Assembly: GCF_006345805.1 (NCBI RefSeq)
Contig: NC_043002.1
Span: forward strand, 8,308,001-8,372,000
Direction: 5' to 3'
Length of the DNA: 64,000 bases
Source of the DNA: Octopus sinensis
Lineage: Eukaryota
Each line of letters starts with the position of its first letter. Positions within the stretch are counted from its first letter, which is position 1. A program made the translations under genes and the position numbers. Positions 1 through 64,000 of this stretch are shown here, piece after piece. A model generated the notes under the pieces. It did not search any database and was not told the DNA's origin. It saw nothing but the letters and a program-made list of their open reading frames with translations.

Positions 1-388
1 AACCACATATTTTCGGGTTCACTTCCACTGCACAGTACCTTGGGTGTCTTCTACAATTGCTCTCAGCTGACGGTCTTGTGAGTGAATTTGGTAGATAGAA
101 ACTGCAGGAAGCTCATTGTAAATGTATGAATGTGTGTGTATGAGAGAGAGAGAGAGTGTGTGTGTGTGCATGCAAATGCACACACACTGATAATACTGAC
201 AGCATTCCTACACGTGTGTCTCGGTCCTGATTTGTTAGGTTATATCTTCCAGAAAAACGGATATTTTTTAATGAAATTTTTTACAAATAAGCTTCAGATA
301 CTTTAGATTCTGATTATATTATTGGAATATATGGTGAAAAATTTGTTTCCAAGGGTGACACGAGGAGTTTTGGAAAATTCACACAGGA

Positions 389-692
389 GGGCCGACCAAT
401 GCTTTGTGAGTGGATTTGGTAGACGGAAACTGAAAGAAGCCTGTCGTATATATGTATATATATATGTGTGTGTGTGTATGTGTTTGTGTGTCTGTGTTTG
501 TCCCCCTAGCATTGCTTGACAACCGATGCTGATGTGTTTATGTCCCCGTCACTTAGCGGTTCGGCAAAAGAGACCGATAGAATAAGTACTGGGCTTACAA
601 AGAATAAGTCCCGGGGTCGAGTTGCTCGACTAAAAAGATGATGCTCCAGCATGGCTGCAGTCAAATGACTGAAACAAGTAAAAGAGTAAAGT
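389..692 (+). mobile_element. SINE family 1 (tRNA-derived, CORE-like, probably octopus OR-type), 5'-truncated copy; a degenerate head lies at 1-122
   Basis: Matches the full copies at 24939 and 37060; internal TA/TG tract; GTAAAAGA tail. Confidence 0.85.
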
Positions 693-805
693 GTATACAT
701 ACTAACATGTCACACATCTAAAAAATGAAACTTGAAATTTCCAAAAAAATTGTTGTGTCAGTATGTATGTGTGCTTACTATTTTTCTTTTTACCTCAGAT
801 TCTGA

Positions 806-1335
806 TCATCATCATCGTCGTTTAACGTCCGCTTTCCATGCTAGCATGGGTTGGACGATTTTGACTGAGGGCTGGCGAACCAAATGGCTGCACCGGGCTC
901 CAATTTTGATCTGGCAGAGTTTCTACAGCTGGATACCCTTCCTAACACCAACCACTCCGAGAGTGTAGTGGGTACTTTTTATGTGTCAGTCAGGCGGTAC
1001 TGGCAACGACCTCGCTTGAATCCTTTTACACATGCCACCAGCACAGGTGCCTGTAAGGTAATGATCACGCTCAAATGGTGCCCTTTTACGTGCCACCGGC
1101 ACGGAAGCCAGTTGGCTGCTCTGGCAATGATCACGCTCGGATGGTGCTCTTAGCACCCTACTAGCACGGGCACAAGTGCCAGTAAGGTGACGCTGGTAAC
1201 AATCACACTCAAATGGTGCCTTTCATGTGCCACTGGCACAGAAGCTGGTTAACCGCTCTGTCAACGATCACACTTGTATGGTGCTCTTTGCACCCCGCTA
1301 GTACGGATGCCAGTTATCGAATGTGATTTTGATTC
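806..1335 (-). mobile_element. RTE-family 3' UTR with ~6 tandem modules and (GAT)n tail
   Basis: Same tail as the RT-bearing copy at 56259. Confidence 0.8.
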
Positions 1336-1818
1336 TGATATAATCATAATTTACACACTCTGAAAAGTATTTGTAGAAACCTCCATTAAAAAAATACCTA
1401 TTTTTCTGAAAGTTATGAGGAAACAAAACCAACTCATGTGAATTTTCCAAAATTCTTCTCCCCACCCACAAGAAACATTTTTCACAACATATTCCAGTAT
1501 AATTGGAATCTACAATATCTGAAGAGTATTGGTACAAAATAAAAAAAAAAATAAATATCCATTAGTCTGGAAGACATGAGGAAGCAACACTGGGGGAGGC
1601 AGGGCACATGTGTAAGAATGTCACACTGACATTCATTGTTGACATTTGACAAGGAATGCCAATTGCTCTGTGCTTTTGGCAACTTCTGGAATAAACAATT
1701 TATTAAAGGTAAGCGTTGGTGACAGGATTTACCATCCTTGCTTCAAATAACTCCACATCCAACTCCTGCTAGCATGGCAAAATGGACATTAAACAAAAGA
1801 ATATATATATATATATAT

Positions 1819-2185
1819 AACTTATAAACAAGGGAAAAAGAAAAAATTCTAATGCAAAATATGCCGAAAATAGACAAATCGTCAATAACCATATAATTTA
1901 TCACTATAAGTACGTATTTATCGTTGATGAGGAGAAAATTCTTATGAATTAACTCTGAAATTGGGACCGATACAATAATAACGGTTTACTTCGAGATGCG
2001 TACTGATAATAATAAATTATATGGTTATTGGCAATTTGTCTATTTTCAGTATATTTGGCATTAGAATTTTTTCTTTTGCCCTTGTTTATAAGTTGTTTAT
2101 AGATTTAACCTTTAAAGGTATTTTTTAATATGCTGGCCATTGATAGAATTTTTTTTCGAAATATTTTATCCTATATTAGATGTAA
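1819..2185. mobile_element. Fold-back element in (TA)n with a degenerate hammerhead core
   Basis: Arms 1819-1901 / 2012-2094; tTGATGA-GGAG..AATTC ttat GAATT..CTCT-GAAA at 1924-1960. Confidence 0.55.
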
Positions 2186-3393
2186 ATATATATATATATG
2201 TATATGCAGAAAATGAAAGAAAAGAGAAATGAGGAAAGCTTCTAACAATGCAGAAAGTTTTACAAAAAAATGTAAGAAAAAATCCTTTATATTTCGGGCC
2301 CAAAGGCAGTCAAAGCTATGTATATTTACATCGATTTTGTTAATTTAAAGGGCTCATGGTTTTCGGTAAGCAGCAGCACCAACTCTCCGACTGTTGGTCA
2401 TGGTTGTTGTGATGTATTTTCACGTAATGTTGGTTGTGGTAGTGGTGATAGAAGATGGTGCTGGTGGTGTGTTACAGTTGCAGTGATATTCAGATTGAGA
2501 CAGTGAATCAGTATGGCTTTTTTGAGCTGAACTTTTCCTATCTCTTTGGACGTGTTGCTGCATTTGATGAAGTGTTTGCCGAAGACGTGTTGGTAGCAAG
2601 GTGTTCCTTCATTTGGACATGGAATGGTCAGACTGTGCTACCATTGTAATAGTCATAGCATTTGGAGTACTGTATCTGGTATACCATGTATGTATGTAGT
2701 CACATGTTTGTGTTGTGAATATGGCAATTCACTAGTGAGCAGAGCTGTTGTTCTGCAAGTGACCACCTCTTTGATAGGTGTTTACTTAGTGATGGTCCCA
2801 AATGGGCCAGTAGGATGTTGAGGTCTTTCCTGTGAATGGCCTTGTAAATGACAGAAGTGGCCCTCTCATTAAAGTGGGGAAGATGCAGCTCTTAGAGCGA
2901 TTCCTATTGTTATGTATATTTGGCTTGTTTGCATATGGAGTTAACAACATGTGTTCGGTATTTGTTGGTCTCAAGTACCTTTAGGAACTGAGCAACCTGG
3001 CAGGTGTTGTCATTGCATTTCTTGTATATTCAGGTGATCTTGTTATATACTGAACTTAGCCCTGATGAGGTGGGCCAACTTGTAATCAATGAAAAGATCC
3101 TGGTAGGCTGACTTTCAGTAGAACACAGTGTCAATTTTTCCCTCGTCTGTGTTGTTTAATTGAAAGTCAAGCAAGGAGAGGGAACCATCACTGTTTGGGT
3201 GTTCAATAGAGAACTTCATGTATTGGCCCATCTCATTGAAATTCTTTAGTATTGTGGAGGCATCCACATAGGATGGGATGAGCATGAGGATGTCGTTCAC
3301 ATACCTGGTGAAGAATGTGCATGATTGACATGTACTGAGTGCTCTCCACCTGTGGATGTTGGAGGGGATAAGTCTGAGGAGGTGACACATTCC

Positions 3394-3626
3394 TACTTCT
3401 TTACTACTCACAAGGGGCTAAACACAGAGAGGACAAACAAGGACAGACAAACAGATTAAGTCAATTACATCGACCCCAGTGCGTAACTGGTACTTATTTA
3501 ATCGACCCCGAAAGGATGAAAGGCAAAGTCTACCTCGGCGGAATTTGAACTCAGAACGTAACAGCAGATGAAATACGGCTATGCATTTCACCCAGTGTGC
3601 TAACATTTCTGCCAGCTCGCTGCCTT
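3394..3626 (-). mobile_element. SINE family 2 (GGCGGCGAGCTGGCAG head, Meta-domain-like body) nested in the Penelope-like element
   Basis: 9-bp TSD ACACATTCC; body GTCGACTTTGCCTTTCATCCTTTCGGGGTCGATAAA. Confidence 0.88.
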
Positions 3627-3817
3627 AACACATTCCATGGTCAGGTTGACTGAGGGAAGGGCAGAAACTGAGGTGTATAGTGAGGCCACATTTAAGCTGG
3701 AGGTATATCTGTTGCATCTGAGGGTGTTGGGTTCAAGACAGTGCAGTCATTGAGTGACCTCGTCCGGGCTGTTGACATGACCTGGTAAAGTAGAGAGATT
3801 CTGGACAGGGGCCATGA

Positions 3818-4140
3818 TCATCATCATCGTTTAACGTCTGCTTTCCATGCTAGCATGAGTTGGACGATTTTGACTGAGGGCTGGTGAACCAGATGGCTGC
3901 ACCAGGCTCCAGTCTTGATCAGGCAGAGTTTCTACAGCTGGATGCCCTTCTTAACGCCAACCACTCCAAGAGTGTAGTGGGTGCTTTTTACGTGCCACCG
4001 GCACAGGGGCCAGTCAGGCAGTACTGGCAATGACCTCGCTCGAATCTTTTTACGTGCCACCGGCATGGGGGCCAGTCAGGTGGTACTGGCAATGACCTCA
4101 CTCGAATGGCAATGACCTCGCTCGAATGGCAACGACCTCG
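3818..4140 (-). mobile_element. RTE-family 3' UTR copy nested in the Penelope-like element
   Basis: Family match; 2 modules plus a triplicated 20-mer at the 5' junction. Confidence 0.8.
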
Positions 4141-4381
4141 AGGTCAGGTTCCTGCTTATGTCTTGATAAGATGTTAAAATGTAGACATCCTATTGTTGTG
4201 TATGGTGAAGATCTTTTTGATCCTTGCTGGGAGTTTACACCGATTACAGATATTTGTCCAGGTGTTGTTGATTGGGTCCTCCAGTACAGTTGCAAACACT
4301 TTGCCAAATGCAGCAACATCCAACAGAGAGATAGACGCCTCCATACAAGCCTTGATGAAGAATGCAGGAATTCTGCTTTAA

Positions 4382-4819
4382 GCATTCCATATAACTTTTT
4401 GTGTCTTTGTGGTCTCTATATGGAAATTCATGATTATGGAAAAAGAACAAACTTTTTTTCAATTTTCAAATTTAAAAAAATTTTTTAAAGATTTTTTTTA
4501 AAAATCAGAGCTTAAAATACAGACAGTCCAAATTTTGGGCTTAAATCGTGACAATAGACCATTAAATGTGTTTCTGGGGAGAAAGATATTGAAACACATT
4601 AATATGTTAGTGACAAAAACAAAAAAAAAAAAAGAAATGAGGAAAGTATCAGGTGGTCATGAGATGTGCTAAAAGCAACAGCTAAGTAGTCATTAGGTCA
4701 CACACACAAAAATTTTTCTTCTTTTGTTATTTTTCATAATCGTATGAATTCCTGTGTGTAGAACACATATTTGCAAAAATTCAAAAAGATAAAAAAAGTT
4801 ATGGGGTTATATGGGGTAC
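4382..4819. mobile_element. Degenerate TTAA-flanked inverted-repeat element (Kolobok-like)
   Basis: TTAA on both sides; imperfect long TIRs CCATATAAC. Confidence 0.5.
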
Positions 4820-4950
4820 TTAAACCAGATTCCTATTGCTATGTATATTTGGTTTGTGTTTGCAGATGGAATTAACAACAGATGTTGGGTATCTGTTGGT
4901 CCCAAGTACCTTTAGGAACTGAGCAGCATGTATCCTGGCAGGTATTGTCA

Positions 4951-5144
4951 AAGGCAGCGAGCTGGCAGAATCGTTAGCACGCCGGGCAAAATGCTTAGCG
5001 GTATTTCGTCTGCCGTTACGTTCTGAGTTCAAATTCTGCCGAGGTCGACTTTGCCTTTCATCCTTTCGGGGTCGATAAATTAATGTAATTGACTTAATCT
5101 GTTTGTCCCCTCTGTGTTTAGTCCCTTGTGGGTAGTAAAGAAAT
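4951..5144 (+). mobile_element. SINE family 2 copy (internal deletion)
   Basis: 11-bp TSD AGGTATTGTCA (4940-4950 / 5145-5155). Confidence 0.88.
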
Positions 5145-5317
5145 AGGTATTGTCACTGCATTTCTTGTATATCCAGGTGATCTTGTTATGTAAACAGCTG
5201 ATCTTAGCCCTGATGGGGTTGGGCCAACTTGATCCACTGCCTCAACCTGAAAATCAATAGCTGATCTGAGATGGTCCAGTGGCTCCTATGGATACATAAT
5301 TGCAACTATGACTGACA

Positions 5318-5863
5318 TATTGTCTGGAAGCCGTTCAGCGATGTGCAACCAAAAGAATACCCTCCATCGGGCATTTGCCATATTCTGAACGCCTTACTTC
5401 CCTGGGCATGGACACTTTGAAACCCCGACATCTGGCAGCTGACTTGGCAGACACCCATAAAATTATTAACCATCTTACAAACAACAACTCTGAGCACCTT
5501 TTCAAACTCCACCTGTCTTAACACCCGTGGACATATTTACAAAGTAAGAAAACAGCACAGCTCCTTCCATGACTTTCGGAAACATTTTTTCACGCTAAGA
5601 GTTGCTGAAGCATGGAACAAAACTGCCAGCATCAGTTGTTCGTTGTCGGAGCACTGCATCCTTCAAAACTTCCATGCTTCCTGAGATTTGCCAACACTAC
5701 ACCTGATTTTCTCCCCTCCATACACACACAAGCATGTATCTGACTCATACACTGTTCGCTTTCCAGACATTTGTACATTACTGCATATACTTTATACGCA
5801 CTTTTGACAAATTGTGGTGCACCTGAGCACTGTATACAATAATTTCATTATTATTATTATTAT
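5318..5863 (+). mobile_element. CR1-clade LINE 3' end with (ATT)n tail
   Basis: LEAVQR..TK, Y.ERL..L, TRGH.YK, FF.LRV...WNKLP ORF2 C-terminal motifs. Confidence 0.88.
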
Positions 5864-6090
5864 ATGCTGCCACCACATGTTGGAGAGTTGCTACTGCTGC
5901 TGCTGAGCCATTTATATCAGTGAAATCTATGTAAATCTACATATCTTTGCCTTCTTCTGAAGATGGGCCTTTGCACCCAAAATATAAAGATGTTTTGTTT
6001 GTAAAACTTTCTGTATTGTTAGAAGCTTTCTTTATTTCTCATTTCCTTCATTTTCTCCTCTGCTACAATGCTTCGAGTGAACTATTTGCT
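5864..6090 (+). mobile_element. Penelope-like terminal (pLTR) fragment, inverted relative to 2200-2400
   Basis: Reverse-complement similarity to the 3' end of the PLE; hammerhead-like core at 5957-5990. Confidence 0.6.
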
Positions 6091-6099
6091 TTCATATAT

Positions 6100-6440
6100 C
6101 ATCATCATCGTTTAACGTCTGCTTTCCATGCTAGCATGGGTTGGATGATTTTGACTGAGGGCTGGCAAACCAGATGGCTGCACCAGGCTTCAGACTTGAT
6201 CAGGCAGAGTTTCTACAGCTGGATGCCCTTCCTAACGCCAACCACTCCGAGAGTGTAGTGGGTGCTTTTACGTGACACCGGCATTGGGGGCCAGTCAGGT
6301 GGTACTGGCAATGACCTCGCTCAAATCTTTTTACACGTGCCAGTGAAGCGACGTTGGTAACGATCACGCTCGAATGGTGACCTTTTACGTGCCACGGGTG
6401 CGGAAGCCAGTTGGCTGCTCTGGCAACAATCACGCTCACA
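6100..6440 (-). mobile_element. RTE-family 3' UTR copy
   Basis: Family match. Confidence 0.8.
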
Positions 6441-6939
6441 ATATCCACATCAGCCCTTTATGAAGTAACAACTTCAACGCAGACCCAGATTCAAGAAAAA
6501 ATGAAGTTGGAGAAAATACTCGTATATCATCAAGTGTTGAAGAATTCAAACATTTTTTTTTGTTGATACTTAGATAACCTTCTCACTCATAATCTCTTTT
6601 GTATATTCTGACCTAAAGTAATAATTTTCACTCTTATTAAGTGTAATTAGAAGACCTGTAGAGTAATTAATAGATATTATCACAAGTGAATTCAATGTCC
6701 TGTTCTTTGGAGATGCTGCTTTGCCAAAGAAAAAGAAATGTTTTGAAATAAGCACTAACAGAACCTTTATGCTTTTGGTAAATCAACCCCACTTAGGAAC
6801 TCACTTATAGGACTATATCACAGTAGAGCAGATAATATTGTATATTAGATATGGAAATGTAAGAGACACTCTAAGGCTACATGGCAAAGTTGAATAAAAG
6901 GAGATGCGTTTCAGTAATGCAACCACCTGGAATTTGCAT

Positions 6940-7475
6940 CACTTGTCTGGAACCCCTATCTTGCCCAGGATATTAATCGTCTGGAAGCCGTTCAGCGACG
7001 TGTAACCATTTGCCATATTCTGAATGCCTTACTTCTTCCCTGGCCATGGACACATTGAAACTCCGTCTGGCAGCTGACTTGGCAGACACCCATAAAATTA
7101 TTAACCATCTTACAAACAATAACTCTGAGCACCTTTTCAAACTCCACCTGTCTTAACACCCGTGGACATATTTTACAAAGTCAGAAAACAGCACAGCTCC
7201 TTCCATGACTTTCGGAAACATTTTTTCACGCTAAGAGTTGCTGAAGCATGGAACAAATTGCCGGCATCAGTTGTTAGTTGTTGGAGCACTGCATCCTTCA
7301 AAACTTCCATGCTTCCTGAGATTCGCCAACACTACACCTGATTTTCTCCCCTCCATACACATGCAATCATGTATCTGACTCATTCACTGTTCGCTTTCCA
7401 GACATTTGTATACGCACTTTTGACAAGATGTGGTGCACCTGAGCACTATATCCAATAATTTCATTATTATTATTA
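6940..7475 (+). mobile_element. CR1-clade LINE 3' end
   Basis: Near-identical to the 5318 copy; a 50-bp tail stub also at 13165-13216. Confidence 0.88.
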
Positions 7476-8986
7476 TGTCAGGTAAAATAAAACACTCGAG
7501 GAGATAAATGAGATACCTGTGGGGATGAGACACTTTAAAGGTATTTCACATATGGAGATACTTTGGAGATGTGTATTTAATGTTCAAAAAGTCAGTTAAG
7601 AATCTTATCTGGAATTCATTTATTTCAAACTGAAGTTTCAGGTTTGTTTGATATATTTTTTTATAGTACATGGAGAAGGATGTTTGGTCATGTGGCATAC
7701 TTGTCTTTTGCCACACAGCACATTGGTAAAGTTGAGTGAAATTAAATGACTATAACAAGGGACTGAAAAGCAGTCATGCAAAGCCACCTGCAGTTCTTTA
7801 CTCTGCAGTGCTCACTCGAATATAAAGAAGAGGTGTTGATGTGGCAAGAGTAAATTTTGAATTTACTGACCAAGTTAGAGACAATCCAAACTTTAATTGA
7901 ATCATAAGAATCATACACAACTAGCTGTTCACATGATAGGTTAAAAAAGTTGTAGATATTAGGAGAGTTACGTTTTGTCTGTTTTTGTTTTTTTTCAATT
8001 TTGAAAATAGAGATTATTTTAAGAAATCAAGATCAATTTTCTCTCTTTTTTTTCTTTTTTTTTTTTCACTTTGATATAAAGATGGCACTTTTAAGATACA
8101 TTTCATATTGCCATATTCTGAAATTGAGTGAATGGGTGCAGTGAGATTGTTATAAAGATCGTTTCTGAAAATATATTGATACATGAGTACGCTGTTATTC
8201 TTTTGTGGTGACTTTTTCAGGTTCAAAAGTGAGAAAAGGTGGAAGGTAGGGGTTGGGGGAGACAACTTTAAGGATCTCAATGTTCAGACATTCACTCAAA
8301 GTATTTTTTTTTTTTTGGTTTAAAAAAAAAAAATGAGTGAGAAAATTAATGTTTCTGGATGGAAGAATATATTTCATATTTTTACATCATTTATATTCTA
8401 AAGATTATACTGTTTGGTATTACATAATAAATCTTCATTTATAGATTTATGTTAGCTGAAGTTTCATCTTAAAGTTTATATATATATACATACATACATA
8501 CATATATATATGTATATATATTGTGTAGATTCATAGTCCATACAATGAGGATGCAATATAATAAACCCCAACATCTGGGAAGAAAGTAGGACAGACTCTC
8601 AAGGTAGATCCATCTTGCCATCAAGTAGAAAAATGTGAATAAGAAACTGGCATGGTAAAGTATTGCGCAGAATTTGGATAGCATGTCCGTGTATAATATC
8701 AGGAGAATTTATAGAAGTTGAGAACAGTTTACAGCAGAAAGAGAAAAAATATTAAATAAAATAGCTTTCATTAAAAAAAAGAAAAACCCATTAGAATACC
8801 AGACGTACATTTTTTTTTTTTCATTGTATGACAATCACTCATTACATTGTACTCATTTTACAGAAACCATTCTTCATTTAACAATCAATGAACACATTGT
8901 ATTTCATTTATTAAACCACCAAAGACACTTCATGTCATTTTACAAAACCACTGTATTGCAATACAGTTCTTCAGAACTGGAAATTC

Positions 8987-9400
8987 GGATCTTTTCGGTT
9001 TGAACGGCAGTTTTTTAAAATAATTTCCACGAAAAACTAAACACTTTTAAACTTCGTATACTGGTAGAATGTGTTTATACAGCATCTTTTTCTCTTGGCT
9101 TTATTGAGAAAATTCTATTGTTTGTAAGATATTTGTTGTTTTTCTTTCTTCAATTTCTGCCATTTCAACCAATCAATGACGTCTATTGAGGTAAAAAAAA
9201 AAACATTCTGTGCCGTATGAATATGTCCCTTGTTTAAGAAACAGATTGGGTTTATTTACATTTGTGAAGAAAAAAAGATACCCTTCCCCCCACCCCTAAA
9301 ACAGATTGAAATGCAATAGATCGATACTTGGGTCATAATTATGGGTGACAATTTCATATGGCATCGCTAGAAAAAACTGCCGTTCAAACCAAAAAGATCC
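8987..9400. mobile_element. MITE with 30-bp TIRs and an 8-bp TSD (Merlin-like termini)
   Basis: TIR GGATCTTTTCGGTTTGAACGGCAGTTTTTT; TSD GGAAATTC/GGAAATTT. Confidence 0.8.
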
Positions 9401-12400
9401 GGAAATTTTGTTATTTCTATGTTAGAAGAACTGGGGTATGATATGAACATTTTTTTTGTCACACATTTATCCAACATTTGATGTTCTCACTTGTGACCTA
9501 CATTTTGTAATATCCTTCAAATGTTACTCCTTTATGGATGCTATTGTATTAAAGTAGACTATAGACACAGTATTCTGTTGTATTGAGCATCATTTCAGCA
9601 GTTTTATGTTGCATCTTACTCTTTTGCTTAGCGCTCCGTACACACAAACCCCCTATTTCTCTTTCTCGCCTGCTCTCCTTTTATTTCATTCACAAAAGTG
9701 GCACATTAAGTCGCAGCCAATGTTCTAGTACTGAAATACACATAAAACAACCTCTATTCATTAAAGAACCCATGTAATTTTTTTTTTTTAAATCATGTAA
9801 AAAAACATGTTGTAAAATAAATCGAAGACTAATAGATACGATTTGAACCCACATAATATCAAAATTAAAATGAAGGATAAGAGTAGTGCAAACAGTTGTA
9901 ACCAAATGGAATATTTTAACTGTAGTAATTAATATTGCATCTAATTTGTCAAAGGCAAACTTGACCCTGAACTTATTCAATGGACCCTTGAAAGAAGCAA
10001 CAGTAATGTACTACGATAATTACATTTACTATAATCCATTTCTTTAAAAATTGGCCTGTGTGTAGTCAAAAAGATATCACAGTTTCTATCTGTAGGCACT
10101 CTTAATAACCACTCTTAGGCAGAAATGCTCAAAGTGCACTAAAAATCAAAATATATTTTTCAGCTCTCATTTCTGTTAGCAATTAGTAACATGCATTAAA
10201 AATTATTTAAATTTTATTTTGACAATAAGAGGTTAAATTTCACAAACATCTTTCCACTTACTAAATAAAGCTAATCCCCACCCTGTCAAAAAAAAAAAAA
10301 AAAAAAAACATAGTTGCAGGAGTAACCTTAAGCAAATTCTCTTCAAAACAGTATTGGAATTGTCACTGAGTATATATAATTTCTTTTGGGATAAAGTACA
10401 TTTTTATCTCAAGAAATAATGATGATTTCCAAGGAAAAATTATCAAGAACTAGTAGAAAACCAAAGGTACTACACTGAGGGTGTGTATGGCGTTATGCAA
10501 GTAAACAATATTATGTTGGATTCATCCTTTACGAAGGCAAAGTACTCCAACCATGAAACACACACCAGGTCGTTTGACGAAGGTATTACCAGTTCAATAC
10601 ATACTGTTTAGACTGAACATAATGTGCAGGCTATTGACGGTACTTCACACAATACATTATGAATTTATAACAAAACTAAAGACTAAAGTGCCAAAAAGAC
10701 AAAAAAAAAAAAGGATAAAGTAGGGGGTTCTTTATATATGGGAGCACAGAATAGAAATGTAAAATTCATTAAAAAATTATCACCACTATTTAGCATGAAG
10801 CTTCACAACAGAAATTAAAACTATTGTAAAAGTAATTTCACTATTATTGAAAAATCTATTGTAACATTTTCTCTTTGATCTACAAGACCATCACACTTAA
10901 AAGAAAGCATTTTGAAATGCTATCTAGTAATCAATTAAGGATTATGTTCAAATCCCAACAACCCTTCTGAGGTCCAATAAAATAAATAAACAGAAGTTGT
11001 GTACAATTTAATCGGCTCTGTTCTTCCCAATAGAGCATGAAAGGAATCTCATTTTGTGAATAGCCAGACCTCAATAAGCAGGGACTGTAAAAGGTGGAGT
11101 AGGAGGTCAGCTGGTAAATCAGCAGGGAGCCTGGAGAGCCAAGGGAAGACTTGTAATCTGAAGGGCCCCACTTCTTGAAAAATAAGAAGAACCTAGCTCC
11201 CTTGAATTTTGATAGGATTCACCAACTCTGCTGAAACCTCCAGATGTACCTGAAAGCGGTCATGTTCTGCCATGCAAAGTTCTGTTTGGAGGTTCTGGTG
11301 ATAAGAAACCATGTAGTATGTATTCATGTATTTATACATGAATACAGAGAGAGACACACACATACACATTCAAAAACAATACACATGTCTATCGTTATAA
11401 ATATTACTGCATGTTTATATATTAGATCAAATAATGTTTGTATTTGAGGGTAGGTGTTTGTGTACGTGTTGATGCTATCCAGCAGCAATTAATTAAAGAC
11501 CAATTATATAAATAATATTATACAACAGATGTAATTAAGTACAGAGCAATGAGGAACAGCTCCACCATTTCATTTTGCAGACTTAAAAACATATCACATA
11601 AACAACACCGATATTATTGAATAACAACAAGAGAAAGCAAAATAATCAAAATATTCACAAACAGATGTTAAAATTAATTAAATATGCATTTGATCAGGAA
11701 AATATTTAGAAATATTTTCAAGTAATAATTGGGTAAAAAAAAGTTAGATAATTTATAGTCAGTTTGTAAAGAATGATGGGAAGATGAGAGGGTGGGATCA
11801 ATTGATCCCTATCTACTCCCAGAAAAAACACTAAGAAATCCAGCATGAGTTTCCAATATAAGAAATATTAAACTAGAATAAATTGATGAATGAAAAAAAC
11901 GTATAGAATGCTATAAATTGTTTGAAGTTAGAAAGTTGGACAGTCGTGTTGAAACACTTGTTCTTTTTAATTTAAAACTTAATAAATAATTAGCAATTAG
12001 ACAGCAAAACTGATGTGGAAAAGTGAACAAACACAACAACAAAGACATTGAGTAGAAAAGATTAAAAATATGAAATGAAGCTGAAAGATTTTTTGGATTA
12101 GGTAAAGTAAATTAAAGATATAGAATTGCTGCTGAGGAGTCAGTATGGTGCAAGGTTCATATCCTGTGACCGACATTGCATGGTGTGTAAGGCAAAGACA
12201 CGAAACGTTCAAACCTGTCAACGTCTGATGAAATAATGCCATAATAATAATATGTACCTCAACATTGTTTTTCAACTAGCTAGAAATAACAGTCAAATCT
12301 CCTTTATATGATACCCTTTTCTTTTACTACCTTAAACTTAAAAGAAAATGATTAGAAAGCATTTGAAAGTTTTATTTAAGGTTAGAAAGCAACATGGCTA

Positions 12401-15309
12401 GATACAGGAGTGCTGTATAATAATATTATGAAATGACATTTCTTTAGCAAGCAATACTGAGTTCAAATCCCCCTCTAAGAAAAAAAATAAACAACAAAAC
12501 ATGAACTTGTGATAGGCTGGGATCCTATTCAACAGAAAAAGATATCTTTCAATTAATATATTTCCCAGAGCTGAGTCTAAAAAAGATTACTGTATTCTAG
12601 ACATGAGGGTCACATTTTTCATTAGTCAATGTTAACGCTAGAGATGGGTTATCTATAATAAACTTAATATATTTTTGTCCTATAAACGTAAAAATAAAAT
12701 AAAGGCTATATGTGGTCAACAAAGGCTGGGTATTAGTACAGTTGTTAGTGCATCAAATAAAATGCCTTACAGAATTCCTTCTAACTTTGCACTCAAAATT
12801 CAAATCTCACCAAGATCATCTTTGCTTTTTTTTATTCTTTCAGAGTCAATAAAGAAAGTACTGATCCAGGGCAGTGGACTGATGGAACGGTAAGTTGATT
12901 TGTGTTACTTGTTCTAGCTCTGTTCAAATCCTGCAGTACTCTACTTGGGTTTTAGACTGAATTTATGGCCGGGTTTAATTCCATTACCACCTGGTCTTTG
13001 GATGCTTTCAATAGGGGCCACTCTGTTAGAAATCGTTCAAACTAGGTCTCTAGTTTAAAGAAACTTCCATACCTTCTTCTCACTAGTCTCAGAGGCTCTG
13101 TAAAGAGCCATGAACGCTACCTTCCCTCTTGACTAAAAGATGAAGTAGTAAAGTATGTGAAAGTGCTGACAAGTTGTGGTGCACCTGAGCACTGTATACA
13201 ATAATTTCATTATTATAACAAAATAGCCTGAAAAAATTTTGCAGGGATGCTCACGGCTGGAATTATTTTATTCAAAGTTTTGCTAATTTAAAGCAGTGGG
13301 GTGGGGTGGGGGAGACCCTACATGGTCTAGTGATGTTTAAAATCAACAAAATTTTTAAATTACCAAATCACTTATAGAACAGATATATTAGATGAAGTGG
13401 TACTGAGTTTCTCTGTTCAAAGAAAAAGATGGGATGGTTACAACTGGAATGTCCTTGATCATAAGTCTGATCAATTAGGATAGGAGCAGGAGTGGGTGGG
13501 TGGTGCTACACAATAGCAATAAGGAGAGAGAGGAAATTTCAAATACAGCAAACTCTATGAGGAGGAATCTTAAAGTTAAAGAAACAGAAACAAAGCACAA
13601 ATCAAGAACTGAAATGTGTTGGAGGAGGAGGGGCTGAAACAAGGACATCCTTATTGAGAAGAAGGAAATAAACATAACAGGAAATATGGTGGGAAGGGAA
13701 GAGGAGATGAGAGCATTAGAAAAAGGAAAGATGGTAAATTATTACGGAGATTACAAAGTTCCTAGAAATACAGCAAAAAACTTTAGGTGACGCCAAATAA
13801 AAACTTAAGAGAAATTCAGTCAGTTTTATTTTTAACATTTTTTTACTTTGAATTATTCATTTTTGATGTATAGTTGTTATAAATATTATTATTATTATTG
13901 CATTTTGTTCAGAGTTTATCAATGTATTCATATTATGGATAACTGTGTGCTAATATCAATGTATCATTGGTACAACATGGTGCTTAGCTTATCACCATCC
14001 ACACCATCATAAATTATTATTATTACTATTACTATTAATTTACTTGTATTGTACCACCTGTAAAAATCTCAGACTAAAAAGTAATATATATATATATATA
14101 CACATATATCTATATAAAATAAAAGAATGAAAATTAGAGACGCCTACATTTTGTATTGATTGTGTATGTGTGACTGAGTGCATATGTGTATACAAAAGTA
14201 AATGACATTTGTTTATGATGTACAAAAGGTAAAAATAATCAAGACAACAGCTCATCTGTTTGCAAAGTAGTTTTCTGTTATTTTATATATGTGTGTATAT
14301 GTGTGTTAGAAACCAGGGAAAATAGCAAAGACAACATTAATGGGCAACAGTTTAAGTTCTACAGATATAAAATATGGTTTGATAGAAGAATACAATGCAT
14401 TCTCATGTTCCCTTTTGCTTTTCTGCCCTTCATTCTTGCTCTCAATCAGTCACCCATAAACTTTTACACTCACCATTTCTTGCCTTCTACTTTTTTTTTT
14501 TCTTTCTATACTTCTTTCAGAAACAAACACACGTTCACATATTTGCTTTCCTTTGCTAAATGATATTTATTTTCTAAATCCATCATACCATACATACACA
14601 ACATATGCAAACATACAAAGACATAGGTTCATTTATAACATAATTTTTTTTTTTATTATTCTTATATCTCCCATCTACTTACTCTATAACTTAGTTATAC
14701 GACAAAATTCATGTTTCGTTGTGCATTTTTACCTACTCTCTCTTCTACGGTACTCTTCAAATCAGTTAATATTTAAGATTTGTGAGCTTAGAAACATTAT
14801 TATTGTTTTTGTTTTTTTTTTTTGAATTTTTATGTTGTATATAAGATTTTGATTAAAGAGCCCTGTTGAGTGACATTTTAAAAAACCTTTCTCAATAGAT
14901 ACAGGTAACAGGGAAACCAAAACCAAAATTGCACCTTCCCACACTCTTTCACTGGCCAAAATTCAACAGGTTGATCTAGAATAGGTTTATATATATCTAT
15001 GGTGTATGTATATAGAAATGCATACATACATATGTGTGCACAGGTGTACTGCATTTATGTATGTGTATGTCTACATAATTATATATACATATATATATAT
15101 ATATTTATTTATGTATATGTGTGTGTGTGTATACATAAAGATATATCTGCATATTTACATTTACAAGCACCTGTATTTAGAAGTGAACATTAATATATAT
15201 ATATATAAAGAATACATATATACACATGTGTATGTATATATACAACCATACAAAGAAATATTCATATTTATATGTATACATATAAAAGTGTGTATGTGTA
15301 TATATATAT

Positions 15310-15351
<42 letters not shown>

Positions 15352-16075
15352 AGAGTAAACACATAAATGTGAAACAAGGTGGAAAAAAGAGTACTCAAAT
15401 ACCAGTGGTAGAGTAATATGCTTTATTTAAAGCAGCAGAAAATTCAACTGCTTTAAATAAAGTATATATATATATATATGCACATGTATACACACACATG
15501 AATAAATATATATAAACATATGTGTATAGACATACATATATAGGTGTATCATTTGATATATACAATTTACAAAAAAAGCTACTAATAGTTACATGCTGAA
15601 GAGATACACTAATTTGGTAAATTTACATAAGGTGCAATGTGTCTCTGAGCATATGGCCTAATGGTAAACATTAAGCCTCAAAGATTGCTTGGGGATATAT
15701 GGCATGTTATACAAATCTGCCAAATTATTGTATCTCTACAGCATGAAACTATTAGTAGCTCTTTTGCAAACTGTGTATATTAAATGATATTTATCTCTCA
15801 CTGGAGATCCTACATCTAATGGAATAGTAAGCAATATATATATATACATATATATATTATATATAGAACTATATATATATATATATACATACATACACAA
15901 ATATATACATACATACACAAATATATACATATATATCCATGCACACACATATACATATAGATATATAAACATATATACACACATATATATACATATATGT
16001 GCATATACATATATATATGTATACACACATACAGCCACACATATATATGTATATATATGTATATATACATATACA

Positions 16076-16439
16076 TAGGAGTGGCTGCATGGTAAGTAGC
16101 TTGCTTACCAACCACATGATTCCAGGTTCAGTCACACTGCGTGGCACCTTGGGCAAGTGTCTTCTACTATAGCCTTGGGCCAACCAAAGCTTGTGAGTAG
16201 ATTTGGTAGATGGAAACTGAAAGAAGCCTGTCATATATGTGTGTGTGTTTGTGTTTCTGTGTTTGTACCCCCGCCATTGCTTGACAATTGATGGTGTGTT
16301 TACGTTCCTGTAACTTAGCGATTCAGCAAAAGTGACTGATGGACTAAGTACTTGACTTACAAAGAATAAGTCCTGAGGTCGATTTGTTTGACTAAAGGCA
16401 GTGCTCCAGCATGGCTGCTTTCAAATGATTGAAACAAAT
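16076..16439 (+). mobile_element. SINE family 1 copy
   Basis: Head AGGAGTGGCTGC..TGG, B-box-like GGTTCAGTC, CCTTGGGCAAGT CORE-like motif. Confidence 0.85.
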
Positions 16440-16777
16440 ATATATATATAGATACATATCCATATACAATATATATTAATATAAATATATATAGTACACA
16501 AATACCAGCGGTAGAGTAATATGCTTTCTAAACAAAACTATCAGACACACACACACATATATATATATGCACACATGTATATGCACATAGACATTTACAT
16601 ATATACAGACATATATACAAATATACATTTATATGTACATACATATATACATAGATATATACACACATGCATATATTTATATATATAAGTATATATATGT
16701 ATACCTATACATGCATATACATATGTGTATATATATATATAAATACACACATACACACGCATGAAAAATATGTATAC

Positions 16778-16864
<87 letters not shown>

Positions 16865-16867
16865 AAC

Positions 16868-16904
<37 letters not shown>

Positions 16905-17678
16905 AACATATATATATATATATATATATGATGTTAGAAAAAAACAGGCTCTCCTATATTAGGTAACATAGTTGGTAGATTATTATTATAATTATTGATA
17001 ATATAATACTATATAATAGTCTCATGATTGCTAGATTTCATGATTTCATGCCAAATATGGATATTTGAATCTAGCACTCATCACCAATAACTGGATGGAA
17101 TAGCATTATCTGGGCTCATTGTCTCTAAAAACCTCAAAGTATCAAAATGTCCAAGCAATGTCATTCCATTCTACCATTTCTGATGCTTGCAAGATTTGAA
17201 CCCCTTTCTCCAACATGAAACCATTCGCAAGTTTAGCTATCATAACACGATAATGATATACATCTATATATATATAAATAACATACAAATATATATACAT
17301 ATATATTTATATATATAAATATAGAGAAATACGTATACTATGATACATACATCAATGTATAAATATGTATGTATGTAGATTCATACACATATATACACAC
17401 AGACATATGTGTGTGTGTATGTATATGTATATATAATTATAAATATACACATCCATATACTTATATGTATACACATACATGAACTGGAATCGGTTAACTA
17501 ACCAAAACTTTAAGTCACACAGGACTGAATGAAACAGTTTTAAATAATAATAATAATAGTAATAATAATGATAAGTTTTTTGTGTGTATCTATGTACATA
17601 TATATATATATGTTTGCGTGTATGTTCCAAGATTTGACCACAACTGTCTGTCTATATATATATATATATATATACACA

Positions 17679-17817
17679 CAGTTGTGGCCAAATCTTGGAA
17701 CATAGGTCTGAAAATTAGAATTTTTATATTAAATGCTCAAATTATATTTGAACCAAATTGTACTTGGGGATAACAATTTTAATTTTTAAAAATGTTCCAG
17801 ACTTTTGGCCACCGCTG
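17679..17817. mobile_element. Tc1-type MITE (extra inverted TIR at 17622-17647)
   Basis: TIR CAGT(T/G)GTGGCCAAA..TGGAACA, within (TA)n. Confidence 0.7.
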
Positions 17818-18836
17818 TATATATATATATACATATATATATATGTGTGTGTATGTATTTATACATAAAGACATATGATGTTGTAAATGTTTGTCTTCAT
17901 ACGTACACCTGTAATTAATAGCCATACAAAAACAAGTACGCAACTACCTGTCTGTTTCTCTCACAGTGTGTGCGTGCGTGTGTGTCTGTGTGCATGCAGA
18001 TGTATTTATATATATATATATATACACACATATATATTGACAGGTAGATAGATGCACATACATACAGGCATACATATTTACATATGCTTGTGTATTTGTG
18101 CATGTGTATGTATGTGTGTGTGTGTGTATATATACACAAATATATAAATAAATAAATGCATACAAATATATCTATATGCATGTATATATATATATATATA
18201 AGTATATGTATGCATATATATATATATGTATATGTATATATATATGTGTGCATATGTATATAAGTATATGTATATATATATGTGTGCATATATATGTGTA
18301 TGTATGTATGCATATATAAACACACATCAGTCTATACAATATACACACATATATATATACATATGTGCAAATATATACGTACGCACATATTTGTGTTAAT
18401 TGAATATCTTTTTCTTAACTAATTACAAATGAATTTAGTAGAAGAATATTTCTTTTAAACAATTTTTTTTGATTTTTTTTTTTTAGATTTTATATGCAAA
18501 AAACCATTTCGATTCTATTAGTTGTTTCCCCTGATTTATTATACCACCTGTATAAAATTGTGAAGCTCGTATCTTCTTCCGCTAACAGACAATGCAGCCA
18601 CATAAATCAACTTCCATAAGAAAGGAAACCTGGTCTTAGACTTAATTTAATTATTTGAGACTGATCTGATTGCAAGATTGCGACCAGCAGACTTTCTATC
18701 ATTCCCTATGTTGGTATTGCCACCATATATTCTTTAAGAAGATATTATCAAGTCTGCTGGTCCTATCATTGCACACCAGTATGACATGTTCACGAAATAT
18801 TCCCATGTCCAATCAATTTACTGAATTTCAGTTCAT

Positions 18837-19297
18837 TTACAGTTCACTTTCTTCAGCGTTAATGTTCGCGATGTTTGTCAGTCCATGCATTGGCGCTAAG
18901 CGTAGTTTGAATTCAGTTGGTTGTCGAGTCTTGCTAAGATCAAGCCACAATCGTGCCGGGTCAGCTTGTTTGGTGGTGGTGGTCGTGGATGAAGGAAAAG
19001 TGATTGCAGATGAAACTTGTGTGTCTATGGATGACGGCTGATCTGAAAGAGCGTGTTTGTTTGCGGCAGTTGATGTTGGTTGTGTTGGTGTCTGTATCGA
19101 TGTTGTTGTTGTTATACTAGTTCCTTCTGAATTTGTCTGCTGGTACGGGCAGGGACTGCTGTTAGTGGAGCTTGCCAACATCCTTGTGTTGACTGGCAGT
19201 GTTGTTGCTGAAGTAGAACCTGTCTGAGCATTCGCAGCGGCAGCAGCAGCAACACAGCCCTCTGTTTCAGGGAAAATGTCTGTACAAATGCCACTTT
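18837..19297 (-). CDS. PLEKHG4: Terminal coding exon ESGICTDIFPETEG...NINAEESEL*
   Basis: T-tract plus cttccAG acceptor, phase 1 in frame, 153 codons to TAA; Ser/Thr/Ala low-complexity sequence. Confidence 0.85.
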
Positions 19298-19411
19298 CTG
19301 GAAGATAGAAAAAAAAAAAAAATTTTAAATACTAGTAACCAATATTTTGGAATGAAGATATAATTATTGATAGCAGTTTATATATAAATACATGTACATA
19401 CATACGTACAT

Positions 19412-19632
19412 TATGACTGCCCCCTCGTTATCGAGTATGGCCATTGCATGAAGCTTAACTGTTACTGGTGCTGTGATCGAATGTGACTTTTTAGCCCAGC
19501 TAAAGATCTACAATGTCTTGTACAAAATTGGCAACTAAAACCTTTACTGGTAATAGCCGGCTGTAGTTGTAACTGGGCTTCATGTACCTTTGCATGTCGT
19601 TTAAGTCCTCCTGCCGAATTACACTATCTTCC
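19412..19632 (-). mobile_element. RTE/BovB-like LINE 3' end with a C2H2 finger
   Basis: CQFCTRHCRSLAGLKSHIRSQHQ* then a short CTCG..CGAG hairpin. Confidence 0.65.
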
Positions 19633-19674
19633 ATATGCATACATAGATACATACATTCATATATATATTCTTTC

Positions 19675-19897
19675 CTTTTATTCTTTTACATGTTTCAGTC
19701 TGTCAAGTGATGTTGGGGTGGGGACAAAAACAGACACACAAACACACATATACACGACAGGCTTCTTTCAGTTTCCATCTACCAAATCCACTCACAATGC
19801 CAAGCCCAAGGCTATAGTAGAAGACACTGGCCCAAGGTGCCACGCAGTGGGATTGAATCCGGAACCAGGTGGTCGGTAAGCAAGTTACTTACCACAC
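19675..19897 (-). mobile_element. SINE family 1, internally deleted copy
   Basis: Reverse complement of head and tail segments. Confidence 0.75.
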
Positions 19898-20644
19898 ATC
19901 CAAGGTGACAACATAAATGCAAAACAAGGTGGAAAAAATAGTATCTGACTACCAAAGGTAGAGTAATATACTTTTAATTAAAGCTGCAAAATTATCACGC
20001 AGCTGTTAATCACAGTTTCATGTTCCTGTTTGTCGGACGGTTTAATGAAAATTGAATTAAGATTGTTCAGGTACATGTAATACATCATCATCATCATCGT
20101 TTAACGTCCGCTTTCCATGCTAGCATGGGTTGGACGAATGACTGAGGGCTGGCGAACCAGATGAAGTGGTAATATAGTGTGATATAATTCAAATATGCAA
20201 ATGAAGCACTCAAATTTGATTATATGTATGTGTGTGGTGGATAGACAGATAAATTGATATTTCATGCATTTGATTTTTTTTTGTTTGACTTCTGTTTTTC
20301 AATGTTAGCAGGGGTCAGGATGAGGAGTCAAGGGAAGATTTTATGATCAGATGTTCCTTCTTTTACCAACTCCCAATTGTTTTCATGAAAAGGATTTTTA
20401 AAATTTATTTCAGAGGTTTCGAAAGTGCAGCGTACTGTCAGCATGGGATGTCAACAATTACCAGCACTTTGCTCAACCAATGAAGTGGTAATATAGTGTG
20501 ATATAATTCAATATCAGTATTCACATACATTCACACATACATATATAAACACAATGTAAATTGAAGGCAATTTAAAAAATTAAAAAATTGTGGGGAAGAG
20601 ACTTGTGAAGTGTCAGATGAAAAGTGAAAGTATATTAGTGCCAA

Positions 20645-20878
20645 AGGCCGCGAGCTGGCGGAAACGTTAGCATGCCGGGCGGAATGCTTAGCGGTATTTC
20701 GTCTGTCGTTACGTTCTGAGTTCAAATTCCGCCGAGGTCGACTTTGCCTTTCATCCTTTCAGGGTCGATTAAATAAATACCAGTTATGCACTGGGGTCGA
20801 TATAATCGACTTAATCCGTTTGTCTGTCCTTGTTTGTCCCCTCTATGTTTAGCCCCTTGTGGGTAGTAAAGAAATATG
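20645..20878 (+). mobile_element. SINE family 2 copy
   Basis: 12-bp TSD TATTAGTGCCAA. Confidence 0.9.
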
Positions 20879-21062
20879 TATTAGTGCCAACAATATTGGC
20901 TTTTGAAGAAAAAGGAAAATATATCAATCTTGAGTAAGGGGGCTCTTTGCATTGAAGCTGTAATTAGAACGGATTGCATGGAACAGAATGACTTGGAAGG
21001 TACCAAATGATTATTCTCTACAGGGAGCTGGAAGTAAAAAAAAAAAAGGAATAACATTTTAC

Positions 21063-21293
21063 CATTTGAAGAATTCATTGACCGTCGATTGAAATGTGGG
21101 CTGTCTGCATTTGCATTGGAACTGAGTATCATGTTTTCAAAGGCTAAATTGAGAGAGTTGAGAAGTCCGTGACTTGTAGATTGACCACTACTTGAGGAAG
21201 ATGTGCTACTTAGAGAGTTGATTGAGAGAGGTCGTTTGGCACCATCTCGGAAGTGGTCAACTGAGGAGACTGCAATGGAATTACGGGAACGTG
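21063..21293 (-). CDS. PLEKHG4: C-terminal exon ARSRNSIAVSSVDH...KRPLS...SSTSSSSS...SMNSSN
   Basis: SIAVSS.DH...KRP..SSTSSSSS resembles the PLEKHG4B tail; long pyrimidine tract plus CAG; 231 nt phase 1/1. Confidence 0.9.
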
Positions 21294-21499
21294 CTGGAAC
21301 AGAAAGAGAGAAAGAGAAATATAGAGAGTTAGAACTTTTTCTTCGATACAACCTAACACACACCACACCACGCAAGTAGACAAACAGATCTATCTCTGCA
21401 TGCATTTTCTTTCCTATGTCGGCACCTCAGTGTAACCAGAACCAAATTTGAAACCAGCATGTGTGTGTTTTAAATTACCAAACTAATACTACATCACAA

Positions 21500-21778
21500 G
21501 GGTTGACGAAATATGGCGGATTGCTCTGACACCGAGTGGTATTAGGGCCACAACCCAGCAGACGGGGCTCTCTGCTGAAAATCCTTGGAGTGTCTGCTTC
21601 GGCAACTGGTGACTCCTCGGTTGTTCTGTCCCTGCGTCTGCGGACAATCTGCGGCAAACAAGACGTCTCCACATGCGGGATTGTTGGAGACCGCTTGTGA
21701 AATGCACATATTCCCACGAAACTTCTTCCATGAGTAGAAGAAGCCCAGGGTGAATGTTGCCACAAGTACAAGTAAGTA
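21500..21778 (+). mobile_element. Probable degenerate RTE 3' end related to 32990
   Basis: Ends CC.GGGTGAATG..GCCACAAGTACAAGTAAGT like the 33200 copy. Confidence 0.45.
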
Positions 21779-22022
21779 GTAAAATAATACAGAATATATA
21801 TTAGGCACAAAACCACAAATCTGTGGGAAAGGAGACAGTCAAATACATTGCCTTTATTTTATCAACTCTAACAGGGTTTCAGCTCAAAACATAAAGATCT
21901 GTAACTGGAAATTGCAAAACATTTGGCAGGTTGCTCTATTACAGGGATTCCCAAACTGAGGTAAATTTACTACCAAGGTGCAAATATCCTAACTTTTTTA
22001 ATATTACTAGGATTTTATAATA

Positions 22023-22530
22023 AAATAATAATAATGAAATTATTGTATACAGTGCTCAGGTGCCCCACAACTTGTCAAAAGTGCATATAAAGCATATGCA
22101 GTAATGTACAAATGTCTGGGAAGTGAACAGTGTATGAGTCAGATACATGCTTCCGTGTGTATGGAGGGGAGAAAATCAGGTGTAGTGTTGGCGAATCTCA
22201 GGAAGCATGGAAGTTTTGAAGGATGCAGTGCTCCGACAACTAACAACTGATGCCGGCAGTTTGTTCCATGCTTCAGCAACTCTTAGCGTGAAAAATTGTT
22301 TCCGAAAGTCATGGAAGGAGCTGTGCTGTTTTCTTACTTTGTAAATATGTCCACGGGTGTTAGATGGGTGGAGTTTGAAAAGGTGCTCAGAGTTATTGCT
22401 TGTAAGATGGTTAATAATTTTATGGGTGTCTGCCAAGTCAGCTGCCAGACATCGGAGTTTCAAAGTGTCCATGCCCAGGGAAGTAAGGCATTCAGAATAT
22501 GGCAAATGCTTGATGGATGGTATTCTCCAT
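22023..22530 (-). mobile_element. CR1-clade LINE 3' end
   Basis: ORF 22176-22505 with CR1 C-terminal motifs. Confidence 0.88.
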
Positions 22531-22713
22531 CTTCTTTCTGGAGTAAAAATATGTGCCAGTTATGTAACAGGATAAATTTAATTAACAATATACACATCCC
22601 CCTTTGTGGCTTTATTACTTTATGCTACCATTTCTACAAACACCTGGCCCTCAAATAAGAATAACATATCAACAAAGGAAGCTATAAGTAGGAATTGTCA
22701 GTAAAAGACTTAC

Positions 22714-22824
22714 CAGCAAATTGTCCAGAAGTGACTAAGTTTTCATTTAAATTATAATCTGCTTTCAGGTCAAAACTTGGCTTACTTCCCATCCCCATTG
22801 AAGCCATCTCAGTTTTTCGGCTTT
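22714..22824 (-). CDS. PLEKHG4: post-PH exon ESRKTEMASMGMGSKPSFDLK...GQFA
   Basis: EMASMG.G.KP motif of the family; 111 nt phase 1/1; ttaacAG and GTAAGT. Confidence 0.92.
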
Positions 22825-23399
22825 CTGTTAAAAATACAACACAAACCATTTTATATACTTTCTTCAAATACATTTTGGGATATGATTTTTTTTCCAAGGT
22901 ATGTCAACACATTCCATTAATAATAACAATAACAAGAGATATTTCTAATACTGGTAAAAGGTAAGAGAAATGGGGAGAAAAGAAGTTAGGTATGATCTTA
23001 TGACAGGTTAAGTGCAAGCTTCTGGAAAAAAATACAATGTTTGAGAGAAAATCATTATAATGGAGTATAATATTTGGGGTAGAATCTTTTGTGTCCAAGT
23101 TTAAAGAAATATCTGTAAAAAGAAAAAATTAACTATACTAAGATGAGTATCAACTGCAAGTCTTAAACCCATATCACTGATAAGTTTAATGCGGTCTTAG
23201 TTAATCTAATTCATGGCTATTTATACTATATATGATTAAGAGTCCATCATCTCTTTAAAGGCCTCTCTTCAAGGCAGGAAGTTTTCTGATGTAATCAAGC
23301 TAAAAGGTAAATTTCTGATAATTAATTATTGTTAAGTGCTGTTACATATTCTTGGAGAAACATCAAATACTTCATCTCCATGTTTTCTTTTTACTCAAT

Positions 23400-23736
23400 C
23401 AATGGAAATTGTAGTAGTGTTATCAGTGCCGATGGCATGTAAAAGAACCATCCGAACGTGGCTGTTGCCAGCACCGCCCCGACTGGCCTCCGTGCCGGTG
23501 ACACATAAAAAGCACCAAGCAATCCTGGCTGTTGCCAGCCTCGCCTAGCACCATGTCAGTGGCACGTAAAAGGCACCCACTACATTCACGGAGTGGTTGG
23601 CATTAGGAAGGGCATCCAGCTGTAGAAACACTGGCAGATCAGACTGGGCCTGGTGCAGCCTCCTGGCTTCCCAGACCCTGGTCGAACCATCCAACCCATG
23701 CTAGCATGGAAAGCGGACGTTAAACGATGATGATGA
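23400..23736 (+). mobile_element. RTE-family 3' UTR copy (subfamily B), ~3 modules
   Basis: Modules, then GTTGGCATTAGGAAGGGCATCC, then GACGTTAAACGATGATG. Confidence 0.8.
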
Positions 23737-23979
23737 ATTGTCAAAAAGAAAATGGATTTTCTTTTGTACATAATTATTTTGATAAGTTAAATTGTGTCTA
23801 GGATGCGTTTGGAAAGTATTCCTTAATTCAATTTGTTGGGTGTTGATTAAGTTTGCAAGGAGGATGAAAAATAAATATTCTGTTTTATCATCATGTTAAG
23901 GTGCGGATTACATTATATTAAAGATTGTGTAGATCCAGAATAAATATGGTGGCTAGTTTGGTTTTGAAAGTAGACTTAC

Positions 23980-24157
23980 CTCGATTCTTTATTGCTTGTC
24001 TCCACAACAATCTAGAAATATCTTGAACCCAGCTTTTTTTGATATCATTATCTTGAGCATGTAAAATATAGTTTTCTCCAAGTGATCGCCGTCGGAACCA
24101 GATTTCAAATTTATTTGTGTGATCACGGAAATTTTCTGTTAATCCAATATCTGAAGT
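23980..24157 (-). CDS. PLEKHG4: PH exon TSDIGLTENF...KFEIWFRRR...KKSWVQDISRLLWRQAIKNR
   Basis: IGLTEN, FEIWFRRR and LLWRQA family motifs; 178 nt phase 0/1; ttgtAG and GTAAGT. Confidence 0.95.
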
Positions 24158-24233
24158 CTACAACAAGAGCAAAAGACAAATAGGTTATTTGACAGACCAG
24201 CTTAGTGCAGGGAATTTAACAGGTTTGTTTTTA

Positions 24234-24472
24234 AAATAATAATGAAATTATTGTATACCGTGCTCAGGTGCACCACAACTTGTCAAAAGTGTGTATAAAG
24301 CATATGCAGTAATGTATAAATGTCTGGAAAGCAAACAGTGTATGCGTCAGATACATGCTTGCGTGTGTATGGAGGGGAGAAAATCAGATGTAGTGTTGGT
24401 GAATCTCAGGAAGCATGGAAGTTTTGAAGGATGCAGTGCTCCAACAACTAAGAACTGATGCCAGCAGTTTGT
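24234..24472 (-). mobile_element. CR1-clade LINE 3' end (short)
   Basis: Family match. Confidence 0.85.
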
Positions 24473-24938
24473 ACCACAAAACACTTGAGCTAAGTGATTC
24501 TCAAACAGTAGCCTCACAACCTACGAAAAATGATGAAATTGTCAGCATCCCTCCTTATCTTTATTAATTAATAAGATTTGTAACCATATAATTCTTGTTT
24601 CCTCCTCAAGTCGTTTGAGAAGTTTAAAAAGAAGGAAATCATCATAATTTTGATAAATATGGCAATTTGTTTATTGCAGGATGGATTCCCTGTGAGAGAC
24701 ACTGCTATCAATTGCTACAATTTTCAATAAACACCAACATCTTAACACTGATTAAACAACGAGCCAATACCAGTTGACCTGCTAGAAATAACCACCTAAA
24801 TCTTTGTATTTTGTATTTCATGTTGTTCATGTTTTATGACGTCTTGTACCCACATATGCATATGTATATACATATATATGTAAGTATGTACATATATGTA
24901 TGTATATATGCATATATAATATATATATATATATATAT

Positions 24939-25347
24939 AGGCGCAGGAGTGGCTGTGTGGTAAGTAGCTTGCTAACCAACCACATGGTTCCGGGTTCAGT
25001 CCCAGTGCGTGGCATCTTGGGCAAGTGTCTTCTGCTATAGCCCCGGGCCGACCAATGCCTTGTGAGTGGATTTGGTAGACGGAAACTGAAAGAAGCCTGT
25101 CGTATATATGTATATATATATATGTATGAGTGTGTTTGTGTGTCTGTGTTTGTTCCCCTAGCATTGCTTGACAACCGATGCTGGTGTGTTTATGTCCCCA
25201 TCACTTAGCGGTTCGGCAAAAGAGACCGATAGAATAAGTACTGGGCTTACAAAAAGAATAAGTCCCAGGGTGGAGTTGCTTGACCAAAGGCGGTGCTCCA
25301 GCATGGCTGCAGTCAAATGACTGAAACAAGTAAAAGAGTAAAAGAGT
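24939..25347 (+). mobile_element. SINE family 1 full-length copy
   Basis: GGCGCAGGAGTGGCTGTGTGG A-box, GGTTCAGTCCC B-box, GTAAAAGA tandem tail, inserted in (TA)n. Confidence 0.9.
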
Positions 25348-25348
25348 G

Positions 25349-25384
<36 letters not shown>

Positions 25385-25885
25385 TATGCATACATACACA
25401 CAGACATATACATAAGGGGGGGCGGAGAGGGAGAGAGGGAGCAGCATAAACTTTTTTTTAAATTCAAACAGCTTGGAATCATCAGTTATTTTACAGACAT
25501 ATTTATTGAAATATTTTCCTGGAGCTAAACTGCATTTATATATCTGCTGAAAATACTATCATTTAAAATTTTGAAACATTTCCACGTATTTTAATTTATT
25601 TAAAGTGTGAAAATCCTTCTTTGTCATTGTCTGTCAAAGAAGATAATTATGACAATTAGTAAATGTGTTAATTCAATCTTGTTTTATTATTAATCCAAGT
25701 CTTTCATGGATGAAATACATTTTCCGATGGATATGTGACTAACCATACCATGTCTTTGCTTGTTATATACTGACAAGGTCTGGAGAAGATGTCTAATCAC
25801 TAAATGGCCAATCGTTCCTTTAAACTAGGCATTGAATTAGCATCTAATGGTTATAGCCACTTTATTTATACCCAGTAGCTCTTAA

Positions 25886-26103
25886 CCCTTTCGTTACTGA
25901 ATTTATTTTGAGATGCTCAGTGTTTCTTCCAATTATGTTAAATATAACAAAGAATTAAGTAAAATAACATCGTTATCATTAAGCTAGAGTTAGGGGACAT
26001 AAATTGTGACTAATTGTGGAAGGTTTTAATTCAGAACTTTTGAAAACCAGACATTTGTACTAAAGAGCTAGAGCCGGTTTCAGCTGGGTTGTTAACGAAA
26101 GGG
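25886..26103. mobile_element. piggyBac-type MITE
   Basis: TTAA|CCCTTTCGTTA...TAACGAAAGGG|TTAA. Confidence 0.85.
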
Positions 26104-26444
26104 TTAATGTAAAACATTTGGCCAGAGGCACCTAGAATGCATTCCTCCATTTCTGCCTTAAAATATGAGCTGCAAAACCTCTGAAATATATACTTTTTTA
26201 CCCTGTTAGCTTTTATTTTAATGTGGAGGGGCTTTTCCTGCTCAAAACTTCAGGAGTCATATTATTTTTTTTATCAATTATTTTATATTTTATTCTTTAT
26301 GTTTAAAAAAAATGTTATAAAACAGAGATGAAAGTAATAAAATAATAAAGACAATTTATAACTAATTTTAAAAAGTTAATGGAAACTTGATATTTAAAAC
26401 AAAAATCATTTTTAAAGATGTATATAAATAAGATATTTTCTTAC

Positions 26445-26618
26445 TTTAAAGCTATATTTATATATATAGGACTCTGGTCCACCATGTCGATCTTTTTTAG
26501 TTTTGCTGAAAAGAACCAATTCTTCAAAAAGAAATATATGCCGCATTGATTTCTTCCTTCCTTGAGTAACAAAAAATTCATTCTGACGTAGAAGGCGACC
26601 TTGTTCTTGTAAATTTAC
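26445..26618 (-). CDS. PLEKHG4: PH exon VNLQEQGRLLRQNEF...RHIFLFEELVLFSK...YIYKYSFK
   Basis: PH motifs; 174 nt phase 0/0; cttcAG and GTAAG. Confidence 0.95.
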
Positions 26619-26835
26619 CTGAAGAAAAAATTTTTTAAAATTAATGATAACAGGAAAAAGAAAAATACTAAAAAAAAACCCCAAACTCTTTCCTATTTAT
26701 TACTAATGATTAAGGTCAATTTAGTCCATAAATGAGTATTGTCAACTGAGCAGGTGCTAGTATGTTACTGGTACTTGTTTTATCATCTTTGGATGAAAAA
26801 AAAACAAACTAAATTGATCTACAATAATTTTATAA

Positions 26836-27338
26836 TAAAAATAATAATGAAATTATTGTATACGGTGCTCAGGTGCACCACAAGTTGTCAAAAGTGTGTA
26901 TAAAGCATATGCAGTAATGTCCAAATGTCTGGAAAGCGAACAGTGCATGAGTCAGATACATGATTGCATGTGTACGGAGGGGAGAAAATCAGGTGTAGTG
27001 TTGGCGAATCTCAGGAAGCATGGAAGTTTTGAAGGATGCAGTGCTCCGACAACTAACAACTGATGCCGGCAGTTTGTTCCATGCTTCAGCAACTCTTAGC
27101 GTGAAAAAAATGTTTCCGAAAGTCATGGGAGCTGTGCTGTTTTCTGAATTTGTAAACATGTCCACGGGTGTTAGACAGGTGGAGTTTGAAAAGGTGCTCA
27201 GAGTTATTGTTTGTAAGATGGTTAATAATTTTATGGGTGTCTGCCAAGTCAGCTGCCAGACGTCGGGGTTTCAATGTGTCCATGCCCAGGGAAGTAAGGC
27301 GTTCAGAATATGGCAAATGCCTGATGTAGGGTATTCTC
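26836..27338 (-). mobile_element. CR1-clade LINE 3' end
   Basis: Family match, ORF 27086-27355. Confidence 0.88.
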
Positions 27339-27572
27339 TTAACTTTAAATACCAAAAGAGGAAAATAATAACTTGGTCCTTAATCTAGCCCTTTCGGTGT
27401 CTTTCACAAAGTCCATTCAGTTGCAAATATTCAAATCAGGTTCCTTGTCTAAGGGTCGATAAATGGATAGGCACTACTTGTTGAATCAATGTTTCAGTTT
27501 GGGTGTCTTTTCTTTCTCACCAGTCAGGTTTGCTGCTCTTCCTCATTTAACTAAACCATTAAATATAATAAA

Positions 27573-27689
27573 GGTTCCAGGTTCAGTCCCACTGCGTGGC
27601 ACCTTGGGCAAGTGTCTTCTACTATAGCCTCGGGCCGACCAAAGCCTTGTGAGTGGATTTGGTAGACGGAAACTGAAAGAAGCCCGTCG

Positions 27690-27724
<35 letters not shown>

Positions 27725-27803
27725 GCTAAGTTACGGGGATGTAAACACACCAGCATCGGTTGTCAAGCGATGTGGGGGGGGGACAAACACAGACACACAA
27801 ACA
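27573..27803 (+). mobile_element. SINE family 1 copy whose 3' segment (27725-27803) is inverted
   Basis: 5' half on +, post-microsatellite segment on -. Confidence 0.75.
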
Positions 27804-28217
27804 TATATATATATATATTTCAATTTATTCTAGCGAAAGGGAAATGAAGAGTAATTTCCCTTACATTTCCCTTGCACCTTTTGTGATCAAGTGGTGTCAA
27901 AATTGCTGAGGTGACAAGGAGGCAGCTTGTCTTCTATCCGGCAGACGTCCATACTTCTCTCCCTTCTGTGGATGTCTGGTTCCCCCAAACAAATGGGATG
28001 CCATTCAGTGCAATACGATCAAGGACAGGCTGGTGCACTGTCTTGACCAGCACTGTCTGGCATGGTTTTCTACTTTGCCTCACAGCCCCAGAACGGTGCC
28101 TGGGCTAAACACAGTGGCATCACTCTTGACTGTCACTTAGCTTAATAGCAACTGTCAGCACATCAGTGTTTCACTAAGGCCTCAAGATCAGTGAACCTTA
28201 CAAATGCTGCTGCTGCT

Positions 28218-28517
28218 TTGTTTGTTTGTTTGTTTGTTGAGCGAAGCGGTCTTCTTCCTGTCTGTAGTGGGAGAAGTCTAAAACGTGGTCCTTTGCTATT
28301 CGTAAGACCCGCAGAAGAGAAAGCAGGTCAACTGAGAGTATCGACGGATGAATGAATGTGCATCCAGGCTCAGCGGTTGCATAGGATGTTGGGGACAAGA
28401 AACAGGAAGAAAGAGTGAGAGAAAGTTGGAGCGAAAGAGTACAACAGGGGTCGCCACCACCCCCTGCCGGAGCCTGGTGGAGCTTTAGGTGTTTTCGCTC
28501 AATAAACACACACAACA
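28218..28517 (-). mobile_element. Probable 5'-truncated SINE of a third family with a (CAAA)n tail
   Basis: GC-rich island ending in (CAAA)n on -; only one copy in the window. Confidence 0.5.
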
Positions 28518-28695
28518 TTAACTTCATGTTCCTAATATTGTACAAAGACTACGTTTTACACCTTCATAAAACAAGACCTGACATATTTGGAGAGTTGAAA
28601 TAAGGTGGAAACTCAATATTTTGGAAAGAAAGAAGTGTAGAAGCAGATGAAAGAAGTTTAGATATTTTCAATGCATTATTTGAGTCTTAACTTAC

Positions 28696-28773
28696 ATCAC
28701 ATTCTTTCAGAGAATCCATAGCCAACAGATCATTGCCATGACGTAGATGGAATTTCACCATTTCTTCAGCAGA
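28696..28773 (-). CDS. PLEKHG4: DH-PH linker exon SAEEMVKFHLRHGNDLLAMDSLKECD
   Basis: LRHGNDLLAMD signature of the PLEKHG4/PLEKHG4B/quattro family; 78 nt; ctttcAG and GTAAG. Confidence 0.95.
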
Positions 28774-29330
28774 CTGAAAGTTAAGAACATTGTCATTTAA
28801 GTTATTTAGATGAATTGATTATGAATTGAGAAAACATTTACACAGTTACAGTCTAAAAAACTGTTTAGCCCTTCTGAATCCATCAATACACTTTGACATG
28901 TGCAGTTTCATTTGACTATATTCCTGGAAGAAACAAAAACCGATTTTGCGTTTATAACAGAAACATTGTGTGGTGTTAGTGGTGTTATGGGCTGTGATGA
29001 GCTATGTGGTGTTGGTGGAGAGGATGGTAGATGAGACTGCAGGGGCCAGTGGAAGAATGAAAGGGGCATGCGTGGGCAGGAAGCACATGTGGGTAGTTTG
29101 AGCTGAGAAGGAAGAGAGGCAAGACGTGTTTAATTCGTGAGAGTGACCGCTGATTCCGCCGAGGTCAACAGGTATTTTCAGTTGTAAATACATATCTACG
29201 TGGCCATCTGCTTTGGTGTCTTCAAAGAGTGTAGTCAAACGAAATCACATTTTCTAAAGTGTACTTGTAGGTTCAAAAGGTTAAGAAGCAACACTTCTGT
29301 TTTCAGTGAAGTGAGAGATATTTGTCAGTT

Positions 29331-29823
29331 TGTGGCCGATGCCAGTACTGCCTGATTGGCACTCATGCCAGTGGAACGTTAGAAGCACCATTCGAGTGTG
29401 ATCATTGCCAGGGCCACTGACTGGCTCCCATGCCGGTGGTACATAAAAAAAGCACCATTCGAACATGGTCATTGCCAGTGCCGCCAGACTGGCTCTTGTG
29501 CAGGTGGCATATAAAAAGCACCATTTGAGCATGGTCGTTGCCAGTGCCGCCAGACTGGCTCTTGTGCAGGTGGCATATAAAAAGCACCATTTAAGCATGG
29601 CCGGTGCCAGTACTGCCTGACTGGCCCTCATGCCAGTGGCACGTAAAAGCACTCACTACACTCTCAGAGTGGTTGGCATTAGGAAGGGCATCCAGCTGTA
29701 GGAACTTTGCCAGATCAGATTGGAGACTGGTGCAACCTTCTGGCTTGTCAGCCCTCAGTCAAACCATCCAACCCATGCTGGCATGGAAAGCGGATGTTAA
29801 ACAATGTTGATGATGATGATGAT
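29331..29823 (+). mobile_element. RTE-family 3' UTR copy with 5 tandem ~66-bp modules
   Basis: Clear periodic array at 29331-29652. Confidence 0.82.
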
Positions 29824-29865
29824 GTAATGATGATTAGTGATGGATATTACTATACTGCTCCCTAC

Positions 29866-30009
29866 CTTCAGATCATTATATTCAGTCTCTGTTTCTGGGC
29901 AAGCTTTTATCATTTGTTTTAGCAACAGAGCATACTTCCCCATTCTTTGAACTGGCCGGAGAAGGTAACTGGACAAATTCATCTTGTCTTTAAGTTCATT
30001 CTGTTTGAT
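29866..30009 (-). CDS. PLEKHG4: DH exon IKQNELKDKMNLSSYLLRPVQRMGKYALLLKQ...YNDLK
   Basis: YLL.PVQRMGKYALLL DH CR3 motif; 144 nt phase 0/0; AAG acceptor (in-frame CAG alternative 9 nt downstream), GTAGG donor. Confidence 0.93.
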
Positions 30010-30132
30010 CTTAAAATAGAAGAAATACAAATAACAGTTAAGCAAAATAAAACATTTTATAAGCAGTTTACCATTCTTATTAAATCTATTTCTTTTGTGA
30101 ACTTGATTTCACAACAATAAATGACAAATGTA

Positions 30133-30366
30133 AAGGCGGTGAGCTGGCAGAAACATTAGCACGCCGGGCGAGATGCATAGCTGTATTTCGACTGCCGTTA
30201 CGTTCTGGGTTCAAATTCTGCCGAGGTCGACTTTGCCTTTCATCCTTTCGGGATGGATAAATTAAGTACCAGTTACGCACTGGGGTCGATGTAATCGACT
30301 TAATCCGTTTGTCTGTCTTTGTTTGTTCCCTCTGTGTTTAGCCCCTTGTGGGTAGTAAAGATATAT
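30133..30366 (+). mobile_element. SINE family 2 copy
   Basis: Family match; flanking repeat AATAAATGACAA. Confidence 0.88.
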
Positions 30367-30711
30367 AAATAAATGACAACAGCAAATTGTTACTGCAACC
30401 AAGTTTCAACCCTGTATCAATCCGCAAATGTTTTTTGCTGTTTCTGTCTCTTTAAGTAATTATAAGTTTATCTCATTAGGGTGATTTATTTTGACTAGAC
30501 ACAGGACAAGATGCTTATAAAAAATTTTTTTAAATTGGGGAAAAAGCTTTTAATAAACAACTAAATTTAAAAATGCAAATGACCTTTATTTATTATCAGC
30601 TGACAAAAAGGAAGAAGAGAACAAACAAACAATAAAAGAAAATGCAATGAACAGTTTAAAAAAATTTTTTAAAACAGAAGAAATATTATCAGGTAAAAAT
30701 GCTAGACTTAC

Positions 30712-30801
30712 TCGAAAAAATTCCGTGCCATGTTCTGCCATTAAATGATCGGATTTTGGTTTGTTTTTGTTGTACAGAGCATAGAGGTAAAAATGTTCTT
30801 C
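30712..30801 (-). CDS. PLEKHG4: DH exon EEHFYLYALYNKNKPKSDHLMAEHGTEFFR
   Basis: 90 nt, phase 0/0, ttctAG acceptor, GTAAGT donor; YALY.KNKP.S motif typical of PLEKHG4-family DH. Confidence 0.95.
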
Positions 30802-31320
30802 CTAGAAGTTAAATGATCAAACAAATTATAAGAACAACAAAAATAATTTTTTTGTTTTTTTTTAATGTATAAATACATATACAAAATATTAAGAGTATAC
30901 ATGTCTACTGGAAATATAGCTGGCCGTCTTACATTTTAAGTAATTCATGGAATTAATTACCTAATTATCACTGACAACCTTAAGCTGACCAATATTTTTT
31001 TTAAAGTTCTGTTTAAAAAAAAACTTGGTAAAATCCAGTTGCTTTAATCAAGTAGACTTAGGATGAAAGACGTTCCAACAAAGACCATCCAGTTTTCTCT
31101 ACAAACATCTATGACTACATTTTCAAATTTCTATTTTGAATCTTTCTGACTTTGTGACACATATCATATGTCAGGTCAATAATACTGGTGTTCTTTATAT
31201 GGAAAGTAAAACAAACAACAACAAAGAAACAAAAAACGAAAACAAAACAAAAATAAAACCAAAGCAAACTGTTTTGAAGTTAAATTTAGAAAGAAAAAAT
31301 GAAAACTATTGTTTATTTTA

Positions 31321-31702
31321 TGCCAGCGTCGCCTTGACTGGCTTCTGTGCCAGTGGCACATGACCTGCTGTGCTTGAGGAGACCTATTGAGTCAAGTACA
31401 TCAACATCAAAATAAATATCAAATGGAAATTGTAGTTGTGATACCTGTGCCAGTGGCACATAAAAAGCACCATCCGAACGTGGCTGATGCCAGCGCCGCC
31501 TTGACTGGCTTCTGTGCCGGTGGCACGTAAAAAGCACCCACTACACTCACAGAGTGGTTGACGTTAGGAAGGGCATCCAGCTGTAGAAACACTGCCAGAT
31601 CAGACTGGAGCCTGGTGCAGCCTCCTGGCTTCCCAGACCCTGGTCGAACCATTCAACCCATGCTAGCACAGAAAACGGACGTTAAACGATGATGATGATG
31701 AT
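31321..31702 (+). mobile_element. RTE-family 3' end (subfamily B) with a possible ORF terminus (AVLEET) and modules
   Basis: Family match. Confidence 0.78.
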
Positions 31703-32989
31703 ATGTGTAAAATTGATATGGATTTCTGAAGATTTAAAAATCCATGGTACATTTAAATACTCCTTGTAGTGCACCAGCAAATTTAGCATACTTCCAAAGT
31801 AGTGTGTATTTTGTAAGGGTCATCTTATAGCATAATAGCTCCTACCCCAACCAAAGCAGTGCATGGCATTTTAAGTATTCATTAACTATACTATAGATTT
31901 TTTTCAAAAGAGAATGTGTTAACCACTCCACAACATCAGTGGATGTTCCAATCCTTTTGATATCAGTGATTTCACCCGGTTGTTACTTAGAGCAGGGTTT
32001 CTCATAGTGTGTGTATGCATGGGATGGTGGATAAATTGTCATGTGTAATAAAATTAAGATGGTTATTTAAAATTTTTAAAACTGGTTCAACATCATTCTG
32101 CTTATTAATTAGGTATGTAACAGTTACTAAAAGAAAGCAATTCTTAAAGGTTTGACTGTCTTGAAATTTTTTTATAAATTCATGTTCCAAGAAATTTCCT
32201 GTAATTTCGATTTCTGAATTTTATTGAATATTTAAATGAAAAGTTTTTCGCAAATTTAAATATTCATTGCATTTACTGCAGCATAGATTTAATAAGCAAT
32301 ATTAATTTGTTGTAGGTGAAATTTTCCATTTATTTGCAACAGTCTCTCACTCTCTCTCGCCTCTATCTTCATTAATGATAATTTAACATATATTCATTTC
32401 AAGTTTTAATTCTCTATTTACAAAACCTACAGTTTATTCTATATATGAAATTTTAAAAAATTATTTATAGAATGAATGAATGCTAGACAAAATAGCTATA
32501 TAACTTTGTGACTTATTTTTGATAAAATGAAAATTGTTTAATTATACACACACACACACACACACATATATAGCTGAAGGATTAAAATTAATCAAAGAAC
32601 ATACTAAGTATGTCTACCTGCTGGGAATAATAGTCAAAACTCTGATTTAGATTGCCAAAATACACTGATAATAACTACAGAAATCAACTGTCGGAAGGCA
32701 AATGGGCCAAGACAATCTCTCAGCATACATTCAAGTATTTGGACCGGTTTCTGGACTGGCATAACATGGAGAGCCCCAACCCATAACATTAAAGTCTGTG
32801 CTGCAACTGATTCATTTTGTACCGAATCATAGCAGCCACCGGTGTGAAAATAGTATATATATTGAAGAAACTTGCCCAAAGTACCGTGCAGTGGGGTTGA
32901 ACCCAGAATCACATGGTTGAGAAGAAAGCATTTTCCACACAGCTACATCTGTGCCTATATTATGAGCTATCTATTTATACATGAGGAAT

Positions 32990-33201
32990 ATTTGAAGGAT
33001 CAGTCAAGGCTGATCTGGAACCCAACCTAGGCCCCCATATCTATGGCGTTCGCCGCATGAATAAGGAATGGTTGGAGATCACGTGGTCGTTAGCCTCAAA
33101 TCGCCAGGTCTGGTCGGCGTTTGTGAGAGATGCAGCATTGAGGATGAATAAAGCCAGCTCAACCCACCCCGGGTGAATGCTGTCAAGTCAGTCAGTCAGT
33201 A
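32990..33201 (+). mobile_element. RTE LINE 3' end with (AGTC)n tail
   Basis: VKADLEPNLGPHIYGVRR..KEWL.....LASNRQVWSAFVRD...SSTHPG*. Confidence 0.75.
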
Positions 33202-33365
33202 TTATTTATACCTACATATGCATTTTGAGGTACTAAGTAAAAGAGTTATTTTCATCAAAAACTGTATTTAAAATTGATAATTAACAAACCTTAATTAGCT
33301 CAACAGACAAATTAATACAACTGAAAAACAGACATAGACCAAACTAAGCTTTACACAGTATGGTA

Positions 33366-33776
33366 TACTCTTTTACTCTTTTACTTGTTTCAGTCATTTG
33401 ACTGCGGCCATGCTGGAGTACCGCCTTTAGTCGAGCAAATTGACCCTGGGACTTATTCTTTGTAAGCCCAGTACTTATTCTATCGGTCTCTTTTGCCGAA
33501 CCGCTAAGTAACGGGGACATAAACACACCAGCATCAGTTGTCAAGCAATGCTAGGGGAACAAACACAGACACACAAACACATACACATACATACATATAT
33601 ATACATATATACGACAGGCTTCTTTCAGTTTCCGTCTACCAAATCCACTCACAAGGCTTTGGTCGGCCCGGGGCTATAGCAGAAGACACTTGCCCAAGGT
33701 GCCACGCAGTGGGATTGAACCCAGAACCATGTGGTTGGTTAGCAAGCTACTTACCACACAGCCACTCCTGCGCCTA
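33366..33776 (-). mobile_element. SINE family 1 full-length copy flanked by a ~95-bp direct repeat
   Basis: Reverse complement of the 24939 copy. Confidence 0.9.
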
Positions 33777-33915
33777 TTTAAACTTGATTTAAACTTGATA
33801 ATTAACAAACCTAATTAGCTCAATAGACAAATTAATACAACTGAAAAACAAACATAAACCAAACTACGCTTTACAAAGAATGGTATGAGATTATAACAGA
33901 AAAAAAATTTCTTAC

Positions 33916-34165
33916 ATGTGAAAGGAAAATTTGAGCAATCTGAAATGGGTAATGTTTGCAAGTCTCCAGTTCTTGCAAGAAATACTGGTTATGGAATTCA
34001 TAGATCTTTTCAATATTACCAAAAATAATACTTCTTTTGCCTCGAAGAGCATGAGGGACTTCCTCCTTGGTTATTTCAGGTATGTAGTTATCGACAATCA
34101 ATTTTAAAGCTTGTACGTAATCTCGTTCAGTGGATATAAGTTCTTGAAGGATAAGAGCCACTGTC
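33916..34165 (-). CDS. PLEKHG4: RhoGEF DH-domain exon TVALILQELISTERDYV...IFGNIEKIYEFH...FLSH
   Basis: Canonical DH motifs ELISTERDY and IFGNIEKIYEFH; ttttacAG acceptor, CAT|GTAAG donor. Confidence 0.95.
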
Positions 34166-34511
34166 CTGTAAAAAGAGAAAACAAAAAAAAAAAGATGAAC
34201 TTTATTCAATACAATCACTTTTAAAATAAAATAAAAAATCTTAAAATTTAGAAACTTTATTTTATTAATTTAAAATATAAATATTTATACTGAACTGTTT
34301 TTACCCCTATAATATTGAAAGAATTGCTTGAGAATCAAACAAAATGCAGAGTGGTTATTTACTCCAGCTCTTCATGTTATGAGTTCAAATCTTACCAAAG
34401 TCTAGATGTTTTTTTTTTTTTGGCATATAAAAAATAAAATGCCACTCGAAATACTGGAATGTAGGCATCACTTTGTGTAGCTGTCATGCCTTCACAGCTT
34501 CATTGCATTAA

Positions 34512-34731
34512 CCCTTTTGTTACCAACCTGGCTGAAACTGGCTCTGGATCTGAGTACAAATGTCCTGTTTTCAAAAGTTTTGAATTAAAATCTTCCATCA
34601 AACCTTAGTCACAATTTATGTTCCTAACACTAGCTGAAAGATAACTGAGTTATTTTACTAAATTCTTTGTTATATTTAAAGTAATTGAAAGAAACACAAA
34701 GCATCTCAAAATAAATACAGTAATGAAAAGG
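34512..34731. mobile_element. piggyBac-type MITE, same family, opposite orientation
   Basis: TTAA flanks; reverse complement of the 25886 copy. Confidence 0.82.
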
Positions 34732-34862
34732 TTAAGGGTGTGAGGTTAAGATCCAGATATTAACAAACTTAACTATGATTCCTCTTGTTTATAAAATATA
34801 ACAGCAAAGAATAAGAACCTTTCTTTGTATGTATAAGTGACAATGTATATCACACACACACA

Positions 34863-35749
34863 CAAAGTGTTCAGGCTAAGTTTGGCAATTTTTCTCAGAA
34901 CCAGCTTCATGTATTGCTGTACAGTCAATGGCATTGAAAAGCATAAATATTAAAATTGTAATTGAGAAAAAGTTAGCTGACAAGGAGGACTCCAAGCCAT
35001 CTGAATATTTGAAAAGAGTTACCTAGATCGTGATGCTTAATGCCTGGTAGCAAAATGCTGGCATCATAACCACTGCTAGATGCTCTATGAACCCTGCAAA
35101 GTAAGATGTGACATGGACAGCTGCAAAGGAGACTACGAAGGTCATGGCCAGAGAAAGGATACAACAGACGTTCCGATTGCATCTGCATGCTGGGATTCAT
35201 TGCCACATATTTGAAAACAGGGCCTTAGCCTTAACTCAGATGGCTATGTGAACCTGCTAGAGTTGGTGATCAATCCTTGACTGGAAAAGGTTGCTACTGG
35301 GAGATCATGAACATGGAAGAGGGATTCAGCTTTTAGCTATACTACCAGAAAAGAGTTAGAAGTGATTGTTGGAGAATTTCTATGACTTCACCAGCTCCAA
35401 TTTCTGGCTTCCAATCTCCCCGATTGCAATTCCATGAATTACAATATGTGAGGCCAGGTTGAGAAAGATGTCAACTGCTCTGTCTGCAACATCAAGGTTT
35501 GAGCTGGTCACCAAGGTTGAGCTAGTGGTCAAAATCAAGAATGCATTTGAAGATCTTCTCAAGGACACAGTAAAGAATGGATGCACCAGGCTCTGGAGTT
35601 GTCTTGAAGCCATTGTGGCTTGAGTAAACTTATTCCCAGCCATAATCTAGTTGATGTTTTTTGATTTTTTAAAAGATACTTTTATCTTTAGATAGCATAT
35701 CGTCTTTTTCCCTTTTAGGCAAAGTGTCAAATTTAGCTAAGACACCCTG
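34863..35749 (+). mobile_element. Degenerate mariner-like (probably DD37D/maT) element
   Basis: Degenerate TIRs ending CACCCTG|TA; ENFYDFTS.NFW..SPDCN.M.Y remnant. Confidence 0.65.
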
Positions 35750-37059
35750 TATACGTCTAACCCATTCCAGCATGGAAAATGGGCATTAAATGAGTCTCTT
35801 GCTCCCAAGTTGTGAATGTTAATAAAGTATGGAACACAAAACTGATATTTTGATTGGACAATATTATTAGGACAAAACAATTTTACTGGCGTGTGTGTGT
35901 GTGTGTGTACACACACACACACATACACAAGGGGAATGGAAAATAGAACAAGAGAGACCGATTCCTGGAAGGAGATCAAAAGGAAGAAAATAATGAAGTA
36001 AATATTTAGAAATGTGGCTGCATGAAATTTAGTTGTTCAGCTCTTTTGTTTAATGCATTTGAGGCTTGGAATAAAATTACCGTTTTTTTTCTATTATAAC
36101 ATCTTACATTGCAGATTTGAATGATAAGAACTATGCTAGTAGGGTGCTTTGACCTTCTTTGTTGTAAGCAGCTTTTTTTGCTAACATATTTTAACCTTTC
36201 TTTAACTTACCATACCAAAGAATTTTAATATCCTTTCCTTTGTATCTTTGAATTATCTGCCCTACATTCTTTTGCTAAACTGCACATTTGCATTTTATGT
36301 TGTTGCTGTTGTTTTATATATATATATTTAAATATGTATATATGTAAATATGTAGTCTTGTAGAAAAATTCTTTTGCTAACTTTCTTTTAGTTTATCATT
36401 TCCTGTTCTTATTCATATATTCAAACATCAAACAAAATCATTAACATTTATTTACATGTTATGTTATGTTATTTTATTATTTATTTCTTTAACATATATA
36501 TTCCTATCTTTTTTTAAATTTTCTTCTTTCTCACCATCAAATCCCTTACCATTTTCACTTTCTTTTTCTATTTAAATTTTGTGCAAAATGGTTCAGTGGC
36601 CAACCAGTAAACCCAAGTAAGCTTGTCGGAATATTCAAATGTTCCATTTGACACTCAGTTGTTTACAATTGCACGCACACATGCAGGCAAGCATGCACAC
36701 ACACACACACACACACATTATTTCTTGTAAAGTCAGGTAAATTCTAGTGGAATATGGAACAGTCCACCTAAAACAATCTCATTCCATTCCATCTAAAAGA
36801 CAATCCTGAAATGTTTAATCAAGAAGAATTCCTTCTGTAAATAAAGATCCAGAGCCAAACAAATTTCTTTAAATTTGGTAAAATGAGTTATTTTCTGGAA
36901 AGTCTACAAAAGCATTGCAAGCATTATAATATGGTAAATAAAAAGTCTTTCTTTCATAAGAAAAGACTAAAAACTTTGATAGCTTTGACAAAAACAACAA
37001 AACAAAACAAATGAACAGTCATTCCAGTGCATTTCTAATATTTATAAAAAATATATGGT

Positions 37060-37451
37060 AGGCGCAGGAGTGGCTGTGTGGTAAGTAGCTTGCTTACCAA
37101 CCACATGGTTCCGGGTTCAGTCCCACTACGTGGCATCTTGGGCAAGTGTCTTCTACTATAGCCTCAGGCCGACCAATGCCTTGTGAGTGGATTTGGTAGA
37201 CGGAAACTGAACGAAGCCTGTCATATATATGTATATATATGTATGTGTGTCTGTGTTTGTCCCCCTAGCATTGCTTGACAATCGATGCTGGTGTGTTTAC
37301 GTCCCCATCACTTAGCGGTTCGGCAAAAGAGACCGATAGAATAAGTACTGGGCTTACAAAGAATAAGTCCCGGGGTTGATTTGCTTGACTAAAGGCAGTG
37401 CTCCAGCATGGCTGCAGTCAAATGACTGAAACAAGTAAAAGAGTAAAGAGA
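37060..37451 (+). mobile_element. SINE family 1 full-length copy
   Basis: Near-identical to the other copies. Confidence 0.9.
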
Positions 37452-38209
37452 GGTACCAAGATATACAACTCTTGTAAACCAGAAGTTAAAGATATAGCTA
37501 CCATCCTTAATACTGATCATACAGTAGAATATCTGTTTTTCCCCCTCCATGCAAACTTAATCAACTCTCCACAAATTGAATTAAGAACGACTTTGCAAAT
37601 GCATCCCAGACGCAATTTTACTTACAAACAAATACGTTAGATGTATCCCTTTATGGAACAATGCTCTGTCAATAATAGAACGGTTTTACAGCATTAGTGA
37701 CAAACAACATTGTAAATTTTCCCCCCAGTTCAATATTATTGATTTTTTTTTTCTCTCTCCTTCCATTACTAAAACCTCTTCTCGAAGCTTCAGCTTTTGC
37801 CAACACCATTGTGCCTGTCAGTGAATTTGATATCAAAATAATTATGTATGGAGGAAAATCCTTTTTTGTTTTTCACAATTCAGCTTCAGTTTAAAAAAAA
37901 AAAAAAAGATGATTTATTTGATGTTTCTCCAACAATATATAATAGCACTTAACTATGAAAAATTACAATTACAATTTACATTTTAGCATGATTACATTAA
38001 AAAAAAAAAAAAAAACTTCCTGGCTTGAACAGAGGCCTTTGAAGAGATGATGGGCTCTTAATCATATGCATTATGAATGGCCATGAATTTAGACTAAAAC
38101 CTCATTAAACTTATTAGTAATATGGGTTTAAGGCTTGCAGTTGATACTGATTTTAGTGTAGTTAATTTTTTCATTTTACGTATATTTCTTTAAACTTAAA
38201 TACAAAAAG

Positions 38210-38352
38210 ATTCTATTGTGTCTGGGGAGAGTCATTTTCTTTTTGTGCCTTATAATATGACACACTCACCGGTAAAATTTCCACTTATTTCTTATTTTTA
38301 TTTTCCTAAAATTTTCGTTGCGTCTTGCAACCTTTTCAATAGTTTTGACTCT
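38210..38352 (+). repeat. Dispersed repeat, second copy at ~57140-57272
   Basis: Shared TCTGGGGAGAGTCATT...GCCTTATAAT...CACTCAC.GGTAAAATTTCCACT. Confidence 0.65.
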
Positions 38353-38389
38353 GTCCGTTATTTACACTGCGTTCTTTTTGTTTGTTTTT

Positions 38390-38637
38390 GCACATGTGTG
38401 TGGGTCAGTGTGTGTGTATGTGTGCCTATGCATGCATGCATGTACGTATGTATGTGTGTGTGTTTGCACGTGTATGTATGTATATGTGTGTGTGTATGCA
38501 TATGTATATATGTATGTATCTGTGTGCATCTGTATGTATGTATCCTGTATATTTATGTGCTTGCATGTCCGTGTTTGTGTATTTTCTATGTATGTATGTG
38601 TGAGCATGTGTTTGTATATGTATGCACCTCTGTCTTT

Positions 38638-38672
<35 letters not shown>

Positions 38673-38830
38673 CATGTGTTTGTATATGTATGCACCTCTG
38701 TCTCCTTGTGTGTGCATGTCTGTGTGTGTGTGTGTGTGTTATGCAACTATGTACCATGTTTGTATGTGTGGATGTGCATCTTTATATGTGTGGATCCGTG
38801 TCTCCATATGTGTCTGTTCATATAGTCTAT
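38390..38830. repeat. Degenerate (TG)/(TATG) microsatellite
   Basis: Direct reading. Confidence 0.85.
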
Positions 38831-39087
38831 ATACCTATCCGTCTGTATATTGATCTGTTTATTTACATATCTATATGCTTACATACAGAAAAAAAAAAAA
38901 AGATTCTGCCTCCATTTTATGTATTTTTTTTCCAAGAGCTGCAAGACTTGTTGCTGCAGACTGCCACCAGTTTCATTGATTCTATTCTATCTGACACGCA
39001 CACATGTATATTTATGTATGCGTGAATGTATGTACGTAGCAATAGAATGAACCATCAACTGTTCCTTAGTACATCAAGATTTTACTA

Positions 39088-39635
39088 CACAAAATCAAAA
39101 ATCAAATTCGACGACTGGCATCCGTGCAAGTGGGGTGCAAAGAGCACCATACGAGTGTGATCATTGACAGAGTGGCTAACTGGCTTCCGTGCCAGTGGCA
39201 CTTAAAAGGCACCATATGAGCGTGATCGTTACCAGCGTCGCCTTACTGGCACTTGTGCCCATGCTAGTAGGGTGCCATGAGCACCATACGAGTGTGATCA
39301 TTGACAGAGCGGCTTCTGTGCCAGTGGCACTTAAAAGGCACCATTCAAGCGTGATCGTTACCAGCGTCACCTTACTGGCACCTGTGCCGGTGGCATGTGT
39401 AAAAGATTCAAGCGAGGTTGTTGCCAGTACCGCCTGACTGGCCCCGTGCCAGTGGCACGTAAAAGCACTCACTACACTCTCGGAGTGGTTGGCATGAGGA
39501 AGGGCATCCAGTTGTAGAAACTCTGCCAGATCAAGATTGAAGCCTGGTGCAGCCATCTGGTTCGCCAGTCCTCAGTCAAAATCGTCCAACCCATACTAGC
39601 ATGGAAAGTGGATGTTAAACAATGATGGTGATGAT
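39088..39635 (+). mobile_element. RTE-family 3' UTR copy with ~6 modules
   Basis: Colinear with the 806-1335 copy. Confidence 0.82.
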
Positions 39636-39680
39636 TTACATTTATATATTTGTTTTGCAAGATTCTTGATGTTGAAACAG

Positions 39681-39945
39681 ATATTGTTGTATTTGGCGAT
39701 GGTCATGTTGCCAGTTTAGCCAATGACCTACTGATTGGCAGGTCATTAGTAAGAAGAGACATACAAAAACGAAAGATGAAAGTAAAAGACCACTGATGAG
39801 GTCACAGCAGTGTGATGAAAGAACTCTGGCCGAAATACAATTCATATAAAATAAAGCTGAAGCAAGTGAACACCAAATACATAGTGCATGTGTTTTTATT
39901 GGCTAAACTGGCAACATGACGACCATCCCCAAGTACAACAATATA
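39681..39945. mobile_element. Fold-back element (~45-bp arms) enclosing a hammerhead-like core at 39793-39835
   Basis: Inverted arms 39681-39724 / 39898-39945; CTGATGA-GGTCA...TGGCC-GAAA. Confidence 0.6.
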
Positions 39946-40255
39946 TACATTTAGTATCCTTTCTTTCTACAAAAATAACAGATAAAAAAGTGCTAGTCAC
40001 ACACTAGTTGAATTATCTTCACTGTAATATATGTTACATAAACATGGTTCAAGTTATAACACCTGTGATTAAATATCTGTTTTATTTTTTTTATGCATTA
40101 TTACTAGAGAAGTATGGATTAGCTAGACTATAAAAAATACTTTTTAAATGTTTCTACATACGATACATTTTGAATGGTACAATATCATAGCAATTGATTG
40201 TATTAAAACCATGGTTATAAAATAACAGATCTTTAGATCAATCCTAAATAAAAAA

Positions 40256-40290
<35 letters not shown>

Positions 40291-40455
40291 GAGAGAAGGA
40301 ATGCGGTCAGTGAAGATGATCAAAAGTAGATTGATTGACACAAGGTAGATAAAAAAGATAAGTCCATTATTTACTTCACAACAATACAATCTCAAATATA
40401 ATGCAATTCCTACTTTTACAAATTAGTGACATATTTATCCATTTAAAAAAAATTT

Positions 40456-40866
40456 AGGCATAGGAGTGGCTGTGTGATAAGTAGCTTGCTTACTAACCAC
40501 ATGGTTCCGGGTTCAGTCCCACTGCGTGGCACCTTGGGCAAATGTCTTCTACTATAGCCTCGGGCTGATCAAAGCCTTGTGAGTGGATTTGGTAGATGGA
40601 AACTGAAAGAAGCCCGTCATATATATGTATATATACATATATATATAAATATATGTGTGTGTGTGTGTTTGTGTGTCTGTGTTTGTCCCCACAACATCGC
40701 TTCACGACCGATGCTGGTGTGTTTACGTCCCCGTAACTTAGCTGTTTGGCAAAAGAGACCGATAGAATAAGTACTAGGCTTACAAAAGAATAAGTCCTGG
40801 GATCGATTGGCTCAACTAAAGGCGGTGCTCCAGCATGGCCACAGTCAAATGACTGAAACAAATAAA
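40456..40866 (+). mobile_element. SINE family 1 full-length copy
   Basis: Near-identical to the other copies. Confidence 0.9.
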
Positions 40867-42904
40867 ATTTATAAATCAATTATGATGCCATCCCTTAATT
40901 CTGACCCTGATATTTTCTATTAAATTTTTCACATTTAATAAACAAGCAAACATGGTAGTCCAATAATACCACAATGCTATTATATTTCCAGGAATTTATA
41001 TTGAAATAATCTTCAGATTTTGTTTGTTAGTCACTGTCATATTAGTCACACAGTATTTTGTATATTTATGTATTGTTTCTTTTTGTAGTTGAACACTATA
41101 CAAAGGTGAAAACATCGTTAGATAATATGCCTAAGAAACCTTAACAATCTTCCTGGTTTTCAAGAATATCTTTTTTTATATTTGAAATAAATCAATGTCT
41201 TTGTTCAGGACAGAGAAGAAACTGTCACATAATCAAATTCTAATTAAAATTTTTATAGCTCCATAACAAATTGGCTTTATGCCTTATTTGGAATCAATTT
41301 CTACTCTGAGAACTAGCAACGTTAAGAAAACAGTTTTCATTATTTCATAAAATAATATTTAAAAAAAAAGGAGAGAAAATATTCTTCTCCAAAATAATTC
41401 CATCAATTCTTGTATACATGCACACACACATATTTTAAGATAACATTATTTTATTGATATACAGAGAGGTTTAAGAAGCCCGTTTGATATTCAGGCTTGC
41501 CATTTAATCAATGCTGCTATTGCTATTCTCAAGCATTTAACATTTTCGGTAATAAACAGTTTCAAGGGTTTTTGTTGCACATGAAAATGGCTGTGTAGTT
41601 AAGAAGGTTGTATCAAAGGGCACTATGACATACAGCACACATTATGCATTTTTAGACCAAATGGAGCCCAACCTTCTCCAGGGCTGAGTACAGCCAAAAT
41701 CTCCCAGAAGAGATGGAGTAAGTCAGATAGATAGAAAAAAGAGTGAATGAGAAGAATGAACCTAGTACAGGACTGGTACTTTCATCTGAAGATTGCCAAT
41801 GAGAAATCTGGAGTAAATATTTATATCTCTACAGTTTGTGTCAACCAAATTTCACAAAGCTTTGTTCAGTCTGTGGTGAATGACATTTACCTAAGATCAA
41901 ACTTGTAATCACATGGTTACTACTTCTTAGCCCATGGCTATGCCTGTAGCCATATATGGGCATTCCATCCCAAAGGACACCAAATTAAAGAGTAAACAAA
42001 AAGTGAGCTACAATCTTTCAGTCTCTGATAAAATTGTTTTAATAGGAAACCCCTCAGCTGTAAGGCCATATCTCTTTTCTGATTTAGTCTTGCAGTGGAG
42101 GAGGAGAAAGAGTGTAATGGAATTTAAAAAATCTAATGAATATATCTGGAGCATACAACTGGGAAACAGAACAAATGTCTTGATGATGATGATGACTCTG
42201 ACAAAGTTAAGAAGATGACAACTGATGATCTTTAAGATGAGGATAATGATTATGATGACAATGATAATGGTGAGCTACTCATCAAAATGACAAAATTCCA
42301 ACAGTTAAAATACTTTTGAAACTGAGTTATGGTCTGTTTACAGCTGAATTCAATTAAATCTAGTCAGAGTCACCAATTCTCTGGAGGGATCATACCAAAT
42401 TTCCAATAGAAAGGCTTCAATAATCTATTTGTCTGTTCACAAGCTTGTCTTAAAAAATTCAATTAGAGCAAGCTAACATTGAACCAGTTCTTGAACAAAT
42501 AACTCTTTGAGCTAATGTGACATGAGTAAATACAAAAATATTTCAAAATTAATGATTGTATTAAAAAGATGCTTGGAACTTATAATTTAGACAGCTCCTT
42601 GCTTTTCTTATGGTCAACATTTCACAAGTTATAGTTTTATTTTAATCAATTTCTTTAATTTTAAAACAAATCATTTTGGCAACTTCTCTTTAATAGACTG
42701 ATTTAGCTTAAAGAATAATTTCTTTTCTTTTTTTTTTCCTACTAAATATAGATTTTTGGTATCTTTCTTTTATTAAATAGATTACATCAATTTTAATGTG
42801 AATTATTTTATTACATTTACAAGATTAAACTTATTGGCATTTTGTGTCAATAATTTGACTGTTGGCAATTTTGACCTCAGGGATTCTGTCTGTAAATGAA
42901 CAAT

Positions 42905-43310
42905 GCGTAGGAGTGGCTGTGTGATAAGTAGCTTGCTCACCAACCACATGGTTCCGGGTTCAGTCCCACTGTGTTGCACCTTGGGCAAGTGTCTTCTACT
43001 ATAGCCTCGGGTCGACCAAAGCCTTGTGAGTGGATTTGGTAGACGGAAACTGAAAGAAGCTTGTTATATATATGTATATATATATATGTGTGTGTGTATG
43101 TTTGTGTGTCTGTGTTTGTCCCCTCAACATCGCTTGACAACCGATGCTGGTGTGTTTACGTCCCCATAACTTAGCACTTCGGCAAAAGAGACCGATAGAA
43201 TAAGTACTAGACTTACAAAGAATAAGTCCTGGGGTCGATTTGCTCGACTAAAGGCAGTGCTCCAGCATGGCCACAGTCAAATGACTGAAACCAGTAAAAG
43301 AGTAAGAGTA
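42905..43310 (+). mobile_element. SINE family 1 full-length copy
   Basis: Near-identical to the other copies. Confidence 0.9.
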
Positions 43311-43553
43311 ATGCTGATAATACTGAAGCCAACAATTTTGATGAAAAACTATTTTCTGAGACATAAGTTTTTGAGTACTGAACATTTGGTCAAGATATTG
43401 ACTTTTTATATTAGTGGACTGTAGTAATTTAGTAGAAAGAAGACTTGATTAATATCTCTATATAATTGGTAATATTTTTTTTTACTGACCCAAGAAGGAT
43501 GAAAGTTAAAACCAACCTCAGTAAGATTTGATCTCATATTAAAGACATTCAAG

Positions 43554-44789
43554 CAGGGCCGTGGATAAGCCCCTGGGACTCCACGGTTGAAGCCCCCCCC
43601 CCATGTTAAGGAAACATAGGGTGTACCATAAATAAATTTAAAAGAAACAAAATGTAAATGAAAGAAAAAAGGAGATGAAAGAAAAACAAAAGACAAAGGA
43701 AAGAAGCAATGGTGATGTATACTTATACATACATATAGCCATATACACACACACATATATATGGCTGGCTTTTATGTTTCGGTCTACCAAGTCCATTCAC
43801 AAGGCTTTGTCCAGGAGTGAGAGAGAGAGAGAGAGAGAAGACACACACACATGTACATAGATACATACACCCACACACATTCGTTGTTATTTGCAGTTGA
43901 AAAGCTAGTAGCTTTGTACCCAGAACAGTGGCCTTTGACCTCTTAAGGCAATAAAAACTGGAGACAAAATTCTTTCTGTACCAAAAAGAAAACAAGGTAT
44001 ATGCACACAAACACACCTGAAGTTTGTGTGTGTTTATATGTGTGTGTGTGTGTGTATTTATCTATGTACATATATAAAGATAGAGATATTGTTTGGTCAC
44101 TGTCACCAAGTATCTCAATTCTTCAGTTGTAACTATTTTGTGATGAGGTATTTTATTTTGTAAGGTACTATTTTTCCCTTGAATTTGTGATCTCAGAGGA
44201 AAGTAAGAATTTCTTTATATTCTGAATCATTGGTATTTTGACTTTACAATTTGAAATGTAGAATTGTCAATTCAATCGAAATATTGCAACAGCTAACAGT
44301 GGAATATAGAATTTTTTTTTTAAAAACAAAGGCTTTTTCAACTGTGATCCAGTCTTTGAGAACATTCATGTCTATTTTTCAAAATGATATAATTTGAAAT
44401 AGTTGCTTTTGTTTTGGACTGAAATTTTTTTGTATTTTAATATTCTTGAATAAACTTCTTTGCATACAAAAGCTGAGACAACTATACTCCACAGTTGTTA
44501 TTTTGAAACGCTTGTCATCTGATATTTGAGAGTCCATTGAATAAATATTAAACCCTATTAAATACTGGCCTTCCTAAACATGAAATAATACGATAACTCC
44601 AGCTCTGAATAAATCTAATTTGTACTTTTAAAGATGTTCTTAACGAGAATGTAAAATATTGAACTTCATTTAGAATAAAGTAAAATATAGCTATGAATAA
44701 AAGGTGCATAGATTATGAATTTTGATTGAAGAGATGGGGCCTTGAAACAGAAAGTTGCAAGGGCCCCTAAAAGTCATGCAGTGGCCCTG
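43554..44789. mobile_element. hAT-superfamily non-autonomous element
   Basis: CAGGGCC...GGCCCTG termini with an exact 8-bp TSD CATTCAAG. Confidence 0.8.
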
Positions 44790-45287
44790 CATTCAAGTCA
44801 TGACCACTCTGTTATTTCTTAGGCATCACATATTGAAAACAATATTATGGAAAGTGTTCTTCCCTTTCCAAGAAATTAAGGTTTGATGTGAGAGAGATTT
44901 AGTTACTACTTCAAGTGTTCTCTCTATACTAAGACGATGGAATGGCAGAATTATTAAAGCAGTAGACAAAATACCTTGTGACATTTACAAGTTGCTCTTT
45001 GAAGCCAATTTTGTCTTTCATTCTTCTGAGATCAAGAAAATATGACTGGAATGCTTGATCAAAGGGATATTTTGGTGAAACAACAATGTACTGTTTATGG
45101 AGAGAGGATCGGCTCAATGAGCCATAAACATGCTATGAGTTCAGACATGGCTTTGTGGCTAACAAGTTTGTTTCACAATCCTGGAGGAGTGTCTTAGGAT
45201 GAATAATATACTTGTGAGTGGAATTTGGTTGATAGAAACTGTGCAGAAGCCCATCATGTGTGTGTGTGTGTATCATATTGAATTCTA

Positions 45288-45328
<41 letters not shown>

Positions 45329-45664
45329 TGAGAGAGAGAGAGAGAGAGGGATGGAGGGAGAGAGGTAGATAGATAGGCATAGGTGTGCTATGTAGTTGAG
45401 AAGTTTGTTTCACAGATATGTGATTCCAGGTTCAATTTCCTGCTGAATCTTCTGGTTCGGGCCTGAGTTTTACCAAACTTTTAGCAAAACCTGATGCAAT
45501 ATCTCTTCTTGATACATTTGGTGGAAACAAAATTTCAATGAGTGCAGATTACATGTCTACTATACTCAAAGCATAACAACCAGGAAGTGACAGTCTACTG
45601 GCATGGAAATTTTCATGCAGGCACAGGAATGATGGTGTCACCTCCCACCCAAAGAATTTTGCCC

Positions 45665-46306
45665 ATGCATCATGGCCGTTTGCCAGCCTGCTCTGGCCTG
45701 TGCCGCTGGGACATAAAAAACACTCACTACACTCACAGAGTGGTTGGCGTTAGGAAGGGCATCCAGCTGTAGAAACACTGTCAAATCAGACTAGAGCCCG
45801 GTGCAGCCTCCATGGCTTCCAGGCCCCGATCGAACCATCCAACCCATGCCAGCATGGAAAACGGATGTTAAATGATGATGATGATGATTAGTTTTGGCAG
45901 AAAAAAATGAAGTTGGCTACTTTTTTAATGCACCTCATATCTATCTCCTACTATACGTGTTGAGTGCCTGTTTCTTTTGTCCATTCACCTGTAAATGTAA
46001 ATAATTACAGGTTCACACTGATGTAAATTGCAATTAAGCAAGAAATGTTCTCAATGCTGTTAAAGTGGAATATTATTATTTGAGCAAGGACATTGCCAGT
46101 ACCGCCTGACTGGCCCCGTGCCAGTGGCACGTAAAAGCACTCACTACACTCTCGGAGTGGTTGGCGTTAGGAAGGGCATCCAGCTGTAGAAACTCTGCCA
46201 GATCAAGATTGAAGCCTGGTGCAGCCATCTGGTTCGCCAGCCCTCAGTCATTCGTCCAACCCATGCCAGCATGGAAAGCGGACGTTAAACGATGATGATG
46301 ATGATG
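45665..46306 (+). mobile_element. Two RTE-family 3' ends (45665-45888 and 46092-46306); shorter tails also at 20084-20163(-), 52202-52315 and 53870-53967
   Basis: Family match with (GAT)n tails. Confidence 0.78.
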
Positions 46307-47291
46307 AATTAAAGTTGTGTCTGTGTGAAGAATCACTTGGATTTTCCACTTTGGGACCTAACACAAAACTCTGAGTAATGCCTTCCTTGGATGAGGCTTT
46401 GAAGAATTAAATACTCTCTCTGTATGTGCATGTGCTTGTGTGCATGTGTTTATCATGCACTCAGAAATACAGAAATGTCCTTTACTGTTAATGTCCAGCT
46501 AAAGCTGATGTCCACTTTGCAGTTTGGTTTGCTGCTTGAGAATCAAGAAATATATTTTATAGTAGACAAAACATTAGGGTCAATATAAACAAAGCCATGA
46601 TGCTCCAGCATGGCCATGGAGTCCAATGAGTGAAACCACCAAAAGAAAGTTAAAAGAATCTGCTATGAATTCTTCACCCTGTGCTAAAGGGGGAAAAAAA
46701 ATCGATATTTTCGAATTGGTGAAAATAGAAAGGACTGAGATTATTGCTTAATGGTATTAGGCAACAGATTCCATGTCTTGGAGCCATAATATTCTAGTAA
46801 TTTCTTTCCTCAAATATGATTCTTAACAGGTAGGTAGATAGGTAGATATTTGCCATAAATAGCAAAACAGCTTGTGAGAGAAGAAAGAAAGAAAACACGG
46901 AGTCAAAGTACTGAAACTAATTTCATTTTCTGTTATTTATTTTCTCTTTTTTTCCTCCCCCTCTGAGAAAAGAAACAAGAAAAATCAATACAAGTGGATG
47001 ATGTAAGCTCCAGATGATGTGAGCTACAGATGATGTGAGTTACAGATGTTTTAATGTTTTAAGAGAATGGGATACAGAATGGATGGAAAAGGAAGAGAAA
47101 GAACATGAAGTTAGACAAAAACCATGAAAATCCAGTTAAGTACACACAGACACACACTCACATCACTAGGTAGTAACTTGTGAAGAAATGTCTTTTAAAC
47201 GAACTTATTATTAATGAATGAAGTCTGGTATAAAATTGTTGAGGTATCAACTTTTCTTTCTTTCTTTTCTTTCTAGTATTTGGTGATTGAA

Positions 47292-47366
<75 letters not shown>

Positions 47367-47511
47367 AAGTGAATGAGAAGAACAGGCAATGCTCAGTGGA
47401 GCATTTCATAGCTTAATCAGTAAATTCACAAGCACCACTAAAATCTCTCTCTTTTCTTCCTTTTTCTTTTACTCTTTTTCATTATACATGCACTAATACA
47501 CACACACACAC

Positions 47512-47548
<37 letters not shown>

Positions 47549-47669
47549 TATGTATATATAGTTATATATACATATATATACATATATATAGTTATATGTA
47601 TATATAGTTATATATACATATATATACATATATATAGTTATATGTATATATAGTTATATATACATATAT

Positions 47670-47881
47670 ACTCTTACTCTTTACTCTTTTACTTGTTTCA
47701 GTCATTTGACTGCGGCCATGCTGGAGCACCGCCTTTAATCGAGCAACTCGACCCCGGGACTTTGTAAGCCCAGTACTTATGCTATCGGTCCCTTTTGCCG
47801 AACCGCTAAGTAACGGGGACGTAAACACATCAGCATCGGTTGTCAAGCAGTGCTAGGGGGACAACACAGACACACAAACAC

Positions 47882-47961
<80 letters not shown>

Positions 47962-48018
47962 TATAATATATATATTATTATATATATATATATATAATAT
48001 ATATACATATATAATATA

Positions 48019-48094
<76 letters not shown>

Positions 48095-48296
48095 CATATA
48101 TATATACATATAATATATATATATATACAATATATATACATATATAATATATTATATATAATATATACATATATATACATATATATATATACATTATATA
48201 TATATAATACATTATATATACATATATACATATATATACATATATATATACATATATATATACTATATATATATATATAATATATATATAATATAT

Positions 48297-48340
<44 letters not shown>

Positions 48341-48506
48341 TACGACAGGCTTCTTTCAGTTTCCGTCTACCAAATCCACTCACAAGGCATTGGTCGGCCC
48401 GGGGCTATAGCAGAAGACACTTGCCCAAGATGCCACGCAGTGGGATTGAACCCGGAACCATGTGGTTGGTTAGCAAGCTACTTACCACACAGCCACTCCT
48501 GCGCCT
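47670..48506 (-). mobile_element. SINE family 1 copy with internal microsatellite expanded to ~470 bp, directly downstream of tRNA-Asp
   Basis: Head 48342-48506, tail 47670-47870, TA/CA tract between. Confidence 0.9.
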
Positions 48507-48508
48507 AT

Positions 48509-48531
48509 AAAAAAAAAAAAAAAAAAAAAAA
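48509..48531 (-). terminator. Pol III oligo-T terminator (T23) after tRNA-Asp
   Basis: T run begins 6 nt after the tRNA 3' end. Confidence 0.8.
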
Positions 48532-48537
48532 CTGGGC

Positions 48538-48609
48538 CTCCCCGGCGGGGAATCGAACCCCGGTCTCCCGCGTGACAGGCGGGGATACTTACCACTATAC
48601 TACCGAGGA
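48538..48609 (-). tRNA. tRNA-Asp (anticodon GTC), intronic
   Basis: TCCTCGGTAGTATAGTGGTAAGTATCCCCGCCTGTCACGCGGGAGACCGGGGTTCGATTCCCCGCCGGGGAG: 72 nt, full cloverleaf, intact A and B boxes, no encoded CCA. Confidence 0.96.
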
Positions 48610-49134
48610 CAGTATATATATATACATATATATAACTATATATATATACATATATAAATATAGTTATATGTACATACATATACACAAATTTGTGCATGTA
48701 TGAGTGTGTATGTAATAATTTCTGTCTTTCTTAGAGAGAGAGAGAGAGAGATAGAGAGAAGGAGAGACAGAGAAACAGACAGCGTGAGGTGAAGAGCATG
48801 TTTGGTTTGTAGTTAAATAAAACGGCTGATTTAATCTCATCCAAACTAATAAAAACAGACGATGATGTTTCTCTGGTAATAAGCATCACCACTGTTTGAA
48901 CTCGGTGGGGAGACGTGAGGACGGGGTTTGGATAAGGAATAAAAACTGGTTATTAGGATAATAATGGTGTCGGTTATACTCCTAACGTTTATAAGAATAC
49001 ATGAACTGTTATAACATGTGGGTTTTCAGTTTGTAAAGCCGTGTAAGCTACTGAACTAAGTATGCAAACATCAAGTTAATGAAGCTGCTTCTAGTGCTTG
49101 ACATGTTAGGAAAAGTATTGACATCCTAAATATA

Positions 49135-50048
49135 CAGGGTGTCCATAAAGTCTCTTTACAATTTAAAAAAATTATTACAAAGGCAGTTGATGAGATATTT
49201 TAACCAGATTTATTTTATTTTAATAATTGTTTATTAAAGTTTTTATTGATATTAAATTTTTGTGTTTCAGATACTCTGTTGATGGAAGGGAACTGATTCA
49301 CTGAACCCCTATAAAATGAGGATGAAGCATACCTCAAGTGAGTTTGTTTTAGTGACGAGGTGACTTTTTCATGTTTCAGGGAAATTAAACAGACACAATG
49401 TGAGAATCTGGGGATCAGAACACCTCCATGTGACTAGGGAGCTTCAACGGAATAGTCCAAAAGTGAATGTGTGGTGTGGAATCATGTGCAATCGAATAAT
49501 TGGTCCATTTTTCTTCAACGAGGCAACAATTACTGCAAATGTTTACATTGACCTTCTGACCGAATATGTGGCACCACAACTGATTGATTTACAACCAGCC
49601 ATCATTTTCCAGCAAGATGGTGCACCACCACATTGGGGACAGCCTGTTCGTCAGTTCTTCAATCAAACATTTCCAGACCGTTGGATTAGAAGGGATGGGC
49701 CAATTCCACAGCCACAGCGTTTGCCAGATATCACTCCTTTGGACTTCTTTTTATGGGGGTTATGTAAAAGATATCGTGTATCAAACAAAGATATTGTTGA
49801 CTTGAAGCAAATGATTCGTAATGGCATTGCCACCGTTGATGAGGCTATCCTACAGTGAACTTGGCAAGAAATTGAGTACCGTCTTGATGTGATTCATGCA
49901 ACTAATGGTGCCCATACTGAGGTCTATTAAATAACTGTTAAACAAACTTTAATAAACAGCTATTACAATAAAACAAATCTGGTCAAGATATCTCAACTGT
50001 CTTTGTAATAAAATTTTAAAATTGTAAAGAGACTTTATGGACACCCTG
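49135..50048 (+). mobile_element. Tc1/mariner DD41D (rosa/Visitor) element, internally deleted
   Basis: ~105-bp TIRs CAGGGTGTCCATAAAGTC, TA TSD; FSDE...QQDGAPPH-(41 aa spacing)-DFFLWG. Confidence 0.92.
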
Positions 50049-50831
50049 TACTATGTCTGGACAAAAAGATGGGATGGTCATAACTGGAATGGCCTTGATT
50101 ATGGGTTTGTATGATCAGTTTAACAACTATACAGAAAAGGAGGCCACTAAATGGTTGCTTGATCTACCAAGTCTATCAAAATACAGCCTTCGGTCTTAAA
50201 AAAAAATGTAGTCCTACAGAAACTATACTCAAACCAAAAAAGATGGAATGGTCATAGGCAGAAAACTTGATCAGGATTGAACTGAAACAAGTAAAATCTT
50301 ATATATTCAAAGGAGATATCATTATTTGTAGTAAATTGTAGGTGGAGGCACCATTTGACCAGTCACTTTATAAGCAATCTTCTTTTTCTAGTAATAGCCT
50401 CATGGAGATATTATTTATCATAAATCAGACCACACCAAAAAAAAGAATATCTCAACCCAGTAATCCTGAATTCTCAACTGACAAATAATAGCCCTTTACC
50501 CACAAATATGTGAAACTTTTTGCTCCATCTCATTCTTTATAAATGAGAAAACAAAAAAATTTGCATCCACATTACCCTTCAATCACAGACACTATTATCT
50601 TAAAAACAGAATAATAAAAAAAGAATACATTGGGTAACAATTTTTTTGGTATCGTTTAGTCAAAGAGGGAAGGACAGCACACATGACTCCTTATTTTTTT
50701 CAGGGTTTGCAGGAAGAGAAGAGAAAGATATTCTCAAACTGGAAACCTAGCTAGAAGCTTGCAACAGAGTGAACTCTGCTAAAGAAACTAAAGGATAAGG
50801 CAATGGTGTTAAGCTGGTGTTAAGTTGATCA

Positions 50832-51064
50832 AAGGCGGCGAGCTGGCAGAAACGTTAGCACGCTGGGCGAAATGCATAGCCGTATTTCGTCTGCCGTTAC
50901 ATTTTGAGTTCAAATCCCGCCAAGATCGACTTTGCCTTTCATCCTTTCGGGGTTGATAAATTAAGTACCAGTTACGCACTGGGGTCGATGTAATCGACTT
51001 AATTCGTTTGTCTGTCCTTGTTTGTCCCCTCTGTGTTTAGCCCCTTCTGGATAGTAAAGAAATA
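50832..51064 (+). mobile_element. SINE family 2 copy
   Basis: 11-bp TSD GTTAAGTTGAT. Confidence 0.9.
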
Positions 51065-53086
51065 GTTAAGTTGATTTGGAGCTGTATGTTGAGTGCATTT
51101 ATGCCAAAAGTTATAAACTGCTGTTTGACATATAGAGATGAATGAAATAAGTATGAGACTCAAATAAATGCTGATATGTTTGACTCAGATCCCTTGAAGG
51201 TGGTGCTCCAGAATGGCTAGAGTTCAATGATTGAAACCCATGAAAGAGTAAAAGAATATATAGATTAAATTTCCAATATTTAGCTATTTATCAGATAATG
51301 TACTGGATATTTTATTGTAAGATGGAATGAATTCTCAAGTGCTAAGCATACTCTTTTGAACGAACAACTTTTGCTGAAAATGATGGGAGGAAAAAATATC
51401 TCAAAATACAAAATAATAACAATAATAAAACAGGCATTATTATATGCTTCAAAAAACGTAGGAAGATCTAACGTGAAACATTTGCACACAGTAAGGTCTG
51501 TCCCTCATGTATTATAAATCTGTTGTCATTCAAAGTAGCATGTGCACACACACACACACTGACATACATGCATAAGTATACATATATTTTACATAATGCA
51601 ACACACATTTATAAATGTTTCTTATTACTAAGAGGGGAAAATGCTGGCACAAGAGAGTGTGGAGTCATATCATAAATGGGAGACAATTCAAGCAAGTTTT
51701 CTCTCAAACTAACAGTTCCAAATATAATAAAAAATATATGCATAATGCAACGGGTGTGTATATATATATATATATATAATATATATATATATATAACTTT
51801 TAATTATCATTAAGGAGGTAAAATGCTGGCAAAATAAAATATGAACTTAGCATAAAAGAAGATAAGTCAATCAAGTTTTCTCTCAAATGAATTTTTCAAT
51901 CAAATAACATAATTATAAATATGTAAAAAAAAAAAAATCAAATAATAAATATTGCGTTTGTTCTTTCATTTGTTTTTGTGGGTTTTTTTTACAACATGGC
52001 TATTACCTCAAAATTATTTAAAGAAAGTATAAATAAAACAATCAAAACCTAGAGAAAAAAACAAAACAAATGAAAACCAAGGGAAAAGTTAGGAAAAGTC
52101 AAAATATAACATATTCAAGAGAAAAAAAAAAATTCTCCCAAAGCATCTGAAATGGAAATAATAATAATAATAATAATAATGATGATGATGATGATGATGA
52201 TGCCAGATCAAGATTGAAGCCTGGTGCAGCCATCTGGCTCACCAGCCTTCAGTCATTCGTCCAACCCATGGAAAGCGGACATTAAACGACGATGATGATG
52301 ATGATGATGATGATGACAATGATGATGATGATAATAATGATAATAAAAGGTTAGGCATTTTTCAATGGCATGAGTACTTGAGTGTATTAGATAAATACGT
52401 CCTGCTGGAACCGCTTTAAATGTTTTTATTTGTTTTTATTTTGACACAAGGTTTTAATATGGAAAAGGAATAATTATTTCATCAGAGAAAAAAGGGCCGC
52501 GAGATTCCCTTAGTCCTTGCTTGAATACTAGTAACAGAGAGGACTCTGTTGCAAGAGCCGGGTGGTAGTGATGTTGAATTGGGTGGTGAATTTTGTTGTA
52601 AATTCATTATAATGCTTGAGTTTGATGACAATAATGACGATGATGGTGATGATGACGATGGTGATGATGATTATGGCTCAAATAAGTAAAAATAAGCAAA
52701 GAGCTTAATAGCTCTGCATCCTCATAAACAATAGATGTGTAAATGTCTGAGCATACACATGCATATATATACCTATACATGTGTATTTATTTATCTATAC
52801 ATGCACACAAGTGTACGTGCACACGCATGTATAAATATTTATATAGGCACACACACAAATATGCATATACACATATGTCTATATATATATATACACTCTT
52901 TCACAAACGTATATGAAATACATAAAGCATAAACATCCATTAAAAGGCAAGAAGCAAACTGAAAAACAAACAAAAAAATCAAGAAAATTACAAAAAAAAA
53001 CCAACCAAGGAATCATGCAATTTGCTTGTTATTTTGGGGTTAATGCAGACAAAAATGACAGAGTTAACAGTTCAACATGCATCTAC

Positions 53087-53332
53087 CTTTTGGGTCCAGC
53101 AAGACCGACTTGTGAGCCGTTAGAAGACAGTGACCAGCCATCTTGGTCAGAAGAATTTAGGCTTAACAGGTGGGAATTGGTTGGAACGGGAGTGTTCCAT
53201 ATAGTTGAGTGCAGGTGAGGTGTGAGTGGATCGGTCAAGCAGGAATCGCTGGAATGTATTGGAGAGGTTAGATCTTCGGACATGCTTTGGTTTCTGCCAA
53301 TCAGACTGCTACCTTCGCTGCAAGTACTTTCA
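53087..53332 (-). CDS. PLEKHG4: RhoGEF exon (first visible): Ser-rich linker before the DH domain, ESTCSEGSSLIG...GLAGPKR
   Basis: Open 246-nt frame; acceptor ccttacAG, donor AG|GTAGAT; phase 2/2 joins in frame to the exon at 34165 (AG+G=Arg). Confidence 0.75.
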
Positions 53333-53442
53333 CTGTAAGGTTGACATGTACACGACAACATCAGTAGAACATGCAAAATATACAATATCAATAGACACAT
53401 TTAGTAATAATAATAATGATAATAATACAAACCTTTTTGTTC

Positions 53443-53486
<44 letters not shown>

Positions 53487-54328
53487 AGATAGATAGATAG
53501 ACAGATGAGTATGGGTATATGTTTTTTAGGGTTAAGTACATGTTACTGGAATTTTAAAATTCCAGAGTAATTATAGAATTATAAAAACTCCAAAGATGAA
53601 ATAATAATGATAATAATAATTATAATAATAATAAACCCTATTGAATATCATATCAATGTTACATTATGGTATGTTATGTATATGTGTGTTTTTATGATTT
53701 AATTCTCTAAAATTTAATAAAAGAGCAGCTTATAACTAAGAAACAGTGGTAAGGTGATTTACTGAAATTTCCATAGCTACATACCATAGAAATGTAAATG
53801 AATCTTGTGTTGGTTTCAACAAAATGTCTGATTGTTCAACACAACTATTTACTCACTGGATTATTATATTGGATTGAAGCCTGGTGTAGCCATCAGGTTT
53901 GCCAAGCCTCAGTCATTCATCCAACTCATGCTAGCATGGAAAGCAGACGTTAAACGATGATGATGATAGAGGCATGAACTTATCAATTAGTCCTTGGGGT
54001 TATTTTTTATCCATCATAGTTAACACCATCCTGAGTTACCACTGGGTATAAGATAAAAGCTGCATATTCAAAGCGAATAATCATAAAGTTTAACCTTTTC
54101 GTGTATTTACGTGTATATATGTATTTCGTGTATATATGCATTATGTTGTTTTGATCCAGGTCAACCCTGAGCAAGCAAACTTATGTTGAAAGGCATTCCA
54201 ACCATAACAATGTGATATATTTTTAATATTATTTATGTTATTGTGAATATTTTGTAAGCATTATATGTGTCTGTGTATGTGTGATATAAGTATTATATAT
54301 ATATATATATTCTCTATATAAGCATATG

Positions 54329-54374
<46 letters not shown>

Positions 54375-54526
54375 GTTACTATACACAAAGTTTTATAGCA
54401 TTTTTCTAACATAACGACTTAAATATATTCTTTAACCTTATAACACAAGCCTTCTGTAGTTTTTTCACTCTTTTTTATTTTTTATACATCCAACCACGTG
54501 CTTTCACACAACAACTCTCTCACCTA

Positions 54527-54572
<46 letters not shown>

Positions 54573-55408
54573 AAGGGTGTCCCAAAAGTCACTGATGGGT
54601 TCAGTTTTTGATAACTTCCTTAACTTTACAAATAAATGAATGAAGGTTTGATACATTACAAAGGACAAAATGGAAATTAATATGCCCAAGTCAAATTTTG
54701 AAACACCACTACATCACATATAAAAAGTGACATCACTTAAATGGAAGCCAATTTCGGCTTCACATGCCTGTGCTCTTTCCAAAACTTGCACCATAACACC
54801 CACAAGATTTTCATTCAGACTCCACTTCTCTGATTTCTCTATTGATGCTCTCCTTCAGGTATCCATGACTGAGACCTTTTTGTGCCCGGCCATTCAATGT
54901 AGGCTTCACCCATGGTTTCAGTAAGATGGGGCAACTGCTCATACCACAAGAGAAACAAAGCAGTTGCTACGGCAGTGCTTTAGAGAAAGAATAATCTCCG
55001 GCTATGGCAATGTCAACTGGCCTTCACACTCTTCATACTTGACTAGCCTGGATTTTTTCTTGTAGGGATACCTGAAAGAAAGGGTTTATTTATGTCAACA
55101 AACCGGAGACCCTGGTGCAACTGAAGAAGAACATCAATAGAGAAATCAATCAGAGAAGTGGGGTCTGAAACTCTTGAGGGTGTTATGGTGCATGTTTTGA
55201 AAAGAGCACAGGTGTGCAAAGCCAAAAATGGTTGCCATTTAAGCGATGTCCATTTTACATATGTGATGTAGTGGTGTTGCAAAATTTGACATGTGCATAT
55301 TAATTTCCATTATGTCCTTTATATTGTATTTAAATTTCATGCATTCATTTGTAAATTTAAGGAAGTTATTAAAAACTGAAAACCATCAATGACATTTGGG
55401 GCACCCTG
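54573..55408 (+). mobile_element. Non-autonomous DD41D element with ~285-bp inverted ends
   Basis: TA TSD; WFQ*DGATAH...NWP....LTSLDFFL*GYLK with D41D spacing. Confidence 0.85.
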
Positions 55409-55416
55409 TATATATA

Positions 55417-55690
55417 TACTCAAAATAAGCAACAAAGATATCCAAAGTTAGTGTAGTACAATCGTTTCATGCTACTTCATTTAATTAAACAATGTAAGTA
55501 TTGCTCTAAATTTTAAAACTGATGTAATACATTGTTTAATAAAATGAAGTAGCATGAAATGGTTGTACTACACTACCTTGGATATCCTTGTTGCTTATTT
55601 TGATTATAATCACCCCATTTGATTTATATGGATAATACCATACAGAATTCTGGTGACTTTAACTTTAATCTGAATCTAAATTTTTGCTAT
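55417..55690. mobile_element. Fold-back element in (TA)n, family shared with 59792-60045
   Basis: ~77-bp inverted arms plus a shared unique tail. Confidence 0.7.
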
Positions 55691-56258
55691 ATATATATAT
55701 ATATTCTAATAAAAAGTCAAGGTACAATCAGTACCTATTTGCTTGAAAGAGAAGTTAAAACCCTCCGAAACCATGCACCTCCCACTATATGGTAACTTAT
55801 TTGAATTTTAAAATTTATACTTGCTCACTAACGTTTGTTTGAAAGTCGCGGGGGGGGGGGGGCTTCAGTTGAACAATGCGCATGGAGAGGTAAATATGTT
55901 TTTTTAAATAGTTTATGTAGTAAGTCTGGTTGACGAACTTTAAGTGTTGATTCAATACAGAAAGTGAAATCCATTGATACTACAATGTCTATGATTTTAT
56001 TTGTATTTCACTACATGTGTCTTACAAGTGGGAGGACTGTTTCAGAGAAATATATCTGCTATATTCTCCATGCATGTTTACATACAGAGAGAGATGCATG
56101 GTTTTGGAGAGTTTTAACTCCTGTTACAAGTGAACAGATACCCATCATACCATGACTTTTTATTATTATATATTTTGCTTATTTGAATAATTTTTGCTGG
56201 CCACTTTATCATTATTTTTATAGATAATGATAACTTATTTGAATTTTTATATATATAT

Positions 56259-57080
56259 CATCATCCTCATCATCGTTTAACGTCCGCTTTCCAAGCTAGC
56301 ACGGGTTGGATGGTTTGACCGGGGTCTGGGAAGCCAGGAGGCTGCACCAGACTCCAGTCTGATCTGGCAGTGTTTCTACAGCTGGATGCTCTTCCTAACA
56401 CCAACCACTCCGTGAGTGTAGTGGGTGCTTTTTATGTGCCACCAGCACAGTTGCCAGGGGAGGCACAGTTGCCAGATCGAGCAAGGCCACCTGCCCAAGG
56501 GTGTGTGTGATGAGTTCGCCTTTCTGCTTACTATAACTTTGGTCTTTGCTACATTTACTCTAAGGCCCTTTGATTCTAAACCTAGCTTCCACACCCGAAA
56601 TGTCTTTTCTAGTTCCGGTAGTGATTCTGCTATGAGGGCCAGGTCATCAGCATAGAAGAGCTCCCAGGGGCAACCCGTCTTGAATTCCTCTGTTATTGTC
56701 TGGAGGACTATGATGAATAGAAGGGGACTAAGGGCTGAACCTTGGTGGACCCCTACTTCTACCCAAAATTCTTCACTATACTCATTGCCAATCCTAACCT
56801 TACTAACAGCCTCTCTGTATAGGGCCTGTACAGCCCTTATCAACCATTCGTCAATCTCCAGTTTCCACATCGCCCACCAGATAAGGGATCGGGGGACCCT
56901 GTCAAAGGCTTTCTCCAAGTTCACAAAAGCTAAGTAGAGGGGTTTATCTTTAGCTAGGTATTTCTCCTGCAGTTGTCGAACCAGGAATATGGCATCAGTG
57001 GTGCTTCTACCTGGAACAAAACCAAACTGTATCTCATCTAAGCAGACTCTCTCCCTAATGAGATGGACTATGACCCTCAT
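56259..57080 (-). mobile_element. RTE-clade LINE remnant: RT fragment (56475-57080) joined by internal deletion to the family 3' UTR and (GAT)n tail
   Basis: QFGF..GRSTTDA, F.NLEKAFDRV, GVHQGSALSPLLF, YADDL RT motifs. Confidence 0.9.
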
Positions 57081-57274
57081 ATTCTATATATACATACATA
57101 CACACACACACACACATATATATTATATATATATATTTCGTTTTTGGATTTGGTTTGTAAGATTCTTTATGTGAGTTCGTGTGTTGAAGCATATTCTGTA
57201 GTATCTGGGGAGAGTCATTCTCTTTTAGCGCCTTATAATTTAAAACACTCACTGGTAAAATTTCCACTAATTTA

Positions 57275-57686
57275 TGTTTACCCCCATTCCATGTAGGTTT
57301 CTCAGATATTTTGGCAAACTATCAAATAGCTGTGGATCTTTGAATCCAAAGCTATTGCAGTATCTGGTGCTCACCCTAGATGGAATGTGTGGGACCTTCA
57401 GAACAGTGTGGTGACATTCACTTTGGTGGGCTGATATAACTACGATGCCAGAGTTTGGCACCAAACCCTTTAGCTGCTTCCATAAATATATCACCACACA
57501 TTTCTCATGTCTCTACTCCAGGGAGTAGAGTCATAATTCTTTCAATCTCTCCCAGTACCTCAACCGTTCCATTGATGCAAACTCCCTGGTGTAGCACTGG
57601 TGAACTGCCTCAAATTCCAGTGTTAATTTGATACTGTGTGGTGACCACAGTTGAGAGCAGTAGTCCAGACAGCTAAGGACAAATAG

Positions 57687-57690
<4 letters not shown>
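57275..57690 (-). mobile_element. Degenerate CR1/L2-group LINE ORF2 C-terminal fragment (second family)
   Basis: LDYCSQLWSPH...EAV....TR......Y.ERLKEL...P.LF.SLP. Confidence 0.75.
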
Positions 57691-57745
<55 letters not shown>

Positions 57746-58133
57746 CACTCTTTACTCTTTTACTTGTTTCAGTCATTTGACTGTGGCCATGCTGGAGCAC
57801 TGCCTTTAGTCGAGCAAATCGACCCAGGGACTTATTCTTTTGTAAGCCCAGTACTTATTCTATCGATCTCTTTTGCCGAACCGCTAAGTGACGGGGACGT
57901 AAACACACCAGCATCGGTTGTCAAGCAATGCTAGTGGGGACAAACACAGACACACAAACACATATATACGACAGGCTTCTTTCAGTTTCCGTCTACCAAA
58001 TCCACTCACAAGGCATTGGTTGGCCCGGGGCTATAGCAGAAGACACTTGCCCAAGATGCCACGCAGTGGGACTGAACCCGGAACCATGTGGTTTGTAAGC
58101 AAGCTACTTACCACACAGCCACTCCTGCACCTA
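57746..58133 (-). mobile_element. SINE family 1 copy with a minimal internal tract
   Basis: Reverse complement of the family consensus. Confidence 0.88.
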
Positions 58134-58185
<52 letters not shown>

Positions 58186-58602
58186 CACACACACATGCAT
58201 ACCTACACATACACAAACTCACATATATGTTATCTCTCTATCTATGATGTATGCATGCATATTGTATGTGTTTGTATATCATTAAAAAAAATGTGAAGTC
58301 TGTTAATGACAAAATAGTGGTTAGCTCACACATGAAATCATTATTATCTTTAGCAGCAGCAGTTGTAGTATTAGTAGTAGTAGCTAGCAAAAAGTTAATG
58401 TTAGTAGGAATATAAGAATTATTATGATGATGAAAGTAGTAATTAGTAGAAAATTAAAACATTCAGTAATTTAAAAAAGAAAAAAAAAACAGTTTTATTA
58501 ATACAATAGAATATATACACTTAAATACGAACACCAACAGATACATAAACATAAGGTATATAATATATTTCTTTTATATGTTTGTACGAATGTATATATG
58601 TA

Positions 58603-58635
<33 letters not shown>

Positions 58636-58815
58636 TTGTGTGTCAGGTTACAAGGATATTTGTTTTCAACAGAATGAAGGGGTGAATGAAAGTTCACCCC
58701 TATATATATATATATTACTGGCACTTAATCATTACACACTTTCCACCATGTAGATAATTAATGGACGAAAGAATTTGAAGTCAGAACTATTTTGGGATTC
58801 AAGTATATATACACA

Positions 58816-59268
58816 CAGGGGTTGGACAAAATAATGGAAACACCTTAAAATTTCAAACAAATTTATTTTAATATGGGGTAGGACCATCTTTGGCAGTATT
58901 TACAGCTTGAATCCTACAAGGTATGGACTCATACAAAGCTTGAATTGTTTCCAAAGGAATTTTTGTCCATTCTTCAGCTTCAGCTAAAACAGTCTCCAGT
59001 TCTTGTAGTGATGATGGTGGATGATATTAACTCCTTACACTTTTTTCTGAAGTGCACCACAAATGTTCAATAATATTGAGATCTGGGGACTGTGGTGGCC
59101 AGATAAGATGTCCAACTTCACTAAAATGTTCCTCGTGCCATTCAGTAACAACTTTATCTGTGTGAATTGGTGCATTATCATCCTGAAAGATTGCAGTTCC
59201 TTTTGACAGTTTTATAGATATTTCAAAATTATGATGCTAGGTGTTTCCATTATTTTGTCCAACCCCTG
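58816..59268 (-). mobile_element. Tc1-like DD36E (Incomer-like) deleted element
   Basis: 29-bp TIRs CAGGGGTTGGACAAAATAATGGAAACACC; FQDDNAPIH-(36 aa spacing)-EHLW. Confidence 0.88.
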
Positions 59269-59277
59269 TATATATAC

Positions 59278-59327
<50 letters not shown>

Positions 59328-59791
59328 CACAAATATCATCATCATCATCATCCTCATTATCAATTAGTGGCCATATTCTGTACTGGCATGGGTTTGACAT
59401 TTTGAGAAGTCAGAGGTCTGTTAAGAACTCCGCTGTCTGTTTTTGGCATGGTGTCTACAGTTTGATGTCCTTCCCAATACCAACTGGATGCATGTTTTTG
59501 TGTCACTGACACTAGTGAGATAACCAAGTAGCTTGCAAAGAAAGACCCCTGGAGGAGGCAGTAGTTTTGAGGGAATAACTCAAGATGGGATAGTGCTGTA
59601 GTTAGGGTTGGGGAAATTGGGATTGGGAAGACAAGTTGTGGGGATGGCTTGAATGGATGGGGTTTTTTTGACCACAGTAAATTGGCAATCATCTTGGTTC
59701 TTAGCCATCTCTTCCATGAGATGAGACTCAACATCCTTGGGTCAGTCTTCAATACTTTGTCCTACACCTACGGCCTATATATATATATATA

Positions 59792-60045
59792 TATAAGCAA
59801 CAAGTATATCCGAGGTAGAGTGGTACAATTGTTTCATGCTACTTCATTTTATTAAACTCTGTAATGTTTACAGTGTTTAATAAAATGAAGTAGCATGAAA
59901 CAATTGTACTACTCTACCTCGGATATACTTGTTGCTTATTTTGATTATAATCACCCCATTGATTTATATGGATAATACCATACAAAATTCTAGTGCCTTT
60001 GACTTAAGTACCATATTCATCTGAATCTAAATTTTGCTGTAATAT
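59792..60045. mobile_element. Fold-back element in (TA)n, second copy
   Basis: Near-perfect ~70-bp hairpin plus the same tail as 55417. Confidence 0.7.
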
Positions 60046-61619
60046 ATATAAATAATTACAGTGTGAAATTGTTTTCGTTCCAGCACATGATCTCAGATCA
60101 AGTCACTCGCTATGCAAGTACATCTCCGTAATATATATATACATACACATGTTTGTATGATATCGATAAAAAATTTAACATAGTTCTTAGTTTGAAAGCA
60201 AATTTTAGAATTCCAATTTCATAGTTGTTGAAATGATTAGAATGAGGAATGGTAAGATATTGCAGATGTGTGGTGATGTGATTCTTCAGTTGACAAGTAT
60301 CCAGGAAGAATTCCTCTGAGTATTCACATAAACATCTTTATTATTTGTTTTGTCAACTTTTTTCCTTTTACTTATTTTCACCTTTCTTTTTTAAAAATTT
60401 TTGATCATCATCATTTTTGTCAGCATCATCCATCATTATCATCTTTAAAGTTGTTATCATTACAAAACACACGCACACTTAAAATCAGTCAACCAATCAA
60501 TGTGTGCATGTGTGTGTGTGTGTGTGTGTGTATTTATGCCACACACTGATTTGTACATAAACATTAAACATTCTGGAATAAAGAAAAAGAATCAAGAAAT
60601 TGATATTTAGTGAGGAAGCTATGCTTTTCAAAAGATAAAAATGCAATATCGATTTCAGATACCTGTGTTCTTGAAATAAGAAACAACAGGGGTCAGATGA
60701 GGCAGCCTCTACATAGTTATTGACTTACTAGAAACAGCAGCCAAATTTCCAATCAAAGAAAGGAAGAGGTTAAAAAAATTGAACCTGGATGGAGATGGGG
60801 GAAAATGGGACGGATGCAGCAGGAACATCTGTGATCCTATAGGTGATCTAGAGACAGTAATATACAACAAAGAATTGAAGATGGTTCTTGCAAAAATGTG
60901 GTTGCAAAAACAATATTCTGAGTTCAAATCCTCCCAAAGTCAACATTGGCTTTTATACTTTTCAAGTACAATCATTCACTCATGCATAGACACACATATA
61001 TACATGTACTCATATATATATATACACACACCAAAAAAGAGAGAGCCTATTAAAAAGGATAACATATAAGAAAAAATAAAGGTGAGACAAAAAAAAAAAA
61101 GAATCTTGCAGGGAGTATAAAATAAAAATGTTTGCAAGAGGAATTAAATATCTTCAATACTTGAGTAGTAGTAATAATTTGATCAATTTATCCCCTAATA
61201 GTGAAAGTGAAAGTTGATTCTGAAGGTATTTCCTCTCAGAACATGGAAAGTCAGAACAAATGCACAAATATAAATTTGTGGTGGTGAAAAATCAGGTGAT
61301 GGATTAAATGTACCTTCAATATAGTTCATGGCAGAAATTGAATTTAGAATGCAAAGAATTGGAACCGATACTGCAAGATATCTGGCCCAATGTTCTTAAA
61401 GTTCCACCTATTCATCTTCCTGGATTGGTACTTTTTATCAACTCCAAAAAATGAAAGATAAAGTTGAACTCAGAGCATCAAGTGTCTGTACAAACACTTG
61501 AGGTATTCTCTTTGATGCCCTAAAAAACTTCAGTATATTGTTATCTTGAATATAAAGCAAACCCTCCTCAAAATCAATAATATATTTTATGATACAATGC
61601 AACTTTATAATAAGGGTAT

Positions 61620-61950
61620 ATATGCTCATATGGCAGGCGCTAGCATAACGAAAACAGCCAAAATGTCTGATGTATCAAGAAGTACTGTCTCAAAAGTAAT
61701 GACAGCCTTTGAGAAAGTAGAAAAAACCTCCTTGTCAAAACAAAACTCTGGAAGAAAACCAAGACTTTCATAGGGACTGTCAGACTCTTACGCAAATTGT
61801 TAGAAAGGATCACAAAAGTACAACTCCCAAAATTTCTGCAGAACTTAATGACCACCTCAAGAACCCAGTTTTCACAAAAACTGTTTGCCAGGAACTGCAC
61901 AAAGCTGGATTTCATGGGAGGGCTGCAATCAGAAAACTACTACTTTTCAG
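61620..61950 (+). mobile_element. Tc1-like transposase N-terminal (HTH) fragment
   Basis: AGASITKTA...VSRSTVSKV...SGRKPRLS...GFHGRAAIRK. Confidence 0.8.
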
Positions 61951-62469
61951 AAGCCCCATGATTAAAAAAACATCGAAGCCATTTCTGTAAGTTCTTATCT
62001 ATATTTTGATTACATTATCCTGGATACACACATTTTTCAATAGGGTTGTAATTTGAAGGTCAAGTGACCCCATAAATGTCCCCTGTTTGGCTCGAATCAA
62101 AATTCAGTGATATATGATATAAGCACTAGGTTACTGGTATATTGTGTGGGAGATGATTGAGAGTCAGTGTATGATATTCATGCATTCTCAAATACATATT
62201 AGTGGCATGAATGAATCAAATTGTCTTCATCTGGGAACTGAAACCACATCAGATATTTCTCTGGAAACTTATAGTTTCAGATACTCACCATAATGAATGC
62301 AAAACAAACACACACACATTGTTTGGGTTGTTAATGTACCGTTCATTTTGGAAAACTTGTATTAATCCACAAAACTGAATCACACATTTGCCTTTACAAC
62401 AAGAATCCAGAAAAATCACTTGGGTGTTTCTGTCTTTTTTTAGTCTTTGGAAACAGAAATTTTGTAAAC

Positions 62470-62662
62470 TATAATAATAATAATAAAAATAATAATAATA
62501 ATATTATTATTATTAATAATAATAATAAAATATAATTTACATTTCTAAAAATAAAAAAAAATCTTATCATACATACATACATACATACATACATACATAC
62601 ACAGATGCATACATACATACATACACAGATGCATACATACATACATACATACACAGATGCAT

Positions 62663-62696
<34 letters not shown>

Positions 62697-62800
62697 GTAC
62701 ATACATACATACATACATACATACATACATACATACACACACACATATATACACACACACACACATATACATACATACATACACACACACATACATACAT
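62470..62800. repeat. (AAT)n and (CATA)n microsatellites
   Basis: Direct reading. Confidence 0.9.
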
Positions 62801-63079
62801 AAAGAGAAAAAGTGAGAAAGAGCAGCAAGTCAAAAATTGGTTGACATCTAAGTGAAAAAGATTTTGCTATTTTTATCCTTTATTTTTCTTTCTATTTAAA
62901 CAGTTTGAAGTTTATTGCTATTTTGTTGACATTAATAATGTTTACTGAACAGAACTTCAGCTTTTTCTTATTTATTCCTCAGTTATTTGAAACTTTCCAA
63001 ACCTAATATATAAAAAAAACATTAACAACCAAGTGAGAGCAAATGAGATGGTAGGGAAAGAGAGAGAGAAGGAATAAGA

Positions 63080-63084
63080 GTAGG

Positions 63085-63116
<32 letters not shown>

Positions 63117-63340
63117 AAACAGAATGGAGAGAGAGAGAGAGTGAGAGAGAGAGAGAGAGAAGGAAAACAGAATGGAGAAAGAGAGAGAAAAGGAAAACAG
63201 AATGGTGAGAGAGAGACAGAGAGAAAAGGAAAACAGAATGGTGAGAGAGAGAGAGAGAGGGAAAAGGAAAACAGAATGGAGAGAGAGAGAGAAAAGGAAA
63301 ACAGAATGGTGAGAGAGAGAGAGAGAGAAAAGGAAAACAG

Positions 63341-63372
<32 letters not shown>
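63080..63372 (+). repeat. Minisatellite: 7 units of AAGGAAAACAGAATGG separated by variable (GA)n
   Basis: Direct reading. Confidence 0.9.
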
Positions 63373-63375
<3 letters not shown>

Positions 63376-63576
63376 AAATTGTATGATGTAAACAGAAATA
63401 GCCGAACAAATATAAAACGTGTTGCTCTTTAAAATTAATCATTTCAGCTGCATTAATAAGTAACGCAGGTTATTCAATTGTATTAATTAACCAGTTAATA
63501 AACAGCAGCCTTTAACACCATCTGTTTACGAATGAAAAGATATTTAGAAACACATGTGAAAGTATGCATTATTCAC

Positions 63577-63618
<42 letters not shown>

Positions 63619-63620
<2 letters not shown>

Positions 63621-63866
63621 GGAGTAAACACATAAATGTGAAACAAGGTGGAAAAAAGAGTACTCAAATACCAGTGGTAGAGTAATATGATTTATTTAAA
63701 GCAGCAGAAAATTCAACAAAATCTGTTACTCTGAGTTTCTCGTTGAAGTTCATCAGACAGTTTTTGCTAGTTCATCAGACAGTTTTCTAGCAAAAACTGT
63801 CTGATGAACGGCAACGAGAAACTCAGAGTAACAGATTTTGTTGAATTTTCTGCTGCTTTAAATAAA

Positions 63867-63868
<2 letters not shown>
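63619..63868. mobile_element. Fold-back element in (TA)n with hammerhead cores, probable Penelope-like pLTR; relatives at 15350-15462, 16495-16528 and 19908-20060
   Basis: 80-bp near-perfect inverted repeat 63691-63770 / 63787-63866. Confidence 0.7.
63795..63836 (+). ncRNA. Candidate minimal type I hammerhead ribozyme
   Basis: CTGT-CTGATGA-ACG gcaa CGA-GAAA-CT cag AG-TA^-ACAG; stems I, II and III all form; 10.1/11.1 is an A.A mismatch in this copy. Confidence 0.55.
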
Positions 63869-63923
<55 letters not shown>

Positions 63924-64000
63924 GAAAAAAACCCACCTTTTATCAATTCAAAATGAAGAATTAAATTACACCATCTAGAAAATTACATATAATAGAAATA

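What the first reader, a model, noticed from the sequence alone, without database searches (positions are those of the whole stretch)
63691..63866. Palindromic element carrying back-to-back minimal hammerhead ribozymes
Seen: an 80-bp near-perfect inverted repeat inside (TA)n. The right arm reads CTGT-CTGATGA-ACGgcaaCGA-GAAA-CTcagAG-TA-ACAG, a type I hammerhead with a GUA cleavage triplet. The left arm gives the same core on the minus (host-gene sense) strand with a disrupted stem II, and the 16-bp spacer is a third partial copy. The relative at ~20002-20042 has U at the base of stem II, restoring an A-U pair. Known: Penelope-like elements carry minimal hammerheads in their pLTRs and often end in inverted truncated copies. 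Inference: this is a young non-autonomous PLE-derived family that could self-cleave or form a long dsRNA hairpin.
Basis: partly seen in the sequence, partly recalled or inferred. Interest (0 to 1): 0.75.

Follow-up and report, generated by a model that had tools for sequence, protein, structure and literature searches.

The report
Mirror-image stump of Hydra-type retrotransposon
The palindrome and its hammerhead-ribozyme motif are real, but they are two short, head-to-head copies of the end of a young protein-coding Penelope-like jumping gene found thousands of times in this genome, and the copies pile up at one sharp boundary that likely marks the start of the element's RNA, so each stump was likely made by copying the front of that RNA twice.

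Summary
Observation largely confirmed; the 'non-autonomous family' reading is not. The unit is 250 bp (63619-63868): a ~71-nt tail, the inverted repeat and a 14-nt templated junction insert. It is a truncated, inverted insertion of an autonomous Hydra-clade Penelope-like element (3.3-kb unit, L061/L063) with thousands of copies, in an intron of a puratrophin-1-like gene. The hammerhead is a real homolog (59 sense vs 1 antisense motif beside related ORFs) but atypical (A·A at the base of a 2-bp stem II). In a read-through transcript it would be locked in a -138 kcal/mol hairpin. Cleavage is untested. Family data: 59 of 61 inverted pairs have one long and one short 3' end; 5' ends pile up 40-47 nt upstream of the cleavage site (35 of 76 arms stop there, 2 of 41 in the next 10 nt). 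(TA)n joins number 118 and 115 in the pile-up, 7 at the cleavage site, 3 upstream. Best reading: twin-primed copying of uncleaved RNA that likely runs off its 5' end. The scan noted similar stumps and this idea on other octopus DNA.

The parts
63580..63618 (.). Left (TA)n target
63619..63689 (-). Tail (~71 nt) between the two fixed 3' ends of the family; ends at the long end, inferred RT start site 1
   Evidence: continues towards the ORF in L061
63619..63770 (-). Long arm: element end from -44 (CTAG) through the hammerhead to the long 3' end; sense to the host intron
63723..63760 (-). Hammerhead copy on the long arm; core 63756-63750, GUA 63729-63727; private GG>TT change breaks stem II
63771..63784 (+). 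14-nt templated junction insert, a copy of 63749-63762
   Evidence: junction variability
63785..63867 (+). Short arm: element end from -46 (TTCTAG) to the short 3' end (AATAAAG), inferred RT start site 2
63797..63834 (+). Minimal type I hammerhead motif: stem I CUGU/ACAG, CUGAUGA, A.A + 2-bp stem II with GCAA loop, GAAA, palindromic stem III ACUC-A-GAGU, predicted cut after 63830
63868..63921 (.). Right (TA)n target
15350..15459 (-). Shorter head-to-head stump of the same family (long arm cut below the cleavage site plus an 18-nt short arm), in (TA)n
19905..20043 (-). Older relative (74% identity) with tail and decayed hammerhead core

Best explanation
The 250-bp unit is one short insertion of an autonomous Hydra-clade Penelope-like retrotransposon, made of two head-to-head copies of the element's ribozyme-bearing end, and it was likely made by twin-primed reverse transcription of uncleaved RNA that likely ran off the RNA's 5' end. 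Shown: the parent element (pLTR-ORF-3'UTR-pLTR, period 3345 bp), two fixed 3' ends ~71 nt apart, one of each per inverted pair, (TA)n targets, variable junctions, and a sharp pile-up of 5' ends ending at A(-47) upstream of the GUA site. Inferred: (1) A pLTR promoter starts transcription at the A of CCATT (-47), so the mRNA begins with the hammerhead, then the tail, then the ORF (ATG ~171 nt after the cut site). (2) An RT-EN dimer nicks both strands of (TA)n and starts one cDNA at each of the two internal sites, as shown in vitro for anole PAc. (3) When this happens on the 5' pLTR of the mRNA, the cDNAs end after at most ~84 and ~155 nt and are joined by microhomology with templated inserts. 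Starts on the 3' pLTR give the longer arms. (4) The hammerhead is likely weak and needs a dimer or the protein, and its cut end is rarely what integrates. At this locus the host pre-mRNA would fold a ~80-bp hairpin that hides the ribozyme.
For: Parent: tandem hammerheads at L061:1751 and 5096 flank an RT-EN ORF; L063 has a 723-aa open frame, with 2199 homologs at E<=1e-30 among 7992 scored. Copies: 3584 exact 34-nt core matches and 6749 exact 25-nt 3'-end matches, reversed controls 0. Pairing: of 61 inverted pairs, 59 are long+short and 2 long+unclassified; none is like+like. The short arm reaches further 5' in 21 and the long arm in 15, which one fold-back of one cDNA cannot give. Edge: of 127 arms from the first 43.9 Mb of C1, 35 of 76 stop at -40..-47 and 2 of 41 at -48..-57 (Fisher p=2e-6); after dropping 6 loci with ambiguous junctions, 31 of 72 vs 2 of 41, in long and short arms alike. 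Genome-wide, ends at -47 preceded by a purine number 264 against 29 one base further. (TA)n joins at 2-nt microhomologies: 118 at -47, 115 at -43, 7 at the cut site, 3 at about -74. Promoter hints in relatives: YCAKT within 30 nt upstream of the core in 14 of 41 (null 5.4, p=0.0015); TATAWA at -52..-30 in 9 of 40 (null 3.2, p=0.0015). PAc precedent: two internal RT starts, both strands extended, predicted dimer, uncleaved RNA the main template (PMC11167929).
Against: No transcription start was observed. The extended stem I also ends exactly at A(-47), so the edge has a structural rival. A cap-derived G is not established: G precedes -47 in 58 of the first 100 listed vs 5 of 29 at -48 (p=1e-4), but 18 of 21 inspected G's can come from the opposite arm, and only 1 of the first 100 (TA)n joins shows G. 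The Inr/TATA motifs were chosen after seeing the data, relatives are not independent, 27 of 41 lack the Inr motif, and this family's own TATA-like site is not conserved across subfamilies. Arms of a pair agree at diagnostic sites in 32 of 35, so two separate RNA templates are not shown. The two arms of a pair are not independent counts. The sample mixes loci found with the core pattern and with the 3'-end pattern.
Confidence: 0.62

Rival explanations
1. Same parent element and twin priming, but the 5' edge is structural. Once RT has copied the 5' strand of the ~16-bp extended stem I, the new cDNA snaps back on itself (or RT meets a protein-bound stem) and is released between -30 and -47. The RNA's real start lies further upstream.
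For: The predicted stem runs from A(-47) (AUUC pairing GAAU) through CUGU/ACAG. The stop rate climbs across the stem (0.008 to 0.023 to 0.058 per nt) and falls after it. Some junctions join the two strands of stem I (L125, L136, L150).
Against: It does not explain an initiator-like CCATT sitting on the edge, nor the TATA/Inr excess just upstream of short-stemmed relatives. The fold of this end is no better than shuffles (z=0.25).
Confidence: 0.25
2. The inverted arm arises by self-priming (fold-back) of one cDNA or on an antisense template, as proposed for rotifer Penelopes.
For: Palindromic junctions (CTAG, AATT, GC) are common; arms of a pair usually share subfamily letters (32 of 35); proposed in PMC3846280.
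Against: Either arm may extend further 5' (21 vs 15 pairs). A fold-back from a short-end cDNA cannot supply the tail. 5 of 32 listed single short-truncated arms carry only a stub of the long end.
Confidence: 0.08
3. One reading: a distinct non-autonomous palindromic element (retrozyme-like) that moves as a unit and self-cleaves.
For: The top 30 hits all share the two outer ends and a junction near CTAG (selected for likeness to the query, and two rows show one element).
Against: Junctions differ between copies; arm lengths run continuously up to the full element; there is no diagnostic shared junction; the hairpin blocks the hammerhead; the cut site is not a preferred end (7 vs 115-118).
Confidence: 0.04

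Closest known systems
Hydra-clade C-terminal-EN Penelope-like elements (Craig et al. 2021, PMC8557442), e.g. Hydra-2_Amil, Hydra-1_Obim
   Same: RWK, DKT, CxCx5C, CxxC/CxH motifs, (TA)n targets, 3' hammerhead. The Hydra-2_aMil hammerhead has the same stem I (CUGU/ACAG) and stem III (ACUC-N-GAGU) and is also preceded by CCATT (File S2).
   Different: A different family from Hydra-1_Obim (by eye: unlike hammerhead, clearly diverged protein; no computed alignment). The unit is 3345 bp with a ~1-kb 3' UTR (published Hydra generally <3 kb). Stem II has A.A plus 2 bp instead of G-C or U.U plus 3-7 bp.
PLE insertion unit with inverted 5'-truncated pLTR and one-sided tail (PMC8557442; PMC3846280)
   Same: Head-to-head inverted copy, tail at one end only, palindromic or microhomology junctions.
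   Different: The tail is ~71 nt rather than 30-40. Long/short pairing is near-strict (59 of 61). The sharp 5' edge at -47 was not found described in the passages read.
PAc (Poseidon of Anolis carolinensis) in vitro mechanism (PMC11167929)
   Same: Two internal RT start sites bracketing the tail; AT-rich target; uncleaved RNA as main template fits the scarcity of ends at the cut site.
   Different: Different clade. In PAc the ORF starts inside the hammerhead; here the ATG is ~171 nt past the cut site. The paper's passages read do not address how inverted copies form.
min-HHRs of metazoan PLEs (Cervera and De la Pena 2014, PMC4209133)
   Same: Type I, short stem I, palindromic stem III suited to dimer cleavage (duplex -9.4 kcal/mol), thousands of solo copies from truncated PLEs, including opposite-strand pairs.
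   Different: Lacks the G10.1-C11.1 pair and the long (7-8 bp) helix II. An older subfamily has U4C.
L1 twin priming (passages in PMC11702581)
   Same: An inverted 5' part from a second priming event, joined by microhomology.
   Different: In L1 the two cDNAs cover adjacent parts of the RNA. Here both cover the same stretch from two fixed starts, giving a palindrome.
Animal non-LTR retrozymes (bioRxiv 10.64898/2026.07.22.740005)
   Same: Type I hammerhead of PLE origin, no ORF in the copy.
   Different: Retrozymes are head-to-tail tandem units; this is head-to-head and continuous with an ORF-bearing element.

Membership tests
Hydra-clade PLE (parent element) | Single ORF, RT followed by C-terminal GIY-YIG-type EN | tested here: met
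   723-aa frame with YRDDGL, FLDV and C-terminal VVYRAK..YTG; homolog P0002 carries PF01541. Pfam itself gave no hit on the two ORFs.
Hydra-clade PLE (parent element) | RWK motif and DKG changed to DKT | tested here: met
   RRLRWKAFFF and NSDKTRN in L063 against criteria
Hydra-clade PLE (parent element) | CxCX5C linker; CxxC and CxH around conserved E and N; no CCHH | tested here: met
   CNCKSESSC; CKLCLLEK..LNQRSELMNLCRH, read by eye
Hydra-clade PLE (parent element) | (TA)n insertion preference, pLTR, hammerhead | tested here: met
Hydra-clade PLE (parent element) | Phylogenetic placement with published Hydra RTs | not tested
   Published sequences were seen only as supplement text; no tree built
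Neptune/Nematis PLE | CX2-5CxxC linker and CCHH motif | tested here: not met
   Linker is CxCx5C; my first guess, dropped
Type I minimal hammerhead | Core CUGAnGA..GAAA..UH with paired stem I and palindromic stem III | tested here: met
Type I minimal hammerhead | Conserved at the homologous place in relatives with varied stems | tested here: met
   59 sense vs 1 antisense motif in 87,420 nt flanking 77 related ORFs; 42 distinct motifs with all pair types in stem I, though the descriptor demanded pairing
Type I minimal hammerhead | G10.1-C11.1 (or other pair) at the base of stem II | tested here: not met
   A.A in 53 of 75 fully typed arms; A.G 15, A-U 6, A.C 1, and all 22 of these have U4C. 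Relatives: U.U 18, G-C 12, A.A 1 of 42
Type I minimal hammerhead | Rfam hammerhead model match | tested here: not met
Type I minimal hammerhead | Self-cleavage at GUA | not testable with these tools
   No assay; genomic ends at the cut site are rare
Non-LTR retrozyme / non-autonomous family | Fixed unit, head-to-tail tandems, no continuity with an ORF | tested here: not met

The most novel reading that the evidence does not exclude
The short inverted stumps of Hydra PLEs are double 'strong-stop' products: one RT dimer starts at two fixed sites in the capped 5' leader of the element's mRNA, one per target strand, both cDNAs run off at the transcription start at the foot of the hammerhead, and their ends are joined. 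The genome would then map the element's promoter and RT start sites to the base, and the hammerhead domain would act as an uncut structural leader whose catalytic core is decaying (A.A or U4C in every subfamily).
Probability: 0.45. Interest if true: 0.62.

Novelty: new member of a known kind. Interest (0 to 1): 0.37.

Why it matters
The locus itself is an ordinary transposon stump. The family matters because how PLEs make their inverted pLTR and one-sided tail is stated as open (PMC8557442, passage). This very young family gives base-level predictions: two RT start sites (+37, about +108), one used per strand, and an RNA 5' end at -47. One 5' RACE and one in vitro TPRT series would test them. 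It also offers a natural hammerhead series (A.A; U4C with A-U or A.G) for asking whether PLE ribozymes need to cut. Thousands of short intronic hairpins could be dsRNA substrates in the host (inferred, untested).

Tried and rejected
Rfam: no hammerhead match; the miRNA hits reflect hairpins and (TA)n. Pfam and PDB sequences gave nothing for the ORF. Neptune assignment: rejected on motifs. Apparent 5' ends at the cleavage site: most are alignment artefacts of the stem-I quasi-palindrome; only L103 of 115 arms remained after dropping 6 such loci. Spliced-RNA origin of the edge (TTCTAG|C looks like an acceptor, and D. virilis has an intron ending at helix I): rejected because ends at -44..-47 keep the would-be intron letters; no intron joint was listed. 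Cap-derived G: inconclusive. One search is not a valid control because its pattern excludes the youngest subfamily. (3686 to 1317 across -41..-52) agree with the edge but mix truncation with divergence. Sequencing runs: no RNA holder listed; only contigs could be laid, which show no starts, strand or level, and no piece spans the window's palindrome. A scan of 880 kb of fetched DNA for other hammerhead families returned none with 2 or more copies, so the edge could not be tested in a second family. Not-in-print checks: searches found no paper on this family or on a run-off origin of PLE inversions; subscription papers and Repbase were not searched, and bioRxiv supplements are closed.

Full report
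Observation. The inverted repeat is there: 63691-63770 and 63787-63866 pair at 78 of 80 positions, and 63619-63868 folds at -137.7 kcal/mol, z = -22. The element is longer than reported: it starts at 63619, directly after the left (TA)n, with a one-sided extension of about 71 nt. The spacer is a 14-nt copy of 63749-63762 plus two letters of the right arm. The relative at 20 kb has a damaged core. Rfam scores no hammerhead here. The host is a puratrophin-1-like gene on the minus strand; the nearest protein, labelled Octopus sinensis, matches exons at window 34233-33901 and in L255, so the element is intronic.

The family and its parent. A DNA search gave 835 candidates, of which 40 were scored. 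The 30 best share both outer ends but vary at the junction (rows L008 and L017 show one element). Exact patterns give 3584 core copies and 6749 3' ends, with controls at 0. Unselected loci show the natural upstream sequence and arms of all lengths. L061 is a pLTR-ORF-3'UTR-pLTR tandem of period 3345 with frameshifts; L063 holds a 723-aa open frame lacking only the first codons, capped by an inverted copy. The protein has 2199 relatives at E<=1e-30 among 7992 scored. I first called it Neptune. An earlier scan note (e1-9869566) pointed to Hydra, and the ORF meets the published Hydra criteria: RWK, DKT, CxCx5C, CxxC/CxH, (TA)n. No tree was built. Three subfamilies diverge 0.4% (n=35), 1.3% (n=20, the window's type) and 1.8% (n=29) from their majority over 74 nt.

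Is the hammerhead real? In 87,420 nt flanking 77 related ORFs from metagenome contigs, a descriptor found 59 sense motifs and 1 antisense, mostly ~180-250 nt before the ORF match or in the 3' UTR. L178 and the published Hydra-2_aMil motif share stems I and III with ours. So it is a homolog. It is atypical: the base of stem II is A.A in 53 of 75 typed arms, and the 22 arms with A.G, A-U or A.C all carry U4C. Among 42 distinct relatives, A.A occurs once and U4C once. U4C lowers activity in vitro, and U.U is the best-tolerated mispair at that site (PMC3088659 passages). Metazoan min-HHRs cut weakly and as dimers (PMC4209133), and PAc's needs its protein. At this locus a transcript carries one hammerhead and its antisense; the bare hammerhead fold is -4.0 (plus) or -0.6 (minus) against -137.7/-133.8 for the hairpin. 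Cleavage here is unlikely (inference).

How the stump was made: 3' ends. Arms end either at AATAAAG (+37 from the cut site) or ~71 nt further. Of 61 head-to-head pairs among 170 arms, 59 have one of each, 2 have one long and one unclassified end, and none has two alike. The short arm reaches further 5' in 21 pairs and the long arm in 15; 23 are within 3 nt or both beyond the measured range. 5 of 32 listed single arms carry a stub of the long end. This fits two cDNAs primed from opposite strands at two fixed internal sites, as PAc does in vitro. One fold-back cannot give both directions. Against two separate RNAs: arms agree at diagnostic sites in 32 of 35 pairs.

How the stump was made: 5' ends. 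Among 127 arms from the first 43.9 Mb of C1, the stop rate per nt is about 0.008 from 0 to -29, 0.023 at -30..-39, 0.058 at -40..-47 (35 of 76) and 0.005 at -48..-57 (2 of 41). With 6 ambiguous loci dropped it is 31 of 72 vs 2 of 41. Genome-wide, purine-preceded ends fall from 264 at -47 to 29 at -48. Direct (TA)n joins number 118 at -47, 115 at -43, 7 at the cut site and 3 near -74, so microhomology alone does not explain the peak, and cleaved RNA is not the usual template. The window's arms end at -44 and -46, inside the peak.

What the edge is. A(-47) is the A of CCATT, an initiator-like motif (consensus recalled, from no call). Relatives show YCAKT just upstream of the core in 14 of 41 and TATAWA at -52..-30 in 9 of 40, each p=0.0015 against shuffles; both motifs were picked after the fact and the relatives are not independent. 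D. virilis Penelope has a pLTR promoter (PMC2377424 passages), and TATA/Inr motifs were noted in rotifer pLTRs (PMC3846280 passages). I therefore read the edge as the transcription start, with run-off of cDNAs primed in the 5' pLTR. The rival is structural: the extended stem I also ends at A(-47). The cap-G test, suggested by L1 (PMC11702581 passages), did not settle it. G precedes -47 in 58 of 100 listed (counted by hand) vs 5 of 29, but 18 of 21 inspected G's can come from the other arm, and 1 of 100 listed (TA)n joins has G.

Comparison and verdict. The inverted truncated pLTR, one-sided tail, (TA)n targeting and hammerhead are all described for PLEs. This is a new family of a known clade, not a new kind of element. 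What goes beyond the papers read is the near-strict long/short pairing and the base-sharp 5' edge; searches found no paper stating these. The scan has noted similar stumps on other octopus DNA, and e1-10332739 (seen after my tests) proposes the same double copying of the capped front end; these notes are not independent evidence. Papers seen: PMC4209133 parts 1-2 of 4; PMC11167929 parts 1-2 of 4 and passages; PMC8557442 passages, section 11 and supplement excerpts (File S1 Hydra sheet, File S2, alignment text); bioRxiv 2026.07.22.740005 part 1 of 5 (supplements closed); passages only of PMC3088659, PMC3846280, PMC2377424 and PMC11702581. Interest 0.37.

Noticed in passing
window 15350-15459 and 16493-16527: A second stump of the same family (long arm plus 18-nt short arm, no hammerhead) and a 35-nt tail fragment.
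   Followed up: partly
window 18840-34233 (-), L255-L266: Exons of a puratrophin-1-like (PLEKHG4-type DH-PH RhoGEF) gene; the element sits in a ~43-kb intron.
   Followed up: yes
window 48538-48609 (-): tRNA gene (60 bits), anticodon GUC (Asp) by eye, inside the same intron.
   Followed up: no
window 17622-17703, 55451-55573, 59827-59905: Three other hairpin-shaped inserts that score weakly as miRNA models; not of this family.
   Followed up: no
L152:3398-3900: Copies whose CTAG end is joined to a different, TA-flanked repeat that also occurs alone at L152:4021-4095; possible template switch between two elements.
   Followed up: no
L139:351-3831: Full-length copy preceded by a second long-ended pLTR whose 5' end is 5-8 nt upstream of the cut site.
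   Followed up: no
G000:C25:10544499-10544612; C21:10389047-10389470; C5:83780563-83781327: Head-to-tail runs of edge-truncated ends (periods 43, ~198, ~170-390 nt) seen; possibly retrozyme-like multimers.
   Followed up: no
L008/L017 (G000:C27:3930741-3931280): Two palindromic stumps about 60 bp apart, tail to tail; at least one has arms of different subfamilies.
   Followed up: no
L061:4132-5060: About 1 kb of AT-rich 3' UTR, long for a Hydra element.
   Followed up: no
L180, L221: Two metagenome loci carry a second, different hammerhead-like motif besides the pLTR one.
   Followed up: no
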